Shown in pieces: positions 1 to 64,000 of a DNA stretch of 64,000 nucleotides. The stretch's first letter is position 1. The number at the start of each line of letters is the position of its first letter. The DNA comes from a virus: IMG/VR virus record IMGVR_UViG_3300036766_001014, positions 1-64,000 of that record, one strand, 5' to 3'. Position numbers and translations under genes: made by a program. The notes under the pieces were generated by a model. That model had not been told where the DNA came from. It did no database searches and worked only from the letters and a program-made list of their open reading frames with translations.

Positions 1-45
1 GCTACGAACGAAGTACATGCAGGTTCGAGTCCTGCCGAGGGTACC
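1..45 (+). tRNA. tRNA-Arg(ACG), 3' part only (cut by window edge)
   Basis: CT-ACG-AA loop, T-arm GCAGG-TTCGAGT-CCTGC, ends CGAGGGT-A-CC. Confidence 0.8.
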
Positions 46-172
46 GTCCGCGATTGCGCTCGCGGAAGTCCAGGCATTCTGACGTCGCCTAGCTAGCGAC
101 GGAACAGGATGGCCTTCGACCAGCTAGGGTGAGCTGCGAATCAGGCGACGCGCTGTCGTCTGGTACCCACCG

Positions 173-244
173 GCCACCGACCGAGGGTCGGACGCGCCTC
201 TCATAAGGGCGTCGGAGACGTTTCGAGTACGTCCGGTGGCACCA
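173..244 (+). tRNA. tRNA with CAT anticodon (Met or Ile2), very small D-loop
   Basis: Acceptor GCCACCG/CGGTGGC-A-CCA, loop CTCATAA, T-arm GACGT-TTCGAGT-ACGTC. Confidence 0.8.
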
Positions 245-245
245 C

Positions 246-317
246 GCGGCGGCCTCTGGGAAGGGCGCGGCCCTTACAAGGCTGCGCAGGCGGGTTCGAT
301 TCCCGCACGCCGTACCA
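246..317 (+). tRNA. tRNA-Val(TAC)
   Basis: GCGGCG/CGCCGT-A-CCA, loop CTTACAA, GGTTCGATTCC T-arm. Confidence 0.85.
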
Positions 318-333
318 TCTGATATTGTCGCGC

Positions 334-411
334 GGCGGGCAGGGTCGTCCTAGTTTCCCAGAGCAGTCTCATAAGCTGTTTTAGCCTGGTGCAACACAGG
401 GCCCGCAACCA
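334..411 (+). tRNA. tRNA-Met(CAT), initiator-like 1:72 mismatch
   Basis: GGCGGGC/GCCCGCA-A-CCA, loop CTCATAA, variant T-loop GTGCAAC. Confidence 0.7.
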
Positions 412-416
412 ACTTC

Positions 417-581
417 ATGCGAAAACGTCTGCAACACTTGCACGAACGTCTGCGGCCTTATGCCGATCCTGAGTGGCATTCCAAGCGGTTCATGTGGTGG
501 TGCTTGTTGGGCGACCTGGCCCACGGACGGAAACTGTCCCGAGCAGACTTCGTATTCTGGTTACGAACGCTCGCGAGCTAG
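417..581 (+). CDS. small hypothetical protein (54 aa) inside tRNA cluster
   Basis: ATG...TAG frame MRKRLQHLHERL...LRTLAS fills the gap between two tRNAs. Confidence 0.4.
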   Translation: MRKRLQHLHERLRPYADPEWHSKRFMWWCLLGDLAHGRKLSRADFVFWLRTLAS

Positions 582-587
582 TGCTCT

Positions 588-661
588 GGGGTTGTGGTCC
601 AATAGGCAGAGGCGGCCGACTTAAAATCAGCATGTTGCGGGTTCGAGTCCCGCCTTCCCCA
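588..661 (+). tRNA. tRNA-Leu(TAA), short variable loop
   Basis: GGGGTTG/CTTCCCC-A, loop CTTAAAA, GGTTCGAGTCC. Confidence 0.8.
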
Positions 662-818
662 CAAAGATGATGGCGGCGCAGCGAAGCGCGGGAATAGGCC
701 GCTAGCGAGCTGAATACCGACCGAGGCTGCGGAGCAGACGTGCTTGTCGCGAGGGCAGTGGCCGTTCGACTCGGCGCCGCGACCTATGCTGGCGCAAGCC
801 CAGCCCATCAGTTGTTTT

Positions 819-894
819 GCTGTGCTAGCCCAACGGCAGGAGGCGCCTCGCTCAAAACGAGGACAGTCTGGGTTCGAGTCCCAGGCACAGCACC
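819..894 (+). tRNA. tRNA-Leu(CAA), short variable loop
   Basis: GCTGTGC/GCACAGC-A-CC, CCTCG-CTCAAAA-CGAGG. Confidence 0.9.
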
Positions 895-896
895 GC

Positions 897-973
897 GGAC
901 GTGTTGCTCAATTGGCAGAAGCAATGGACTAAGGATCCATCCGGTGCGAGTTCGACTCTCGCCACGTCCACCA
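897..973 (+). tRNA. tRNA-Leu(AAG), short variable loop
   Basis: GGACGTG/CACGTCC-A-CCA, ATGGA-CTAAGGA-TCCAT. Confidence 0.9.
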
Positions 974-974
974 T

Positions 975-1050
975 GCCAGGGTCGCTCAACGGAAGAAGCA
1001 GCTGGTTCAGAACCAGTTCAGTGCGAGTTCGAGTCTCGCTCCTGGTACCA
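975..1050 (+). tRNA. tRNA-Leu(CAG), short variable loop
   Basis: GCCAGGG/TCCTGGT-A-CCA, GCTGG-TTCAGAA-CCAGT. Confidence 0.9.
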
Positions 1051-1097
1051 ATCAACATTGACGAAGCAGCCCTATCCGGTTACTAGGAAACAACCCG

Positions 1098-1715
1098 ATG
1101 ACAATCGCCGTCAGAACCCTCGTGCTCGATGCCAGCTATCAGCCGCACAGGCTTGTGAGCTGGCAGCGCGCCGCTCAGCTTCTGCACGACGGTCGCGCCG
1201 AGGTTGTTGAGCTGTACGATGGAACCATCAGGGCGATCTCGCGCGATGTCGCCAGGACGCTCGACATCAGCAAGCAGATGCTCGCATGGTTCGAGCTTGG
1301 CGTGGATGATGCGGACCCGGATGTCTACGTCGTGCGCATGCCAGCAGTCGTGCGCCTCCTGTCGAAGGTCGGCCGCAAGAAGGCGGTCAAGTTCAGTCGC
1401 ATCAACGTGCTCACGCGCGATCGGTGGACCTGCCAATACTGCGGCGACAAGAAGAAGATGGCCGAGCTGAACTACGACCACGTCATTCCGCGCTCACAGG
1501 GCGGCAAGACGGTCTGGGAAAACATCGTTGCGGCCTGTTACGCCTGCAATAGCCTCAAGCGCAACCGCACGCCTGCGGAGGCCGGGATGCACTTGCTCGT
1601 CCAACCGGTGCGACCAAAGTCGTTGCCGATCGCGGCCCTGCGCATGGATGGGCTCAAGGACATTCCAGAGTGTTGGCGCAGCTTTCTCTATTGGCATGTG
1701 GAAATTTACCCGTGA
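1098..1715 (+). CDS. HNH endonuclease (McrA-like family)
   Basis: LVLDASY, RDRWTCQYCG, DHVIPRSQGG, ENIVAACYACN motifs. Confidence 0.9.
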   Translation: MTIAVRTLVLDASYQPHRLVSWQRAAQLLHDGRAEVVELYDGTIRAISRDVARTLDISKQMLAWFELGVDDADPDVYVVRMPAVVRLLSKVGRKKAVKFSRINVLTRDRWTCQYCGDKKKMAELNYDHVIPRSQGGKTVWENIVAACYACNSLKRNRTPAEAGMHLLVQPVRPKSLPIAALRMDGLKDIPECWRSFLYWHVEIYP

Positions 1716-2338
1716 TCCAAGCAGGACAACGGATCGGAGACTGGACCGTTTTGGAGTCGGCGCCTGCCGATCGTCACGGCAATCGACGATGGTTATGTCG
1801 CTGCTTGTGTGGCGTTGAAAAACTGGTGTTTCAGAACGGGCTTCTGACTGGAAATACCACGCAGTGCTCCAAGTGTGGCAGCCGAGCCTCGGCTGCCCGG
1901 CGTGGCAAACGGCTCATTACGCACGGTTTATCTGGTGTGCCCGAGTACAAGGTCTGGTCTGAGATGACCAGGCGTTGTTTGAATCCTAACGATCCCGTGT
2001 ACGCCGATTACGGTGGCCGTGGCATTGACGTTTTTCCGGGCTGGGTTGGCAGTGGAGGATTCGCAGAATTCATTGCTCATCTTGGCCGACGCCCGTCGCG
2101 AGTCCACTCTGTGGACCGCATCGACAACTCTGTTGGGTATTGGCCTGGAAACGTGCGTTGGGCTACGCAGCAGCAACAGATGCGGAACACCAGAGGCAAC
2201 CGAGTGATCTCGGCGCTCGGGCAAACGCTTTGTCTGATGGAATGGGCGGAGCGCACAGGGATCAAGAGGGAAACGATCGCGATGCGATTGCGCCTTGGGT
2301 GGGAGCCTGATCGCGCGGTAAGTCAGGCCGTACGATGA
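1712..2338 (+). mobile_element. free-standing HNH-type homing endonuclease gene
   Basis: GDWTVL..WLCRCLCG, HGLS..EYKVW..MTRRC, YGGRGI, SVDRIDNSVGYWPGNVRWAT; GTG start overlaps the upstream stop; codon usage looks more AT-rich. Confidence 0.85.
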
Positions 2339-2376
2339 AGTCGTGGCTGTACTGGCACGTCGAGCTGGAGCCGTGA
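2338..2376 (+). pseudogene. displaced original 3' end of the upstream HNH gene (KSWLYWHVELEP*)
   Basis: Paralogous to the current C-terminus RSFLYWHVEIYP* ending at 1715. Confidence 0.8.
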
Positions 2377-2579
2377 GCGACGATAGATGCGTGGTGTGCG
2401 GGCGTACACGCAAGGAGCATCATGCGTTTGTGCCGACCAAAGTTCCAAGCGGTTGCAAGTGCGACCCTATGGACTGGCGCACGCCTGAAGATGTTCCCGC
2501 CATCTGCATGCTGTTCAACGGGGACGATTCATCCAGCGAATGCTTGTCGTGTGAGCACCTGGCGGAGTGCCACCAATGA
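2373..2579 (+). CDS. small Cys-rich hypothetical protein
   Basis: GTGA overlap; CxxC pairs. Confidence 0.65.
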   Translation: MSDDRCVVCGRTRKEHHAFVPTKVPSGCKCDPMDWRTPEDVPAICMLFNGDDSSSECLSCEHLAECHQ

Positions 2580-2944
2580 GTAAGCCGCCAGCGACACGTC
2601 CAGATCGAATCCCGCTTCCCGGTCTTCCAACGGACGAGGAACGCAAGGCGTCCGCACGACATTACTTCTGGTACCAGGCGATTGAGTTCGGTCCCAGTTT
2701 ACTCGCTCTTGTCCTTTTGAGCGTCGCTACGGTGTGGGCGGTACACCGGGCTTGGGCAGAGCTTCAGGAAAAACAGAAGGCTGAAGCACAGCCGATGGAG
2801 TTGCTGGCTTTGAGAGTTCAGATACTCGGGCTTGAAGTGAAAGCGCTCAAAGCTGAAACGAAGCTTCTTCTTCAAGACGCGGCGCGGCTTCAGCAGGCTG
2901 CTGCTGGAGTACCCGTAGAGGATCCAAATGAACCAAAGCGCTAA
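2576..2944 (+). CDS. membrane protein with coiled coil
   Basis: One hydrophobic helix then heptad-like region; ATGA overlap. Confidence 0.65.
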   Translation: MSKPPATRPDRIPLPGLPTDEERKASARHYFWYQAIEFGPSLLALVLLSVATVWAVHRAWAELQEKQKAEAQPMELLALRVQILGLEVKALKAETKLLLQDAARLQQAAAGVPVEDPNEPKR

Positions 2945-2957
2945 TACAGGCGACCAC

Positions 2958-3173
2958 ATGAAAGGGGCGCTTCTCGGAGGCGTCTCTTTCGTTTCGCATG
3001 CCACGTTCCAGCTGCTTCCGACTGTCTACGTTCCCGGCCAAGTCTGGATCGGAGGCGAGCCTGTTTCTGGAGTCTGTACGTGCGGCAAAACTCTGATGGT
3101 GATCATGGACCGGTACAACGGGCCGCGAAGGTTTCGCTGTCCAGATCCTGTGTCAACCGGCTGCGCTTTTTGA
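2958..3173 (+). CDS. hypothetical protein
   Basis: ORF in operon-like run. Confidence 0.45.
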   Translation: MKGALLGGVSFVSHATFQLLPTVYVPGQVWIGGEPVSGVCTCGKTLMVIMDRYNGPRRFRCPDPVSTGCAF

Positions 3174-3180
3174 GGTTCCT

Positions 3181-3423
3181 ATGAAAGCTCGTGATCACGG
3201 ATACGGGTTCTGCCCGGTCTGCGGGAAAGACAGCCCGCTGAAAACTGCGATGGAACGTCGGCCCAACGGAAACACCACGTGCGGAGGCTGCGGCCAGGCC
3301 ACGCCGTCCGCCAAATGGTTGCGGGTTGTGCTGCCTGCCGGTTTAGGAAGTCATGCCGACAAAGACATTGACCCGTCGAGGTCGAACCGATGCTTCGTTT
3401 CCTTGACGCTTTTTTCTGTCTGA
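3181..3423 (+). CDS. Zn-ribbon hypothetical protein
   Basis: CPVC...CGGC, GAGG RBS. Confidence 0.6.
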   Translation: MKARDHGYGFCPVCGKDSPLKTAMERRPNGNTTCGGCGQATPSAKWLRVVLPAGLGSHADKDIDPSRSNRCFVSLTLFSV

Positions 3424-3572
3424 TCGGCGCGCATGCTTGGATTTATAACCAGGCGGAGCTGGACAGCTTGCGCCGACCCCTGATCCGATCTTGCGCGTGC
3501 TGTTCGAGGCAGCAGATCCGCGAGTACAACGGGTACGACCGCGGTGGCTTCGGGCCGTGGGTCAACCTGTGA
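3390..3572 (+). CDS. small hypothetical protein (DUF1660-like C..GxHxW..CxxC)
   Basis: FFCLIGAHAW...CACC. Confidence 0.55.
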   Translation: MLRFLDAFFCLIGAHAWIYNQAELDSLRRPLIRSCACCSRQQIREYNGYDRGGFGPWVNL

Positions 3573-3661
3573 GCGGGACGCTCTGCCTCCTCGCCTAGTG
3601 ATGCGTCGGCAGTCGCGTGCCGGTGACGCACTGCGCCGCGTGACGTCGGCCGTAAGATGAG

Positions 3662-4039
3662 TCACTTCGGCGGCTCCGAGTCGCCAGGCAGGTCGGGTTT
3701 CTTCACGCCGAAGTGGTCGAGCGCGGCGCCCAGGGCCCAGACCGTGAACAGCGACAGCATGCCGCACACGACGCCTTGCTGAATCTGTCCCTGATAGGTC
3801 CCGATGAACCAGAGCCTTGGCGTCGAAGGGATCGCGCCCCAGAGGCCGCCGACCACAAGAGGATGAAAGGGCATCGAGCGCCGCAGCTCCAGCCAGAGCC
3901 GCGAGCGCTTGGCCATCTCGGGCGTCAGATATCGCGTCCGCATGACGTGGCCGACGAAGCTCAGGACAGCGATCTGGACCCAGGCTGGCATCCAAGGGAT
4001 GAGCACATGGCCGACGAAGAAATCGATCAGGTCGCGCAT
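3662..4039 (-). CDS. multi-pass membrane protein (possible holin)
   Basis: About three hydrophobic segments and a charged tail. Confidence 0.6.
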   Translation of the reverse strand: MRDLIDFFVGHVLIPWMPAWVQIAVLSFVGHVMRTRYLTPEMAKRSRLWLELRRSMPFHPLVVGGLWGAIPSTPRLWFIGTYQGQIQQGVVCGMLSLFTVWALGAALDHFGVKKPDLPGDSEPPK

Positions 4040-4129
4040 GGGGCAAAAATAGACTTTGCCGGATGCTCCTGTCACGATTCCGGCTGTCCAGAAGCTTGCG
4101 TCGCCAGAAGCGAACAGAATGGAGCCGAC

Positions 4130-4780
4130 ATGTTGATCACCGTCACGAACCTCACCGCTGGCTTGTTGAGCATTGGTTTTCCGATCGGCAGGGCGCTGGC
4201 CGCATCCGGCGACCCCGGCGATTCTGTGACGCTCGGCGTGTCGCCGGAGGATCTGCTGGAGGGCACGGACCGCGGAAACCCGGCCTTCAAGACGCTGAAT
4301 CTGCTTCAACAGCAGGGCAAAATCCTGTTCACGGCCGTTGACGATCCAAACGATAGGAGCGTCACCAGGGAGGCGGCTTCCGTGGGCGAAGCCGTGCATC
4401 TCAAGATCCCGGTTGGGTTCGCGCTGGCCGACGCGGCCACCTTGTACGAGGTTCCGGTCGGCAAGCGACTGCAAATTGAAATGATGCTTTGGGAGACCAC
4501 GGCGGACTGGACGGGCGGCGCAGCGAGCGCCGTTGGCGTGTCGAGCGATCAAGCCCCGTACTCCACCCAGGGCGATCTCTTGGGCGGCGCGGTCGGCGAG
4601 GTGGCTGCCGACATGCAGGCAGCGGATGGCGTGCACCAGGGCACGCTGGGTACGTCGTTCTCGGCGGCGCCCGCCTCAGCGTTCCTGGACGGCGGCTCGA
4701 TCCTGCGCTGGGATCGCATCACCAGCGCGTACCTGACTGGCGCCGGATTCGTGCACGCGATCGGTCGCTGGGTAAGCTGA
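4130..4780 (+). CDS. putative virion structural protein
   Basis: GGAG RBS; G/A/T-rich beta-strand composition. Confidence 0.6.
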   Translation: MLITVTNLTAGLLSIGFPIGRALAASGDPGDSVTLGVSPEDLLEGTDRGNPAFKTLNLLQQQGKILFTAVDDPNDRSVTREAASVGEAVHLKIPVGFALADAATLYEVPVGKRLQIEMMLWETTADWTGGAASAVGVSSDQAPYSTQGDLLGGAVGEVAADMQAADGVHQGTLGTSFSAAPASAFLDGGSILRWDRITSAYLTGAGFVHAIGRWVS

Positions 4781-4835
4781 CCTGATCAGCGGTGACGCTT
4801 GACGATTCGCGCGTGGTCATTGACCATGTCGATTC

Positions 4836-5561
4836 ATGCCAAAGCCACTCAAAGACCAGAAGGTTCTGTGCTTCGTCCCTGCAACGAACTCGCATCTGAA
4901 GGATGCGACGGGGGCATTTCACCCCGAGTCGGCGGCGTTTCTGAAGCAGGCCAAGGGCGGCCTGATCTGCAAGTTCGACAACGAGAAAGAGCTTCCGGGC
5001 CGTCGAGCTGAGATTCTCGCGCAGCTGAAGCAGCACACCGGCGAGGGCTTTACGACGGTTGCGTTCTTCTGTCACGGGTGGATGGATGGCATGCAGGGCG
5101 GCTTTCTGCGAAAGCATGTCGGAGAGCTGGCGGCGGCGATCCACGCCTGCGTCAGCTCGAAGCCGAGTCCGGTCATCCTGGATGTCGTGGTGCCGCTCTA
5201 CTGCTGCTCCACCGGCAAGGACCCGCAGGACGATCCGCTCTCGGCGATCGGCACCGGCGACGATAGCTTCGCCGACAAGTTGCGCGACGCTCTGTGCTCG
5301 GTTGGGCAGATCAACTGCCGCGTGATGGGGCACACCGTCGCGGCCCACACCACGATGAACCCGATGGTTCTGTTCATGGACGGCATGGGCGTGCCGAATG
5401 GTGGCGTCGGCGGCTACCCGCCCGTCAGCCCCAAGTCCGCGGACTGGAAGGCGTGGAAGGCGACCCTTGCCAATCAGAAGTCCACGCTTCGGTTTCGCAT
5501 GCCGTTCATGACACCGGCCGAGATCCACGCCGAACTCGCTGAGCCTCTCGGCGTTGCATGA
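4836..5561 (+). CDS. putative caspase-fold (DUF4347-like) cysteine peptidase
   Basis: VAFFCHG ... VPLYCCSTG His/Cys dyad pattern. Confidence 0.55.
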   Translation: MPKPLKDQKVLCFVPATNSHLKDATGAFHPESAAFLKQAKGGLICKFDNEKELPGRRAEILAQLKQHTGEGFTTVAFFCHGWMDGMQGGFLRKHVGELAAAIHACVSSKPSPVILDVVVPLYCCSTGKDPQDDPLSAIGTGDDSFADKLRDALCSVGQINCRVMGHTVAAHTTMNPMVLFMDGMGVPNGGVGGYPPVSPKSADWKAWKATLANQKSTLRFRMPFMTPAEIHAELAEPLGVA

Positions 5562-5971
5562 CCTCCGAGCTGAAGGGGATCTTCATGCCGGTGAGCGCGC
5601 CGGTCGGCGGGCCGGTTGATGCGACCCTGCGTACGGATCCATGGGCGCGCACGATCGCGCCCGCGAGCGCAGAACAGTTCGCCCGCAATCGAGTCGAGCT
5701 GGTTGCCTCCGGCATGAAGGACTCGGCTATCCGAACGAACATCCCAGGCTCCGGCGAGTTGGCCAGGCAGGCGGCCGTGCTCCGAGGATGGCTGCTGAAT
5801 GGCCCCCAGGCACTGTCGGCCGCCGACATCGGGGTCGTTCGCGCCGCGCTCGTGATGCAGATTACCGAGCTGATCGATCCGCTGGAGACGCCGACCATGC
5901 GCGCCGAGCGCGCCAGTTACTTGCGTCAGCTCGACGGCGAGCTGTTGCTGCTACAGACCCAGCGCGGGTAA
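5558..5971 (+). CDS. hypothetical protein
   Basis: ATGA overlap with upstream gene. Confidence 0.65.
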   Translation: MTSELKGIFMPVSAPVGGPVDATLRTDPWARTIAPASAEQFARNRVELVASGMKDSAIRTNIPGSGELARQAAVLRGWLLNGPQALSAADIGVVRAALVMQITELIDPLETPTMRAERASYLRQLDGELLLLQTQRG

Positions 5972-5979
5972 GCTGTGGC

Positions 5980-6213
5980 ATGGAACGCCAAACGGTTACC
6001 TGCTTGCATTGTCCCGCCAGCGGCATTGTCGAGGCGCCCGTCTCGACGCGCGGCTTGTTGCCGTCGGAGTGGATGTGGTGGACACGTCGAGCAGAAGGGC
6101 TTGATGCCGCGCCATGCTGTCCAGAGTGCTGGTCGAAGCTGTCGCCGGACCGCAATCTTCGTCGCGTAGGCGGGCCGCTCAGCCGAGCTGCGCGCGGCGG
6201 CACGCGCGGCTGA
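5980..6213 (+). CDS. Zn-finger hypothetical protein
   Basis: CLHC...CCPEC. Confidence 0.55.
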   Translation: MERQTVTCLHCPASGIVEAPVSTRGLLPSEWMWWTRRAEGLDAAPCCPECWSKLSPDRNLRRVGGPLSRAARGGTRG

Positions 6214-6221
6214 GGCTGATC

Positions 6222-6932
6222 ATGAGGATCATCATCGCCGGTAGTCGGCGTTACGAGGACTATTCCGAGCTGGTCGCGAGCATCGAGGCTTCTGGCTTCG
6301 ACGTGACCGAGGTCGTGAGCGGGGGAGCGAAGGGGGCCGACTCGCTGGGTGAGCGCTGGGCCAGAGAGCGCGGCATTCCGATCAAGCGTTTCGATGCCGA
6401 CTGGGACGGGCTCGGTAAGCGCGCCGGGGCCGCTCGAAACGGAGAGATGGCGGCCTACGCCGAGGCGCTGATTGCATTTCCACTTGCTGACTCGCGCGGC
6501 ACCGCGCTCATGATCGAGCAGGCCACCAAGGCAGGCTTGCTGGTGTACGTCCATAAAGCCCGACACCGGTGTCACGCCAACGGGTGCCAGGCAGACGATT
6601 GCCACCCCGAGCTGCCGTTCTGTCGGCGGCACACCGGGATGCTGCCCCAATGGCTGCGCAAGGCCCTGTGGAGCGGCCGCAGGCTCGATGGCCGGTGCGG
6701 AGCCTGTGCCGATGCCGAGTCCATGCCTCTCGACGCCCGGCACCGTGCGGTGCCAGAGTGGCCAGTTCACTTCAACCTGGCCGTGGCCATCGCGCTCACG
6801 GCCGAGTTCGGCGACTGCGGAGCCCCGCCTGAGCTGCATGACGACCAGGGCTTCTGCTGGGGGTGCGGCGTGGCCGCGGCCGCCGACACCTATCGAATGG
6901 CACTGGTAGAGCTGGCTAAACATACCATGTAG
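6222..6932 (+). CDS. SLOG-family (DUF2493/YspA-like) protein with Cys-rich C-terminal domain
   Basis: MRIIIAGSR, VVSGGAKGAD, AGAARNGEM, SRGTALMI motifs. Confidence 0.85.
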   Translation: MRIIIAGSRRYEDYSELVASIEASGFDVTEVVSGGAKGADSLGERWARERGIPIKRFDADWDGLGKRAGAARNGEMAAYAEALIAFPLADSRGTALMIEQATKAGLLVYVHKARHRCHANGCQADDCHPELPFCRRHTGMLPQWLRKALWSGRRLDGRCGACADAESMPLDARHRAVPEWPVHFNLAVAIALTAEFGDCGAPPELHDDQGFCWGCGVAAAADTYRMALVELAKHTM

Positions 6933-7157
6933 TACATGGCAATGTAGTGCAAAGCCGTGTATAGCCTCGCCATAGGATAGGCTCAGGTGCGTTGGCATGT
7001 GGTTGATTTTGAGCGGCATGGCTGTGGCACTCGTGTCGGCAATGCGCCGAGATAGCCGCCTGACGCTTGCCCGACATGCTCCGCCCACCATCTACGATGG
7101 TCGGGGCGAGTGGCGTCGCGCGCGACTGGCGTTGGCCTCCTATCGGAGCAAGGCGGC

Positions 7158-7520
7158 ATGACGTTTCTCTCCGCGCTGGAAGAACGTGGTCGAGCGCTGG
7201 CGCGGCGATACAGCGAGATTCGATCGATCGTTGCGAGCGCCGAGGCCGTGTTGCCCAACGATCCGGGCGTGACCAACGGCATCCGTGTGCCGTTCAGCAT
7301 TCGCGACCGCCTGACGGAAGTGCAGAGCCGTCATGGCATCGCCACAACTCGCGACACGATCTACAAGTGCATGATGCTCGGCCTCGTGACGCTTGAGCGC
7401 CTGGAGCCAGCGTCCGCACACGTGACGCCTCAGCGTCATCGCGCTCCAGGATCGTACAGAGTTCTGAGCGAGTCCGACGTATCGAGGATCCGTGATGAAG
7501 GATACAGTGACGGCCTATGA
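7158..7520 (+). CDS. hypothetical protein (possible winged helix)
   Basis: ORF with RBS. Confidence 0.55.
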   Translation: MTFLSALEERGRALARRYSEIRSIVASAEAVLPNDPGVTNGIRVPFSIRDRLTEVQSRHGIATTRDTIYKCMMLGLVTLERLEPASAHVTPQRHRAPGSYRVLSESDVSRIRDEGYSDGL

Positions 7521-7837
7521 TGGCAGCGCGCATTCCGATCGCGACCACTGAGCGCGGAACGCCTGTCTACTCGATGGACGGCGAGCTGCCGGACAACCTG
7601 TTGCCTCGGCCATCCACGAAGGCCAGGGGCATTGGGGCGCCAGCTCCAGAGGGCCCGCTCGCGAAGTGGCTCGCCGAGCGATACCCGGCGCCGTGCTGCG
7701 TGATCATTCGATGGCGCAAGTACAGCCGCATCCTCAAGCTTTCCGAGCGCGGTGACGTCATCACGGTGTCGGCCCGCGCGATCCGCATCGAGGATCGCAG
7801 GCGCCTCGTCGAGGCCGGTCTCTTGAGCAAGACCTGA
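7517..7837 (+). CDS. hypothetical protein
   Basis: ATGA overlap. Confidence 0.6.
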   Translation: MMAARIPIATTERGTPVYSMDGELPDNLLPRPSTKARGIGAPAPEGPLAKWLAERYPAPCCVIIRWRKYSRILKLSERGDVITVSARAIRIEDRRRLVEAGLLSKT

Positions 7838-7868
7838 TTCGCGGGCATTCTGGTTGCCGGAGGCGACG

Positions 7869-8318
7869 ATGAGAGTTCTGATCCACGTGTGCGCCATGGA
7901 CGAGGAGAACGGCATCAAGGCCACGCGCGAGGACGTCATCGACGTCCCCGGCAAGGTGGTCAAGTTGCACGAGATGATCGGCGGCGGCGATGAGCACGCC
8001 GTGTTGCGCCGGATCGGTGATTCGGTATTCGCGGCGGCCATGCGCGAGCTGCAAGCCGGGCGCGTGGACGTCAACAAGGCGCTGACCGCGGCGGGCGGCG
8101 GCCGAATCGGCGGCCGTGACCCAGCTCAGGCGGTGGCAGAGGCCACCGGAGAAGCTCCAGCTCGGCCAGCGGTGGACCTGGCCGCGACCTTGGGGCTGGA
8201 CCTCATCCAGGCCCAGGTCAGGAAAGAACGTGCGCAGCCCACAGCTCCTGGACGGCCGGTGGCGCCGCCGCAGCAACGGGCCGCCGGTCCTGGACCAGTC
8301 GGGTTCCCCAGGGGCTAG
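7869..8318 (+). CDS. hypothetical protein
   Basis: GGAGG RBS, typical codon bias. Confidence 0.65.
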   Translation: MRVLIHVCAMDEENGIKATREDVIDVPGKVVKLHEMIGGGDEHAVLRRIGDSVFAAAMRELQAGRVDVNKALTAAGGGRIGGRDPAQAVAEATGEAPARPAVDLAATLGLDLIQAQVRKERAQPTAPGRPVAPPQQRAAGPGPVGFPRG

Positions 8319-8364
8319 CCGACGGTCTCGCTCGCTTACCGAGTGACACAGGTCACGGGAGCGC

Positions 8365-8601
8365 TCACTCGGACATCGCAGACAGTTCCAGCTCGGACAT
8401 GTCCTCGGCATCGCTGAGCGTGCGCTTGATTTGATCTTCGGTGAGCCCGAGCCGTGCCAGTCGCTCGCTCGCAGCCTTGCGTGCTCCGCGAATGATGCGC
8501 CGAGAGTGTCCGCCGGTTTTGCTGTGCGACCAGTGCCACTTTGCAGAAGCGAACGCCGCTCCGTAGGAGTCTTGAATCCCGATGAGTGTGTTGTCGGTCA
8601 T
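8365..8601 (-). CDS. hypothetical protein
   Basis: AAGGGA RBS; minus-strand run. Confidence 0.6.
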   Translation of the reverse strand: MTDNTLIGIQDSYGAAFASAKWHWSHSKTGGHSRRIIRGARKAASERLARLGLTEDQIKRTLSDAEDMSELELSAMSE

Positions 8602-8831
8602 GTCGTTCCCTTTGTTCGGCTAGAGACGTGATTGGGCCAGCGTGCTTGGACATCCGCGACAACGCGATCGAGGTGGGCGAGATCGACTGCCTCACTCTCT
8701 GCTCTGGCGGCGCTTGTGTAGTGCTGCGACGAGCCCGTCGAGCACTGACACTCCCACGCCCCGTTGGTTTGTGCCTGCGCACACCAGCGCTTGCCGTCGC
8801 GTATAGAGAGTGGTTGGACGCGGTATTTCAT
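8598..8831 (-). CDS. hypothetical protein
   Basis: GAGGA RBS; ATGA overlap. Confidence 0.55.
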   Translation of the reverse strand: MKYRVQPLSIRDGKRWCAQAQTNGAWECQCSTGSSQHYTSAARAESEAVDLAHLDRVVADVQARWPNHVSSRTKGTT

Positions 8832-8842
8832 TGGCGCATTCC

Positions 8843-9115
8843 TCAGTCGCGGAGCTTCATGTCCCCGTCCGCCTCGTAGCTGTCAGGGTCCGCGCCGGGA
8901 CAATCCCAGCCGAACATGGACCCGGCCCGCATCGCTTGGAGCTGCGGCGGGGTGACGCCTGCCTCGGCGTTCAGACGCTCGGCGTACCGCTTGGCCAGGT
9001 CCTCGTTCGGGAACTTGATGAACGAGTAGTACCCGCTCTCGCCTCGGCGGAGCGCGATGATGTGTCCAGGCTCGGTGCCCAGGGTTGCGTAGGCGATTTC
9101 GGGAAGATGCTTCAT
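8843..9115 (-). CDS. conserved phage hypothetical protein
   Basis: RGESGYY...QAMRAGSMFGWDCPGADP motif; lies behind a promoter cassette. Confidence 0.75.
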   Translation of the reverse strand: MKHLPEIAYATLGTEPGHIIALRRGESGYYSFIKFPNEDLAKRYAERLNAEAGVTPPQLQAMRAGSMFGWDCPGADPDSYEADGDMKLRD

Positions 9116-9125
9116 GGTCGTTCTG

Positions 9126-9185
9126 TCCTTCCGCAGTCAATCTGACGTCTTATCTTGCGTTTGTCAAGAGGTCGGCGAACTCGGC
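9126..9185 (-). repeat. 60-bp promoter/RBS cassette, copy 1
   Basis: 57/60 identical to 9511-9570; minus strand TTGACA-N17-CAGATT then GGAAGGA. Confidence 0.9.
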
Positions 9186-9502
9186 TCACTGGCTGCGAGA
9201 GAGAACGACGGGGCGCGGGCCGGTGCCATCCCGCAGCAGTAATATCGCGGTCCCATCCCTCGCGTGACACAGAGGGTTTTCTTGCTCACGCGAAGCAGTT
9301 CTTTGTCGTCTGACACGACGTGGTAGTAGGCCGCTGTTTCCGAGACGACCTCGTATCTCCGCTCGGCGGTGAAATGCGGAAGGCTGGCGTAGCTCCCTGT
9401 GGAGATGCAGACCAGGGCGCCGCCAGTGCCCGGCAGCGAACCACCGCTTTTCAGAACAGCCGCCAGGCTGCTAACGGTAGGGCGCTTCATCGACACGTCC
9501 AT
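9164..9502 (-). CDS. hypothetical protein
   Basis: Lies between repeat copies; RBS in cassette. Confidence 0.6.
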   Translation of the reverse strand: MDVSMKRPTVSSLAAVLKSGGSLPGTGGALVCISTGSYASLPHFTAERRYEVVSETAAYYHVVSDDKELLRVSKKTLCVTRGMGPRYYCCGMAPARAPSFSLAASEPSSPTS

Positions 9503-9510
9503 CTGATCTC

Positions 9511-9570
9511 TCCTTCCGCAGTCAGTCTGATGGCTTATCTTGCGTTTGTCAAGAGGTCGGCGAACTCGGC
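9511..9570 (-). repeat. 60-bp promoter/RBS cassette, copy 2
   Basis: Direct repeat of 9126-9185. Confidence 0.9.
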
Positions 9571-9761
9571 GCGTCGCTGAGCGGCACCCTTGCAATATAG
9601 AGACGAGAAGCGCGCATCGAGTGAACCGCTCCCTCTGTAAAATACAGAGTGACCATCCCGGCGTCGCCATCGTCCATCGCGATGCAATGCTTCCCGTGAA
9701 GCTCATGCAGCGGTTGAAGCGTGGACGGCTGATTGATCCACGCCCTGCACGGTCTGTTCAT
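9549..9761 (-). CDS. hypothetical protein
   Basis: MNRPCRAWINQPSTLQPLH; RBS in cassette. Confidence 0.65.
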   Translation of the reverse strand: MNRPCRAWINQPSTLQPLHELHGKHCIAMDDGDAGMVTLYFTEGAVHSMRASRLYIARVPLSDAPSSPTS

Positions 9762-9770
9762 TGTGTTTGT

Positions 9771-9830
9771 TCCTTCCGCGGTCGGTTGAATGGCCGAGCT
9801 TGTGCCTGTCATGAGGTCGGCGCCTTCGCG
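9771..9830 (-). repeat. degenerate third copy of the 60-bp cassette
   Basis: Aligns without gaps: TCCTTCCGC.GTC...TGTCA.GAGGTCGGCG. Confidence 0.7.
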
Positions 9831-10087
9831 GCGGCCTTCAGAGGCATGCCCATCATGTCTGTAGTGGGCTCTTTGACTGGAACCTCGGCGTAGTAGCTAG
9901 CTTCGGTGGCGTTGCCCACGAGCATCGGCGTGTTGCCCCAGGCCCGCAGACTCACGTCCCCGGTTTTCATGACGTACATTTGGTACGCGCGACCGTCATC
10001 CATGATGACCTCTACGCACGCGCCAGGCTCATCCAGGCGGATGTCTTGATGGCCGCCTTGGGCCTTGTATATGCGTAAAGTGCTCAT
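9809..10087 (-). CDS. hypothetical protein
   Basis: ATGA overlap, MSTLRIYK. Confidence 0.6.
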   Translation of the reverse strand: MSTLRIYKAQGGHQDIRLDEPGACVEVIMDDGRAYQMYVMKTGDVSLRAWGNTPMLVGNATEASYYAEVPVKEPTTDMMGMPLKAAAKAPTS

Positions 10088-11052
10088 GAGGTCGGCGTCT
10101 CCGGGGCGTTGTAGAGAGCGTGGTATTTCGCTGGCGACGCGCCGTTGGATTCCACCCTTTCGCCTGGGCTGAGGCACGAGCGCCAGCCGCAGTATTCCAG
10201 GGCTCGATTGAGCGCCTTCGCGTCGAGGCCGAGCGCGGCCTTGAGTGTCTTGGCGGTTGCGTAGCCGCCGTTGGCCTTGAGCCACTCGAACACCCGTCGA
10301 GCATCGGCCTTCTCGATTTCGATCTTCGCGTGCTCGGCGCGAATCGAGGCCAACGACCTCACGCACCTGGTGCAGGTGACCTCGTCGGCGACCTCGCTGA
10401 TCTTGATGCCCCAGCTCTTGCTGCCGCACCAGGGCAGCCGCTTCTTGGGGTCTGGCCGGTAGTGCACCGCGGGCTTAGGAGTCGCGTACTCGTCGAGCGG
10501 CGCGAGGACCCACGCCTTGATCTTGGCGCTGCACATGGCCGCGTCGCGCTCGTACTCGGCCTTCATGAATTCTTGCCCGTGTACCGCCGAGTAGTGAGCT
10601 GACGAGTAGCTGAAGTCCAGGTCGCGGCTGTAGGAGTACGCGGTGGGCACTTCGATTGAAATGTCCTCGCCATCCAAGAGCCGCACGCCGACCGCTACCT
10701 CGGTGGTCCGATAGCTGCCGAGGCGGATATCGTACGATTTGGTGGCTACGAGGGCGGGGCGGGTGGCCAGCCGTTCCAGCTCTTTCGCGCAGGTCTTGAT
10801 TCCGCTCAGCTCGGTGAGCAGGCGCGCTGAGGTACCTGCCGCGCTGATCTCGTAGGGCGGGTAGCTCATGCCTGGGCAGTCGCCCGCGTGGAACACTCGG
10901 CCGTACTCGCCAGCTTTGCGACCACCGATCTCGCGCCAGCCGTGGCGGGTCGTGATCGCGCCTGCGTTGTCAGTCGCGTAGCTCTTGAAGCACCAGGCGC
11001 ACGTTCCGCGCAGGGTTTTCCCAGGAGGCGGCGTCGATGGTTTCTTGTCCAC
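10084..11052 (-). CDS. hypothetical protein, Zn-binding motifs, possible C-terminal HTH
   Basis: GTCAWC...HG...CPG; leaderless GTG start 6 nt after a -10 element. Confidence 0.7.
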   Translation of the reverse strand: MDKKPSTPPPGKTLRGTCAWCFKSYATDNAGAITTRHGWREIGGRKAGEYGRVFHAGDCPGMSYPPYEISAAGTSARLLTELSGIKTCAKELERLATRPALVATKSYDIRLGSYRTTEVAVGVRLLDGEDISIEVPTAYSYSRDLDFSYSSAHYSAVHGQEFMKAEYERDAAMCSAKIKAWVLAPLDEYATPKPAVHYRPDPKKRLPWCGSKSWGIKISEVADEVTCTRCVRSLASIRAEHAKIEIEKADARRVFEWLKANGGYATAKTLKAALGLDAKALNRALEYCGWRSCLSPGERVESNGASPAKYHALYNAPETPTS

Positions 11053-11058
11053 GTCATC

Positions 11059-11142
11059 AATCTAATGATGCCGGAATCGTCTGTCAAGCGGCCTGGCTCC
11101 CCAGCGGCGACTCTTGACAAACCGACTACCTACCATTAGATT
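11059..11142. promoter_or_regulatory. divergent pair of sigma70-like promoters
   Basis: Minus TTGACA-N17-TAGATT (11087-11059) and plus TTGACA-N17-TAGATT (11114-11142). Confidence 0.85.
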
Positions 11143-11151
11143 GACAGTGCA

Positions 11152-11349
11152 ATGATCAACCGCTCCCGAGAGACTGTCCCGCTGCGCGAGTCCCGCGCCG
11201 ACCGCGCCCACATGCTCGAAGCGCGCGCTCGTGACCTGGCAGAGCTGGACGGGTACCTCGCTGCGATTCGCGCGAGCGACCGGCCGGGTCGCCTGGCGGC
11301 CAAGGTGGAAGCGGACGAGAGCGGCGAGTACATGCCAAAGGCTGCTTGA
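11152..11349 (+). CDS. hypothetical protein
   Basis: Directly after promoter. Confidence 0.6.
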   Translation: MINRSRETVPLRESRADRAHMLEARARDLAELDGYLAAIRASDRPGRLAAKVEADESGEYMPKAA

Positions 11350-11374
11350 CAAACTCATGTACTGTCATTAGGAT
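11346..11374 (+). promoter_or_regulatory. sigma70-like promoter
   Basis: TTGACA-N17-TAGGAT followed by AAGGAG RBS. Confidence 0.8.
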
Positions 11375-11394
11375 GATTGTGTAAGGAGATTCCC

Positions 11395-11919
11395 ATGACT
11401 CTGAAACCCGACCTGACTCCTGCTGTCCTCGCCGCGCTCGCGGCCGAGCTGGCCAAGTCCGCCAAGGACGGGCGCACCATGTTGGACGTCGGCGAGCACT
11501 CGGTGCATGCCGAGGTGACGCTCGCGATCGACGGCAGCGTGACCGTCTCAGAGGACGAGGTCTACACGCCGACAACCTCGATTCCGCTCAAGCTCGCGCT
11601 TGCCCTGACCATCCGTTACGCGGGCATCACTGGCCCCCTGGCCATGAACGCGCTCGTCCGAGCGATGACCGAGGCGCTCACGATTGACGCGCTCACGGGC
11701 AAGGCCAAGAAAACGGCCGAGGCCGCCATCAGCGAGCTGGCCGACCTCGACGCGGCTGAGGCGAAGGTGCTCGCCGGTCTCGCCGAGCTGCCGAAGAAGG
11801 CCCGCATGGGCAAGGTCAAGGTCGTCGCCAAGGTCGAGGTTCTCGCCGCCAGCGGGGACGCCCTGGTCGCCATCGCCAACGATGCCGCCGCGGCGTCTGA
11901 GGATTCGGAGGTCGCATGA
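11395..11919 (+). CDS. hypothetical protein
   Basis: Strong RBS and codon bias. Confidence 0.75.
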   Translation: MTLKPDLTPAVLAALAAELAKSAKDGRTMLDVGEHSVHAEVTLAIDGSVTVSEDEVYTPTTSIPLKLALALTIRYAGITGPLAMNALVRAMTEALTIDALTGKAKKTAEAAISELADLDAAEAKVLAGLAELPKKARMGKVKVVAKVEVLAASGDALVAIANDAAAASEDSEVA

Positions 11920-12236
11920 ACAGCGTGAAATCCAGCATCAAGAAGATGAAGCGCGACCCTCGCCTGGCAGATGCCCTGGCAACGGCTCGACGGACTGGAA
12001 GCGAGGCTTTCCACGCGGGCAAGATGCGCGTGCCAGCCATGGACCCGGCCGTGATGAAGCTGCTGGAGTTCTCCTGTGGCTTCGACGCCAGCGAGAAGAC
12101 GAGCGTGGTCATCGTCCTCTTGGACGCATGGCTCGCAGGCTGGACCGTTTCCAACCTGGCAGCGCCTGTGGATGGCATCATGGGCGCCAGGTCTGCGGCA
12201 ATCGCAGCGTCAAACGATTTGAAGGAGACTGCATGA
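11916..12236 (+). CDS. hypothetical protein
   Basis: GGAGG RBS, ATGA overlap. Confidence 0.65.
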   Translation: MNSVKSSIKKMKRDPRLADALATARRTGSEAFHAGKMRVPAMDPAVMKLLEFSCGFDASEKTSVVIVLLDAWLAGWTVSNLAAPVDGIMGARSAAIAASNDLKETA

Positions 12237-12454
12237 ACTACGACGAAATCAAGCGCGCGCTCGGTCGCGCAGACCGGCTCATCTCGGACAAGCGCTACGC
12301 CGAGGCTCACGAGCTGATCGCGGGGCTCCTCGCGAACGAGGGCCTGACGGTCAATGACATGCACGCCTCTGGGCGGATTCATCCAGGCAACATGAAAGCG
12401 ATGAGCGCCTGGGCTCGGCGCAACGGCAAAGGAAAGGTGGACGGTCCCTCATGA
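12233..12454 (+). CDS. hypothetical protein
   Basis: AAGGAG RBS, ATGA overlap. Confidence 0.65.
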   Translation: MNYDEIKRALGRADRLISDKRYAEAHELIAGLLANEGLTVNDMHASGRIHPGNMKAMSAWARRNGKGKVDGPS

Positions 12455-12819
12455 TTACTCGAACAGCACACCTGGACGCGATGTCGGACGCCGACAACCA
12501 GTCGGCGAGGGATGCCCTTCATCGCGCGTACTACGCGCAGTTCGTCACGCCCGTGATTCGCAATCGCGTGGTCAAAGCAATCGGCATCGACCGGTTGTGC
12601 GCCGAGTTCCGGCGCGACGAGCACCTCAACGGTATCGAGCTGAAGGTCTGGGACTCGTTGACCACAACGGCCTCGCTCATGTCCAACAAACTCATGCGCG
12701 ACCGCGGCGACTACCCCACGACCGCGGGCCTCGTCTGCGTGCTCAAGGAAGCCGCGCGCCAGGCGATCGAGGAGCACGACTTCTCGTCGATGGTCGAGCA
12801 CAACGGAGCCAAGCCGTGA
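12451..12819 (+). CDS. hypothetical phage protein
   Basis: HRAYYAQFVT...HLNGIELKVWD...VCVLKEAAR. Confidence 0.7.
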   Translation: MITRTAHLDAMSDADNQSARDALHRAYYAQFVTPVIRNRVVKAIGIDRLCAEFRRDEHLNGIELKVWDSLTTTASLMSNKLMRDRGDYPTTAGLVCVLKEAARQAIEEHDFSSMVEHNGAKP

Positions 12820-13085
12820 GCGACAAGCCCAAGCTCGCGGACAGGCGGCCGGGAATGGACAGGCAGCTGGGAATCGCCATTGCTGCATTGGAGGCGATTC
12901 GCGATCGAAACTGCCCGCCCGGATGCACGGACCCTGGTCCGTGGGATCAGCACGATCATCCGCGCGCCGAGATCATGGCTCGTGACGCGCTTCGCGAAAT
13001 CACGGGGCGCATCGAGCCCGAGTCCGTTTGGGGCGATGGCACCGGCGGCCCGGCCAGTCACGCCCGCGGGAGAAAACACGCATGA
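12816..13085 (+). CDS. hypothetical protein
   Basis: GTGA overlap. Confidence 0.5.
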   Translation: MSDKPKLADRRPGMDRQLGIAIAALEAIRDRNCPPGCTDPGPWDQHDHPRAEIMARDALREITGRIEPESVWGDGTGGPASHARGRKHA

Positions 13086-14575
13086 CCGCCAAGCCCATGT
13101 TCGAGGTTGATCGTCACGGCCTGGCGCAGATTCTTGCGCGACGTGGCGTCGAGTTCGCGGTGCTGGAGCTGATCCAGAACGCGCTCGATGAAAGCGGCGT
13201 CACGCGCGTGGCCGTCCAGGTGCGCCCAAGCGACGTGCGCGGCCATCAGATCATTGCCGTCACAGACGACGCCCCGGCCGGGTTCGGCAATCTCAGCCAC
13301 GCATACACGCTGTTCGCGCCGAGCCAAAAGAAAGCGAACCCGGAGCAACGTGGCCGGTTCAATCTTGGAGAGAAGCTGGTGATCGCTTGCAGTCGCTCGG
13401 CTCGCGTCACGACCACCACTGGCAGCGTGATCTTCCGAGGCTCAGAGCGCACGTCGAGTCGCGACCGCACGGAAGTGGGCTCGATCGTCGAGGTCGAGAT
13501 CAAGATGTGCCAGGCCGAGGTCGATGCCACTCTGGCGGCAATCCGGTCTGTGCTGTGTCCGCCCACAATCGAACTCTCGTGCAACGGCACGGCGCTCGCG
13601 GCTCGGCAAGCGTTGCGGTCGAAGACCATCAGCTTGCCCACGGAGCGCGCCGACAGCGACGGGTATCTGCGCGCCACGACGCGCGCCACGACGCTGTCGG
13701 TCTATGCGCCGGTCGGCGACGAGGTCCCGACGCTCTACGAGATGGGTATTCCGGTGGTTGCGCTCGACTGCGCCTGGCACGTGGACATCGCGCAGAAAAT
13801 CCCGCTCAACATGGACCGGGACAATGTCACGCCAGCGTATCGCCGGGCCGTGCTGACCGCGGTCGTGAACCTCATGCACGAGGAGCTGGCCAAGGACGAC
13901 GCCTCAGCTCCGTGGGTCGGCGAGGCATTGGCCTCGGCAGACCTCTTACCCGAGGCGGTCGATTCGGTGCTCACGGCGCGCTACGGCGCCAAGCGCGTGA
14001 TCGCGGATCCGAGCGACCCGGAGGGCACAAAGCTCGCGGTCAGCAAGGGCTACAACGTCATCCAGGCGGGAAGCTTCAACAGGGCTCAGTGGGCCACTAT
14101 TCGGTCGAGCGGGACCGTGCTGCCAGCGGGACAGGTCACACCGAGCCCGAAGCCATGGAGCAATGATCCTGATGCGCCCACGGCCAAGCGCATCGAGCGG
14201 GCCGACTGGACCGCAGGCATGGCGGCGGTGGCGGCCTACGTCGAGGCGGTCGGCGCGCGCCTGGTTCGGCCTGGCATCCGCGTGGAGTTTTACTCGACCA
14301 CCAACCCGTTCGCGGCCGCCTTCGGAGGTCTGATCTTCCAGTTCAACGCGAAGCACCTCGGGCGAGGCTATTTCGAGCGCGCGCTCGTTAGCGACTTCGA
14401 CTTCGACGACCTGAACCGCTTGGTGATCCACGAGTTGGGGCACTACTACAGCCTCGACCACCTCAGCGAGCGCTACCACGACGCTCTGTGCAAGCTGGGG
14501 GCGAAGCTCGCGCGCATTGCCCTCGACGAGCCAGGGTTCTTTGCCGAGCACCGCGCAACCAAAGCGATGGGGTAA
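13082..14575 (+). CDS. GHKL ATPase fused to C-terminal HExxH metallopeptidase-like domain
   Basis: ELIQNALDE, DDAPAGF, RGRFNLGEK, VIHELGH. Confidence 0.8.
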   Translation: MTAKPMFEVDRHGLAQILARRGVEFAVLELIQNALDESGVTRVAVQVRPSDVRGHQIIAVTDDAPAGFGNLSHAYTLFAPSQKKANPEQRGRFNLGEKLVIACSRSARVTTTTGSVIFRGSERTSSRDRTEVGSIVEVEIKMCQAEVDATLAAIRSVLCPPTIELSCNGTALAARQALRSKTISLPTERADSDGYLRATTRATTLSVYAPVGDEVPTLYEMGIPVVALDCAWHVDIAQKIPLNMDRDNVTPAYRRAVLTAVVNLMHEELAKDDASAPWVGEALASADLLPEAVDSVLTARYGAKRVIADPSDPEGTKLAVSKGYNVIQAGSFNRAQWATIRSSGTVLPAGQVTPSPKPWSNDPDAPTAKRIERADWTAGMAAVAAYVEAVGARLVRPGIRVEFYSTTNPFAAAFGGLIFQFNAKHLGRGYFERALVSDFDFDDLNRLVIHELGHYYSLDHLSERYHDALCKLGAKLARIALDEPGFFAEHRATKAMG

Positions 14576-14620
14576 CAAAGATTCGCGCAGCATGCTAAGT
14601 TTACAGAAAGGATGTAACAC

Positions 14621-15991
14621 ATGACATCACGATGGGCGGGGTTGGTGGTTTTTGTGATCGGGTGCGCGGCTCCGGACCCGGCTCCGAAAGATGCGCTCAT
14701 GGCCGAGTCCTTCGGTGATTCTGGCGTAGCGGCGACGGACTCAGGACGGCCTGACGCGGGGCCCGGCGACGCTGGCGGCATCGCGTCTGACGACGGCGTG
14801 GCGGGCGACCCCGGAGGAGGCGGCCGGGGCAACGGGGCGGCGGGATTTGGTGGCTCGACTGGCTTGGCCGGTAGCACCGGCGGAAGCGTTGGAGCAGGCG
14901 GCACTGGCGGAAGCGTTGGAGCAGGCGGCACTGGCGGAAGCGGTGGAGCAGGCGGCACTGGCGGAAGCGGTGGAACTGGCGGCACTGGCGGAAGCGGTGG
15001 AACTGGCGGCACTGGCGGCACTGGCGGAAGCGGTGGAACTGGTGGCACTGGCGGCACTGGCGGAAGCGGTGGAACTGGTGGCACTGGCGGCACTGGCGGA
15101 AGCGGTGGAACTGGCGGCACTGGCGGAAGCGGCTCAGCTGGCTCGGGCGGCGGCAGCAATCCCGCGTGCACCAGCTCCGCCGACTGCGACGACGGCGACA
15201 TGTGCAACATCGAATCCTGCGTCGGCGGGATCTGTCAGCAGGCCGTCGCTCCCGTCATCAGCGTCTGCGGCGACGGCAACGTCTGCACCAAGGACCAATG
15301 CGCGAACGGCGCGTGCAGTTATCCGCCGGATATCGACGGCCCAAAGCCTGGCGGCGTCTGCCATTCGGGCCAGCTTTGCCAAGCCTGTTGGGACGGGATC
15401 GCGTGCCGAAGCGGCACATCGGTTGCCGCGTGCGGATACGGTGGCGCGGCGTGTTCAAGCTGTGATGACGGCAACGACTGCACGGTCGATACTTGCCCCG
15501 TTGTCGGTAACGGCGGGTCCTGTGCGCACAGCAATGCGGCCTCGTGGACCACGTGCGTGGACGTCGGCGCGCAGAACGAGCAGTGCTATGGCGGTAGTTG
15601 CTTGCCCGTTGGACAGGCTGGTCAACGATGCCGCAATGGCACCACGTGCGACGGCGTGGGCCTCGTCTGCAACAATCCTGGCCCGAACGGTCTTTGCCAA
15701 CCCTGCGGCGATCAGAGCGAGCTGTGCTGCGGCGGCGCGCAGAAGTGCAGCTCAGCTGACCTCATCTGCTCTAGCAATCGTTGCGCGGCATGTGGCGGAA
15801 GAAATCAGCCGTGCTGCGCGGGCAGCACCTGCGACAAGCTGTCTGACGGGATCACGATCGCCGCCTGCATCAGCGGAATCTGCAAGTGCGGCGCAGCGGG
15901 ACAACCGTGCTGCGAAGTCGTGGCCGGGAGTCGATTCTGCGATACCGGCAACTCGTGCAACCTCGGCTCGTTTACATGCGTGAAGCTATGA
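14621..15991 (+). CDS. myxobacterial-type Gly-rich/Cys-rich lipoprotein
   Basis: Signal with lipobox VIG-C, GGTGGS linker, CDDGNDCTVDTC and CGxxxQPCC repeats. Confidence 0.85.
   Translation: MTSRWAGLVVFVIGCAAPDPAPKDALMAESFGDSGVAATDSGRPDAGPGDAGGIASDDGVAGDPGGGGRGNGAAGFGGSTGLAGSTGGSVGAGGTGGSVGAGGTGGSGGAGGTGGSGGTGGTGGSGGTGGTGGTGGSGGTGGTGGTGGSGGTGGTGGTGGSGGTGGTGGSGSAGSGGGSNPACTSSADCDDGDMCNIESCVGGICQQAVAPVISVCGDGNVCTKDQCANGACSYPPDIDGPKPGGVCHSGQLCQACWDGIACRSGTSVAACGYGGAACSSCDDGNDCTVDTCPVVGNGGSCAHSNAASWTTCVDVGAQNEQCYGGSCLPVGQAGQRCRNGTTCDGVGLVCNNPGPNGLCQPCGDQSELCCGGAQKCSSADLICSSNRCAACGGRNQPCCAGSTCDKLSDGITIAACISGICKCGAAGQPCCEVVAGSRFCDTGNSCNLGSFTCVKL
14877..15131 (+). repeat. coding tandem repeat (9-bp GGCGGCACT/GGCGGAAGC/GGTGGAACT units)
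   Basis: Encodes (GGT/GGS)n linker. Confidence 0.9.
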
Positions 15992-16090
15992 GGTTGACAA
16001 ACGCTTACGATTGAGTAAGCGTACGCAGGCCACGGGCGCTTCACCGGGCATATTCAGAGCCCTGGACGCTCCCATCATCGTGACTGCACA

Positions 16091-16732
16091 ATGAATCAAT
16101 CTGTTCCAGCAATACCAGTTGTGACACCGGCGTCGGCCGTTGCACTGTTCAAACACCTGGAGGCCCAGGGCCGATCCAAGGGCGGCGTGGGGCAGCTCAC
16201 GCACATGCTCATCCGCGCGCTCGAACGCGCATGGGAGACCTCCGAGGCCAAGCGCTTCTCGGACCAGGATGGCGGCGGGTGGTTCGTCGATCTCTCCGAC
16301 TACTGCGACGGCGAGATGCTGTACGGGGTGGTGCGGAGCGGACCCGGCGGAAGCCGCACGCTTGACACAGTGGTGGACGCCGACACGATCGAGTCGTGGC
16401 AGCGCGGGAAGCCAGGCGCTCTCGCCGCGAGCTTGCCTGATGAGACGTCCGCAAGCGGGCCCGCCCGCTCCCATCCTCGCGAGGACGAGGGTCTTCGCGA
16501 AGACACGAAGCCAAGGTCGAGCCCGCTCGACCCGATGCTGGTGGTGATCGCTGTCCCTGAGTCCGCGTCAGGGCACGCCCCGCACGAGAAGATTATGCGA
16601 TGCACCAGGGCCGAAGCACCCGGACTGATCGCGAAGCTTCTTCGCCTGGGACTCAATGGAACTCCGTTGGCCGAGGACCAGATCGAAATCTGGTCGGCAA
16701 TGTCGAAACCGAAGTTGGAGATCACATTCTGA
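16091..16732 (+). CDS. hypothetical protein
   Basis: ORF after TTGACAAAC at 15994. Confidence 0.7.
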   Translation: MNQSVPAIPVVTPASAVALFKHLEAQGRSKGGVGQLTHMLIRALERAWETSEAKRFSDQDGGGWFVDLSDYCDGEMLYGVVRSGPGGSRTLDTVVDADTIESWQRGKPGALAASLPDETSASGPARSHPREDEGLREDTKPRSSPLDPMLVVIAVPESASGHAPHEKIMRCTRAEAPGLIAKLLRLGLNGTPLAEDQIEIWSAMSKPKLEITF

Positions 16733-16746
16733 GAAGGAGAAGCAGC

Positions 16747-16947
16747 ATGAAAGTCGAACGAATTGGGACGACGGTTGAGCATTCCGCAGGGGTCGTGCTC
16801 ACCAACGCGCGCTTCAGGTGCACGCACTGTGGGCAGTGGAAACCGGCCAGCATGTTCGGTTTGCGCAAGATGGCGGACGGCCTGATTCGCAATCAGGCCC
16901 AGTGCAAGCCGTGCCGCAATCGGCTCGTGAAGGCGACCGGTGGCTGA
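16747..16947 (+). CDS. small Zn-binding protein
   Basis: CTHCGQWKP..F...QCKPC; AAGGAG RBS. Confidence 0.7.
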   Translation: MKVERIGTTVEHSAGVVLTNARFRCTHCGQWKPASMFGLRKMADGLIRNQAQCKPCRNRLVKATGG

Positions 16948-17296
16948 CCGCCGGATTGACTGGCGAGCATTCCTTGATCGACTGAAGTTCTGCTACGGAT
17001 GCGGACGATTCGGGCTGCCCACCGGCAACCGTGTGCCCGCAAACTGGAAGGTGCTTTATCAGCCGCATCAGGATGCGCCGCCAGCTCTCCTCGTCTGCTC
17101 GTCGGCATGTTCCGAGGAGGTTCGGGGCGCAATCGCAAAGGGACCGGTACGACAGCCGCTGCGCGTCGCGACCGACGTCATGATGCCAGCCGAGCTACGC
17201 GAGACCATGATCTCGGAGGCAATGCAGCATGCTATCGACTCCGGGCGAGCCGATGACTTGTTTCTGGCCGCGCTGGATGATGACGACGAGGGGTAA
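16940..17296 (+). CDS. hypothetical protein
   Basis: CYGC...CSSAC. Confidence 0.6.
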   Translation: MADRRIDWRAFLDRLKFCYGCGRFGLPTGNRVPANWKVLYQPHQDAPPALLVCSSACSEEVRGAIAKGPVRQPLRVATDVMMPAELRETMISEAMQHAIDSGRADDLFLAALDDDDEG

Positions 17297-17328
17297 GCGG
17301 TGGCACTATGCCGCCAGGGAGACCAGGA

Positions 17329-18024
17329 ATGTCCGAGGCCGAAATTCATCAACTGACGAGCACGGGGTCGCCGCCAATCGCAACGATCCCCACGCGAGAG
17401 CGCCTGGGCGTATTGATGGCCAGGTATCGCACGGCCGCGGGCATGACCTCGGCCGATCTGGCCGAGCGCCTGGGCGTGTCCGAGGCCATCGTGCTCGACG
17501 TCGAACGGCATCAGCTCACCATGTCGGCCGGGATGCTCCAGTCGGCGGCGGCGGCAATGGGCGTCCGGTACGAGCCGCTGCTCGACGCCGCGCGAGACTG
17601 GCATCGGGCCGTGTGGGCAGAGAACGGACGGGCGCAAGGGGTGCAGCTGGAGTCTATGACGACCTCGACGCGGCCCCTCGGCGCCCGCGAGCGCGAGCTG
17701 GAGAACGCGCTGGAGCTGGAGCTGATTCAGTGCTCGGACGAGTTGGTGTTCTTGGGCAATGTGCTGCGCGAGGCATCCATCAAGGCCGAGGCCGCAGCCG
17801 TGCGCTCGCGCGAACTACTGGCCGCCCGTGGCGTCGAAGTGCCGGGCGTCGAACCGCTGGACGGTCCCACCGAGGTCGTGTGTGATGGGCCTCGGCACGG
17901 CGTGACCGCGCGCCACATGGTGCGAGGCCGTGACTTGGTGATCGTCTACCAGAGCGACGGCGGCGGCGACCGGAACTATTTCTGCTCTCATCGGTGCGGC
18001 CAGGAATGGGCGAACAGCCGATGA
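17329..18024 (+). CDS. XRE-type HTH protein
   Basis: YRTAAGMTSADLAERLGVSEAIVLDVE. Confidence 0.75.
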   Translation: MSEAEIHQLTSTGSPPIATIPTRERLGVLMARYRTAAGMTSADLAERLGVSEAIVLDVERHQLTMSAGMLQSAAAAMGVRYEPLLDAARDWHRAVWAENGRAQGVQLESMTTSTRPLGARERELENALELELIQCSDELVFLGNVLREASIKAEAAAVRSRELLAARGVEVPGVEPLDGPTEVVCDGPRHGVTARHMVRGRDLVIVYQSDGGGDRNYFCSHRCGQEWANSR

Positions 18025-18377
18025 CGCAGCCGCAGTCGTGGTCGTTTCGAGCCCGGTACGGAAGCTCTGAGTCCAAGGGCACGCTGTACGTGTCCGGCAC
18101 GGATCACGGTGGCTACCGCACGCGGTTCGTCGCCGACGGCAAAGCGGCCCTGGACGCCGAGTACGAGGTGGCGACGTTCGCGGATAAAGATGGCGCTGAG
18201 GTCGGCCTGCCAGATCCGGACAGCGCCGTCTCTCGCCAGCTCGGCCCGGTGACTCGGCTCGTCTTGCAGGCCGCCGCCGGGTCCGACTCATTCGAGCTGT
18301 TGCGTCGCCTGCCGTGCACGGGTGATATGATTCGTTCAGTGGTGGTTTCGGTTGCGGTCGGTCCAAGGATGGCGTGA
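18021..18377 (+). CDS. hypothetical protein
   Basis: ATGA overlap. Confidence 0.55.
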   Translation: MTQPQSWSFRARYGSSESKGTLYVSGTDHGGYRTRFVADGKAALDAEYEVATFADKDGAEVGLPDPDSAVSRQLGPVTRLVLQAAAGSDSFELLRRLPCTGDMIRSVVVSVAVGPRMA

Positions 18378-18379
18378 CG

Positions 18380-18811
18380 ATGACTCTTGCAGCCAGACTC
18401 AGCGAGGCCGCCGCGGTGACCAAGTACGTGGGGCTCATGCTGAACGTAGACAGCGTCAAGCGCTTGCGTGACTGGTGGGTCCAGGCGACTTCCCAGCCGC
18501 TGCTGCCAGTCGAGCGGCCCGACTTGCACGTGACGCTGCTGTACGATCCGACGCCGGACCAGATTGCCGGGTTCGAGATCAACGAGCGAATTTCCGTTCG
18601 AGTCATCGGGTGGGCGTCAAGCGACCGCATTCAGGCTGTTGTGGTGTCTGGGGTCGATGTCCCCGCCGGTCGCGTGGCACATGTCACGCTCGCCACGGCG
18701 CCGGGTGTCAAGGCGCAGCACGCGAGCGAGCTGATCAAGGCCGGTTACACGCGCGTCAGCGGCCCGACGCTGAATGGCACCGTAAATGTCATGCGTGCGC
18801 GGCCTCGCTGA
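18380..18811 (+). CDS. 2H phosphoesterase
   Basis: Two HxT motifs: LHVTLLY and AHVTLAT. Confidence 0.8.
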   Translation: MTLAARLSEAAAVTKYVGLMLNVDSVKRLRDWWVQATSQPLLPVERPDLHVTLLYDPTPDQIAGFEINERISVRVIGWASSDRIQAVVVSGVDVPAGRVAHVTLATAPGVKAQHASELIKAGYTRVSGPTLNGTVNVMRARPR

Positions 18812-19226
18812 TGCTATCGTGCCATCTGTGATAGCCGAGGATCTCCAGCTCGCGATTGACCCATTCGAGCTACCGCGCCAGGTGCTCGAATGGTTGGCCC
18901 TCGTTGAGCGCGAGGGCGGCGCCGACAAGGGCACGCTGAGCAAGCTCCTGTTCAGCCTGGAGGCGTTCATCGAGCGCGTCGGGCCGGAGCTGCGGAAAGA
19001 GGCGGAGAAGGGCGACCCTGGCTGGTGGCCCGCCGTGCACGAGGCCGAGAGGCTCATCCCGATTGGCCGCAGGCTCGGGCTGACCGACGTGAAGACGGAG
19101 CCCCCCGTCTACCGGGGCCGCTTCCTCCCAAAGCTGTTCACCGAGCTGCTTTCTCGAATCAAGTCGATGACTGACAGCGCGTCGCTCCGCACGGCCGCGG
19201 CCGACGCCATGGAGCTATCTCCGTGA
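18795..19226 (+). CDS. hypothetical protein (start uncertain)
   Basis: Codon bias; IAE site near N-terminus. Confidence 0.6.
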   Translation: MRGLADAIVPSVIAEDLQLAIDPFELPRQVLEWLALVEREGGADKGTLSKLLFSLEAFIERVGPELRKEAEKGDPGWWPAVHEAERLIPIGRRLGLTDVKTEPPVYRGRFLPKLFTELLSRIKSMTDSASLRTAAADAMELSP

Positions 19227-19615
19227 CCGCATACATCTACGCGGGGACCGTTGCGAGGGTCATCGACGGGGACACCGTGGTCATGAACTTGGTTCGGGAG
19301 GTCGAGGTCAACGCCGACCTCGGCTTCAAGCTCTACCTCGACAAGCTTCCGCTGCGCACGCAACAGACGCTGCGCATCATCGGGATCAACGCGCCTGAGA
19401 CCCGTGGCGTTCCAGACCTCGAACCTGGCAAGGCCGCGAAGGCTGCGCTCGAACAGGTCCTGGGCATGGGCCCGATCACTGTCGAAACGATCAAGCCCGA
19501 CAAGTACGGTTCGCGCTACGACGCTCGCATCACAGTGCAGGCGCCAGACGGGCCACTGGATGTCGGGGCGTGGCTTATCGAGCACGGATACGCGCGGCCC
19601 TACCTCGTCGGGTAA
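19223..19615 (+). CDS. thermonuclease (SNase-like)
   Basis: VIDGDTV, DLGF, RIIGINAPE, DKYG.RY. Confidence 0.9.
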   Translation: MTAYIYAGTVARVIDGDTVVMNLVREVEVNADLGFKLYLDKLPLRTQQTLRIIGINAPETRGVPDLEPGKAAKAALEQVLGMGPITVETIKPDKYGSRYDARITVQAPDGPLDVGAWLIEHGYARPYLVG

Positions 19616-19647
19616 GGCGCCGGGCAGTTCGCCTGCCGGAGGTTGTC

Positions 19648-19947
19648 ATGCCCAGGTATCCGAAGCCGTCGGTCAGACGCATGGTGGACGCAATTCGCGA
19701 GCTGACCGCCCTCGGTTCGGATGAGCTGTCAGAGGTGATCGGCACGGTCACTTTTGACGCCGAGAGCATCCTCCGGCGCATCGTCACCCGCGCCGTCGAG
19801 CGCGGCGTCGAGCTTCAGCGGTCCGCCTGGCTGCTCGACAACGACGACGCGAACACGCCGCTGCGCCCGCCGCCGATGTCTGACGCCCCGAGCCAGGGCT
19901 CGACGGAACCCATTACCCGTAAAACACGGATGCCTCCGAAGCCATGA
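19648..19947 (+). CDS. hypothetical protein
   Basis: GGAGG RBS. Confidence 0.55.
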   Translation: MPRYPKPSVRRMVDAIRELTALGSDELSEVIGTVTFDAESILRRIVTRAVERGVELQRSAWLLDNDDANTPLRPPPMSDAPSQGSTEPITRKTRMPPKP

Positions 19948-19990
19948 CGAAGAATTTGCCTGCGCGCGCCGTTCGCGTGACACTGCGGCC

Positions 19991-20935
19991 ATGCGCACGC
20001 GGACCCAAGCCACCAGCGGCCAGATGACCAGGGCTACACTCGTCGAGGCCGCCAGAGAGGCGGGCGCCGATCCGTTTCGGGTCTCTCGGGCCCTGACAGA
20101 GGCGAAAGGCAACCCGATCGAGGTGCTGAAGGCTGCTGTAACGGCGGCCAGTTCGTTCATGACAGTCGGTCACGAGCTGAAGAAGGCCGGACTGAAATAC
20201 ACCTTCGGCACAGAGCCTGTACCGGCATACATGGTCACCATCGGCGGCAAGCGCTACGGCATCGTGAATCGCAAGTATGCCGATGAGTACGACGCCCTGG
20301 TCGGCGACATTGCGCTTGGCAAGCTGACGGAGGCGAGCGGCGAGCGCGCCGAGTCGGCCTTGAGCGGCATGACTCGCGCCCGAGCCGAGACGTTCTTGCG
20401 GAAGCTGCTCTCCGAGGGGACCTCCGGAATCAAGCGGGACAACGGATGGAGCGCCATCAACGCCATCTTCGATCGCCTGCATCGCGCTGGCATCTCGATC
20501 GAAAATCTAAAGGCCGAGTATTACAAGGTCCCGAACTCATCAAACTTGAATGACGGCAAGCGGTGGCGCTTCGAGATCCCGTTCGCCAAGGGTGGTTGGC
20601 ACGTTACCATCACGGCGTCGTTCGCGGGCTCCGCGAAGGATCCGTCAGATGCCTACGACATCACCGTCAATCTCGACTACTCAGCGTCGATTCGCAGTGC
20701 GCAGGAGGCGAGCGGCGAGGGTGTCGAGGACGGTATCGTCGAGGACGCTAGCCACCTCCTGCACGCGCTCAGCAATGCCTCGGCTGGGTGGCACAACGTC
20801 GCCCAGCTCAGCGCCAGCTACCGTGGCCGCATGACCAGCTATGACTGGGACGCCGCCGCCAAGACGCTTGAGCGACAGGGCAAGGCCCAGCTCCGCAAGA
20901 AAGACGGCGTCACGCAGCTGCGGATGGCCGACTAG
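19991..20935 (+). CDS. multi-segment protein with repeated LxE sites (putative internal head polyprotein; start may be 20024)
   Basis: LVEA, LTEA (twice), AQEA and IVED separate about three small domains. Confidence 0.7.
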   Translation: MRTRTQATSGQMTRATLVEAAREAGADPFRVSRALTEAKGNPIEVLKAAVTAASSFMTVGHELKKAGLKYTFGTEPVPAYMVTIGGKRYGIVNRKYADEYDALVGDIALGKLTEASGERAESALSGMTRARAETFLRKLLSEGTSGIKRDNGWSAINAIFDRLHRAGISIENLKAEYYKVPNSSNLNDGKRWRFEIPFAKGGWHVTITASFAGSAKDPSDAYDITVNLDYSASIRSAQEASGEGVEDGIVEDASHLLHALSNASAGWHNVAQLSASYRGRMTSYDWDAAAKTLERQGKAQLRKKDGVTQLRMAD

Positions 20936-21573
20936 CCCCGCTCGCCGCGAGCGATCTTCCCGATCTTCTTGAGCGCCATCCGCTTCTCCAGCCGACTCAC
21001 GCGGTCGAGCATGATCATGCCATCGAGGTGGTCAATCTCGTGCTGGACGATCCGGGCTGGCCAGCCGTCCAGCGGTCGCGCCTGCGCGTGACCTTTCAGG
21101 TCCTCGAAGACCACTGTGATGCGCTCGGACCGGGTCAGCGCCACCTTGGCCCCCGGCATGGACAAGCATGCCTCGGTCATCCGGATGAATCCGGACTCAG
21201 CTTCCACGCGAGGGTTCACCAGCACTTCGGCGGCCCCGCGCTTCTCGCCCCAGTCAGCCACGATCAACCGGCGCATGTCGCCGACCTGTGGAGCGGCCAG
21301 CCCAACGCCGCCGCACAAATACATCGTGAACAACATGTTCGTTGCCAGTGATTCCAGCTCGGAGTCGAACTCGGTGACGGCGACGCACTTCTGCTTGAGC
21401 CGAGCATCCGGGTGGAAGACAAGCGAGATCGCATGGCCGCTCCGGTAGCGCTCAGGAATGCGCTCTCGCGCCAGCTCGGCGACTCGATCGCGAGATGCCT
21501 GGAGCTGTTTGTCGGCCTCGACGACTCGTCGCCTCTCCTCCAGCTTCATCGCCTGGATGGGATCGATAGGCAT
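20932..21573 (-). CDS. def: peptide deformylase
   Basis: GVGLAAPQVG, EACLS, QHEIDHLDG. Confidence 0.95.
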   Translation of the reverse strand: MPIDPIQAMKLEERRRVVEADKQLQASRDRVAELARERIPERYRSGHAISLVFHPDARLKQKCVAVTEFDSELESLATNMLFTMYLCGGVGLAAPQVGDMRRLIVADWGEKRGAAEVLVNPRVEAESGFIRMTEACLSMPGAKVALTRSERITVVFEDLKGHAQARPLDGWPARIVQHEIDHLDGMIMLDRVSRLEKRMALKKIGKIARGERG

Positions 21574-21908
21574 CAGTGCATCCTCGTGATGACCGAGTCG
21601 TTGCCGACCATTTCGGTGAGAGCATGCATCTGCTCCTCGGTCGCGCGGCGCAAGCGCATGAAGCGAATGCTCTGCGGTATGATGATCGCTTTCTGAATCC
21701 CGGCGTCTTCCAGCAGGCGTGACAAGCCTTGAAGGATGTTGCCCTGTTGGGCCGACGTCACGCCTTCGAGGTCAACCTGGACCACGGTGATCTCTCCGAC
21801 CGTGCCCCTGACCCAGACCTCTGGGTCGGTCCCAGGGAGCAGCTCTCCGCCGCTCTCGCGCAGAGAAACAATCTCGTACCATTCGTCTGTCAGGTTCTTG
21901 TTGTCCAT
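21573..21908 (-). CDS. hypothetical protein
   Basis: TGATG coupling to def. Confidence 0.65.
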   Translation of the reverse strand: MDNKNLTDEWYEIVSLRESGGELLPGTDPEVWVRGTVGEITVVQVDLEGVTSAQQGNILQGLSRLLEDAGIQKAIIIPQSIRFMRLRRATEEQMHALTEMVGNDSVITRMH

Positions 21909-21922
21909 GGCCGCCAACTGTA

Positions 21923-22402
21923 TCAGAGGGTCCGCAAGTCGCCGATAGATGGCGGGGTTGGTTCGAGTGATCGACGCAGGCTTTTGTTCAGCCGATTGCG
22001 TGTGCGACTAGAGCCGATGACCAGTAGGCCGTCCTCCGTCGGCGGCGCGGCATCCGGCCCCTCCCATGGGCCAGAGTGCGAGTAAGCGAGACAAAATTGC
22101 TTGGCCTCCTCGGCCGTGTAAACCAGGTTGTTGCGGTAGTCGATTCTGCCAAGTGCGTAGAAGACGACTCGCGTGCCACGGAAGCCGGACGACGGATCGA
22201 ACACGTCGTTGCCGCGCTCCAGCCAGGCATGGCCGTACTCGATGCGCGGATGGCAGCGCAGTGTCGGTCGGCCGTGCACAACATTCCAGAGCGCGCGCTC
22301 TTTGGCCGGGATGGGCGACGACGGCAGAATCAGAGCGCTGATCACGTCGTGGTAGCAGGTCCCGGTCAGGAGCGCGTCGGCGGGGATGGTTTTGGTGGCC
22401 AC
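21923..22402 (-). CDS. transglutaminase/papain-like small protein
   Basis: GTCY...VVHG...GHAWLE...DP; leaderless GTG after a minus-strand TTGACAAAC promoter. Confidence 0.6.
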   Translation of the reverse strand: MATKTIPADALLTGTCYHDVISALILPSSPIPAKERALWNVVHGRPTLRCHPRIEYGHAWLERGNDVFDPSSGFRGTRVVFYALGRIDYRNNLVYTAEEAKQFCLAYSHSGPWEGPDAAPPTEDGLLVIGSSRTRNRLNKSLRRSLEPTPPSIGDLRTL

Positions 22403-22464
22403 GTCCCGAACATGAGGAGGTTGACAGAGTTTGTCAAGAGCCGTTACGCCCAAAAACACCCCGC

Positions 22465-22493
22465 TTGACAAACCGTCCCAATAACACCATATT
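22465..22493 (+). promoter_or_regulatory. sigma70-like promoter (divergent partner at 22437, minus strand)
   Basis: TTGACA-N17-CATATT, then GGAAGGA. Confidence 0.8.
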
Positions 22494-22513
22494 GGTGTCG
22501 GAAGGAATCCCCA

Positions 22514-22702
22514 ATGAGCTACGACTGGAGAAAGGACCCCGCTGCCTACCACGAATGGGAGCGCCGCAATCGCGGCTTGATCATCGTCCCGGCCGTGCCG
22601 ATTGAAACCGACTACGAAAAGGCGCACCGATACGAGCCCGCCCTGTGGGACATCGACGCCAACATCGGTCCCGCGACGAACGGCCCCGCGAGGAGCAACT
22701 GA
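22514..22702 (+). CDS. hypothetical protein
   Basis: Promoter and RBS. Confidence 0.6.
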   Translation: MSYDWRKDPAAYHEWERRNRGLIIVPAVPIETDYEKAHRYEPALWDIDANIGPATNGPARSN

Positions 22703-22704
22703 CC

Positions 22705-22923
22705 ATGGATTACCCGGCATACATCGAGTGGGACGGCCGTCGGCGGCCGTGCACGACGGTGATGGACTTCGCGGGGCATAGGACCGGCGATGTCCTGGAG
22801 GCCGATGGCTGGGAGCCACGGTGGTACTTCGCTGGCAAGACGGTGTTTCACCTGTCCAGGTTGGACGGTCTATTTTATCCGGCAACGCACTACGAGCGAG
22901 CGCCGGGATGGAGGAAGTCATGA
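22705..22923 (+). CDS. hypothetical protein
   Basis: AGGAG RBS. Confidence 0.6.
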   Translation: MDYPAYIEWDGRRRPCTTVMDFAGHRTGDVLEADGWEPRWYFAGKTVFHLSRLDGLFYPATHYERAPGWRKS

Positions 22924-23210
22924 GTGGGTACACATATTGTGCGTGCAGGGACTGTATGGAAATCGCCATCGGCGAATCTGGCAAGGCGATGTGCCACGCC
23001 TGCGAGGACGCGGGTTGCGAGACCAACGAAGGCGAGTGCCTCGCTGACGGCGCCTACGGCGGCGACGAGTCCGAGGATGAGCCCGAGGAGGAGGATCATC
23101 CCGCCTGTCCTCTCGACGGCGGAGAGGGCATGCCGCTTGGGGGACTCGGCAATCTGATGCACTACCGCTGCCGAGCTTGCGGCATGAACTTCTCTCGCGA
23201 AAAGGAGTAG
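22920..23210 (+). CDS. Cys-rich acidic protein
   Basis: Several CxxC; GGAGG RBS. Confidence 0.65.
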   Translation: MSGYTYCACRDCMEIAIGESGKAMCHACEDAGCETNEGECLADGAYGGDESEDEPEEEDHPACPLDGGEGMPLGGLGNLMHYRCRACGMNFSREKE

Positions 23211-23244
23211 CGGCAGCCAGGTTGCCGGAGCGGTCGCTGGCTGC

Positions 23245-23273
23245 TTGACAAACGATTACGGCGCTATTATCTT
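23245..23273 (+). promoter_or_regulatory. sigma70-like promoter preceded by GCAGCCAG/CTGGCTGC hairpin
   Basis: TTGACA-N17-TATCTT. Confidence 0.75.
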
Positions 23274-23295
23274 GGTTCTTGGAAGGAGAGAAGCC

Positions 23296-24021
23296 ATGAC
23301 CTCGGTTCGCACAGAGTCTGACGCGGTTGCCTGCCTGTCGGCCCTTGGGGTCGCGCTGGGCGCGTTGAACGTGGAGACCGCGGCCGATGGCGGCTCGGTG
23401 GTTGTCGAGTCGTTTTCATGCGGCCGCTGCGGCGGCGCCGGGCACCTTGGGCGCGGGCTTTACGATGTCCCCTGGGGCATCTGCTATCGGTGCGGCAACG
23501 GCCCCAAGTGCCGTGGCATCAGCCGCACGCCCCTGATCGAGTACGCTCGCAAGGCCAAGGCAACCGCCGCTCGGCGCGCGAGCGTGGCAGCCAAGCGGGA
23601 AGCCAAGGCCAATGCCCGCGTCGAACGTCGCCTCGAAGGCGAGCGAACCTGGTGTGAGGCCAACGGGTACGGTCGGGTGACCTTTGCTGAGCGCGACGCC
23701 AAGCGGGCCGCTGAGCGAGCTGCCGCGGACGCCAACAGGGGCCACGTGGGCGTGGTGGGCGAACGCTCGATGTTCACGGCCACTATCAAGGCCATCCCGA
23801 GCTGGGACGGCGCCTATGGCAGGACCTACCTGGTCATCATGGAGGATGCCGCCGGTAACTCCCTGGTCTGGAAGACGTCCAGCCCTGGCGAGGCCGAAGT
23901 CGGCGCGACGCTGACATTCAAAGCGACCGTCAAGGAACACGGCGACTACAAGGGCGTCGCCAGGACCATGGTTACTCGGGTCAAGCCCGAGGCCGCCGTC
24001 ACGGAAAGGATTGCTGCCTAA
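23296..24021 (+). CDS. Zn-finger plus OB-fold-like hypothetical protein
   Basis: CGRCGG.G...CYRC; C-terminal HVGVVGER...LVWKTS...ATVKEH..Y.G..T...R pattern. Confidence 0.7.
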   Translation: MTSVRTESDAVACLSALGVALGALNVETAADGGSVVVESFSCGRCGGAGHLGRGLYDVPWGICYRCGNGPKCRGISRTPLIEYARKAKATAARRASVAAKREAKANARVERRLEGERTWCEANGYGRVTFAERDAKRAAERAAADANRGHVGVVGERSMFTATIKAIPSWDGAYGRTYLVIMEDAAGNSLVWKTSSPGEAEVGATLTFKATVKEHGDYKGVARTMVTRVKPEAAVTERIAA

Positions 24022-24251
24022 TGGAAGCGGAGATCATTGTTGAGGTCGAGCGCGTGTGCTGCGGGGCACACAACTCCAGGCTCGGGACCGCGCGCATCAC
24101 AAGTGGCGAGCCCTACGTGCTCAGGCACTTCGAGGGAACCGACCTGTCGAGCCTGACCACGGCGCTGGCCGAGACCGGCCATGCGTTTCGAGTCGTAACC
24201 GTCAATCGCTTCGTCTCGTTTTTGGAGTGGTACGAAAGCGGGGTGGACTGA
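24021..24251 (+). CDS. hypothetical protein
   Basis: TAATG coupling. Confidence 0.55.
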   Translation: MEAEIIVEVERVCCGAHNSRLGTARITSGEPYVLRHFEGTDLSSLTTALAETGHAFRVVTVNRFVSFLEWYESGVD

Positions 24252-24754
24252 TGTTCGTTTCCTCTGGTCGTGGTGGGTACACCAGGTCTGGTGAGCAGCG
24301 CGCAAGCGGGCGCTTCCTGATGCTGTTCTGCGTCAAGCCAGGCGGCGAGCTGCGTGTGCTCGTGCGGCACGTCCGGATGCGCCAGTGCGGCCACTGGATG
24401 ATGGCCAACGTCACGGTCAAGTCCGCGGGCGCGCGCGAGGCGGCCGAGCCTGAGCCCGCGTACAAGTCGAGCTACTGGCGACGTCGAGTGTTCGACGGCC
24501 GGTTCGAGATCGGCCTGTCCGGAACCTATGGCTGCGACGGCTTGCCGATCAGCGCCGACGACTACCCAGGTCTCTGGGATCAGCTGCATCCCGTACCGGC
24601 CGAGCTGACCGAGGCGTGCTGGAAGGGCGGCGGACACAACAGCGCGGGCTCCGAGGGCCCGGCCATGTTCGAGTGGGCGAAGCTGAACGCCCGCACGCTC
24701 AGCAAACTTGTTTCTGTCAGAGCTGCGGATGTCGCAGCGTCTACGGAGAGATGA
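24251..24754 (+). CDS. hypothetical protein
   Basis: TGATG coupling; LSGTYG.DGL...GGHNSAGSE. Confidence 0.65.
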   Translation: MFVSSGRGGYTRSGEQRASGRFLMLFCVKPGGELRVLVRHVRMRQCGHWMMANVTVKSAGAREAAEPEPAYKSSYWRRRVFDGRFEIGLSGTYGCDGLPISADDYPGLWDQLHPVPAELTEACWKGGGHNSAGSEGPAMFEWAKLNARTLSKLVSVRAADVAASTER

Positions 24755-24782
24755 TCATGAAACACGCACTGGAGAAGAAGTC

Positions 24783-26120
24783 ATGAAGCACGTCCTACCG
24801 ATTTCAACGAGTTACGTGTCGTCCTGGGGGATCTGGGAAGCCGTCCGAGAGCTGATTCAGAATGCAGCCGACGAGGCTCAGGAGCGGCCCGAGCATGTGA
24901 TGACCGTCGAGCACGTGGACGGCTGGCTCCACATCGCGAACAAGGGCGCTGACCTCGGCATCCAGGCGCTGCTGATCGGCGGCTCCGACAAGGCTGGCAA
25001 GCGCGGCCTGCGCGGCCAGCACGGTGAGGGCCTGGATCTGGCGCTGCTGTGTGCCGCGCGCGCCGGTGTCGAGGTCCGAGTCTCGACCAAGACCGATGTC
25101 TGGACGCCGTGCGCTGAGTACGCCGAGCAGTACGGCGCGCGATGCCTGGTGGTCAACACGCGCAAGCACGTCAAACCGCGCGATGGCGTCAAAATCTCGA
25201 TACACATCGACAAGGACTCATGGGAGTCGATGCGGTCGAAGTTCTTGTTCCTCGACCCGCCCAAGGAGCAGATCGAGTCGGACAGCGGAACGCTGATCCT
25301 CGACGCCAACCGCAAGGGCATGATCTACGTCAAGGGCATCTACGTGATGACCGGACACAACACCTCCTTCGGCTTCGACCTGCGCGACGTCACGCTGGAC
25401 CGCGACAGGCGCGTGATCGGCAGCTTCGACCTCCAGTGGGCATGCTCGCGGATCATCCAGAACGCGCTCTCGCGCAACCCGGACACTTACACCGAGCCGG
25501 TGATGAATCTGCTCGAACAGGGCTCGGACGACGTTCGGTTCCTGCATAGCCACCTGGAGACGGGCGGCGAAGCGCGCAAGAGCCTCGCCAAGGCGTTCCG
25601 AGCCAGGCATGGCGAGGACGCGATGGCCGTGCAGTCGCTTGCCGAGAGCCAGCAGCTGGCGCACTTCGGCGTGAAGGGCGTCGTGGTCAACGAGGCAACG
25701 GCCAACGTGCTGGCCTCGGAGTTGGGGAGCTACAGCGATGCCGCGGCCAGGTTGCGGCAGCGTCCGACCGCGCTCTACGGATGGGACGATTTGACCGACG
25801 CCGAGAAGGCCGTCTACGAGGACGGCGTGAGGCGCATGGCGCCGGTGGCTGGCGAACACATGGCCGAGGCGTGCAAGCTCAAGGTTTGCGACTTCGCCGA
25901 CAAGTCGATCGAGGGCACGTGCGACCTGGCTACCAGCGAGATCCATGTATCTCGTCGCTGCATGGGCAACGTATTCGACCTGGTCGAGGTCATGGTGCAC
26001 GAGCTGGCTCATGCCGTGAGCAGCGCTAACGACGGGACCGTGGGTCACATCCGGGCCATCGAGCGCATCTGGCGCAAGCTCTACGAGCACGCTTCCGCGC
26101 CAAAGACTGAGCCGGGGTGA
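24783..26120 (+). CDS. second GHKL ATPase plus HExxH protein
   Basis: YVSSWGIWEAVRELIQNAAD, GQHGEGL, LDRDR, VHELAH. Confidence 0.85.
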   Translation: MKHVLPISTSYVSSWGIWEAVRELIQNAADEAQERPEHVMTVEHVDGWLHIANKGADLGIQALLIGGSDKAGKRGLRGQHGEGLDLALLCAARAGVEVRVSTKTDVWTPCAEYAEQYGARCLVVNTRKHVKPRDGVKISIHIDKDSWESMRSKFLFLDPPKEQIESDSGTLILDANRKGMIYVKGIYVMTGHNTSFGFDLRDVTLDRDRRVIGSFDLQWACSRIIQNALSRNPDTYTEPVMNLLEQGSDDVRFLHSHLETGGEARKSLAKAFRARHGEDAMAVQSLAESQQLAHFGVKGVVVNEATANVLASELGSYSDAAARLRQRPTALYGWDDLTDAEKAVYEDGVRRMAPVAGEHMAEACKLKVCDFADKSIEGTCDLATSEIHVSRRCMGNVFDLVEVMVHELAHAVSSANDGTVGHIRAIERIWRKLYEHASAPKTEPG

Positions 26121-26137
26121 GGCGCGTTGACGGTCTC

Positions 26138-26166
26138 TTGACAAACCGAAAACAACACACCATATT
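26138..26166 (+). promoter_or_regulatory. sigma70-like promoter
   Basis: TTGACA-N17-CATATT. Confidence 0.8.
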
Positions 26167-26175
26167 GCGTGTCGT

Positions 26176-26601
26176 ATGAAACAGCCGCTCTACAAGGCCA
26201 TCGCAGTCACGCTCCAGGCGCTCGTCAACTGTCGCGCGTCCGGCAACGCCGAGTGGGCCGAGCGCTGGCTCGATCGGCTCAAGCAGTTTGACAGCATGCT
26301 GCCGTCGGGCAGCGGCTTCGACAGCGGCTCGGTCATCCTGAAGACCGTGTCGTCGGCTCGCGAAATACTGATCGAGACCTCGTTCCATCACATGGACGAA
26401 AACGGCTCCTACGACGGCTGGACCGAGCACAGCGTGAAGGTGCGGGCGGACTTGGCGTGCGGCTTCGTGATCGAAGTCGGCGGACGCGACCGCAACGACA
26501 TCAAGGACTACATCGCGGACACATTCCACGAGGCGTTGTCGGCCGAGGTCGGCGAAGACGACGAAGTCGCCGAAAGCGCAGATCAACATTATCGCGTGTA
26601 G
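26176..26601 (+). CDS. conserved phage hypothetical protein
   Basis: LPSGSGFDSG...FHHMDENGSYDGWTEH. Confidence 0.75.
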   Translation: MKQPLYKAIAVTLQALVNCRASGNAEWAERWLDRLKQFDSMLPSGSGFDSGSVILKTVSSAREILIETSFHHMDENGSYDGWTEHSVKVRADLACGFVIEVGGRDRNDIKDYIADTFHEALSAEVGEDDEVAESADQHYRV

Positions 26602-26631
26602 CTCGAACCAACCAACAGAAGGAGAAGCAGC

Positions 26632-27591
26632 ATGGCTCACGAAATTGAAAACATGTTCTCGGTTTCCGAGGTCCCCTGGCACGGCCTCGGGACGATCCTC
26701 GAAGACCCGCCCACGGTCGAGGACGCCATCCGGCTCGCGGGGCTCGACTGGAAGGTTGAGTGCCGACCGGTCTACGCCAAGCTCGACGGCCAGGAGATCG
26801 AAACCGATCACGTGGCCACGATCCGCGACAGCGACAAGAGCGTGCTCGGGGTGGTGGGCAAGAACTACAAGCCGCTTCAGAACGCGGACGCCTTCAAGTT
26901 CTTTCAGCCCTTTCTCGACAGCAAGGAAGCGGTGCTCGATACGGCTGGCAGCCTGCGCGATGGCAAGCGCGTCTGGGTGCTCGCCCGGCTCGCGCGTGAC
27001 CCCGTGGAGGTTGTGCCAGGCGACGCAATCCGCAAGTACGTGCTGCTGAGCAACGGTCATGACGGCTCGCTCGCGGTGCGGGTCGGGTTCAGCGGGATCC
27101 GGGTCGTGTGTGCAAACACGATGGCCATGGCTCACGATGACGCGGGCTCGAAGCTCCTGAGCATCCGGCACACCAAGCACGTCAACGACGCGCTCGACAA
27201 GGTGCGCGAGGCAATGGTCATGGCGGACCAGTCGTTCGAGGCCACCATCGACCAGCTCAAGGCGATGGCCCGCAAGGGCGTCGAGGTCGCCGACCTGAAG
27301 GCCCTGGTCACGGAGGTCTTCCGGCCCAAGGCGACGCTCAAGAACGCCGACGAGGAGGCAGCCGACTGCGAGCGGCTGATGGGCAAGATCATCCCCCTGT
27401 TCGAGCACGGCCGCGGCAACGACATGCCCGGTGTCGCCGGGACCGCCTATGGCGCCTACAACGCGGTTGTTGAATTCCTACAATACTACCGCGGAAAAGA
27501 CGATGGCGGCCGACTGGACTCGCTGTGGTTCGGCGATTCCGCCAGGCTCAACCAGAGGGCCTTTCAGGCTGCCATTAGGATGAGCGCGTAA
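26632..27591 (+). CDS. DUF932/DUF945 family phage/plasmid protein
   Basis: MAHEIE..PWHGLG, AGLDWKV, LGVVGKNYKPLQN, NGHDGS, RVVCANT. Confidence 0.9.
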   Translation: MAHEIENMFSVSEVPWHGLGTILEDPPTVEDAIRLAGLDWKVECRPVYAKLDGQEIETDHVATIRDSDKSVLGVVGKNYKPLQNADAFKFFQPFLDSKEAVLDTAGSLRDGKRVWVLARLARDPVEVVPGDAIRKYVLLSNGHDGSLAVRVGFSGIRVVCANTMAMAHDDAGSKLLSIRHTKHVNDALDKVREAMVMADQSFEATIDQLKAMARKGVEVADLKALVTEVFRPKATLKNADEEAADCERLMGKIIPLFEHGRGNDMPGVAGTAYGAYNAVVEFLQYYRGKDDGGRLDSLWFGDSARLNQRAFQAAIRMSA

Positions 27592-27739
27592 AGAGGCTCG
27601 AAAGAAAGTTCTCCATCTATCGCCAGGCCGTTCTGCTCAACGATTTGTTGGATCTGAGAATCAAGAAGCGTTCGTTGGCCGATGGCTTTTGGCCTGAAGC
27701 CGTGAGACTTGCAACGAAGGCGTAGTAGCCTGCCGCGCC

Positions 27740-35586: not shown

Positions 35587-36441
35587 ATGTCGAAGCGGAT
35601 CAGCAAGTTTGTCATCAAGGGAACCGAAAAGGTCCGCGAGGGCACGTACAAATTCGACGTCGATTTGGGCAAGACCTCGATCAGAGTCATCGTCTACCCA
35701 AACAAAAGAATGCAGGTGCTTGGCAACGATTCTGTGCAGTGGCTTCAGTCGGATCTGACGGATGCCCAGCAACAGAAGCTGCTCGCCTTGGTGGCGAAAG
35801 CGGAGCGCGTGGTGAAAGAAGAATCGTTGGTTGTGGAAGAAAGCCTGCCGGAGGACCCCTGGAGGTACTTCGTCAAGACGCCGGGCGCGCTCCTCGTGCC
35901 GATCTGCATCGGCAATCAAGATCGCCCGCTGTGCCTGCACAATATCCGTGCTCGCCCCAAGGGGATCATGAACGCGGCCAAGTACATGCGCCTCGCGTAC
36001 GAGGGCAAGAACAAGAAGCGAAAACCGATCAGTCTACGCCTAAGCCGCGACGGCGAGTTCTCGATCGTCGATGGCAACAGCACGTTTGCGATCGCTGTCG
36101 CCAACGGCTGGAAGCATATCCCGGCCGAGGTGGATAGTTCCGCGCTCATAGGGCTGGCGAAGGAGAACCGCGAGAGCATGGCCGCGACGCTGGAGCACGC
36201 GGCGTTCAACGCATGCCCAGCCTGCGGCACCAGGCTCACGGAGATGTCCGCCCGTGAACTTAGGCAGAAGCTGCGCAAGGAGGGCTGCATCGAGCTGCGA
36301 CAAAAGGGCAGCCACCTGCAAGTGCAGTGCGGAAAGTGCCAGTCCACGATTCCGATGCACAAGGGTCGCGACATCAAGCGCGGGACACTGGGCGCGATCG
36401 AGCGGTCGTTGGAAGTCTGCCTCGGCGACGACTTCCTCTAA
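35587..36441 (+). CDS. composite protein: unknown domain, ParB/Srx-like domain, C-terminal HicA domain
   Basis: PISL..FSIVDGNST; MSARELRQKLRKEG...RQKGSH...IPMHKGRDIKRGTLGAI. Confidence 0.8.
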   Translation: MSKRISKFVIKGTEKVREGTYKFDVDLGKTSIRVIVYPNKRMQVLGNDSVQWLQSDLTDAQQQKLLALVAKAERVVKEESLVVEESLPEDPWRYFVKTPGALLVPICIGNQDRPLCLHNIRARPKGIMNAAKYMRLAYEGKNKKRKPISLRLSRDGEFSIVDGNSTFAIAVANGWKHIPAEVDSSALIGLAKENRESMAATLEHAAFNACPACGTRLTEMSARELRQKLRKEGCIELRQKGSHLQVQCGKCQSTIPMHKGRDIKRGTLGAIERSLEVCLGDDFL

Positions 36442-36815
36442 CCGGCAGTCGTCTGCCGGTCACCGGTATCGAGCAGGCCCAAGTCCTTGGCCAGACTCTG
36501 AGCATGCCTGGCCGAGGCGATCTGGACGTCGGCGAACATCGTGGTCACTTCGGCGTTGGCGCGAGAGGTCGTTTTGCGAATCAGCTTGCGCTTGGCCTTG
36601 ATCGAGGCGTCGATTTCGACCTTCTGTTGCTTGATGAGTGCGGCGTAGTCGCTCAGCTCGGCGTCCAGCTTGAGCTTCGACGCCTCCAGCTCCACGACGT
36701 CCGCGTCGAGCTTGGACACGGTGCCGATGATTCCTCGGCCCCAGTCGCCGCCTCCGTTGGGCAGGCGCTCGATCCATGCGATGTCAGTGTTCGGGTTCGT
36801 ATTCGTGTTCGACAT
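36438..36815 (-). CDS. coiled-coil hypothetical protein
   Basis: AAGGAG RBS. Confidence 0.7.
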   Translation of the reverse strand: MSNTNTNPNTDIAWIERLPNGGGDWGRGIIGTVSKLDADVVELEASKLKLDAELSDYAALIKQQKVEIDASIKAKRKLIRKTTSRANAEVTTMFADVQIASARHAQSLAKDLGLLDTGDRQTTAG

Positions 36816-36892
36816 TCTGCTTCTCCTTCATGGGCGCTTTCCGCCTTGGGGTTGACCAGCGTACACTGTGCCGACGATAGGCTGATAGGACT

Positions 36893-37207
36893 ATGCGAAC
36901 CGTGCCAGTCGAAAAAACTCAACCCAACGTGCCAGTGCAGGAACTGGAGTCGATGCTGTACGCGATCGCTCGCGGAATAGTCGATCACCCCGACGAGGTC
37001 GTGATCTTCCCGGCGTCCGGCCACGGCTTCGTGCACTTTGAGCTGCGCTGCGACAATAGCGACGTCGGAACGCTGGTTGGCAGGCGCGGGATGCATGCCG
37101 ACGCCATCCGCACGCTCATGATGGCGGCCGGTGCCGTGAGAAAAATGAGAGTGACGTTGCAGATCCTGAGCCGCGACGGGGACGACCACTTTGCCACGGG
37201 TGGCTGA
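36893..37207 (+). CDS. khpA: KH-domain RNA-binding protein, KhpA/UPF0109 family
   Basis: IARGIVDHPDEV...DVGTLVGRRG..ADAIRTL. Confidence 0.85.
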   Translation: MRTVPVEKTQPNVPVQELESMLYAIARGIVDHPDEVVIFPASGHGFVHFELRCDNSDVGTLVGRRGMHADAIRTLMMAAGAVRKMRVTLQILSRDGDDHFATGG

Positions 37208-37926
37208 TGTCCCGAAGACACCACTTCTCGCATGGGCTGCCAGGCATACTGGGCGTCATTCGCTCGAACCCGGAGGTCATCGCCGTGTTCCCTGAACTGA
37301 GCGCAACCATCATTCCACACGCCCAGGAAATTCGGATACGACGAGGAGACTCGGCCGATATCGGCGTGCAGTTCCAGAACGACGCCGACCCTCCGGACGC
37401 CTTCCAGATTCCCGGCGGTAGCGTTTTGCGCTGGGCGGCCAAGATTGGGTTCGGCCAGACCGAGCGCGAGGGCGTGGTCGTCGGCAACGACGGCGCGCTC
37501 CTGGTCAAGCGGAGCTACTCCGCCGACGAGATCGAGATGCCAACCTCCTCCAGGGCCGTGATTCACATTGGTCGAGAGGAGGCGCTTTCCCTGCCGCTGA
37601 CGTTCGCTGTATGGGACCTCGAAGCGACCATGCCCACGACCCCGCTGGCAATCCCGCCGGGGGCCACGGCCATGTTGCTGGCTGGCAGCGACGTGGTAAT
37701 TGCTGGCCCGATCACCAACTGGGAGGCGCTCGGGGCACGTGCCGGGTGCCTGATCACGATTCAGGGTCGGACGGTGCTCGTGTTGGAGCGGCTGAGCCAG
37801 GTGCACCTGCGCGTGGATTTCTCGGGCTGGATCACGGCGGCGGCTGCGATCTTCAGCCTGAGTCGATCGGTGACCAGGACGCTGGCCTCGGGGCCGTTCG
37901 TGGTCGAGGGCGACGTCGTGCTGTGA
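37207..37926 (+). CDS. putative structural protein (BppU-like N-terminus)
   Basis: IRRGDS...WDLE...TLASGPFVVEGDV. Confidence 0.55.
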   Translation: MSRRHHFSHGLPGILGVIRSNPEVIAVFPELSATIIPHAQEIRIRRGDSADIGVQFQNDADPPDAFQIPGGSVLRWAAKIGFGQTEREGVVVGNDGALLVKRSYSADEIEMPTSSRAVIHIGREEALSLPLTFAVWDLEATMPTTPLAIPPGATAMLLAGSDVVIAGPITNWEALGARAGCLITIQGRTVLVLERLSQVHLRVDFSGWITAAAAIFSLSRSVTRTLASGPFVVEGDVVL

Positions 37927-37976
37927 TCTTGTGTAAAAGTTGACAAACTTACGTATCGCCATCACAGTTGATAAGC

Positions 37977-38210
37977 ATGGCAGACCTAACTAAGTGCCGA
38001 GGGTGCGGAAAGCCCCTGTTCGACACAAATGAGCGCAACAACCGAGCCGTGAGTATCCAGTTCGGTACTCTCGAAGGAGACAAGGAATCTCCGCAGTGGA
38101 GCAGCCCAGCCCCCATGAAGAACACATGGGGACGGATGCACGAGCGGTGTTTCCTGTTGGTCATCGGTGACCGCCGTGGTGTCGAGCTGGCGGCCCGTCA
38201 CGCAGGCTAG
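37977..38210 (+). CDS. small Zn-binding protein
   Basis: CRGC...HERC; follows TTGACAAAC at 37940. Confidence 0.6.
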   Translation: MADLTKCRGCGKPLFDTNERNNRAVSIQFGTLEGDKESPQWSSPAPMKNTWGRMHERCFLLVIGDRRGVELAARHAG

Positions 38211-38258
38211 TAACAACGGGTATTGACAAACTCTTGTGACCCACTCATATTGTGGGTC

Positions 38259-38768
38259 ATGGGAACCCGATTTGTAGACGTACCGGCTGACGCGATTCTG
38301 GGCGAGCTGCGAGCAATCGCGAGCGCTGTGCAGGGCAAGCGAGGCTACTCCAGCGAGGGCGTCGCGGGGCGCGAGATAGTGTTCGACATTGGGCCGCCGG
38401 GCGGCGTCGCAGTGGTGCGCGTGTATACGTCGCTCGCGCTCGGCGAGGACGCGGTGCGCGACTGCGGGGAAGACGCCGTGCGGCTGGTGTTGGGCGCGGT
38501 GATGCCCAGCGACACCGGGCTTCGCTTCAAGCCCCTGGGCGAGTCCAGGCGCATCTACCGGACGGCTCCCAAGGGCACGGCCGACGAGCGGGTTGCGGTC
38601 TTCATGAAGCGCCTGCGCGATGCCATCCGCGAGTTCTACGCGATGGCCCTGCGCGTGCCGTCATGCCCGAGCTGTGGGGGCCCGCTGGTCCGGCGCGAGA
38701 GCAGGGACGGGCGGGCCTTTCTGGGGTGCGCCAGGTACCCGGTATGTCGCGGAACGAGGCCCGCGTGA
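38259..38768 (+). CDS. protein with topoisomerase-type C4 Zn ribbon
   Basis: CPSCGGPLVRR...FLGCARYPVC; leaderless after promoter at 38223. Confidence 0.8.
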   Translation: MGTRFVDVPADAILGELRAIASAVQGKRGYSSEGVAGREIVFDIGPPGGVAVVRVYTSLALGEDAVRDCGEDAVRLVLGAVMPSDTGLRFKPLGESRRIYRTAPKGTADERVAVFMKRLRDAIREFYAMALRVPSCPSCGGPLVRRESRDGRAFLGCARYPVCRGTRPA

Positions 38769-38832
38769 GCCGGGTCATCGGGCGCTCAGTCAGCCTCTTG
38801 ACAAACTGCCCTGATGGCATCATATTGATGGC

Positions 38833-39141
38833 GTGGCAAAGGAACACATCAAGATGAAGATCACCGTGAGCTACTCCTCTATCGACCGGTGCTACAAGAC
38901 TCGGTCATTCGCGACCCTCGCGGGCGCGCGCAAGTTCGCGCACCGGTGCGTGGGCGCGCACCCAGAAATGGGCGGCTACTACGCCGTGTCCGGAGACGGC
39001 ATCGGCAAGATCACCGTGAGAGGGGACGCGAGCCTCAAGGACTTGTTCCCGGAGCCCGCTGAGGACGACGGCCCGGCCTTGGGCAGCGACGAATCGAAGT
39101 ACGACGATCGAGGCTGGCCCAAGTCGAACTCCTACCTGTGA
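38833..39141 (+). CDS. hypothetical phage protein
   Basis: Leaderless after promoter at 38798; YAVSGDGIGKI. Confidence 0.7.
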   Translation: MAKEHIKMKITVSYSSIDRCYKTRSFATLAGARKFAHRCVGAHPEMGGYYAVSGDGIGKITVRGDASLKDLFPEPAEDDGPALGSDESKYDDRGWPKSNSYL

Positions 39142-39174
39142 CGATGATGCTCAACCCGAAAGGAATCCAGAGCG

Positions 39175-39366
39175 ATGAAGATCAAGATTGAAATCGGCAC
39201 CGGCAACGAGGCTTTCTCGGACGAGAATCTGTGTCCAGAGGTAGCACGCATCTTGCGCAAGCTCGCGGACAGCATCGAGCGCGACGGCAAGCTGGAGCCC
39301 GGCGATAGCAGTCGGCTCATGGATTTGAACGGCAACGCCGTTGGCTTTTCCAAGGTAACCCGGTAG
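39175..39366 (+). CDS. small conserved phage protein
   Basis: NEAF...EVARILR.LA..I....DLNGN.VG. Confidence 0.75.
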   Translation: MKIKIEIGTGNEAFSDENLCPEVARILRKLADSIERDGKLEPGDSSRLMDLNGNAVGFSKVTR

Positions 39367-39398
39367 CTCGCTGACCCGCCCAGAGAAGGAACAGAGCA

Positions 39399-40013
39399 AT
39401 GATTTACGGAAACAAGTATGACCGCTCCATCGACATCGTCGAGATTGCCAAGCGCGTGCGCGCCGACGTCAAGACCGCAGTGGCCGAGGGCAGGCTGCCT
39501 GCTCCGTTCGCGGTCGGCGTGCGCGTCCAAAAGTATTCGGGCGGCCGAAGCTTGCACGTGACCATCAAGGACATGCCCGGCGACATCTTCAGTTTGGACT
39601 TCATCGCCTGGTATGTCGCCAATCCGCACGAACCCTTCCACGACGCTCCGGCCAGGTACACGCCCGAGGCCAGGGCTGCGCTCGACTGCATCGAGGAGAT
39701 TGTGGGCGCGTACAACCACGACGGTAGCGACATCTCGACCGACTACTTCAACGTCAACTTCTATGAGCACATTTCGTTTGACGAGGCGCTCGAACAATCC
39801 AGTCGAGGGCGCATCCTCGCCCGGATGGCCGAGGCCGCGTCGGCCGGTCCCGAGCCGACGGTCGAGCCCGAAAAGGTGGCCGTGGGCGCCGAGCGCCCTG
39901 GCATGAACTTCACCGTCGGCGACATCGAGATCACCACGACGCTGCGCGATATCTACCCGAGCAACGTCATCCCGTTTCCGGTGGGCGGCCGACGTGGCAT
40001 GGCCCGTCGCTAG
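39399..40013 (+). CDS. LPD29-like (polyvalent-protein-associated) protein
   Basis: EIAKRVRADVK, YSGGRS, YNHDGSDISTDYFNVNFY. Confidence 0.7.
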   Translation: MIYGNKYDRSIDIVEIAKRVRADVKTAVAEGRLPAPFAVGVRVQKYSGGRSLHVTIKDMPGDIFSLDFIAWYVANPHEPFHDAPARYTPEARAALDCIEEIVGAYNHDGSDISTDYFNVNFYEHISFDEALEQSSRGRILARMAEAASAGPEPTVEPEKVAVGAERPGMNFTVGDIEITTTLRDIYPSNVIPFPVGGRRGMARR

Positions 40014-40068
40014 CCTCTTGACTAACGCAAGTCTCCCGCTTAGATTGTGCTCGGAAGGACAAGGCATC

Positions 40069-42105
40069 ATGACCGATTTTCACCACAAGTTGCTCTCTGG
40101 GTTGAATCCCGAGCAACGCGAAGTCGTGCTCCACGACAAGGGGCCGTTATTGGTGGTCGCCGTCGCCGGGGCAGGCAAGACTCACGCCCTGGTCAACCGG
40201 TGCGGCTACCTAGTGCGCGTGCGCGGGGCTGACCCGTCGCGCATCTTGGCGGTCACATTCTCCAAGGCGGGGGCCTCGGAGATGCAAGAGCGACTCGAAT
40301 CGCTAATCGGCTCGTCCGGCGCGCGCATCGGCACGTTCCATTCGCTCGGACTGGAGATCGTCTTCTCTGAGCGGCCCGAGATGAAAAGCTGGAAGATCGA
40401 CGACTCCGACCGTTACCGGCTCTGCCTCAAGGACGCTGTCGGCTACAAGGAGATGGACTGGAAGGACCACGACATCACCATGCTCAGCTCGTTCGTCGGC
40501 CTGTGCAAGGCGAACCTGGCGCGGCCCGAGAGCGACGTGGCCAAGGCCATCGCCGAGGACATCTACAGGCGCGTGCGAAAGCCTTGCGCGCATCCAGGCA
40601 TGAGCCTGCGGGCGTACGCGCGCGCGGAGGAGCTGCGTCGGGAACGGCTGCTGCTGACCTTCGACGACATGCTCGTCGAGTCGGTCGAGCTGCTGCGTGA
40701 TAACGACGCCGTGCGCTCGCGCTGGGCCAGCCGGTACGACTACGTGCTCCAAGACGAGGCGCAAGATCAAAACCTGGCGCAGCTCCTGATGGGCGAGCTG
40801 CTGGCCCAAGACCACAAGAACTACATGCTGGTCGGCGATCCAGCGCAATGCATTTACACCTGGCGCGGGGCCAAGCCGGAAAAGCTGCTGAACTTCGAGT
40901 CCGCCTGGGGCGCCAAGGTGGTGCGGATGGGTCGCAACTATCGCTGCGGACAATCGATCATCGACGTGGCGAACGCCTCACTCGACTCGATGGACCCGAC
41001 CACCAAGCTCGATATCAGGATGATTGCGGAGCGTCGCGAGGCGGGTAGCGATGACGTGGTCGAAGGCGAGGTGACCTGTCGTCAGTACACGACCATCGAC
41101 GACGAGGGCTTCGGGATTGTCGATCAAATCCAAGCGCTGGTCGAAGACGGCCGCAAGCCCAAGGACTTCGTGGTGCTCTATCGCGTGAACGCGCAATCGA
41201 GGTCGCCCGAGGAGGCGCTGATCACGGCGCGCATTCCATACCGTGTCATCGGCGGCGTGAGCTTCTACGAACGTAAGGAGGTCAAGAACCTCCTGGCTTA
41301 CCTGCGACTGGCCAACGGCGGTGGCACTCTCGACGACGTCGGACGCTGCATCAACACGCCCTTCCGATATCTCGGCAAGGCATTCGTGGACAAGGTTCGC
41401 GAGGAGGCCGAGAAGCGCGCCGCGATGACCGGCCCAATCAACTGGTCCGATGTCGTTCGCGTTGTCGCGGATCGCGCAGGCATGCAAAGTCGGCAACGGC
41501 AAAGCGCGCTCGGTTGGGCCGACATCCTCGATCGCATGCACGCGCGGATCGCAAAGGGTGTGACCGCGACGCCTGGAACGCCCGCCTATGAGGAGTCGCT
41601 GCCCGCGGCCATCCTTGAACGAATCGTTCTCGAAACTAGGTACTCCGAGGCGCTGCTCAAAGAGGAGGGCGAGGAGAGCACCGAGAACAGCCGTGTGAGC
41701 AACGTGCGCGAGATGATTCGAGCGGCTGGCCGATTCAACTCGGCCGCCGACCTGCTCGACTACGTGGATGTCACCATCAAGGCCAGCAAGGCCAACTCGA
41801 AGGACAAGGACCCAAACCAAGTCACGCTGTGCACGCTGCACCGCGCCAAGGGCCTGGAGTGGCCCGTCGTGTTCCTGGCTGGCGTCTCGGACCTCATCTT
41901 GCCGCACGGCAAGGCTGAGGAGCCCGAGGAGGAGCGTCGGCTCTACTACGTCGGCGTGACGCGCGCGCGCGACATCCTGCACGTGAGCTGCGTGAGAACC
42001 ATCGCCTTCGGGAGCAAGCTCCGCGAAGTGGCCCCGAGCCCGTTCTTGGCCGAGTCCGGGTTGACCCCGGTTCCGGTGGGCGGAAAGGCCGCGATGGCAA
42101 GCTAG
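40069..42105 (+). CDS. UvrD/PcrA SF1 DNA helicase
   Basis: LNPEQ, AGAGKT, DEAQD, VGDPAQCIY.WRGA, TLHRAKGLEW, EERRLYYVGVTRA. Confidence 0.95.
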   Translation: MTDFHHKLLSGLNPEQREVVLHDKGPLLVVAVAGAGKTHALVNRCGYLVRVRGADPSRILAVTFSKAGASEMQERLESLIGSSGARIGTFHSLGLEIVFSERPEMKSWKIDDSDRYRLCLKDAVGYKEMDWKDHDITMLSSFVGLCKANLARPESDVAKAIAEDIYRRVRKPCAHPGMSLRAYARAEELRRERLLLTFDDMLVESVELLRDNDAVRSRWASRYDYVLQDEAQDQNLAQLLMGELLAQDHKNYMLVGDPAQCIYTWRGAKPEKLLNFESAWGAKVVRMGRNYRCGQSIIDVANASLDSMDPTTKLDIRMIAERREAGSDDVVEGEVTCRQYTTIDDEGFGIVDQIQALVEDGRKPKDFVVLYRVNAQSRSPEEALITARIPYRVIGGVSFYERKEVKNLLAYLRLANGGGTLDDVGRCINTPFRYLGKAFVDKVREEAEKRAAMTGPINWSDVVRVVADRAGMQSRQRQSALGWADILDRMHARIAKGVTATPGTPAYEESLPAAILERIVLETRYSEALLKEEGEESTENSRVSNVREMIRAAGRFNSAADLLDYVDVTIKASKANSKDKDPNQVTLCTLHRAKGLEWPVVFLAGVSDLILPHGKAEEPEEERRLYYVGVTRARDILHVSCVRTIAFGSKLREVAPSPFLAESGLTPVPVGGKAAMAS

Positions 42106-42150
42106 TAAGCGTGGCTTGTCCGCCCCCCCCCTGGACAAGCCGTGCTTCTG

Positions 42151-42228
42151 CCCGCTTCCCCGCCCATGTACGCCTGCCTTTCCTTCCAGTTTCGGTCAAG
42201 GCGTCATGCGGGGGAGCGGGGTCTTTTT
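42151..42228 (+). terminator. long imperfect hairpin with T-tract
   Basis: CCCGCTTCCCCG..CATG.ACGCCT / AGGCGT.CATG.CGGGGGAGCGGG then TCTTTTT. Confidence 0.6.
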
Positions 42229-42281
42229 ACGTTGTCGTCCAGGCCCAGGCGATTAGGCTGCTCGGGCACAAGGAGAAGTCG

Positions 42282-42572
42282 ATGCAGATCAGACCGCTCG
42301 GAGATCGCGTGCTCGTGTCCAGGATCGAAGCTGAGTCGGTGACGACTGGCGGCCTCCTGGTGCCAGACAACGCCAAGGAGAAGAAGGATCGGGCGACTGT
42401 GATCGCCGTCGGCGACGGCCGCGTGATGGACGACGGCGCGGTGATACCGCTCGACGTCAGAGCCGGAGACCTGGTGCTATTCGGCAGGTACTGCGGCACC
42501 GAGGTAGAGGTGGACGGCAAGAAGCTGCTGATGATTGGCGAGGACGACGTGCTCGCGATTATCGAGCCCTGA
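42282..42572 (+). CDS. groES: co-chaperonin GroES
   Basis: IRPLGDRVLV, TTGGLLVPDNAKEK, VIAVGDG, GTEVEVDG. Confidence 0.95.
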   Translation: MQIRPLGDRVLVSRIEAESVTTGGLLVPDNAKEKKDRATVIAVGDGRVMDDGAVIPLDVRAGDLVLFGRYCGTEVEVDGKKLLMIGEDDVLAIIEP

Positions 42573-42639
42573 CCGGACGAAAAGTAGACACGGGCCGAGT
42601 CTGGGCCCTATGCTGACCACCAGCGGAGGGTCTTCCCCC

Positions 42640-43164
42640 ATGTCGGTCTCACCAATCACGACTTTCGGTGTCTTCAAGAGCTTGCTCACGCAGGCCGTGA
42701 ACAACGACAGCACGCTGTCGAGCACGGTCAAGTCTTCGATGCTGGCGAGGCTCAACGAGCTGCCGCGCGAGGTCGGCATCGCGCTCGACTTCTCGACGGT
42801 GGAGAGCGTGGCTGGCTTCGTGTCGGTGAGCCAGATCACGCGCTCGGTCGAGGTCGCCATCGGCGCGTCCGGCTCGAACCGGGCGACCTGGGGACTACTG
42901 AGCTTCGGGGTGCCGCTGACCATCGGCGGCATGAAGACGGCTGCCGGGTTCTTCGCTGGCAACACTGGCGCGAGCGCCAACTCGCCGGTGGCCATCGCCG
43001 ACGTGGCCCTGGAGTACCGTCTGTCAGCGACCGACTCCTGGAAGTCGTTCGACCGCAACACCGTGCTGTATGGCGTGACCGCGATTCAGTTCGCGGCGAC
43101 CATTGCCGATCAGGTGGCGGCAGTCGCGTTGCCGGGGCTGCACCTGGGTGCCGTTCAGGAGTAG
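42640..43164 (+). CDS. putative structural protein
   Basis: GGAGG RBS; S/T/A/G-rich. Confidence 0.6.
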   Translation: MSVSPITTFGVFKSLLTQAVNNDSTLSSTVKSSMLARLNELPREVGIALDFSTVESVAGFVSVSQITRSVEVAIGASGSNRATWGLLSFGVPLTIGGMKTAAGFFAGNTGASANSPVAIADVALEYRLSATDSWKSFDRNTVLYGVTAIQFAATIADQVAAVALPGLHLGAVQE

Positions 43165-43187
43165 ACCGCGAGACATCGGGGACTGAT

Positions 43188-44189
43188 TTGGGGCGCTGGC
43201 TGAGGCGATGGTGGTGGTTGCTGTGGCTGGTCGTATGTGCCAGCTGCATGCGCCGCGAGGCCATGGCTCCACATGCCGACCACGGCGTTGCCGACGCCGA
43301 TCGTGTGGAGCATCCAGCGAAAGCGGGACCCGTGGACGATCGCCTTGACCTGGACAGGGCAGTCGTTGAGAGAGAGATGTCAGGGGCGGAGTCTTCGGCG
43401 ATCGAGGGCACCGGAAACCTCGGCTCCGGCCACGGGCGTATGGGTGGCGGATCCGAGGGCTCCGGTTTCGGCGCAGGCCACGGGCGCCTCGGTGGCTCCG
43501 AGGGTCTCGGCCTCGGTCACCGGCCCACGCCGCCAACCACGGGGCTCGGTGCGCCCGCCGACCACGCCGCTGAAGACCCGGTCGAGAACCCATCGGCCAC
43601 GCCGACGACCGCGGACCCGCTGGCAACGGTTCAGTCTGTCGTGGACAAGTTCGGCTCGGCGAACATTGCGTTCAATCCGCCGAAGTCGATGATCATGGGG
43701 GACAAGAAGCTGGTCGAGCTGCTGCTATCACCGGCGGAAACCCAGGCTGCGCTACGGTCCGGGCTGCCAGCCGAGGACCAGGGCTCGGCCGAAACGGCTG
43801 CGGTCCAGGTTGCTCCACGCATGGAGGCGAGACTTACCGGTCTCGGCTTTGCGGTCGAGAGCCTGTCTCCGCCCGAGCAGGCTGTGGGCAAGTCGCAGCG
43901 CGCGCGTTGGTCGTGGCTCGTGGCGCCGACGGCGGAAGGAATCCAGTTCCTGCACCTGTCGCTGTCCGCTCGGATTAGCGTCGAGGGGCACGATACCCCG
44001 TTCGTGGTCAGGACATTCGACCGGGAAATCGCGGTGAAGGTGACGACGATGCAGCGGCTACAGACGCTGATCTCGGAGCACGGTGGCTGGGCTTGGGGCG
44101 CAATCGGCGTCCCGGTGTTTGGCTATCTATTGGAGCGGTACAGAAAGCGCCGCAAGCAACAAGGAAAGGTAGAGAGTGATCATGGGTAA
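43188..44189 (+). CDS. membrane/lipoprotein with Gly-rich linker and C-terminal TM
   Basis: Hydrophobic N-terminus ending CASC, GFGAGHGRLGG linker, C-terminal anchor with basic tail. Confidence 0.7.
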   Translation: MGRWLRRWWWLLWLVVCASCMRREAMAPHADHGVADADRVEHPAKAGPVDDRLDLDRAVVEREMSGAESSAIEGTGNLGSGHGRMGGGSEGSGFGAGHGRLGGSEGLGLGHRPTPPTTGLGAPADHAAEDPVENPSATPTTADPLATVQSVVDKFGSANIAFNPPKSMIMGDKKLVELLLSPAETQAALRSGLPAEDQGSAETAAVQVAPRMEARLTGLGFAVESLSPPEQAVGKSQRARWSWLVAPTAEGIQFLHLSLSARISVEGHDTPFVVRTFDREIAVKVTTMQRLQTLISEHGGWAWGAIGVPVFGYLLERYRKRRKQQGKVESDHG

Positions 44190-44592
44190 GAGGCTGTTCG
44201 TAGGAAACCTGGCATGGGGAACAACCGATCAAGACTTGGTTGATTTCTTCGGCGCCGGGACGGTGAGCGCGAAGGTCATCATGGACCGCGAGTCCGGTCG
44301 CTCGCGCGGATTCGCCTTCGTCGAGGCGGAGTCTGATGCGGACGCCGAGCGCATCATGCACACGTTCGCCGGAGCCGATCTCCAGGGGCGCGAGCTGCGC
44401 ATCAACGAGGCCGAGGAGCGGACGAGGTCGGATAGTCGGCCACGCTCAAGCGCCGGTGGCGGCGGCGGTTACAGCGGCGGCGGCCATGGCGGCGGCGGGC
44501 GTTATGCGCCTTCAGCAGCTCCGCCAGAGGTGCGACACGGCAAAGGCTCGCGGCGCCGCGGCCGAGGCGATCACGACGGCGACAGTTGGTAG
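44182..44592 (+). CDS. RRM RNA-binding protein with Gly-rich tail
   Basis: RNP2 LFVGNL, RNP1 RGFAFVE. Confidence 0.95.
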   Translation: MGKRLFVGNLAWGTTDQDLVDFFGAGTVSAKVIMDRESGRSRGFAFVEAESDADAERIMHTFAGADLQGRELRINEAEERTRSDSRPRSSAGGGGGYSGGGHGGGGRYAPSAAPPEVRHGKGSRRRGRGDHDGDSW

Positions 44593-44656
44593 GTCGCTTG
44601 CCAAACCGATGCAGTCGTATTACTACAGCATGCGCATCGGAGTTTCGGGAGGCTGA

Positions 44657-45268
44657 ATGGCGTACACGGACAAGCAGGTCGAGTTCCTCCCAACGTCGGC
44701 GTGGGCCGTGCTGCGTTTCCTCGAAGAAGTAAATCTGCCAGGTGGTCGCTGGCTGGAGCCGTGCGTGGGCGGCGGCTCGATCATCAAGGCGGTCAACAGT
44801 GTTCGCGACGACATCGAATGGGTGACGGTGGACATCAAGAGTCGCCCTGAGTTTCCGGCGCAGCATGTTGGCGACTACACGAAGCTCTACCGGGAGCTTG
44901 GGGCTTTCGACGTGGCGATCTTCAATCCGCCATTCAGCAGGGCGCTGGAGTTCGTGCAGTGCGCTGTTCGGCAGGCTCGACACGTGTGCATGTTCCAGCG
45001 CCTCAACTGGATCGCCAATGGCACTCGCGCCCAGTGGCTCAGGCCGAGGATGCCGGGGCTACACATACTGCCCAATCGCCCAGGTCACTTTGCCGAAAAG
45101 GGCAGCACGGACATGCAGGAGTACGCCTGGTTTTTGTGGCCTCGCCAGTACGACGAGGTTCGGATCCTGTCAAACACCAGCAGCGCCACGCGCAAGCAAG
45201 ATCGACTGCTTGCGACGGCAGGGCAGGACTTGGCCGATCGACAGATGGCGCTGTTCCCCGATCTGTGA
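44657..45268 (+). CDS. amino (N6-adenine-type) DNA methyltransferase
   Basis: WLEPCVGGG motif I, NPPF motif IV, YAWFLW. Confidence 0.85.
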   Translation: MAYTDKQVEFLPTSAWAVLRFLEEVNLPGGRWLEPCVGGGSIIKAVNSVRDDIEWVTVDIKSRPEFPAQHVGDYTKLYRELGAFDVAIFNPPFSRALEFVQCAVRQARHVCMFQRLNWIANGTRAQWLRPRMPGLHILPNRPGHFAEKGSTDMQEYAWFLWPRQYDEVRILSNTSSATRKQDRLLATAGQDLADRQMALFPDL

Positions 45269-45591
45269 TGAACCCCGGAATCACAAAGACAGTTGCGCTG
45301 CTGAACGCGCACGGGTTCGACACCTGTGACTCGGGCGATGGGGAGACGCACGATTACTCATGCGATCGCGAGCGCGGGTACGTGGTCGTGCGCCTGCGCT
45401 CGGACCAGCCGCTGGAGGCGTCTGCGGATAGCGTTGCGGCGCTACTGAAGGCGCACGGAGCGCCAGTCGGCGAGCCAGTCAGCGACTCTGGCGGTGTCAT
45501 CATCCAGGCCAACTACTGCCCGCACGACGGGATTCGCCTCATAGACGTGGAAGGAATACACGATCGGATGCTCACGACGCCGCCTGCTTGA
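45268..45591 (+). CDS. hypothetical protein
   Basis: PGI...V..LN..GFDT.DSGDG. Confidence 0.65.
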   Translation: MNPGITKTVALLNAHGFDTCDSGDGETHDYSCDRERGYVVVRLRSDQPLEASADSVAALLKAHGAPVGEPVSDSGGVIIQANYCPHDGIRLIDVEGIHDRMLTTPPA

Positions 45592-45625
45592 CAAACCGTA
45601 TCTACGTCATGGATAATGTCGGTAG

Positions 45626-46180
45626 ATGGACAACTCAAACGCAAAAATCCTAGATGCAGCAGGCTTTGCGGCCGAGAAGCATGAGGGTCAATTCCGAAAG
45701 AATGCCGCCGGTAAGAAGGTTCCGTACATTGTTCACCCGCTGCGTGTAGCGGCCAGCCTCGCGCGCGCGGGCGCTCACGAGGATGTGATCGTTGCGGCCA
45801 TCCTGCACGACACGTTGGAGGACACGGACACGACGCGCGCGGAGCTGATCGACCGGTTCGGGCGGTGGGTTGCGGACACGGTTTTAGAGGTGACTGACGA
45901 CAAGATGTTGTCCAAGGACGAGAACAGAAATCGCCAAGTCGCCAAGGCTCCATACATGTCTGATGGAGCCAAGCTGATCAAGGTCGCGGACAAGGCCGAC
46001 AACGTGATGAGCATAGTCGAGTCGCCTCCGAGATGGAGCGACGAGAAAAAACTCCTGTATGTCGAGAGCGCGACTCGCGTAGTAATCGCGCTCGGGCTCG
46101 GGTTCGAGCACGCGGAGCTTGTGGGGAGATTCTGGTCTGCCGTAAGCGTGACCAGGGCGTCGATCGCCGCGGCCGCGTAA
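45626..46180 (+). CDS. HD-domain (p)ppGpp hydrolase-like protein (small alarmone hydrolase/Mesh1 type)
   Basis: H.GQ.RK..PYIVHP..VA, AAILHDTLEDT, VTDDK, KVADK.DN. Confidence 0.9.
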   Translation: MDNSNAKILDAAGFAAEKHEGQFRKNAAGKKVPYIVHPLRVAASLARAGAHEDVIVAAILHDTLEDTDTTRAELIDRFGRWVADTVLEVTDDKMLSKDENRNRQVAKAPYMSDGAKLIKVADKADNVMSIVESPPRWSDEKKLLYVESATRVVIALGLGFEHAELVGRFWSAVSVTRASIAAAA

Positions 46181-46218
46181 CTCCAAAGATGCCTGCTTCT
46201 ACGGACAGCGGCAGGACA

Positions 46219-46740
46219 ATGGCAAGGTCGGCAGTCGCCGCGCTCTGCTTTGTCTCCTGGGTCTCTCTCGCGCTGGCGCAGTCTCCTGTCGCCGACGACT
46301 CGCGCAGCGAGTTGCTTCGAGTCCTGGTGGCCGAGTCTCGCTGGAACACGCCGCGCTCACATGCCGCGATGCTTCACGTTCTGCGTAGGTTCGCGGTCAG
46401 GCGTGGCGTGACAGCGGCGCAGGCCGCAGACAGGCTCGTGTGGGCATACAGTAACGCTCAATCGGATCACCCCTGGATCCGCTACCTCAATGGATCATGT
46501 GAACGACCTGACTACTACAAAGGCACATGGCCGAAGGACAAGTGCTTGAGAGTGGTTGATTTCATTGACTCATTCGAGTCTGGGAGGGTTGCAGATCCTT
46601 GCGCGGGCCAAGCAAGCGGGTGGCGTTCGCCAAGAAGCCAGGCTCTGCGCTACGCTTTGCGCCACGGGTTTCTGCGCGTGAAGTGCCGAGGGGGCACCTC
46701 GCTCGCCTTTGTGAAGGAGAAAAAGCATGGACGACAGTGA
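46219..46740 (+). CDS. secreted protein, possible SleB-like cell wall hydrolase
   Basis: Signal peptide; LLRVLVAES resembles the SleB catalytic-Glu helix. Confidence 0.45.
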   Translation: MARSAVAALCFVSWVSLALAQSPVADDSRSELLRVLVAESRWNTPRSHAAMLHVLRRFAVRRGVTAAQAADRLVWAYSNAQSDHPWIRYLNGSCERPDYYKGTWPKDKCLRVVDFIDSFESGRVADPCAGQASGWRSPRSQALRYALRHGFLRVKCRGGTSLAFVKEKKHGRQ

Positions 46741-47185
46741 GCGCGCGAAACGCAGAGAGGCAATCAAAGCGTTGGGCAGAAACCCTCCGAGCAGCGCTGA
46801 AATCCGGGACAAACTTCGGCTAACACGCAAAGACTATGCGTTCCCGAAGATCAGATCCTGTTGGGGCCACGATTGTCGCACTGTTGTTTTCGGCGGCGGC
46901 CTCTGCACGTTCTGCTCTTTCACGCAGGCGGAGATTGAGATCGCGGCCGCCCATGCGTGGGTAGAAAGGGCTCAGATCACACCCGAGGCAGAGGTCGATG
47001 TTGCGCACGCGACTCGGGCGAGAGATGCGCAAGAGGTGAATGATCTGCCGAACAATCGCGGGCCGCGCGTGAGCCCGGTCGGACTCGCGGTCGTGTGCCT
47101 GATGATCGTGTTCTCGCTGGTCGCGGCATACGCGCAGAAGCACGAGGAATCGCGGGTATCTGCGCAGCAGATCGCCGGGGACTGA
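46727..47185 (+). CDS. hypothetical membrane protein
   Basis: AAGGAG RBS; C-terminal TM. Confidence 0.6.
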   Translation: MDDSERAKRREAIKALGRNPPSSAEIRDKLRLTRKDYAFPKIRSCWGHDCRTVVFGGGLCTFCSFTQAEIEIAAAHAWVERAQITPEAEVDVAHATRARDAQEVNDLPNNRGPRVSPVGLAVVCLMIVFSLVAAYAQKHEESRVSAQQIAGD

Positions 47186-47209
47186 CGGTGGTAAGCGGGA
47201 CAAAAGCCT

Positions 47210-47629
47210 ATGTTATTCGTTGAGCCAGACGAGATCGAAATCATCCCCGCCGGTCGCACGAAGTGCCAGGCGTGCGAGGGGCGCTACGCCTCGTGGCGCA
47301 TGGGCACGACCGAGGCGCCAATGATCAAGCGTGACCTGTGCGGATGGTGCGCGCTCTACGACCAGAAGACGGCCTGGGCGCACGACAACCGCGAGGAGCT
47401 GGCTCACGTGGGCGAGATGGTGCTCGGATACGCGCGCAGGTCGGTCAACAAGAAGGCCGTCATTCCCGAGCTGGACGATCAACATCGTCTCGATCCGGAC
47501 GCTGCCGATCGATTCTTCATGGGCGTGGTGTTCACCAGTCGGATGCTTGGTAGCGGGCCGCTCGGCCGAATGACCAAGGTCGGCGCAGCTGCGAGGGAGT
47601 TGCTTGATGACGACGAGCCCGCTGTCTAG
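47210..47629 (+). CDS. hypothetical protein
   Basis: CQAC...CGWC. Confidence 0.65.
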   Translation: MLFVEPDEIEIIPAGRTKCQACEGRYASWRMGTTEAPMIKRDLCGWCALYDQKTAWAHDNREELAHVGEMVLGYARRSVNKKAVIPELDDQHRLDPDAADRFFMGVVFTSRMLGSGPLGRMTKVGAAARELLDDDEPAV

Positions 47630-47894
47630 CTCGTGGCCGCGCGTGCGCGTGGGCCAAAGGGTTCGGCTACTGAAGAATGGCGCTGATGGCGAGGTCGTTG
47701 GGGTTCGCCTAGCGCGAGACGTGCTGCGCACGATGACCGAGATGGACGCGATATTGCTTGGGCCCAAGTGCCAGGCGCTATACGGCGTAGGCTGGATCGA
47801 CATCTACTACGAGGCGGACGTGAGGCTTGGAGAGGGCGCGCTCGTGACCGTGGGGCCGAATGGTATCGAGCGAGTGCTTCCCGATCGGCGTTGA
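47607..47894 (+). CDS. hypothetical protein (SH3-like)
   Basis: VGQRVRL...GEVVGV. Confidence 0.55.
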   Translation: MTTSPLSSSWPRVRVGQRVRLLKNGADGEVVGVRLARDVLRTMTEMDAILLGPKCQALYGVGWIDIYYEADVRLGEGALVTVGPNGIERVLPDRR

Positions 47895-47924
47895 CAATCT
47901 AGGCTGATACGATAGGATGTTTTG

Positions 47925-48356
47925 ATGCAGTCCGATCGCGACAAGACACTTCGGGAGGCGATGGATGCAACCTCGGAGCGATCGAGGTCCGCAAGAGCTG
48001 GTAGACGATCCAAGATCCAGGTCACCAAGCCATGGCGTGTCCTGGAGGAGTCGTGGCACGAACAGATGCGGCTGACGTTCGGTAAGAAGTACCAGTCGTC
48101 GCCGTGGGGCGTGGCCGAGACGAGCCTCGCCAAGGCGCTGCTAAAGGAGGTCGATTTGGAGACGGCCACCAAGATGGTCCAGGCGTTCATCCCGGCCTGG
48201 AAGAAGGATGGGACGCCAGGGTTCGGCTACTTCTGGAAAGCGCGGGATTCGTACCGAGCCATCGCGCTCGGCCAGGTGAAATCGAAACGCGAGCGCATCA
48301 ACCAAGACGAGTTCAACGAGGCCAGGGACGGCCATTTACCCGATATAGGATGGTGA
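47925..48356 (+). CDS. hypothetical protein upstream of helicase loader
   Basis: Leaderless after TTGACA..TAGGAT at 47891. Confidence 0.7.
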   Translation: MQSDRDKTLREAMDATSERSRSARAGRRSKIQVTKPWRVLEESWHEQMRLTFGKKYQSSPWGVAETSLAKALLKEVDLETATKMVQAFIPAWKKDGTPGFGYFWKARDSYRAIALGQVKSKRERINQDEFNEARDGHLPDIGW

Positions 48357-48407
48357 GTTTGCACACGACGTGACATGGCGTTACACTACAGGCGTGGCAG
48401 GCAATAC

Positions 48408-49052
48408 ATGCGAGTCGAGGGATACAGAAACCGGCTAACTGCCGATCACTTCGAGCTGATGCGAATTCCGCGTCGCTTCTGGGGCGCCTCTGTCTCCGAA
48501 ATCGAGCCGCTGACCAGGAAAGTCATCGTCAGCTACCTCCGCCAGCTCGACGACATGCTCGACCGCGGTGCCGGTATCTTGCTCTGGGGCAGGAACGGTC
48601 GCGGCAAGACGAGCGCGGCGGTGTGCGTGGCCAAAGAGGCTCGCCGTCGCGGCGCATCCGTGTTGATGGTCACCGCAGCCGCCCTCATCGAGGCGGCCAG
48701 GGAACGGTCCACCGAGGATCGGCAACTTGTGGAGCGCGTGCGCGGCGTGGACTTTCTTTTGCTCGACGATCTCGACAAGGAGTACCCCGGCGACAGCGGG
48801 TACTCGGAGCGATTCCTGGAGAACCTGTTTCGCGAGCGCGGAGCGAACCGGCTCACGACCTGGATCACCTCGAACGCTGGGCGTGACGGTCTGATCGAGC
48901 GTTACAAGATTTCCATGATGGAAGTGCTCAAGGAGATGGTCGTGCCAGTGCGCATGAGGACGGGCATCGGCGAGAACGGTGACGAAGGCGAGAATCACCG
49001 CGACGACGAGCAGAAAAAACTGAGCGATCAGCTTCTGGCTAAGGTAGGTTAG
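48408..49052 (+). CDS. DnaC/IstB-like AAA+ helicase loader
   Basis: GRNGRGKT, LLLDDLDKE, TWITSN. Confidence 0.9.
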   Translation: MRVEGYRNRLTADHFELMRIPRRFWGASVSEIEPLTRKVIVSYLRQLDDMLDRGAGILLWGRNGRGKTSAAVCVAKEARRRGASVLMVTAAALIEAARERSTEDRQLVERVRGVDFLLLDDLDKEYPGDSGYSERFLENLFRERGANRLTTWITSNAGRDGLIERYKISMMEVLKEMVVPVRMRTGIGENGDEGENHRDDEQKKLSDQLLAKVG

Positions 49053-49140
49053 GCAGTCCTGGGCCTGACGTGGCCGATGTGAATTCGGCTGGCAGCCACG
49101 TCGCTGTTGGTCCTGACTTGTCAGCAATAGGGGTGCGGAC

Positions 49141-51756
49141 GTGGACATTGATGCGGCAATCCTTTGGTGCGCGACGCGAGACGACAGCGCGTTGAAGATG
49201 GCCAAGTCGCTCGGCGTAACCGATCGGCTGCTGAACGGTAACGCCAAGGCGGCTTGGAAGTTCATCGGCGAGTACCAGGAAAAGTACGGCACGATCCCAA
49301 GCGTCGGACTCATCGTCGAGAACAGCGGCTGCGTCGTGAAGCCGCCGGACAGCGAGGAGGATCGCGTCGAGCTGCGATACGTTGTCGATCAGCTCTATGA
49401 TCGCTTTCAGTTCAAGTCGCTCAACTACGGCCTCGGCAAGTCGAGCGAGGCGCTTGAGAACGGTAACCAGCAAGAAGCTGTAGACGAGGTCCTCAAGCTA
49501 TCCGATCACCTACGCTCCGAGCGAAGGGATCAGCTTCAGATCCACTCGCTCGGCGACGTGGCGCCGGACGTGCTCGCGATGTACGAGCGCGTAAAGCGCG
49601 GCGAGACTGGCGTGCCGTTCCCGTGGCAGACCATGACCGACATGACTCTCGGCATGTGGCCAGGGACGCTGACGTTCTTCGTAGCTCGTCCTGGTGTCGG
49701 TAAATGCGTCCACGAAGACACCGAGATCATCGATCCGGTCACCGGCGTGCCGACCTCGATTCGGCAGGTATACGACAGTCGCGGCTTTGCTCGCGTGGCG
49801 AGCTGGTCGAAGGAGCGTGGCGTCCACGCCGTGCCGATCTCGGCCAAGGTGGACACCGGGAGAAAGGAATGCCTGCGGGTCACGTTTCGCACAGGGCGAA
49901 CGATCACGGTCACGCCAGAGCATCCATTCCTGTCGCCAGAAGGTTGGCTACGAGCCGACGCGATCAAAGTCGGAATGACCATGGCCTTGCCCGCCAGGAT
50001 GCCAACGCCGGAGCAGCCCGTGTCGCTGAGTCCGCTCGAAGTGGATCTGCTCGCCGTGCTTCTCTCGGAAGGCAGCTATACCGGACACCACACCGGGTTC
50101 ACCACGTCCGACGCGAGCATCCTTGAGATCGCGCGCGCGGCGGGCGAGTGGGCGGGTGCGCCGGTGAAGCATCGCAGTCGCTACGACTACGACTTTGTGC
50201 GTCCAGCTCAGTCTGCCGAACCGAACGCGGTCAGAGAGATTCTGCGCCGTCACGGGATCGCCGGAACGCTTGCCAAGCACAAGGTTTTGCCGGAGGCGAT
50301 CTGGCGATTGCCGCTTGAACAGCTGTCTCGTTTCTTGTCTGTGTTCTGGATGTGCGACGGGTACGTGGACGCGGCTCCAGGGGTCACGCTTGCATCTGAG
50401 AGGCTCGTTCGGCAGATCCAGTCGCTGCTGCTGCGTCTCGGTGTCCAGTCATCTGTCGGAGAAAGGACAGCAAAAATCGGAGAGGCTTCGTATCCGGCGT
50501 GGAGGCTGCGTGTTCACGCGGAGTGCTTCGAGGCGTTCGCGGCCGGGACGTCGCTCTGGGGAGACAAGAAGGACAGGCTCGACGCGCTTCTGACCATGGA
50601 GCGTAACCCAAACATCGGCTTTCCGAGGGTTAGCGACGAGACGATTGAGGCGTTGCGGCGAGTCTCCGACTCAGGGACTGGCCGATGGCAGGGCGGCAAG
50701 CATGAGATGGTGGCCGCGGCGCTTGACAGGGTTCAGTTTCAGTTCCGAGACATGTTCGGAGCCAGCAACAGCATCAAGAAGACGGCTTTCGTTGGCTTCG
50801 CAGAGGTGTACGGGATCGCCGATCAGTATGCATGGTGGTGGAACTCCGACATCTTCTGGGACGAAGTGGTGACGATCGACTCGGTGGGCGAGCAGAAGAT
50901 TTACGATCTCACGATCGCCGACACACACTGCTTCGTGGCCAACGATGTCATCGTTCACAACACTTGGACAGCGGTCATCATGGCCATGCACGTCTGGCAG
51001 GTGGCCAAGCTCAAGGTGCTAATCGTGTCGCCTGAGCTTGGCCGAGTTGAACTTGGCGAGCGGTGCGTGGCCAAGTACGGAGGGTTTTCGTACAAGGACA
51101 TGGTCAGCGCCGAGTTGGGCGTGTTCGCCGAGCCCAAGTTCTACCAAGTGATCGAGGAGTTGAAGACCAACGGCGATGGCCTCTACATCCTCGACGATGA
51201 GGATCGGTTGCAGCCCGACTACATCGAGCAAGCGGTGGAGGCGGTTCGGCCGGACCTCGTGATCATCGACAGCCTCTACATGCTGCGCGTCGAGCGCGGC
51301 AAGGTGAAGTCGGGCGCTGGCAGCAAAGGCGACCGCATGGAGCGCGTGGTCGAGACCATCAACTGGATGCGCGGATTGTCACGCAAGAAGCGCTCGTTCG
51401 CCCCGGAGGGATTGCCGGTGGTTGGCATCCACCAGCTCTCGCGAGACGGCAAGGTGCGCTCCGACGCCGCGAAGTCCATCAAGTCCGGGCGTGGCACCGG
51501 CGGCCTGGAGGACACCGTAGCCCTGTCGGACGCCCTGTTCTGGAACGCGCACAACCTGTTCGCGATGTACCAGGACCAGTACATGATGCAAGATCATCAG
51601 CTCATGTACGTTCCGCTCAAAGCGCGCCGTCAGACGAAGGTGTCGAGCCTCGTGATCAACTGGGACTTGGTCACAATGGACTTCAAGGAGTTGGGCACGA
51701 AGGTTGGCGATCAGACCGCGGCGTATCAGGATGAGGAGATGGAGGTTCCGTACTGA
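49141..51756 (+). CDS. dnaB: DnaB-like replicative helicase with intein
   Basis: ARPGVGK/T Walker A split by the intein; VIIDSLY; HQLSR. Confidence 0.9.
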   Translation: MDIDAAILWCATRDDSALKMAKSLGVTDRLLNGNAKAAWKFIGEYQEKYGTIPSVGLIVENSGCVVKPPDSEEDRVELRYVVDQLYDRFQFKSLNYGLGKSSEALENGNQQEAVDEVLKLSDHLRSERRDQLQIHSLGDVAPDVLAMYERVKRGETGVPFPWQTMTDMTLGMWPGTLTFFVARPGVGKCVHEDTEIIDPVTGVPTSIRQVYDSRGFARVASWSKERGVHAVPISAKVDTGRKECLRVTFRTGRTITVTPEHPFLSPEGWLRADAIKVGMTMALPARMPTPEQPVSLSPLEVDLLAVLLSEGSYTGHHTGFTTSDASILEIARAAGEWAGAPVKHRSRYDYDFVRPAQSAEPNAVREILRRHGIAGTLAKHKVLPEAIWRLPLEQLSRFLSVFWMCDGYVDAAPGVTLASERLVRQIQSLLLRLGVQSSVGERTAKIGEASYPAWRLRVHAECFEAFAAGTSLWGDKKDRLDALLTMERNPNIGFPRVSDETIEALRRVSDSGTGRWQGGKHEMVAAALDRVQFQFRDMFGASNSIKKTAFVGFAEVYGIADQYAWWWNSDIFWDEVVTIDSVGEQKIYDLTIADTHCFVANDVIVHNTWTAVIMAMHVWQVAKLKVLIVSPELGRVELGERCVAKYGGFSYKDMVSAELGVFAEPKFYQVIEELKTNGDGLYILDDEDRLQPDYIEQAVEAVRPDLVIIDSLYMLRVERGKVKSGAGSKGDRMERVVETINWMRGLSRKKRSFAPEGLPVVGIHQLSRDGKVRSDAAKSIKSGRGTGGLEDTVALSDALFWNAHNLFAMYQDQYMMQDHQLMYVPLKARRQTKVSSLVINWDLVTMDFKELGTKVGDQTAAYQDEEMEVPY
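49705..50961 (+). mobile_element. intein with in-frame LAGLIDADG endonuclease
   Basis: CVHEDT start, TPEHPF, LAVLLSEGS, FLSVFWMCDGYV, IYDLT...VHN/T. Confidence 0.95.
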
Positions 51757-52169
51757 TGAATATAGAAACCATCATCGGCCTCGTCGGAGTGACGCTGGCG
51801 ATTACCGTTGGCGGCGTGATCGACGAGCTGAGAGGATGGCTCGTTGGCTTCGCCGTGCCGTACAACCCGCTAAGAGTGCTCGGCAACATGCTGTCATCGA
51901 CGATGATCGTTGGGTTCTTTTGCGGAGCCTTGTGGGCAGCGTTTGCCAGACACGACCCGGCGCTGTCGGGCGGCGTGGTGGCTATGGCCTCAGCTGTTGC
52001 CGATGAAGGACTCGCGCTGCTGCACGGCCTCGTCCGCAGGGTGATGCCGTATAGACCGCCGCAGCCGATGCCAATGCCTATTGAGATCCCGGCCAAGACA
52101 AGGGCGCCAAAAAACGAGGACGAGGCTCATGACGAAATGGACCGCAGGGACGCGGAGCGAGAAGGGTGA
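51756..52169 (+). CDS. membrane protein
   Basis: Several hydrophobic segments; TGATG coupling. Confidence 0.65.
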   Translation: MNIETIIGLVGVTLAITVGGVIDELRGWLVGFAVPYNPLRVLGNMLSSTMIVGFFCGALWAAFARHDPALSGGVVAMASAVADEGLALLHGLVRRVMPYRPPQPMPMPIEIPAKTRAPKNEDEAHDEMDRRDAEREG

Positions 52170-52325
52170 GCGGGCCATCGCGTGGCGCGGTGATCCTTTC
52201 TGCACTGCGGTGGCTTGTGCGGCGCGAGATGAGTCGCTTCCCGGCTCAGGACGAGGGCGGCAGCGAGGTACTCCACGTCATCGACGCGGAGCTGGAGTTG
52301 GAGAAACAGGAGCGAGGAGAAGCAG

Positions 52326-52772
52326 ATGACAGCAAGGAGAGCTAAAGGATTCCCGATCAGCCCCAGAGCGGATTTTGTGTTCGTGGCTGACTACGGCCAG
52401 CCGGACATGACGGAAGGCGGGCTCATGATCGGCGACAGTGGCACGGACTACTGGCGCTACAGAGCCAACGATTGGCGATTCGGGGAGGTGATCGCCATCG
52501 GCCCCGGTTCTTGGTCGGAGGACGGCAGTCGCCGACTGCCAATGCCTCGGATCGAAATCGGTGACGTGATCATGTTCAGCCGTAAGCACGGCACACGTCT
52601 GCCGGGAGACATGCGCTACAAGCATCCGCTGTACTCCAAGGGTCCCGCCGCCGACGGCTTGCTCATTCGCGTGCTCGATCCCATGAAGTGCCAGGCAGTC
52701 TGCGCCGACTTCAAGCCATGGTGGAACATCCACCTGAGCCAGCTCGAACCGTCCAACACGATGACGGGCTGA
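52326..52772 (+). CDS. divergent GroES-like co-chaperonin
   Basis: ISPRADFVFV, TEGGLMI, GEVIAIGPG, IGDVIMF. Confidence 0.75.
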   Translation: MTARRAKGFPISPRADFVFVADYGQPDMTEGGLMIGDSGTDYWRYRANDWRFGEVIAIGPGSWSEDGSRRLPMPRIEIGDVIMFSRKHGTRLPGDMRYKHPLYSKGPAADGLLIRVLDPMKCQAVCADFKPWWNIHLSQLEPSNTMTG

Positions 52773-52773
52773 T

Positions 52774-53973
52774 ATGCAGGCCGACGAGCTGGCATCGCTG
52801 CTCCAGGGCGCGGGCGCAGAGCGCGTGCGCGTAATCTCTCACTCCAAGGTTTCGTGCGCGTGCCCGCTCGCGCGATGGACGCACCCCAAGGGAGCGGACA
52901 ATCACCCATCGTTTGTGGCCTTCACCGAGGGCAAGCACGGAGATCCGATCTACGCCTGCCAGGCGTGCCACGACGAAGGGTCGGTGCGCGACCTGTTGCT
53001 ATTCCTCTGGAGCAAGGGCGTAGAGGTGTTCCACTGGATCGAGGTGCTCGACGCTGGCAAGGCGGTTACCAAGCAGGAGGTTGCTGAGGCAACGAAACGA
53101 TCCGAGCGGCTGCTGGCGAGCGCTGCCAGGTCCGATGTCCAGGGGTTCCGTGTGATGGCGCCAGTACCGGCGCCGCTCACCCCGATCGTCGAGCGGCTTG
53201 CCACGGATAGGCCGTGGTACGACTACAAGTGCCTGGCCGAGGCCGATGCTGTGCCGGAGATTCCATGGGCCGAGTACGAGCCCTACGTCGGCAACGTGCC
53301 GCAGTACGCGCTGGATCGCGGATTGACCGAGGAGACGTGTCGCGTGTGGGAACTTGGACACGACGTCCAGGGCAAGCGCCTGCTCTTTCCGATTCGTGAT
53401 CGCCGAGGGCGACTGATCACGATCTCGGGGCGGCTCTACACCGAGCGCTGCCCGCGATGCGATGGCGGCTTTCGCACGGGCTGTGGACGGTGCGGGAAGC
53501 CGGAGGCCGATCATGCCGAGGGCGGCGACTGCGAGTTCAAATCCACCAGGCCGGTGTGCGAGAAGTGCGGACTCGGTGAGCCGCCGAAATACCTGCACCG
53601 CAAAGGTTTCCAGCGGAACTTCACGCTCTACGGTGAGCACCGCGACGACGACACTGATGGGCGCGTCTACGTGGTCGAGGGTCACCTGGACATGCTCAGG
53701 CTGTGGCAGGCCGGATACAGGCCGGTTGTGGCCGTGCTCGGAACCGGGGTTGGTGAAGCACAGATCGAGAAGATCGTAGCCAGGTGGTCGAAGGTCATTG
53801 TCGTGCCCGATGGCGACAAGGCTGGTCGAGACATGGGCGCTCGGATCAAGCACATGGTGGCCGACAGGATCGGCGTCACGGTCAAGGTCTTGCCAGAGGG
53901 CGCGGACCCTGGCGGGATGACCGATTTCGATCTGCAAGAGCTGCTCGGAAGGCCGCCAGCTCAGATAGCTTGA
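52774..53973 (+). CDS. DNA primase (Zn finger plus TOPRIM)
   Basis: CP...H....DNHPS...CQAC; LLFPIRD; VVEGHLD; PDGDKAG; DPG. Confidence 0.9.
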   Translation: MQADELASLLQGAGAERVRVISHSKVSCACPLARWTHPKGADNHPSFVAFTEGKHGDPIYACQACHDEGSVRDLLLFLWSKGVEVFHWIEVLDAGKAVTKQEVAEATKRSERLLASAARSDVQGFRVMAPVPAPLTPIVERLATDRPWYDYKCLAEADAVPEIPWAEYEPYVGNVPQYALDRGLTEETCRVWELGHDVQGKRLLFPIRDRRGRLITISGRLYTERCPRCDGGFRTGCGRCGKPEADHAEGGDCEFKSTRPVCEKCGLGEPPKYLHRKGFQRNFTLYGEHRDDDTDGRVYVVEGHLDMLRLWQAGYRPVVAVLGTGVGEAQIEKIVARWSKVIVVPDGDKAGRDMGARIKHMVADRIGVTVKVLPEGADPGGMTDFDLQELLGRPPAQIA

Positions 53974-54066
53974 CAAAGGCTTGTGCATGAGTAACAAGTC
54001 ACGAACATTGGTTCGCTAAAGCAAACCTTCAAGTTGTTCCAAGGAACACGACACAGGAGATTCAGC

Positions 54067-54828
54067 ATGAGTTGGATGGGCACCGGATACAGTGGTCTCG
54101 ACAAGGTTTACGAGGAGATGGGCGGCAAGGGCGGACCTCGCCGCGTGTGGATCCCGCCGGGGAAGACGAGCAGGTTCATGTTCCTGGATGACGATCCGTC
54201 GAAGTTCTTCGATCATCAGTTCTTCTACAACGGGAACTGGCGCAACTGGGAGCCGTGCATCGTGCGCAACAAGATCGGCCCGAGCTGCCCGATCTGCGAT
54301 GCATCCGACAAGAACTACGCCGCCTACGTCGGCCTGCACACCGTCATCAACATGACGCCGTGGTTCACGAAGAAGGACGTGGAGGTTTGCTTCAGTCGCG
54401 AAATCTTCGCGGCTCGGCTCGGCAGCGATGAGAAGCCGGGCGTGCTCAAGAAGCTGAAGAAGCTCTCCGAGAAGTACGGCCGACTGCGCGGCCTCGTGTT
54501 CGACGTTGAGCGCCCAGGCAAGAAGACCGAGGTCTGCGGTAGCGAGTTCGAGTTGGTCGAACAAGTCGATCCGAAGGGCATCCGCGAGTACGCGACGGCG
54601 CAGCTCAAGGACTACATCGATCGCGTGAACAAGAAGGCGCCGCCAGACAAGCAGCTCACGATGGAGCAGCAGTGGAAGCGCAACCCGTGGGAGCCGTACA
54701 CTTTCGAGGAGGTTATCAAACCTCGATCGTACGAGGAGCTGAAGGGAATGTTCGCCCGCGGCGCTGGAGGCGGACGCGGTGATGGCGATGGCGATACCGG
54801 CACCGGTGACGACGAGATCCCGTATTGA
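54067..54828 (+). CDS. single-stranded DNA-binding protein (gp32-like)
   Basis: H...C...CPIC core; acidic tail GDDEIPY. Confidence 0.75.
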   Translation: MSWMGTGYSGLDKVYEEMGGKGGPRRVWIPPGKTSRFMFLDDDPSKFFDHQFFYNGNWRNWEPCIVRNKIGPSCPICDASDKNYAAYVGLHTVINMTPWFTKKDVEVCFSREIFAARLGSDEKPGVLKKLKKLSEKYGRLRGLVFDVERPGKKTEVCGSEFELVEQVDPKGIREYATAQLKDYIDRVNKKAPPDKQLTMEQQWKRNPWEPYTFEEVIKPRSYEELKGMFARGAGGGRGDGDGDTGTGDDEIPY

Positions 54829-54838
54829 GCAGGCGGGA

Positions 54839-55036
54839 ATGATCTACCGGGCAAGCGCAAGATTCTTGGCGTGGTGGCAGAAGTTCGCTCACGACCGGCT
54901 CGGCTGGCCGGTCGTCACGCCAGGTCAGGCGGTCGGGTTCGACGGGTGTTCGCACATGACGAGATGCGAGGAGTGCGGCGCCCGCGTGCTGCAAGATAGC
55001 AACGGAGATTGGTTTCACGTGGCGGAGCAATGCTAG
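54839..55036 (+). CDS. small Zn-binding protein
   Basis: HDRLGW...FDGCS...CEECG...LQDSNGDWF. Confidence 0.65.
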   Translation: MIYRASARFLAWWQKFAHDRLGWPVVTPGQAVGFDGCSHMTRCEECGARVLQDSNGDWFHVAEQC

Positions 55037-55047
55037 TCTCCGCTGGC

Positions 55048-55122
55048 GCACCTACGCGGCCGAAGCGGCGGCGGTTTACCCCCCTAGATCGCCTCAACAT
55101 GCGGCCCGTAGGTGCGTCTTTC
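55048..55122 (+). terminator. long hairpin with T-tract (terminator or small RNA)
   Basis: GCACCTACG..GGCCG / CGGCC.CGTAGGTGC then GTCTTT. Confidence 0.5.
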
Positions 55123-55139
55123 AATTTGGTCGATCGATC

Positions 55140-57968
55140 ATGAGGGTTCGCGTGTCCGGACTGGTCTGGGTGCCGAAGGCAGAGCTGGGAAACAGCCTGG
55201 CCCAGCTCAAGAAGGCGCTGACCATCGTGCCGAGAAAGTCGGCGTACGCGGATAGCGAGCCGCCGACGCCGGTACCGTGCTGGGCGGAGACGCTCGATGA
55301 GTTCGGGTTGCCGAGGGACTACTTTTTTGGGAGCGCCAAACAGCAGCACGACATCGTTTGGGAGCTGTCCGAGGGCAGCCCAATATCGATCCAAAGCAAC
55401 CTGCGACAGACGGGCGACTACGCCGAGCAGGCGCTCGCGCTGGATACGCTGGAGGCATGGTTTCGCGGCTTCGATACCGCGGCCGATCCTATTTCCGCCG
55501 GTCTGCATCTTGGGGCCATCCTCCAGGCTGATCCTGGATTCGGAAAGACCGCGTCCGCCCTGGAGCTGGCGCGCAGGCTCGGGCGCACGACCCTGATCAT
55601 CGTCCACAAGGAGTTCTTGCTGACGCAGTGGCAGCGACGCATCGAAGCGTTCTTTCCGGACGCCAAGATCGGAATCGTGCGAGAGGACGTGTGCGACTTC
55701 GAGGGCAAGGACATCGTGCTGGCGATGGTGCAGTCGCTGGCGCTCGAAGGGGCAGATGGCAAGCAGCGGTATCCGCTGGCGTTATACAGGCACTTCGGGC
55801 TGATCGTGATCGATGAGTGCTTCGTTGCCGGAACCATGGTCGAGACGCCCGGTGGGCCACGGCCGATAGAGGGCATTCGGCCAGGAGACGCTGTCCTAAA
55901 CGCCGTGGGGCTAGGTAGCGTTGACCGGGTTACGACCAAGCGCGTCGCCGTGGACCGGCTTGTCGTGGTTCGCATTGACGACGGCAGCGAGTTCGTTTGC
56001 ACGGATGAGCATCCGTGGCTGACCCCGCACGGGTGGACGAAGGCCGCAGAGCTTACTCCTGGGGACGCGCTCGTTGCATTCTCCGAGAGCACTGATACCA
56101 TGTCAAGACATGGATATAGCATGCGAGGTGTGCGGGACCCCTTGCAAACCGAGGCTCGACCGGCGTCCAAGGTTCTGCTCGCAGCGATGCTGCGGGTTGG
56201 CCAAGGCGAAGCGGCAGAGGCCATGCGAGGCGTGCGGTCAAGAGGTTGCGAGGAAGGGGAATCGGTTCTGTTCCGTTGTCTGTCAGAGGAGCTGTCACCA
56301 GCGGTTCATGGGAACGCCGGAGATGCGAGCGCGGATGTCAGAGAACGCGAGGCGCCAGCACGCGAAAGACCCAGGTCTTGCAAGGAGATCGTCGGAGCGC
56401 ATGGTCACGCAGAACCCAATGGCAGATCAGGCGACCAGGAGGCTTGTGTCGAGCAAGCTCAAGGCAATGAAGTATCGCCCGGTGAGCCGAGGCGGGAACG
56501 GACGCGGTCTTACGGTTCCTCAGCAAGCTCTGTTGGAGGCGCTGGGCCACGGCTGGGCGCCGGAACTGGCGGTTCCAACCAAGATGTCGCGGGGGAGCGG
56601 CTATCCGACGTCCTACAAGCTGGATTTGGGGAACACGGCGCTGAAACTCGGGATCGAGGTGGACGGGCCCTCGCACGACAGCCCGAGAGCGAGAGCGAAG
56701 GATGGGAAAAAGAGCGCACTGCTGGCCACGCTCGGGTGGCGAGTGTTGCGCGTGCGGAACGAAGCGATCTTGAGCGACGCGGCATCCGCGTTGGCGACGA
56801 TTCGCGTGTGGATGTCTTCAACCTGAGCGTCTCTGGCCATCCGTCGTATGTGTTGGCGAATGGCTTGGTGGTGCACAACTGTCACCGCATCGGGGCTCTC
56901 ACGTGGAGCCAGGTGCCGAAGATGTTCTCGGCGAAGTGGTTGCTCGGACTGACCGCGACGCCGAGGCGCAGAGATGGAGCGGACAAGGTGTTCTGGTGGA
57001 ACATCGGCCAGATCCGGTACGCGGCCAAGACCAAGCGGCCGGTCCTCAGCGTGCGCATGGTGATGGCGAACGTATCGGGCCCGGACATCCTGCGCAGGGA
57101 CGTCTCGCCGAGCATCATCGTCAACGTCCTGGCCAAGCTGTCTGGGCGCAACCGGATCATTGTGCAGGAGATCATCGGAGCGCTGAAGTCGCCGTCCGGG
57201 CGCAAGATCATGGTGCTGAGCGAGCGGCTCGAACATCTCCGTGAGCTTGACTCATTGCTGCGACAGGAAGCGGACAGGGCTGGGATCGAGGTCTCAACCG
57301 GGTTCTACACGGGCGAGTGGTTCACCGGCGATCGCAGCGAGAAGCTCGCGCAAGGCCACTGGGACATGAACAACGGCGGTCGCAAGAAGGCGGAGGACGC
57401 AATCTACACGTCTCTCTCCAGGCGGAAGCTGGAGTCAGACGAGGCCAGGGCCGTGGACAAGGATCAGGACGGGACGAAAGTGATCGTCTTCAACGGCGGC
57501 GAACGGGTGCCGCTGAGCGACTTGCCCGAGCAGGCGCTGTATTCCCTCGCGCGCAGCTATGACATCAAGCAGAAGGTGACCGAGAAGAAGCGTCGCAGGA
57601 CCGAGGAGGAGCTGGCCGAGGCTGAGCGAGCCCGCGTGATCTGGGCTACGTATCAGATGACTTCTGAAGGTATCGACATCCCGGCGGTGGACACGATCGG
57701 ATTCGCGACGCCAATCAGCGACGTCGAGCAGTCATACGGCCGCGGTCGGCGCGTCTGCGTGCCCGTGGCGCACGGCGGCGACAAGACTCCGGAGGCATGT
57801 ACGCGACTGTGTTCTTGGCGGGCGGCGACCTGCACCGGTAAGCCGGTTGGAATGGCATTTGACGTGGTAGACGTACAAGTCCCGCTCGCGACCAGGCGCA
57901 GCAAGTACCGGCGGGAGTTTTACGAGAGCGTAGGGGCTCGCGTCGTAGATATTGACACTCGCAAATAA
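55140..57968 (+). CDS. SF2 helicase (UvsW/XPB-like) with intein
   Basis: PGFGKT, DE/CH split by the intein, GLTATPRRRDG, EGIDIP, QSYGRGRR. Confidence 0.9.
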   Translation: MRVRVSGLVWVPKAELGNSLAQLKKALTIVPRKSAYADSEPPTPVPCWAETLDEFGLPRDYFFGSAKQQHDIVWELSEGSPISIQSNLRQTGDYAEQALALDTLEAWFRGFDTAADPISAGLHLGAILQADPGFGKTASALELARRLGRTTLIIVHKEFLLTQWQRRIEAFFPDAKIGIVREDVCDFEGKDIVLAMVQSLALEGADGKQRYPLALYRHFGLIVIDECFVAGTMVETPGGPRPIEGIRPGDAVLNAVGLGSVDRVTTKRVAVDRLVVVRIDDGSEFVCTDEHPWLTPHGWTKAAELTPGDALVAFSESTDTMSRHGYSMRGVRDPLQTEARPASKVLLAAMLRVGQGEAAEAMRGVRSRGCEEGESVLFRCLSEELSPAVHGNAGDASADVREREAPARERPRSCKEIVGAHGHAEPNGRSGDQEACVEQAQGNEVSPGEPRRERTRSYGSSASSVGGAGPRLGAGTGGSNQDVAGERLSDVLQAGFGEHGAETRDRGGRALARQPESESEGWEKERTAGHARVASVARAERSDLERRGIRVGDDSRVDVFNLSVSGHPSYVLANGLVVHNCHRIGALTWSQVPKMFSAKWLLGLTATPRRRDGADKVFWWNIGQIRYAAKTKRPVLSVRMVMANVSGPDILRRDVSPSIIVNVLAKLSGRNRIIVQEIIGALKSPSGRKIMVLSERLEHLRELDSLLRQEADRAGIEVSTGFYTGEWFTGDRSEKLAQGHWDMNNGGRKKAEDAIYTSLSRRKLESDEARAVDKDQDGTKVIVFNGGERVPLSDLPEQALYSLARSYDIKQKVTEKKRRRTEEELAEAERARVIWATYQMTSEGIDIPAVDTIGFATPISDVEQSYGRGRRVCVPVAHGGDKTPEACTRLCSWRAATCTGKPVGMAFDVVDVQVPLATRRSKYRREFYESVGARVVDIDTRK
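56074..56101 (+). promoter_or_regulatory. internal promoter candidate within intein
   Basis: TTGCAT-N16-TACCAT, ATG 8 nt downstream. Confidence 0.55.
56110..56826 (+). CDS. Vsr/DUF559-like endonuclease with Zn-finger repeats, nested in the +1 frame of the intein
   Basis: CEVCG...FCSQRC, CEACG...FCSVVC, YKLDLG...IEVDGPSH...D..K...L...GWRVLRVRN. Confidence 0.85.
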   Translation: MDIACEVCGTPCKPRLDRRPRFCSQRCCGLAKAKRQRPCEACGQEVARKGNRFCSVVCQRSCHQRFMGTPEMRARMSENARRQHAKDPGLARRSSERMVTQNPMADQATRRLVSSKLKAMKYRPVSRGGNGRGLTVPQQALLEALGHGWAPELAVPTKMSRGSGYPTSYKLDLGNTALKLGIEVDGPSHDSPRARAKDGKKSALLATLGWRVLRVRNEAILSDAASALATIRVWMSST

Positions 57969-58011
57969 TGATGTAAGTTGGTGGGTAACAGCCAGATTCG
58001 GAGGTCGAGCG

Positions 58012-58557
58012 ATGCCGAACAAACCCGGCTATTTTGAAAAGTATTACGAGGAGAACAAGGGCAAGATCAGCTCCAATCGGAAGCGGAAGTACGAATCCGA
58101 TCCGGAGTACAGATCGCGCGTGATGGCGGCCTCGCGCGACTATCGCGAGACACATAGGTCAGAAGACCGCATCCGCATGCCGCGCTATCAGAAGCCGATC
58201 ATCGAGAAGGCTGGCGACGAAAGCGACGTTGTGCTGTTCAGCGTTGGCGCGATGGCGGTATACCTGGACCGCAGCGTTCAGGCGATCAACCACTGGGAGC
58301 GCGCTGGAATTCTGCCTCCGACACCGTACCGCGACGAGCGCGGCTTTAGGTTCTATACGACCGACATGATGGCGGCCGTGCGCGATGCCGTGGGCAACAA
58401 GCGCCGTCTGTTCCCGGTCGATCCGCAGATGAGGGAGAATGTGCTTAGGGCGTGGAAAGAGTGCGGCGTTCCGGTCAAGGCCCAGAGCATGAAGGCGGCC
58501 CTGGCGAACACGGTCGCTGTCCCGCAGCGTCGGCCCTCGCGCGCGACCGCGAAGTGA
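58012..58557 (+). CDS. MerR-like HTH protein
   Basis: FSVGAMAVYLDRSVQAINHWERAGILP...GFRFYT. Confidence 0.8.
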   Translation: MPNKPGYFEKYYEENKGKISSNRKRKYESDPEYRSRVMAASRDYRETHRSEDRIRMPRYQKPIIEKAGDESDVVLFSVGAMAVYLDRSVQAINHWERAGILPPTPYRDERGFRFYTTDMMAAVRDAVGNKRRLFPVDPQMRENVLRAWKECGVPVKAQSMKAALANTVAVPQRRPSRATAK

Positions 58558-58562
58558 ATGGC

Positions 58563-58907
58563 ATGGCAGAAGAAACAAAGAGCACGATCGCTGCGCCGAT
58601 CGTTGTGACCGTTGATCATCGGTTTGTGCGAGCCAATGGCAGCACGCTCTGCGTGACCAAGAGCGAGGATCTGTCGGAGACAAAGGAGTTCGCGACGAGG
58701 CCAGCGGTTGTGCGCCGCGCGTTCGGAGTGACCCTGAACCAGGGCAACTACGAATCGTCTCGCATAGACGTCAGCGTGGAAGTTCCTTGCTACTTAGAGG
58801 ATTTGGAGCGCGCCGATGAGTTCGCGCGTGACTTCTGTGAACAGCGTCTGCGCGCCGAGGTCATGCTCATCAAGCCAGAGAAGAAGTCCGCAGCAGGGCC
58901 GTTCTAG
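58563..58907 (+). CDS. conserved phage hypothetical protein
   Basis: GVTLNQGNYESSRIDV. Confidence 0.75.
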   Translation: MAEETKSTIAAPIVVTVDHRFVRANGSTLCVTKSEDLSETKEFATRPAVVRRAFGVTLNQGNYESSRIDVSVEVPCYLEDLERADEFARDFCEQRLRAEVMLIKPEKKSAAGPF

Positions 58908-58916
58908 GAAAACTCG

Positions 58917-60188
58917 ATGACGGCAACAAAGCTCACGCAGGTAGCCAAGACGCTACAGGCCAAGTATGGCAGCGGCGCCATTGGCCGTGGCGACACGACT
59001 CCATCCGAGGATCGCAGAATGACCACCGGGTCATTGCGGCTTGACGCAGTGCTGGGCGGAGGCATCCGGGTCGGATGGGTGACGTCGTTCTATGGGGAGA
59101 AGTCCGGCGGCAAGAGCACGACCGCCATCCGCTGCATGGGGATCGCGCAGAACCATTGCCGCAACTGTCTGCGGCCGGTCAAGGACGTGCAGGCGGCTCC
59201 GCCAGAAGGGGTCGCGTCGGAGGACGTCAAGACATCTCGGTGGGGCGCAACCGGAACGTGTACCTGCTATGCCGAGGGGCTCTATCAGCCAGATCCTCCG
59301 CCAAAGGAAACCGGCGAGTCGCCCAAGGTCTACCGCGAGCGGGTCGAAGCCTGGATAGAGAAGCTCAAGGACAACTCCTACGAGGAGATGGTCTGTGCCT
59401 GGATCGACATGGAGCACTCGTTCGACAAGGGTTGGGCGGTCAGGCTCGGCCTCGACACGCGCCGCTTGCTCTACGTGAGGCCGGAGTCGGCCGAGGAGTC
59501 GCTCGACATCATTGCTGCCCTGATTGGCACGATCGAAGTGGACATGCTGTGCATCGACTCGATCGCGAACCTCACTCCGACCAAGGAGCTGACGGACTCG
59601 ATGGAGCAATGGCAGCAAGGTCTCCAGGCGAGGCTGGTCAACAAGGGCATTCGCAAGCTCATCACCGGATCGTCATCGGTAGCCAACGCGCATCGGACAA
59701 TCACGCAAATCTGGATCAACCAGGTGCGTGACAAGATCACGATGTTCGGCGATCCGACCGTGAAGCCGGGCGGCAAGGGCCAGGAGTTTGCGGTTCATGC
59801 AGAGGTGAAGTTCAGCAAGTCCAAGATCGAAATGGACACCGAGCAGTACGGCGCGAAGGACGAGGTTATCAAGATCCCGCGCATGGAGACGTTTTCGTTC
59901 AAGTGCACCAAGAACAGGACGGCCGGTACGAAGGACTCGGAGGGATTCTACATACAGCGCGTGCGAGACACCGAGGCCGGGAAAGCTGGCGAGATCGTAG
60001 ATGGCGAGGAGGTCTACGCGCTTGCGATGCACTACCTCGTTGATTCGAGCAAGAAGGGCGCCTATCGGCTCGCCGATCGTGAGTACACGAGTCAGAAGGC
60101 CATTGCCGTCGATCTTCGAGATGACGCCGGTCTCTATTCGGCCGTACGCGCCGCACTGCTAGCCAAGCTGATCAAGGGCGCGCGGTGA
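58917..60188 (+). CDS. recA: RecA/UvsX-like recombinase with Cys-containing insertion
   Basis: TGSLRLD..LGGG, GEKSGGKST, WIDMEHSFD, IDSIANL, INQVRDKI, PGGKG. Confidence 0.9.
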   Translation: MTATKLTQVAKTLQAKYGSGAIGRGDTTPSEDRRMTTGSLRLDAVLGGGIRVGWVTSFYGEKSGGKSTTAIRCMGIAQNHCRNCLRPVKDVQAAPPEGVASEDVKTSRWGATGTCTCYAEGLYQPDPPPKETGESPKVYRERVEAWIEKLKDNSYEEMVCAWIDMEHSFDKGWAVRLGLDTRRLLYVRPESAEESLDIIAALIGTIEVDMLCIDSIANLTPTKELTDSMEQWQQGLQARLVNKGIRKLITGSSSVANAHRTITQIWINQVRDKITMFGDPTVKPGGKGQEFAVHAEVKFSKSKIEMDTEQYGAKDEVIKIPRMETFSFKCTKNRTAGTKDSEGFYIQRVRDTEAGKAGEIVDGEEVYALAMHYLVDSSKKGAYRLADREYTSQKAIAVDLRDDAGLYSAVRAALLAKLIKGAR

Positions 60189-60191
60189 CAC

Positions 60192-60638
60192 GTGGTAGAT
60201 CGATCAAAACCACGGCACGTGCCGCCGCTGCTCCAGGATCCGGCTGCGGTCAGCAAGCGCGACTCGAACATCCGTAAGCCGAGCCGACAAGAGAAGTCCG
60301 TGGCCGTGGCCGTAGGCGGCAGACGTCAGCCTGGGTCCGGCGCCTTCTCTGGATTGAAGGGCGACGTTCGGCGCTCAGGCCGGTTTCCAATGCTTGTCGA
60401 GTGCAAGCGGGTATCCGGCCAGGAAAGCATCCGCGTCGAGCTGAAGCATCTGGCCAAGATCACCGCCGAGGCCCTCGACAAGGGAGCCAACCCGGCGCTG
60501 TCCATTCAGTTTGATGAGGATGTTACCAGGGCGCTCTCGCTAAGGCTTGGTTTTGCGCCAGCGAGCGCTGACTGGATCGCGGTGCCGCTGTCCGTGTTCA
60601 GAGCAATGCTCGAAACGCTTGGCGAGGAGGCGCTGTGA
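60192..60638 (+). CDS. PD-(D/E)xK nuclease, Holliday-junction-resolvase-like
   Basis: QE..VA...GGRRQPGSGA...KGDV...LVECK. Confidence 0.8.
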   Translation: MVDRSKPRHVPPLLQDPAAVSKRDSNIRKPSRQEKSVAVAVGGRRQPGSGAFSGLKGDVRRSGRFPMLVECKRVSGQESIRVELKHLAKITAEALDKGANPALSIQFDEDVTRALSLRLGFAPASADWIAVPLSVFRAMLETLGEEAL

Positions 60639-61009
60639 GCACGCTGGTAGAAGACATGCTTGGCAAGGCCGTGAAGCGGGTAGGGCGCATCAAGAAGCCG
60701 GACTGGTTGGCCTACCATCTCCATGGCGACCACTGGGAACAGGTGTCGGCCGCAATGATGGTCGTGCTCGACGAGGCAAAGGGACATGGGGCGAAAAAAC
60801 CGCTCGCCCTTCTGCAAGAGCTGGCGTTTTCCAAGTCTCTTGAGCCGTCCGAGCGGGGGAGCGTGGCGCTGCAAACAGTTGCGCTGTGGCTCACGAGCAC
60901 GCGCATCCACGCCGAGTCGTACGCGAAAGACAAGAACGAAACCGATCGTCGAGTGCTTGAACAGCGCGGGCTGATCAAAAGGAGCGAGGATGCTGAAGGA
61001 CGTCCTTGA
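60635..61009 (+). CDS. hypothetical protein
   Basis: GAGG RBS, GTGA overlap. Confidence 0.65.
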   Translation: MSTLVEDMLGKAVKRVGRIKKPDWLAYHLHGDHWEQVSAAMMVVLDEAKGHGAKKPLALLQELAFSKSLEPSERGSVALQTVALWLTSTRIHAESYAKDKNETDRRVLEQRGLIKRSEDAEGRP

Positions 61010-61862
61010 CGAGATCGCGGCTCACCGCGAGAACCATCGCTGGCTACTGCCGCCGCTGCTGGAATCGATCGCGCATAGCCGCGAGGTCCCGCCGCCTAAG
61101 CACGACTCCTGGTTCAGCGCATCACGAGTGCCGACTATGTGCCCGAAGGCATTGGTCCTGGCTGCCAGGATGGGCTTGCCGATGGCAGACAACACCGATG
61201 CTAAGGCCAGGTGGTTCATGGACCGCGGCTCGGCGTTGCACGCAATGTTCCAGAGCTACTGGCTTGGGCCGACCGGTTGGCTGCTCGGTGGGTGGGCATG
61301 TAGGGCATGTGCGAAGCTGCATGGCGGCTCCGGCGATGATCGTTGGTCAATCGTTCTGGAAAACGCTGTCGCCTTGCCCGAAAAGTGTGACAGGTGCGGA
61401 GCTGTGCCGCGTAGGCAAGAACCGTGGCAGTTCGTCGAGCCGTACGCGGCCGACAACGATCTGCGCGTGCGCGGCCGCACGGACGGGTTCCTGCGGATGC
61501 CAGGGCGCGGCTTCGAGGTCATGGACCTCAAGTTCATATCCCGGCTCGATCTGATTCGGGTCGCACCAAAGGCCGATCACGTAGCTCAGCTCCATTGGTA
61601 TCTCGATGCCTCGTCGCTGAAGACGGGTCGAATCGTCTACGTTGACCCTGGAGCAAAGAGCGTCGAGGAGGCTATGGTGGAGCATCTGGTGGCGTTCGAC
61701 GCGGCATTGATGCAACGGGAGAAGGAGAAAGTCCGTGCCACGCGCCAAGCGCTCAGCGACGAAAGAAGACCTGTCCCAGCTTGTCCGTATGGTGGAAAAG
61801 GCGCGTATGGGGAGTGCCCATGCGTCGAAGTGGCGGTGCTCTGGGCCCGTTCTCGGCGTTGA
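60990..61862 (+). CDS. Cas4-like/PD-(D/E)xK exonuclease
   Basis: SAS....CP, G..LH, GRTDG...DLK, QLHWY, terminal Cys cluster. Confidence 0.85.
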   Translation: MLKDVLDEIAAHRENHRWLLPPLLESIAHSREVPPPKHDSWFSASRVPTMCPKALVLAARMGLPMADNTDAKARWFMDRGSALHAMFQSYWLGPTGWLLGGWACRACAKLHGGSGDDRWSIVLENAVALPEKCDRCGAVPRRQEPWQFVEPYAADNDLRVRGRTDGFLRMPGRGFEVMDLKFISRLDLIRVAPKADHVAQLHWYLDASSLKTGRIVYVDPGAKSVEEAMVEHLVAFDAALMQREKEKVRATRQALSDERRPVPACPYGGKGAYGECPCVEVAVLWARSRR

Positions 61863-62355
61863 CCTGGCGCTGGATTACACGGGCCTGTCGATCTACACGG
61901 CAGACGGGCACCACCAGCGGTGTCTGACAATCCAGGAGAAGCTGGCTCGGCGCACCAAGAACGATCCGCCAGTGGCGGAGGTCGAGCGCATCATGCGGAT
62001 GCTCCGCGTGGCCAACGAAATTGTCCACGTAGTAGAGATGTTCAAGATCCGGCACGTCGGCATCGAGGGACCGGCGCACAACGCCAGGTACCAGTCTCAT
62101 CAGCTCGGCGAGGTGGCAGGCATCGTAAAATCTCAGCTCTGGCTGAAGTTCAAGATCGTGCCGCGGATCGTCCCGCCGTCTAGCGCGCGCAAGCACGTGT
62201 TGGGTTATGGTGGCTCCATCCCGAAGGACCGGGTGACTGCCGCGGTTCGTGAGGGATTGGGAATCGCGGCTGCAAACGATCACGAAGCCGATGCCACCGT
62301 TGTCGCGCGCTATACGTTCGATTCGGTAGTGGCAGAGGAGAAGGAGCTGGAGTGA
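61807..62355 (+). CDS. RuvC-like resolvase (start uncertain)
   Basis: VLGVDLA..YTG, VGIEG, LGEVAG, DHEADA. Confidence 0.85.
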   Translation: MGSAHASKWRCSGPVLGVDLALDYTGLSIYTADGHHQRCLTIQEKLARRTKNDPPVAEVERIMRMLRVANEIVHVVEMFKIRHVGIEGPAHNARYQSHQLGEVAGIVKSQLWLKFKIVPRIVPPSSARKHVLGYGGSIPKDRVTAAVREGLGIAAANDHEADATVVARYTFDSVVAEEKELE

Positions 62356-63344
62356 TGGCAATGACCGATGGCGATGGGGACGACTTTTCTGGACTGGCTG
62401 TTGTGAGTGGCGGGGCGGCCGTGGTGGACATAGGCAGCGCGGCGCTGCGCAGGGGCGATTTGGACAAGCTGAGATCGCGCGTGCTCGTGCTGCGCGACGA
62501 GATGGGCGAGGCGTACTTCGAGCTTGGTCGCCTGCTGCACCGGATCAACAAGGACGGGCTCTACGTTCATTGGCTTGGGCCAGACAGCAAGCCGTACGAG
62601 AGCTTTCACGACTACGTCGAGCACGAGGTCGATTTCGAGTTCCGCAAAGCGAAGTACCTCATGTCGATCTGGTGGTGGTTCGCCGAGGAGCTTGGCGACA
62701 AAGAGGTCATGGAAAAGGTAAAGCAGATTGGCTGGACGAAGGCCGCGATGCTCGTGGGCGTGGTGGACAGCAAGAATGCTGACGTGTGGATTGGCAAGGC
62801 CAAGGCGCTGAAGGTCAGGGATCTGCGTGAGCAAACGCGCTTTGCGATCGAAGCGGCTCAGCGCGGCCGCAGGCCGGACAGGCTTCGCGACGCAGGGCAG
62901 ACCAATGGCGATCGGGAGCCTCTGCCGCTTCCGCAGCCTCTTGTCGCAGCTCCAGATCAGGCGAAGGACGAGCGCAGGGGCATCGATCCGCTGACGCCGG
63001 AGGAGGAGAAGGAACACACGTCGTTGTGGGCCGTGAAGGTCACCGGCGATCAGCGTGTGAACATCGAGTTGGCAATCGACGCCGCCCATCACATCGCGGA
63101 GAGCGATCCGGATACCAAGGGGTACCTGCTCGACCTCGTGGCTACGTCGTTTTTGGCAACGCGCGGCGGAGCGGTAGGGAACAACAACAGGGAGGACAAG
63201 ATCAACTTCCGCAACGACGTGCTGCGCGCTATCGAGCGGACGTTCGCAGTGGATCTGATCGCCGTGGAGCGCGGGACCGACAGGCCGCTGTTCGGCAAAG
63301 CCGTGATTGATCGACTGGCAGGCGGAGGCGACGATGCAAGTTAG
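62355..63344 (+). CDS. hypothetical phage protein
   Basis: ELGRLL......LY....YESFHDYV..E...RKA.YL; IGWTKA. Confidence 0.75.
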   Translation: MAMTDGDGDDFSGLAVVSGGAAVVDIGSAALRRGDLDKLRSRVLVLRDEMGEAYFELGRLLHRINKDGLYVHWLGPDSKPYESFHDYVEHEVDFEFRKAKYLMSIWWWFAEELGDKEVMEKVKQIGWTKAAMLVGVVDSKNADVWIGKAKALKVRDLREQTRFAIEAAQRGRRPDRLRDAGQTNGDREPLPLPQPLVAAPDQAKDERRGIDPLTPEEEKEHTSLWAVKVTGDQRVNIELAIDAAHHIAESDPDTKGYLLDLVATSFLATRGGAVGNNNREDKINFRNDVLRAIERTFAVDLIAVERGTDRPLFGKAVIDRLAGGGDDAS

Positions 63345-63576
63345 CCGGGAGTACGCGCTCAGGGAGCTTGAATCAATAGCAGCCACGCTCGCTGAGTGGG
63401 GCAGAGAGCTGCATTGTCCAGCCGAGCTGACGGCCGACGCCGTGGAGCGATCTGTCTACCCGGACGGAGTCCCCGCTGGGCTGAGCGTGGACGATGTCGA
63501 AGGCTTTCCGGGGACACAGTTTCGAGCAGAGCTGATGGCAATCGCGGGAAGACTCGAAGCGCTGGCCTCGTTCTGA
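63334..63576 (+). CDS. hypothetical protein
   Basis: GGAGG RBS. Confidence 0.6.
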   Translation: MQVSREYALRELESIAATLAEWGRELHCPAELTADAVERSVYPDGVPAGLSVDDVEGFPGTQFRAELMAIAGRLEALASF

Positions 63577-63651
63577 GCCTTCGGTGGCTCGCTTGTAGGC
63601 GGTCCTTGCTATACCACTGTGTTTTGTCAACAATGGTGGTCAGGGAAGTAT

Positions 63652-64000: not shown

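Follow-up and report, generated by a model that had tools for sequence, protein, structure and literature searches.

Out-of-frame intein endonucleases are reportedly already in print in 'Non-canonical inteins' by Gorbalenya (1998), and they also appear in preprints from the Gogarten laboratory (2025-26); the novelty that the first-pass annotation of the present locus implied for its layout therefore does not hold. The non-canonical inteins of actinobacteriophages, which in the passages cited here make up 63 of 784 inteins and are called rare, include antisense LAGLIDADG, antisense VSR-like and 'frame 3' endonuclease-VII-like cases in genes for DNA polymerase, minor capsid protein, terminase and thymidylate synthase; they are proposed to have arisen when a free-standing endonuclease gene invaded an intein, with continuing transfer evident (Gosselin, Arsenault and Gogarten, bioRxiv 10.1101/2025.01.02.630785). 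A cyanobacterial dnaX intein carries its LAGLIDADG endonuclease out of frame (Phillips, DeSimone and Gogarten, bioRxiv 10.64898/2026.09.14.751524). In fractured genes, a free-standing Vsr-like endonuclease gene lies between the halves of a split intein, and the section cited here describes such endonucleases as not known inside inteins (Dassa et al. 2009, PMC2677866). The prototype of the EDxHD homing endonucleases is I-Bth0305I (PDB 3R3P), whose cleavage target is the uninterrupted form of its host gene (Taylor et al. 2011, PMC3239194), and ShiLan-type insertions in phage methylases contain out-of-frame HNH genes (PMC11855218). An intein family combining a helicase host with a +1 Vsr-like nuclease was not found in the literature searched, which comprised open-access and bioRxiv texts only.

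The window analysed here is the stretch of 64,000 nt that forms positions 1 to 64,000 of the IMG/VR virus record IMGVR_UViG_3300036766_001014, and all features given below are on its plus strand. The ORF at 55140..57968 (942 aa, no stop) encodes the precursor of an SF2 (DExH, ResIII/Helicase_C) phage helicase, with Pfam matches to ResIII (5.3e-18) and Helicase_C (0.0015). Its motif II is split by a contiguous intein of 354 codons at 55818..56879 (CFVAGT...VVHN, then the +1 residue Cys of DE|CH), with coordinates and content as first annotated. The N-extein (55140..55817) ends in the motif II residues ...LIVIDE and the C-extein (56880..57968) begins with CHRIGALTW..., so that the intein is a precise in-frame insertion between DE and CH; the intein-less syntenic homologue L073 (616 aa, 43% identical) has DEVH at this site and no insert. 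The N-terminal splicing part (55818..56108), with Cys1 and a block-B-like CTDEH, precedes the overlap with the nuclease gene, and the beginning of the C-terminal part (56763..56879, ...VDVFNLSVSGHPSYVLANGLVVHN) overlaps the nuclease tail. With our own HMMs, for which only five sequences served as input, Hint-N was matched at 55818-56129 (E=4e-36) and Hint-C at 56763-56891 (E=3e-20), both in the helicase frame. Against Pfam, the intein frame gave Hint-type families only, at both ends only, and the centre was without match; Hint_2 scored 29.4-31.9 bits, above its cut-off of 28.4, and Intein_splicing 25.2-28.6 bits, under its cut-off of 35.8. The residues for splicing (C1 in CFVAGT, CTDEH, and VVHN followed by C) are all present in the window, and among 55 unique nested loci a crude regex found DEC in 51, TxxH in 41 and xN[C/S] in 55.

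As in the actinobacteriophage inteins, the intein is contiguous, its frame is unbroken and the endonuclease ORF lies out of frame between the splicing blocks; unlike the cases in the cited passages of that preprint, the VSR-like gene here is in the sense-strand +1 frame, has zinc fingers and is hosted by an SF2 helicase (bioRxiv 10.1101/2025.01.02.630785). In the fractured genes described, the host is split by stops into two genes whose products are joined by trans splicing (PMC2677866), whereas the helicase frame of the window is continuous, with neither a host-frame stop after the N-half nor a new start for the C-half.

The nested nuclease gene (56110..56826, frame +1) encodes 238 aa plus a stop; CxxC zinc-finger modules lie at the N-terminus of the product and a DUF559/Vsr-like (EDxHD-type) core at its C-terminus. 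Its ORF, ending at 56826, has possible starts at 56074 (TTG) and 56110 (ATG). The Pfam DUF559 match (E=2.4e-9, 37.5 bits, cut-off 20.6) covers residues 180-244 of the TTG-started ORF, which in ATG numbering become about residues 168-232 and place the catalytic core at 56611..56805. The HMM searches of both frames proposed in the first-pass annotation thus returned Hint-type matches in the intein frame and DUF559 in the +1 frame, and the zinc-finger plus Vsr/DUF559-like nuclease that it had read there was recovered. Searched against the PDB, the nuclease family profile matched the DUF559 protein 3HRL (8.8e-13), the closer structural relative by sequence, and I-Bth0305I (3R3P, 4.5e-4). The latter likewise has an N-terminal DNA-binding region and a C-terminal Vsr-like nuclease core, and is encoded in a recA group I intron rather than an intein (PMC3239194). 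By these profile matches, the nested nuclease belongs to DUF559/EDxHD. In 53 nuclease sequences D172, E183, G186, H189, D198, K201, R214 and N217 are invariant and D185 is nearly so, and the window has all of them. The Vsr-like (later EDxHD) superfamily and the place between intein halves are shared with the fractured genes, which as described are mainly phage DNA-metabolism genes and in which the endonuclease 3' end overlaps the downstream intein part, as here (PMC2677866).

Read in the intein frame, the overlap (56109..56825) gives a linker rich in Gly, Arg, Ala and Glu and poor in hydrophobic residues, which matches no family and contains no stop. Its central 239 residues contain 13.8% G, 13.4% R, 12.6% A and 11.7% E, and 17.6% hydrophobic residues vs 31.6% in the exteins, in agreement with the earlier description of some 240 Arg/Gly/Glu-rich codons without recognisable motif. 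Selection on linker composition was considered and rejected, because the linker residues are almost fixed by the first two codon positions of the nuclease. The dnaX intein similarly has a sense-strand ORF overlapping an in-frame intein segment, which in dnaX is disordered (bioRxiv 10.64898/2026.09.14.751524). ShiLan-type insertions, as described, also hide an endonuclease ORF in another frame of a stop-free host gene, but have no Hint or splicing domain and an HNH nuclease (PMC11855218).

Taken alone, the window shows no host-frame stop where about 5.9 would be expected, with a probability of only ~10^-2.8, a value that by itself would be compatible with a frame open by luck in 63%-GC DNA. Locus by locus, the chance of an open frame ranges from 10^-1.3 to 10^-29 (duplicates counted; L007, L045, L030, L047 and L015, L020 and L038 left out, the last three having no Hint-C HMM match). 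The helicase frame is stop-free in 55 of 55 unique nested loci, a set of unique sequences that includes the window and L001-L004 and leaves out L007, L045, L030 and L047, and whose members share ancestry, so that locus counts are not independent events. A stop in the helicase frame requires T|AA, T|AG or T|GA spanning nuclease codons, and in these loci not one of the 3406 at-risk codons has a final T (about 772 expected; 22.7% elsewhere). Across the same DNA, 856 stops occur in the third frame of this strand, and the fractured relatives L051 and L053, which serve as a control, show no stop avoidance, with 35 of 101 at-risk codons ending in T. The open frame of the overlap is neither chance nor sequencing error. 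The ~0.7-kb stretch is truly dual-coding, as first proposed, and its intein frame is kept stop-free, the stop avoidance across relatives being overwhelming. The +1 phase is the only cost-free one, because changing NNT to NNC is always synonymous, so that every nuclease sequence can be encoded free of helicase stops; the other phase would force TGA at Met-[I/M/T/N/K] dipeptides, which are present in 50 of the 55 nucleases.

Since the window is a metagenome-derived IMG/VR record, we considered whether two compensating sequencing or assembly indels had pushed an ordinary in-frame intein endonuclease out of frame. The database protein P0028 reads from N-extein and Hint-N directly into the nuclease frame, and therefore frame errors or variants exist somewhere. 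However, over 55700-57000 a 17.5-kb contig from another sample and study (X2) differs from the window by 12 substitutions and no gap, which answers, at the level of Logan contigs rather than raw reads, the earlier call for a check of indels at the two borders; runs X3 and X4 cover the stretch in part. L005 and L006 align to the window gap-free over 2828 nt, all 4 cultured, separately sequenced phages share the +1 offset, as do 86 of the 96 loci from metagenomes or MAGs, and an error model does not predict the complete lack of T-ending at-risk codons. The artefact reading is refuted in practice, and the probability we would still assign to it is close to nil.

The first-pass annotation had also given the nuclease its own promoter. 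The candidate element TTGCAT-N16-TACCAT is indeed present at 56074..56101 (TTGCAT 56074-56079, TACCAT 56096-56101), ending 8 nt before the ATG at 56110, and both hexamers are identical in L005 and L006. A loose promoter-like site in the same geometry occurs at only 8 of 1753 ATGs in the window, a comparison made on a list of promoter-like sites, the crude longest-ORF gene calls being too unreliable for counts of leaderless vs SD-led genes. It is a weaker promoter candidate than claimed: the element agrees with the sigma-70 consensus at 7 of 12 positions, was not called by a promoter scan and fits poorly the phage's own recurrent TTGACA-N16/17-TAGATT type. No Shine-Dalgarno core precedes the ATG at 56110 in the window. 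[quoted passage not shown] In the window, the nuclease might be expressed from a leaderless transcript starting at the weak internal promoter-like element, or by internal initiation on the helicase mRNA.

An in-frame stop lies at most 5 codons upstream of the nuclease ATG in 24 of the 55 loci, in some directly before it. Because of this stop and its own ATG, the nuclease is a separate gene and not a fusion, as its first description apart from the intein frame had held. The same stops bear on programmed frameshifting, in which a +1 shift after Hint-N and a shift back before Hint-C would make the nuclease an in-frame intein domain. Such shifts would be compatible with two open frames on one strand and with a nuclease frame whose open stretch in the window begins at 56023, 29 codons before the ATG; yet besides the upstream stops, the Shine-Dalgarno cores enriched at the nuclease ATG and the fact that the nuclease frame always reaches a stop codon before the intein end argue against them, and they offer no reason for 240 stop-free codons in the helicase frame. 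We regard frameshifting as very improbable.

Among family members, nuclease-frame translations are 36-45% identical in amino acids and intein-frame translations 18-23%, and nucleotide identity at nuclease codon positions 1, 2 and 3 is 0.48, 0.53 and 0.34, the third being least conserved. These values indicate that across the family amino-acid selection acts on the nuclease frame; the intein frame only avoids stops. The dnaX intein ORF is likewise described as under frame-dependent selection (bioRxiv 10.64898/2026.09.14.751524). The frame-specific dN/dS and stop comparison suggested at the outset accordingly supported nuclease-frame selection for the family, but not for the window's own clade. 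In the overlap, the window differs from L005 by 27 substitutions, 12 of them at nuclease second positions, pN/pS being 0.54 for the nuclease frame and 0.39 for the intein frame; from L006 it differs by only 5, of which 4 are non-synonymous in the nuclease frame. Since the signal within the clade, on 27 and 5 substitutions, is not frame-specific, the window copy of the nuclease may be under relaxed selection. Together with the missing Shine-Dalgarno core, these values would also suit a nuclease ORF that is decaying and unexpressed, with only the helicase-frame constraint persisting in the window lineage. Nevertheless, the substitution counts are small, the ORF is full length and stop-free, the window retains each of the 16 residues invariant in the 53-sequence family, and across the overlap the nuclease frame has a GC3 of 0.761 (intein frame, 0.561), like that of real genes of this phage (0.78-0.82 in its other genes). 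The divergence from L005 also counts against a relic: the intein is 3.9% diverged and the exteins 12.7% (Fisher p=1e-15), and the non-overlapping Hint-N part alone gives 12/292 (4.1%) vs 79/678 (11.7%) for the N-extein (p=1e-4). An intein about three times less diverged than its exteins suggests recent transfer and hence an active endonuclease. That the frame is open by luck or the nuclease a relic is, in our view, unlikely.

Among close Vibrio phages, empty, mini-intein and nuclease-bearing alleles are found at one site, which points to homing. The helicase of phage 234P10 is uninterrupted (QDE|CHH), its gene being exactly 1068 nt shorter than that of K391, which has a nuclease-bearing intein; K389 and K459 have a 150-aa mini-intein at DE|CH, and the helicases are near-identical. 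Full, mini and empty alleles likewise coexist for the dnaX intein, which otherwise differs in its LAGLIDADG nuclease, in its cellular dnaX host instead of a phage helicase and in a frame given as '+2ORF' (bioRxiv 10.64898/2026.09.14.751524). From the sequence comparisons we consider it very probable that the window contains a mobile, splicing-competent intein in motif II whose homing endonuclease has a gene of its own, nested in +1 between the splicing parts. Ribosomes in the helicase frame would cross about 240 codons of structureless linker, selected for stop-freeness only; the two Hint halves would then dock, excise the whole insert and restore DECH. For splicing, the strict avoidance of helicase-frame stops is indirect evidence. 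The nuclease, with its zinc fingers and EDxHD/Vsr-like core, would be made separately from the internal ATG and most likely cuts intein-less helicase alleles, repair of which would copy the intein in. The cultured Vibrio phages offer a tractable system for homing and for expression of the nested endonuclease.

The same +1 nesting was found in all 4 GenBank phages examined (gene GC 46-60%), in 59 of 65 IMG/VR loci and in 27 of 31 MAG loci. These 31 (L074-L102, L104 and L129) were analysed out of 78 MAG contig matches, the other 47 (L103, L105-L128 and L130-L151) being left out as matches to the generic DUF559 core only (about residues 142-236). In-frame versions are very rare, with 2 of 96 loci and 1 long protein from a word-index search of a 5.8-billion-protein database. 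That search gave only 6 near-length homologues and 1 longer one and understates the family; an exhaustive profile search gave 1049 cluster representatives at E<=1e-30, counted as profile matches whether nested or not. Blastn of the helicase gene against GenBank phages gave no match, and relatives needed protein-level searches. Unlike in the actinobacteriophages, where in the cited passages such inteins are called rare (bioRxiv 10.1101/2025.01.02.630785), the nested layout is the dominant state of this family. Given the dominance of nested forms in the locus census, phages may commonly carry out-of-frame intein endonucleases, contrary to the rarity stated in the current literature.

The locus had first been seen as a possible intermediate related to fractured split-intein loci. 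The relation is real: L051 and L053, the fractured counterpart inside the same family, have the same nuclease family between split intein halves, with three stops after Hint-N and then 35 further stops in the intein frame. The intermediate status is doubtful, as dominance of the nested form over very deep divergence suggests a lasting arrangement rather than a transition. Tentatively, and with slightly less than an even chance, we suggest that the genetic code favours the nested +1 layout as a stable end state. If so, this would explain a phase held across deep divergence and several insertion sites in a phage family that is very large and mostly unannotated. Nesting may also gate the endonuclease, helicase-translating ribosomes crossing its start site and keeping a potentially toxic enzyme low. 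The overlap is a clean natural case of overprinting, one frame being selected for sequence and the other for openness only, with the fractured relatives as a built-in control. Intein surveys restricted to in-frame domains would score such loci as inteins with an unknown or degenerate middle, and all 4 GenBank records inspected annotate the helicase CDS alone and omit the endonuclease gene.

The helicase gene was found by ORF scan to be a single open frame without a stop (55140-57968, plus strand, 942 aa), and profile search matched its product to ResIII (E=5.3e-18) and Helicase_C. An intein of 354 codons (55818-56879, plus strand) is placed between D-E and C-H of helicase motif II; it starts with CFVAGT, contains CTDEH and ends with VVHN, which is followed by Cys. 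Its only matches in the helicase frame were to Hint-type families and were confined to both ends, with Hint_2 slightly above and Intein_splicing below the cut-off. The central 239 residues are rich in Gly, Arg, Ala and Glu, and hydrophobic residues account for 17.6% of the intein centre versus 31.6% of the exteins. On the same strand but one base off the helicase frame (+1), the region 56110-56826 encodes a 238-aa protein that combines several CxxC modules with a DUF559 core at the C-terminus (Pfam DUF559, E=2.4e-9, 37.5 bits, cut-off 20.6). The window, which is part of an 80.8-kb IMG/VR virus record, has one copy of this nuclease. The first-pass annotation had described a DECH motif split by an intein that is open in frame around a motif-less centre, and a zinc-finger plus Vsr/DUF559-like nuclease in the +1 frame. 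The searches of both frames agree with this description, and all of its coordinates were correct, including those of a TTGCAT-N16-TACCAT element that ends 8 nt before the nuclease ATG.

The in-frame DnaB intein with which that annotation had contrasted the locus is also present. The product of the ORF at 49141-51756 (plus strand) is a helicase of the DnaB type that contains an in-frame intein with a LAGLIDADG domain (Intein_splicing 1.8e-19, LAGLIDADG_3 6.5e-9, DnaB_C 3.5e-8); as the two inteins lie about 4 kb apart, one replication module has both a canonical intein and a non-canonical one. A RecA-like protein is encoded at 58917-60188 (plus strand), in which about 85 aa with several Cys and no Hint match separate a Rad51 Walker-A piece (residues 34-69) from the Pfam RecA match (from residue 156); this stretch is possibly an inserted zinc-binding module.

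The check for indels at the borders of the overlap was based on assembled contigs, not raw reads. The 17.5-kb metagenome contig X2, from a separate study and sample, covers 55700-57000 with 12 substitutions and 0 gaps, two more runs match parts of this region without gaps, and two related IMG/VR contigs (L005 and L006) align with the window gap-free over 2828 nt. [quoted passage not shown] Read as nuclease codons, the overlap has a GC3 of 0.761, and read in the helicase frame one of 0.561; ordinary genes of the phage have 0.78-0.82.

For a nuclease at +1, the only source of helicase-frame stops is a T-ending nuclease codon that precedes a codon starting with AA, AG or GA. We counted 3406 such at-risk codons in 55 unique sequences with an intact nuclease ORF nested in an open helicase-type ORF, and none of them ends in T; since 22.7% of the codons elsewhere in the same ORFs are T-ending, the expected number is about 772. 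Over the same DNA, the third frame of this strand contains 856 stops, and the per-locus chance of an open frame goes down to 10^-10 to 10^-29 in AT-rich phages. Fractured relatives, in which stops break the host frame, provide a natural control, with 35 of their 101 at-risk codons being T-ending. Read in the nuclease frame, family members share 36-45% amino-acid identity, as against 18-23% when read in the helicase frame, and nucleotide identity by nuclease codon position (0.48/0.53/0.34, family-wide) bears the signature of a coding frame. Taken together, the stop avoidance and the identity asymmetry indicate that the nuclease frame is selected for its sequence and the intein frame only for openness, in line with the earlier proposal of a dual-coding stretch whose intein frame is held stop-free as a linker.

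The frame-specific selection seen across the family was not recovered in the window's own clade. Compared with L005, the overlap has 27 substitutions, 12 of them at nuclease second positions, with pN/pS values of 0.54 for the nuclease frame and 0.39 for the helicase frame (small counts); only 5 substitutions separate the overlap from that of L006, and in these small comparisons a clear frame asymmetry was absent. All 16 family-invariant residues of the nuclease are intact in the window, whose own copy may be under relaxed selection.

The same layout occurs in other genomes. A tblastn search with the +1 protein hit 40 GenBank phage records, and a helicase-type CDS lay over 30 of 30 among the matches listed. 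In the four phages examined (Pseudomonas MR14, Vibrio CP-T1, Corynebacterium phi673 and Vibrio K391; gene GC 46-60%), the match lay at +1 within a CDS annotated as helicase and free of internal stops, and a nested nuclease CDS was annotated in none. The IMG/VR loci, 65 in all, came from a pattern scan and were analyzed with small HMMs of both Hint parts, and the MAG census covered those 31 of 78 GTDB MAG contig loci with a long match, the other 47 being left out. An intact nuclease ORF nested at +1 in an open helicase-type ORF was found at 59 of the 65 IMG/VR loci and 27 of the 31 MAG loci. The 59 nested IMG/VR loci all have Hint-N and 56 have Hint-C by HMM; the remaining 3 show LVHN followed by S by eye. 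An early stop in the nuclease frame with the host frame open was observed at two IMG/VR (L007, L045) and two MAG loci (L078, L079), and a free-standing nuclease at one of each (L047, beside a helicase gene, and L095). No locus among the 65 and 31 used the other out-of-frame phase.

A nuclease in frame with the intein was seen once in each set. In the IMG/VR locus L030 (2080-5190) the host is a UvrD-type (SF1) helicase, and its intein includes the same nuclease core in frame but lacks the zinc-finger region; the MAG case, on a Nitrosotalea contig (L129, 2371-4506), is distant. Two IMG/VR loci (L051 and L053) and none of the MAG loci are fractured: at about 2517-3494, Hint-N runs into three stops, after which comes the nuclease gene in +1, and a Hint-C/C-extein gene starts at a new Met and overlaps the nuclease 3' end. 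A 496-aa database protein from the exhaustive nuclease profile search (P0028) consists of the helicase N-extein and Hint-N continuing directly into the nuclease frame and terminates where the nuclease does; either a natural frameshift or a misassembly could account for it.

In the genetic code, NNT always specifies the same amino acid as NNC. It follows that at +1 any nuclease sequence can be written without a helicase stop, and that in the other phase a TGA would be forced wherever Met precedes Ile, Met, Thr, Asn or Lys; at least one such dipeptide is present in 50 of 55 nucleases (median 2). As the loci share ancestry, a single origin of the +1 phase is also possible.

By a start choice that is heuristic across the family, the nuclease ORFs begin at a Met a few residues ahead of the first CxxC. 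A same-frame stop lies at most 5 codons upstream in 24 of 55 loci, and an AGGA/GGAG/GAGG core is found 4-17 nt upstream of the ATG in 24 of 55 loci versus 9.6% of 2613 control ATGs (p=5e-11), this Shine-Dalgarno-type core being frequently within Hint residues D-E-V. Judged from this arrangement, the nuclease is a separate gene and not a fusion, and its expression would be separate from the intein frame, as first claimed.

In the window, such a core is absent 4-17 nt upstream of the nuclease ATG. The TTGCAT-N16-TACCAT element proposed as its promoter is indeed present, but it matches 7 of 12 consensus positions, was not called by the standard promoter scan (52-60 kb) and fits poorly to the recurrent promoter-like type of the phage, TTGACA-N16/17-TAGATT, several copies of which stand 6-9 nt ahead of a start codon. 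Both hexamers are identical in L005 and L006, contigs that are 96-99% identical overall, and a loose TTGNNN-N16-18-TANNNT ends 5-10 nt upstream of 8 of the 1753 ATGs in the window. We consider it rather doubtful that the element is the nuclease promoter. Sites of the form TTGAC(A/T)-N16/17-TAG(A/G/T)(A/T/G)T are located at 11059-11142, 29636-29664, 31176-31203, 40018-40046 and 47891-47918, the first comprising a divergent back-to-back pair (11114-11142, plus strand; 11087-11059, minus strand), and a site with TAAGTT lies right where the helicase gene ends (57952-57979). The sites 6-9 nt before start codons suggest leaderless genes. The sole site called by the standard scan in 52-60 kb, TTGACA-N17-GAGAAT (10/12; 56106-56078, minus strand), is directly opposite the nuclease start region and is a possible antisense promoter.

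A profile of 53 nuclease sequences matched the DUF559 structure 3HRL (E=8.8e-13) and 3R3P, the catalytic domain of I-Bth0305I (E=4.5e-4), with weak zinc-finger matches at the N-terminus. I-Bth0305I is described as the prototype EDxHD homing endonuclease, of a Vsr-like, intron- and intein-associated family, which cleaves the uninterrupted host allele (PMC3239194). Exhaustive profile search returned 42,613 proteins with a threshold of E<=1e-3 and 1049 with one of E<=1e-30; lengths among the top 150 matches range from 158 to 496 aa.

Inteins with the endonuclease in another frame or strand are already in print, and the helicase/+1 family adds to that kind. Gosselin, Arsenault and Gogarten (bioRxiv 10.1101/2025.01.02.630785) describe antisense LAGLIDADG, antisense VSR-like and frame-3 endonuclease-VII-like genes, in polymerase, minor capsid, terminase and thymidylate synthase hosts, and term such cases rare. 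Phillips, DeSimone and Gogarten (bioRxiv 10.64898/2026.09.14.751524) report a dnaX intein with an overlapping LAGLIDADG ORF and frame-dependent selection, and credit Gorbalenya 1998 with the first proposal. In Dassa et al. 2009 (PMC2677866) the Vsr-like family is presented as free-standing genes between split inteins, then not known inside inteins. No SF2-helicase intein with a nested zinc-finger Vsr-like gene in +1 on the sense strand was found described in open-access and bioRxiv full text, supplements excluded. What sets the layout apart is how abundant it is, how strictly it keeps its phase and that annotations lack it. The sequence comparisons support a selected dual-coding arrangement, in which an open linker would accommodate a homing endonuclease that is expressed separately and is related to the endonucleases of fractured loci. 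Of the suggested intermediate related to fractured loci, the kinship is borne out by L051 and L053, but the intermediate status is not.

A blastn search with the K391 helicase identified close Vibrio phage relatives with flanks about 92-94% identical, among which the DE/CH site has three states: empty in Vibrio phage 234P10, where the gene is shorter by exactly 1068 nt; occupied by a 150-aa mini-intein without nuclease in K389 and K459; and occupied by the nuclease-bearing intein in K391. A syntenic helicase 43% identical to that of the window (L073) reads DEVH without an intein. The divergence between the window and L005 is 3.9% in the intein versus 12.7% in the exteins (Fisher p=1e-15); the Hint-N part outside the dual coding gives 12/292 versus 79/678 (p=1e-4), and synonymous sites diverge by 0.07-0.09 in the intein as against 0.34-0.36 in the exteins. 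Compared with L006, divergence rises from 0.4% (7/1687 nt) to 4.6% (50/1089 nt) at the intein C-terminal end (window 56827-57968), which looks like a recombination or co-conversion boundary. These patterns fit a recent intein transfer by homing or recombination. Vibrio phage PS65A.1 (301-3432) carries two inteins in one helicase gene, a LAGLIDADG intein at Walker A (GGGK/C...HN/T) and a mini-intein at DE/CH.
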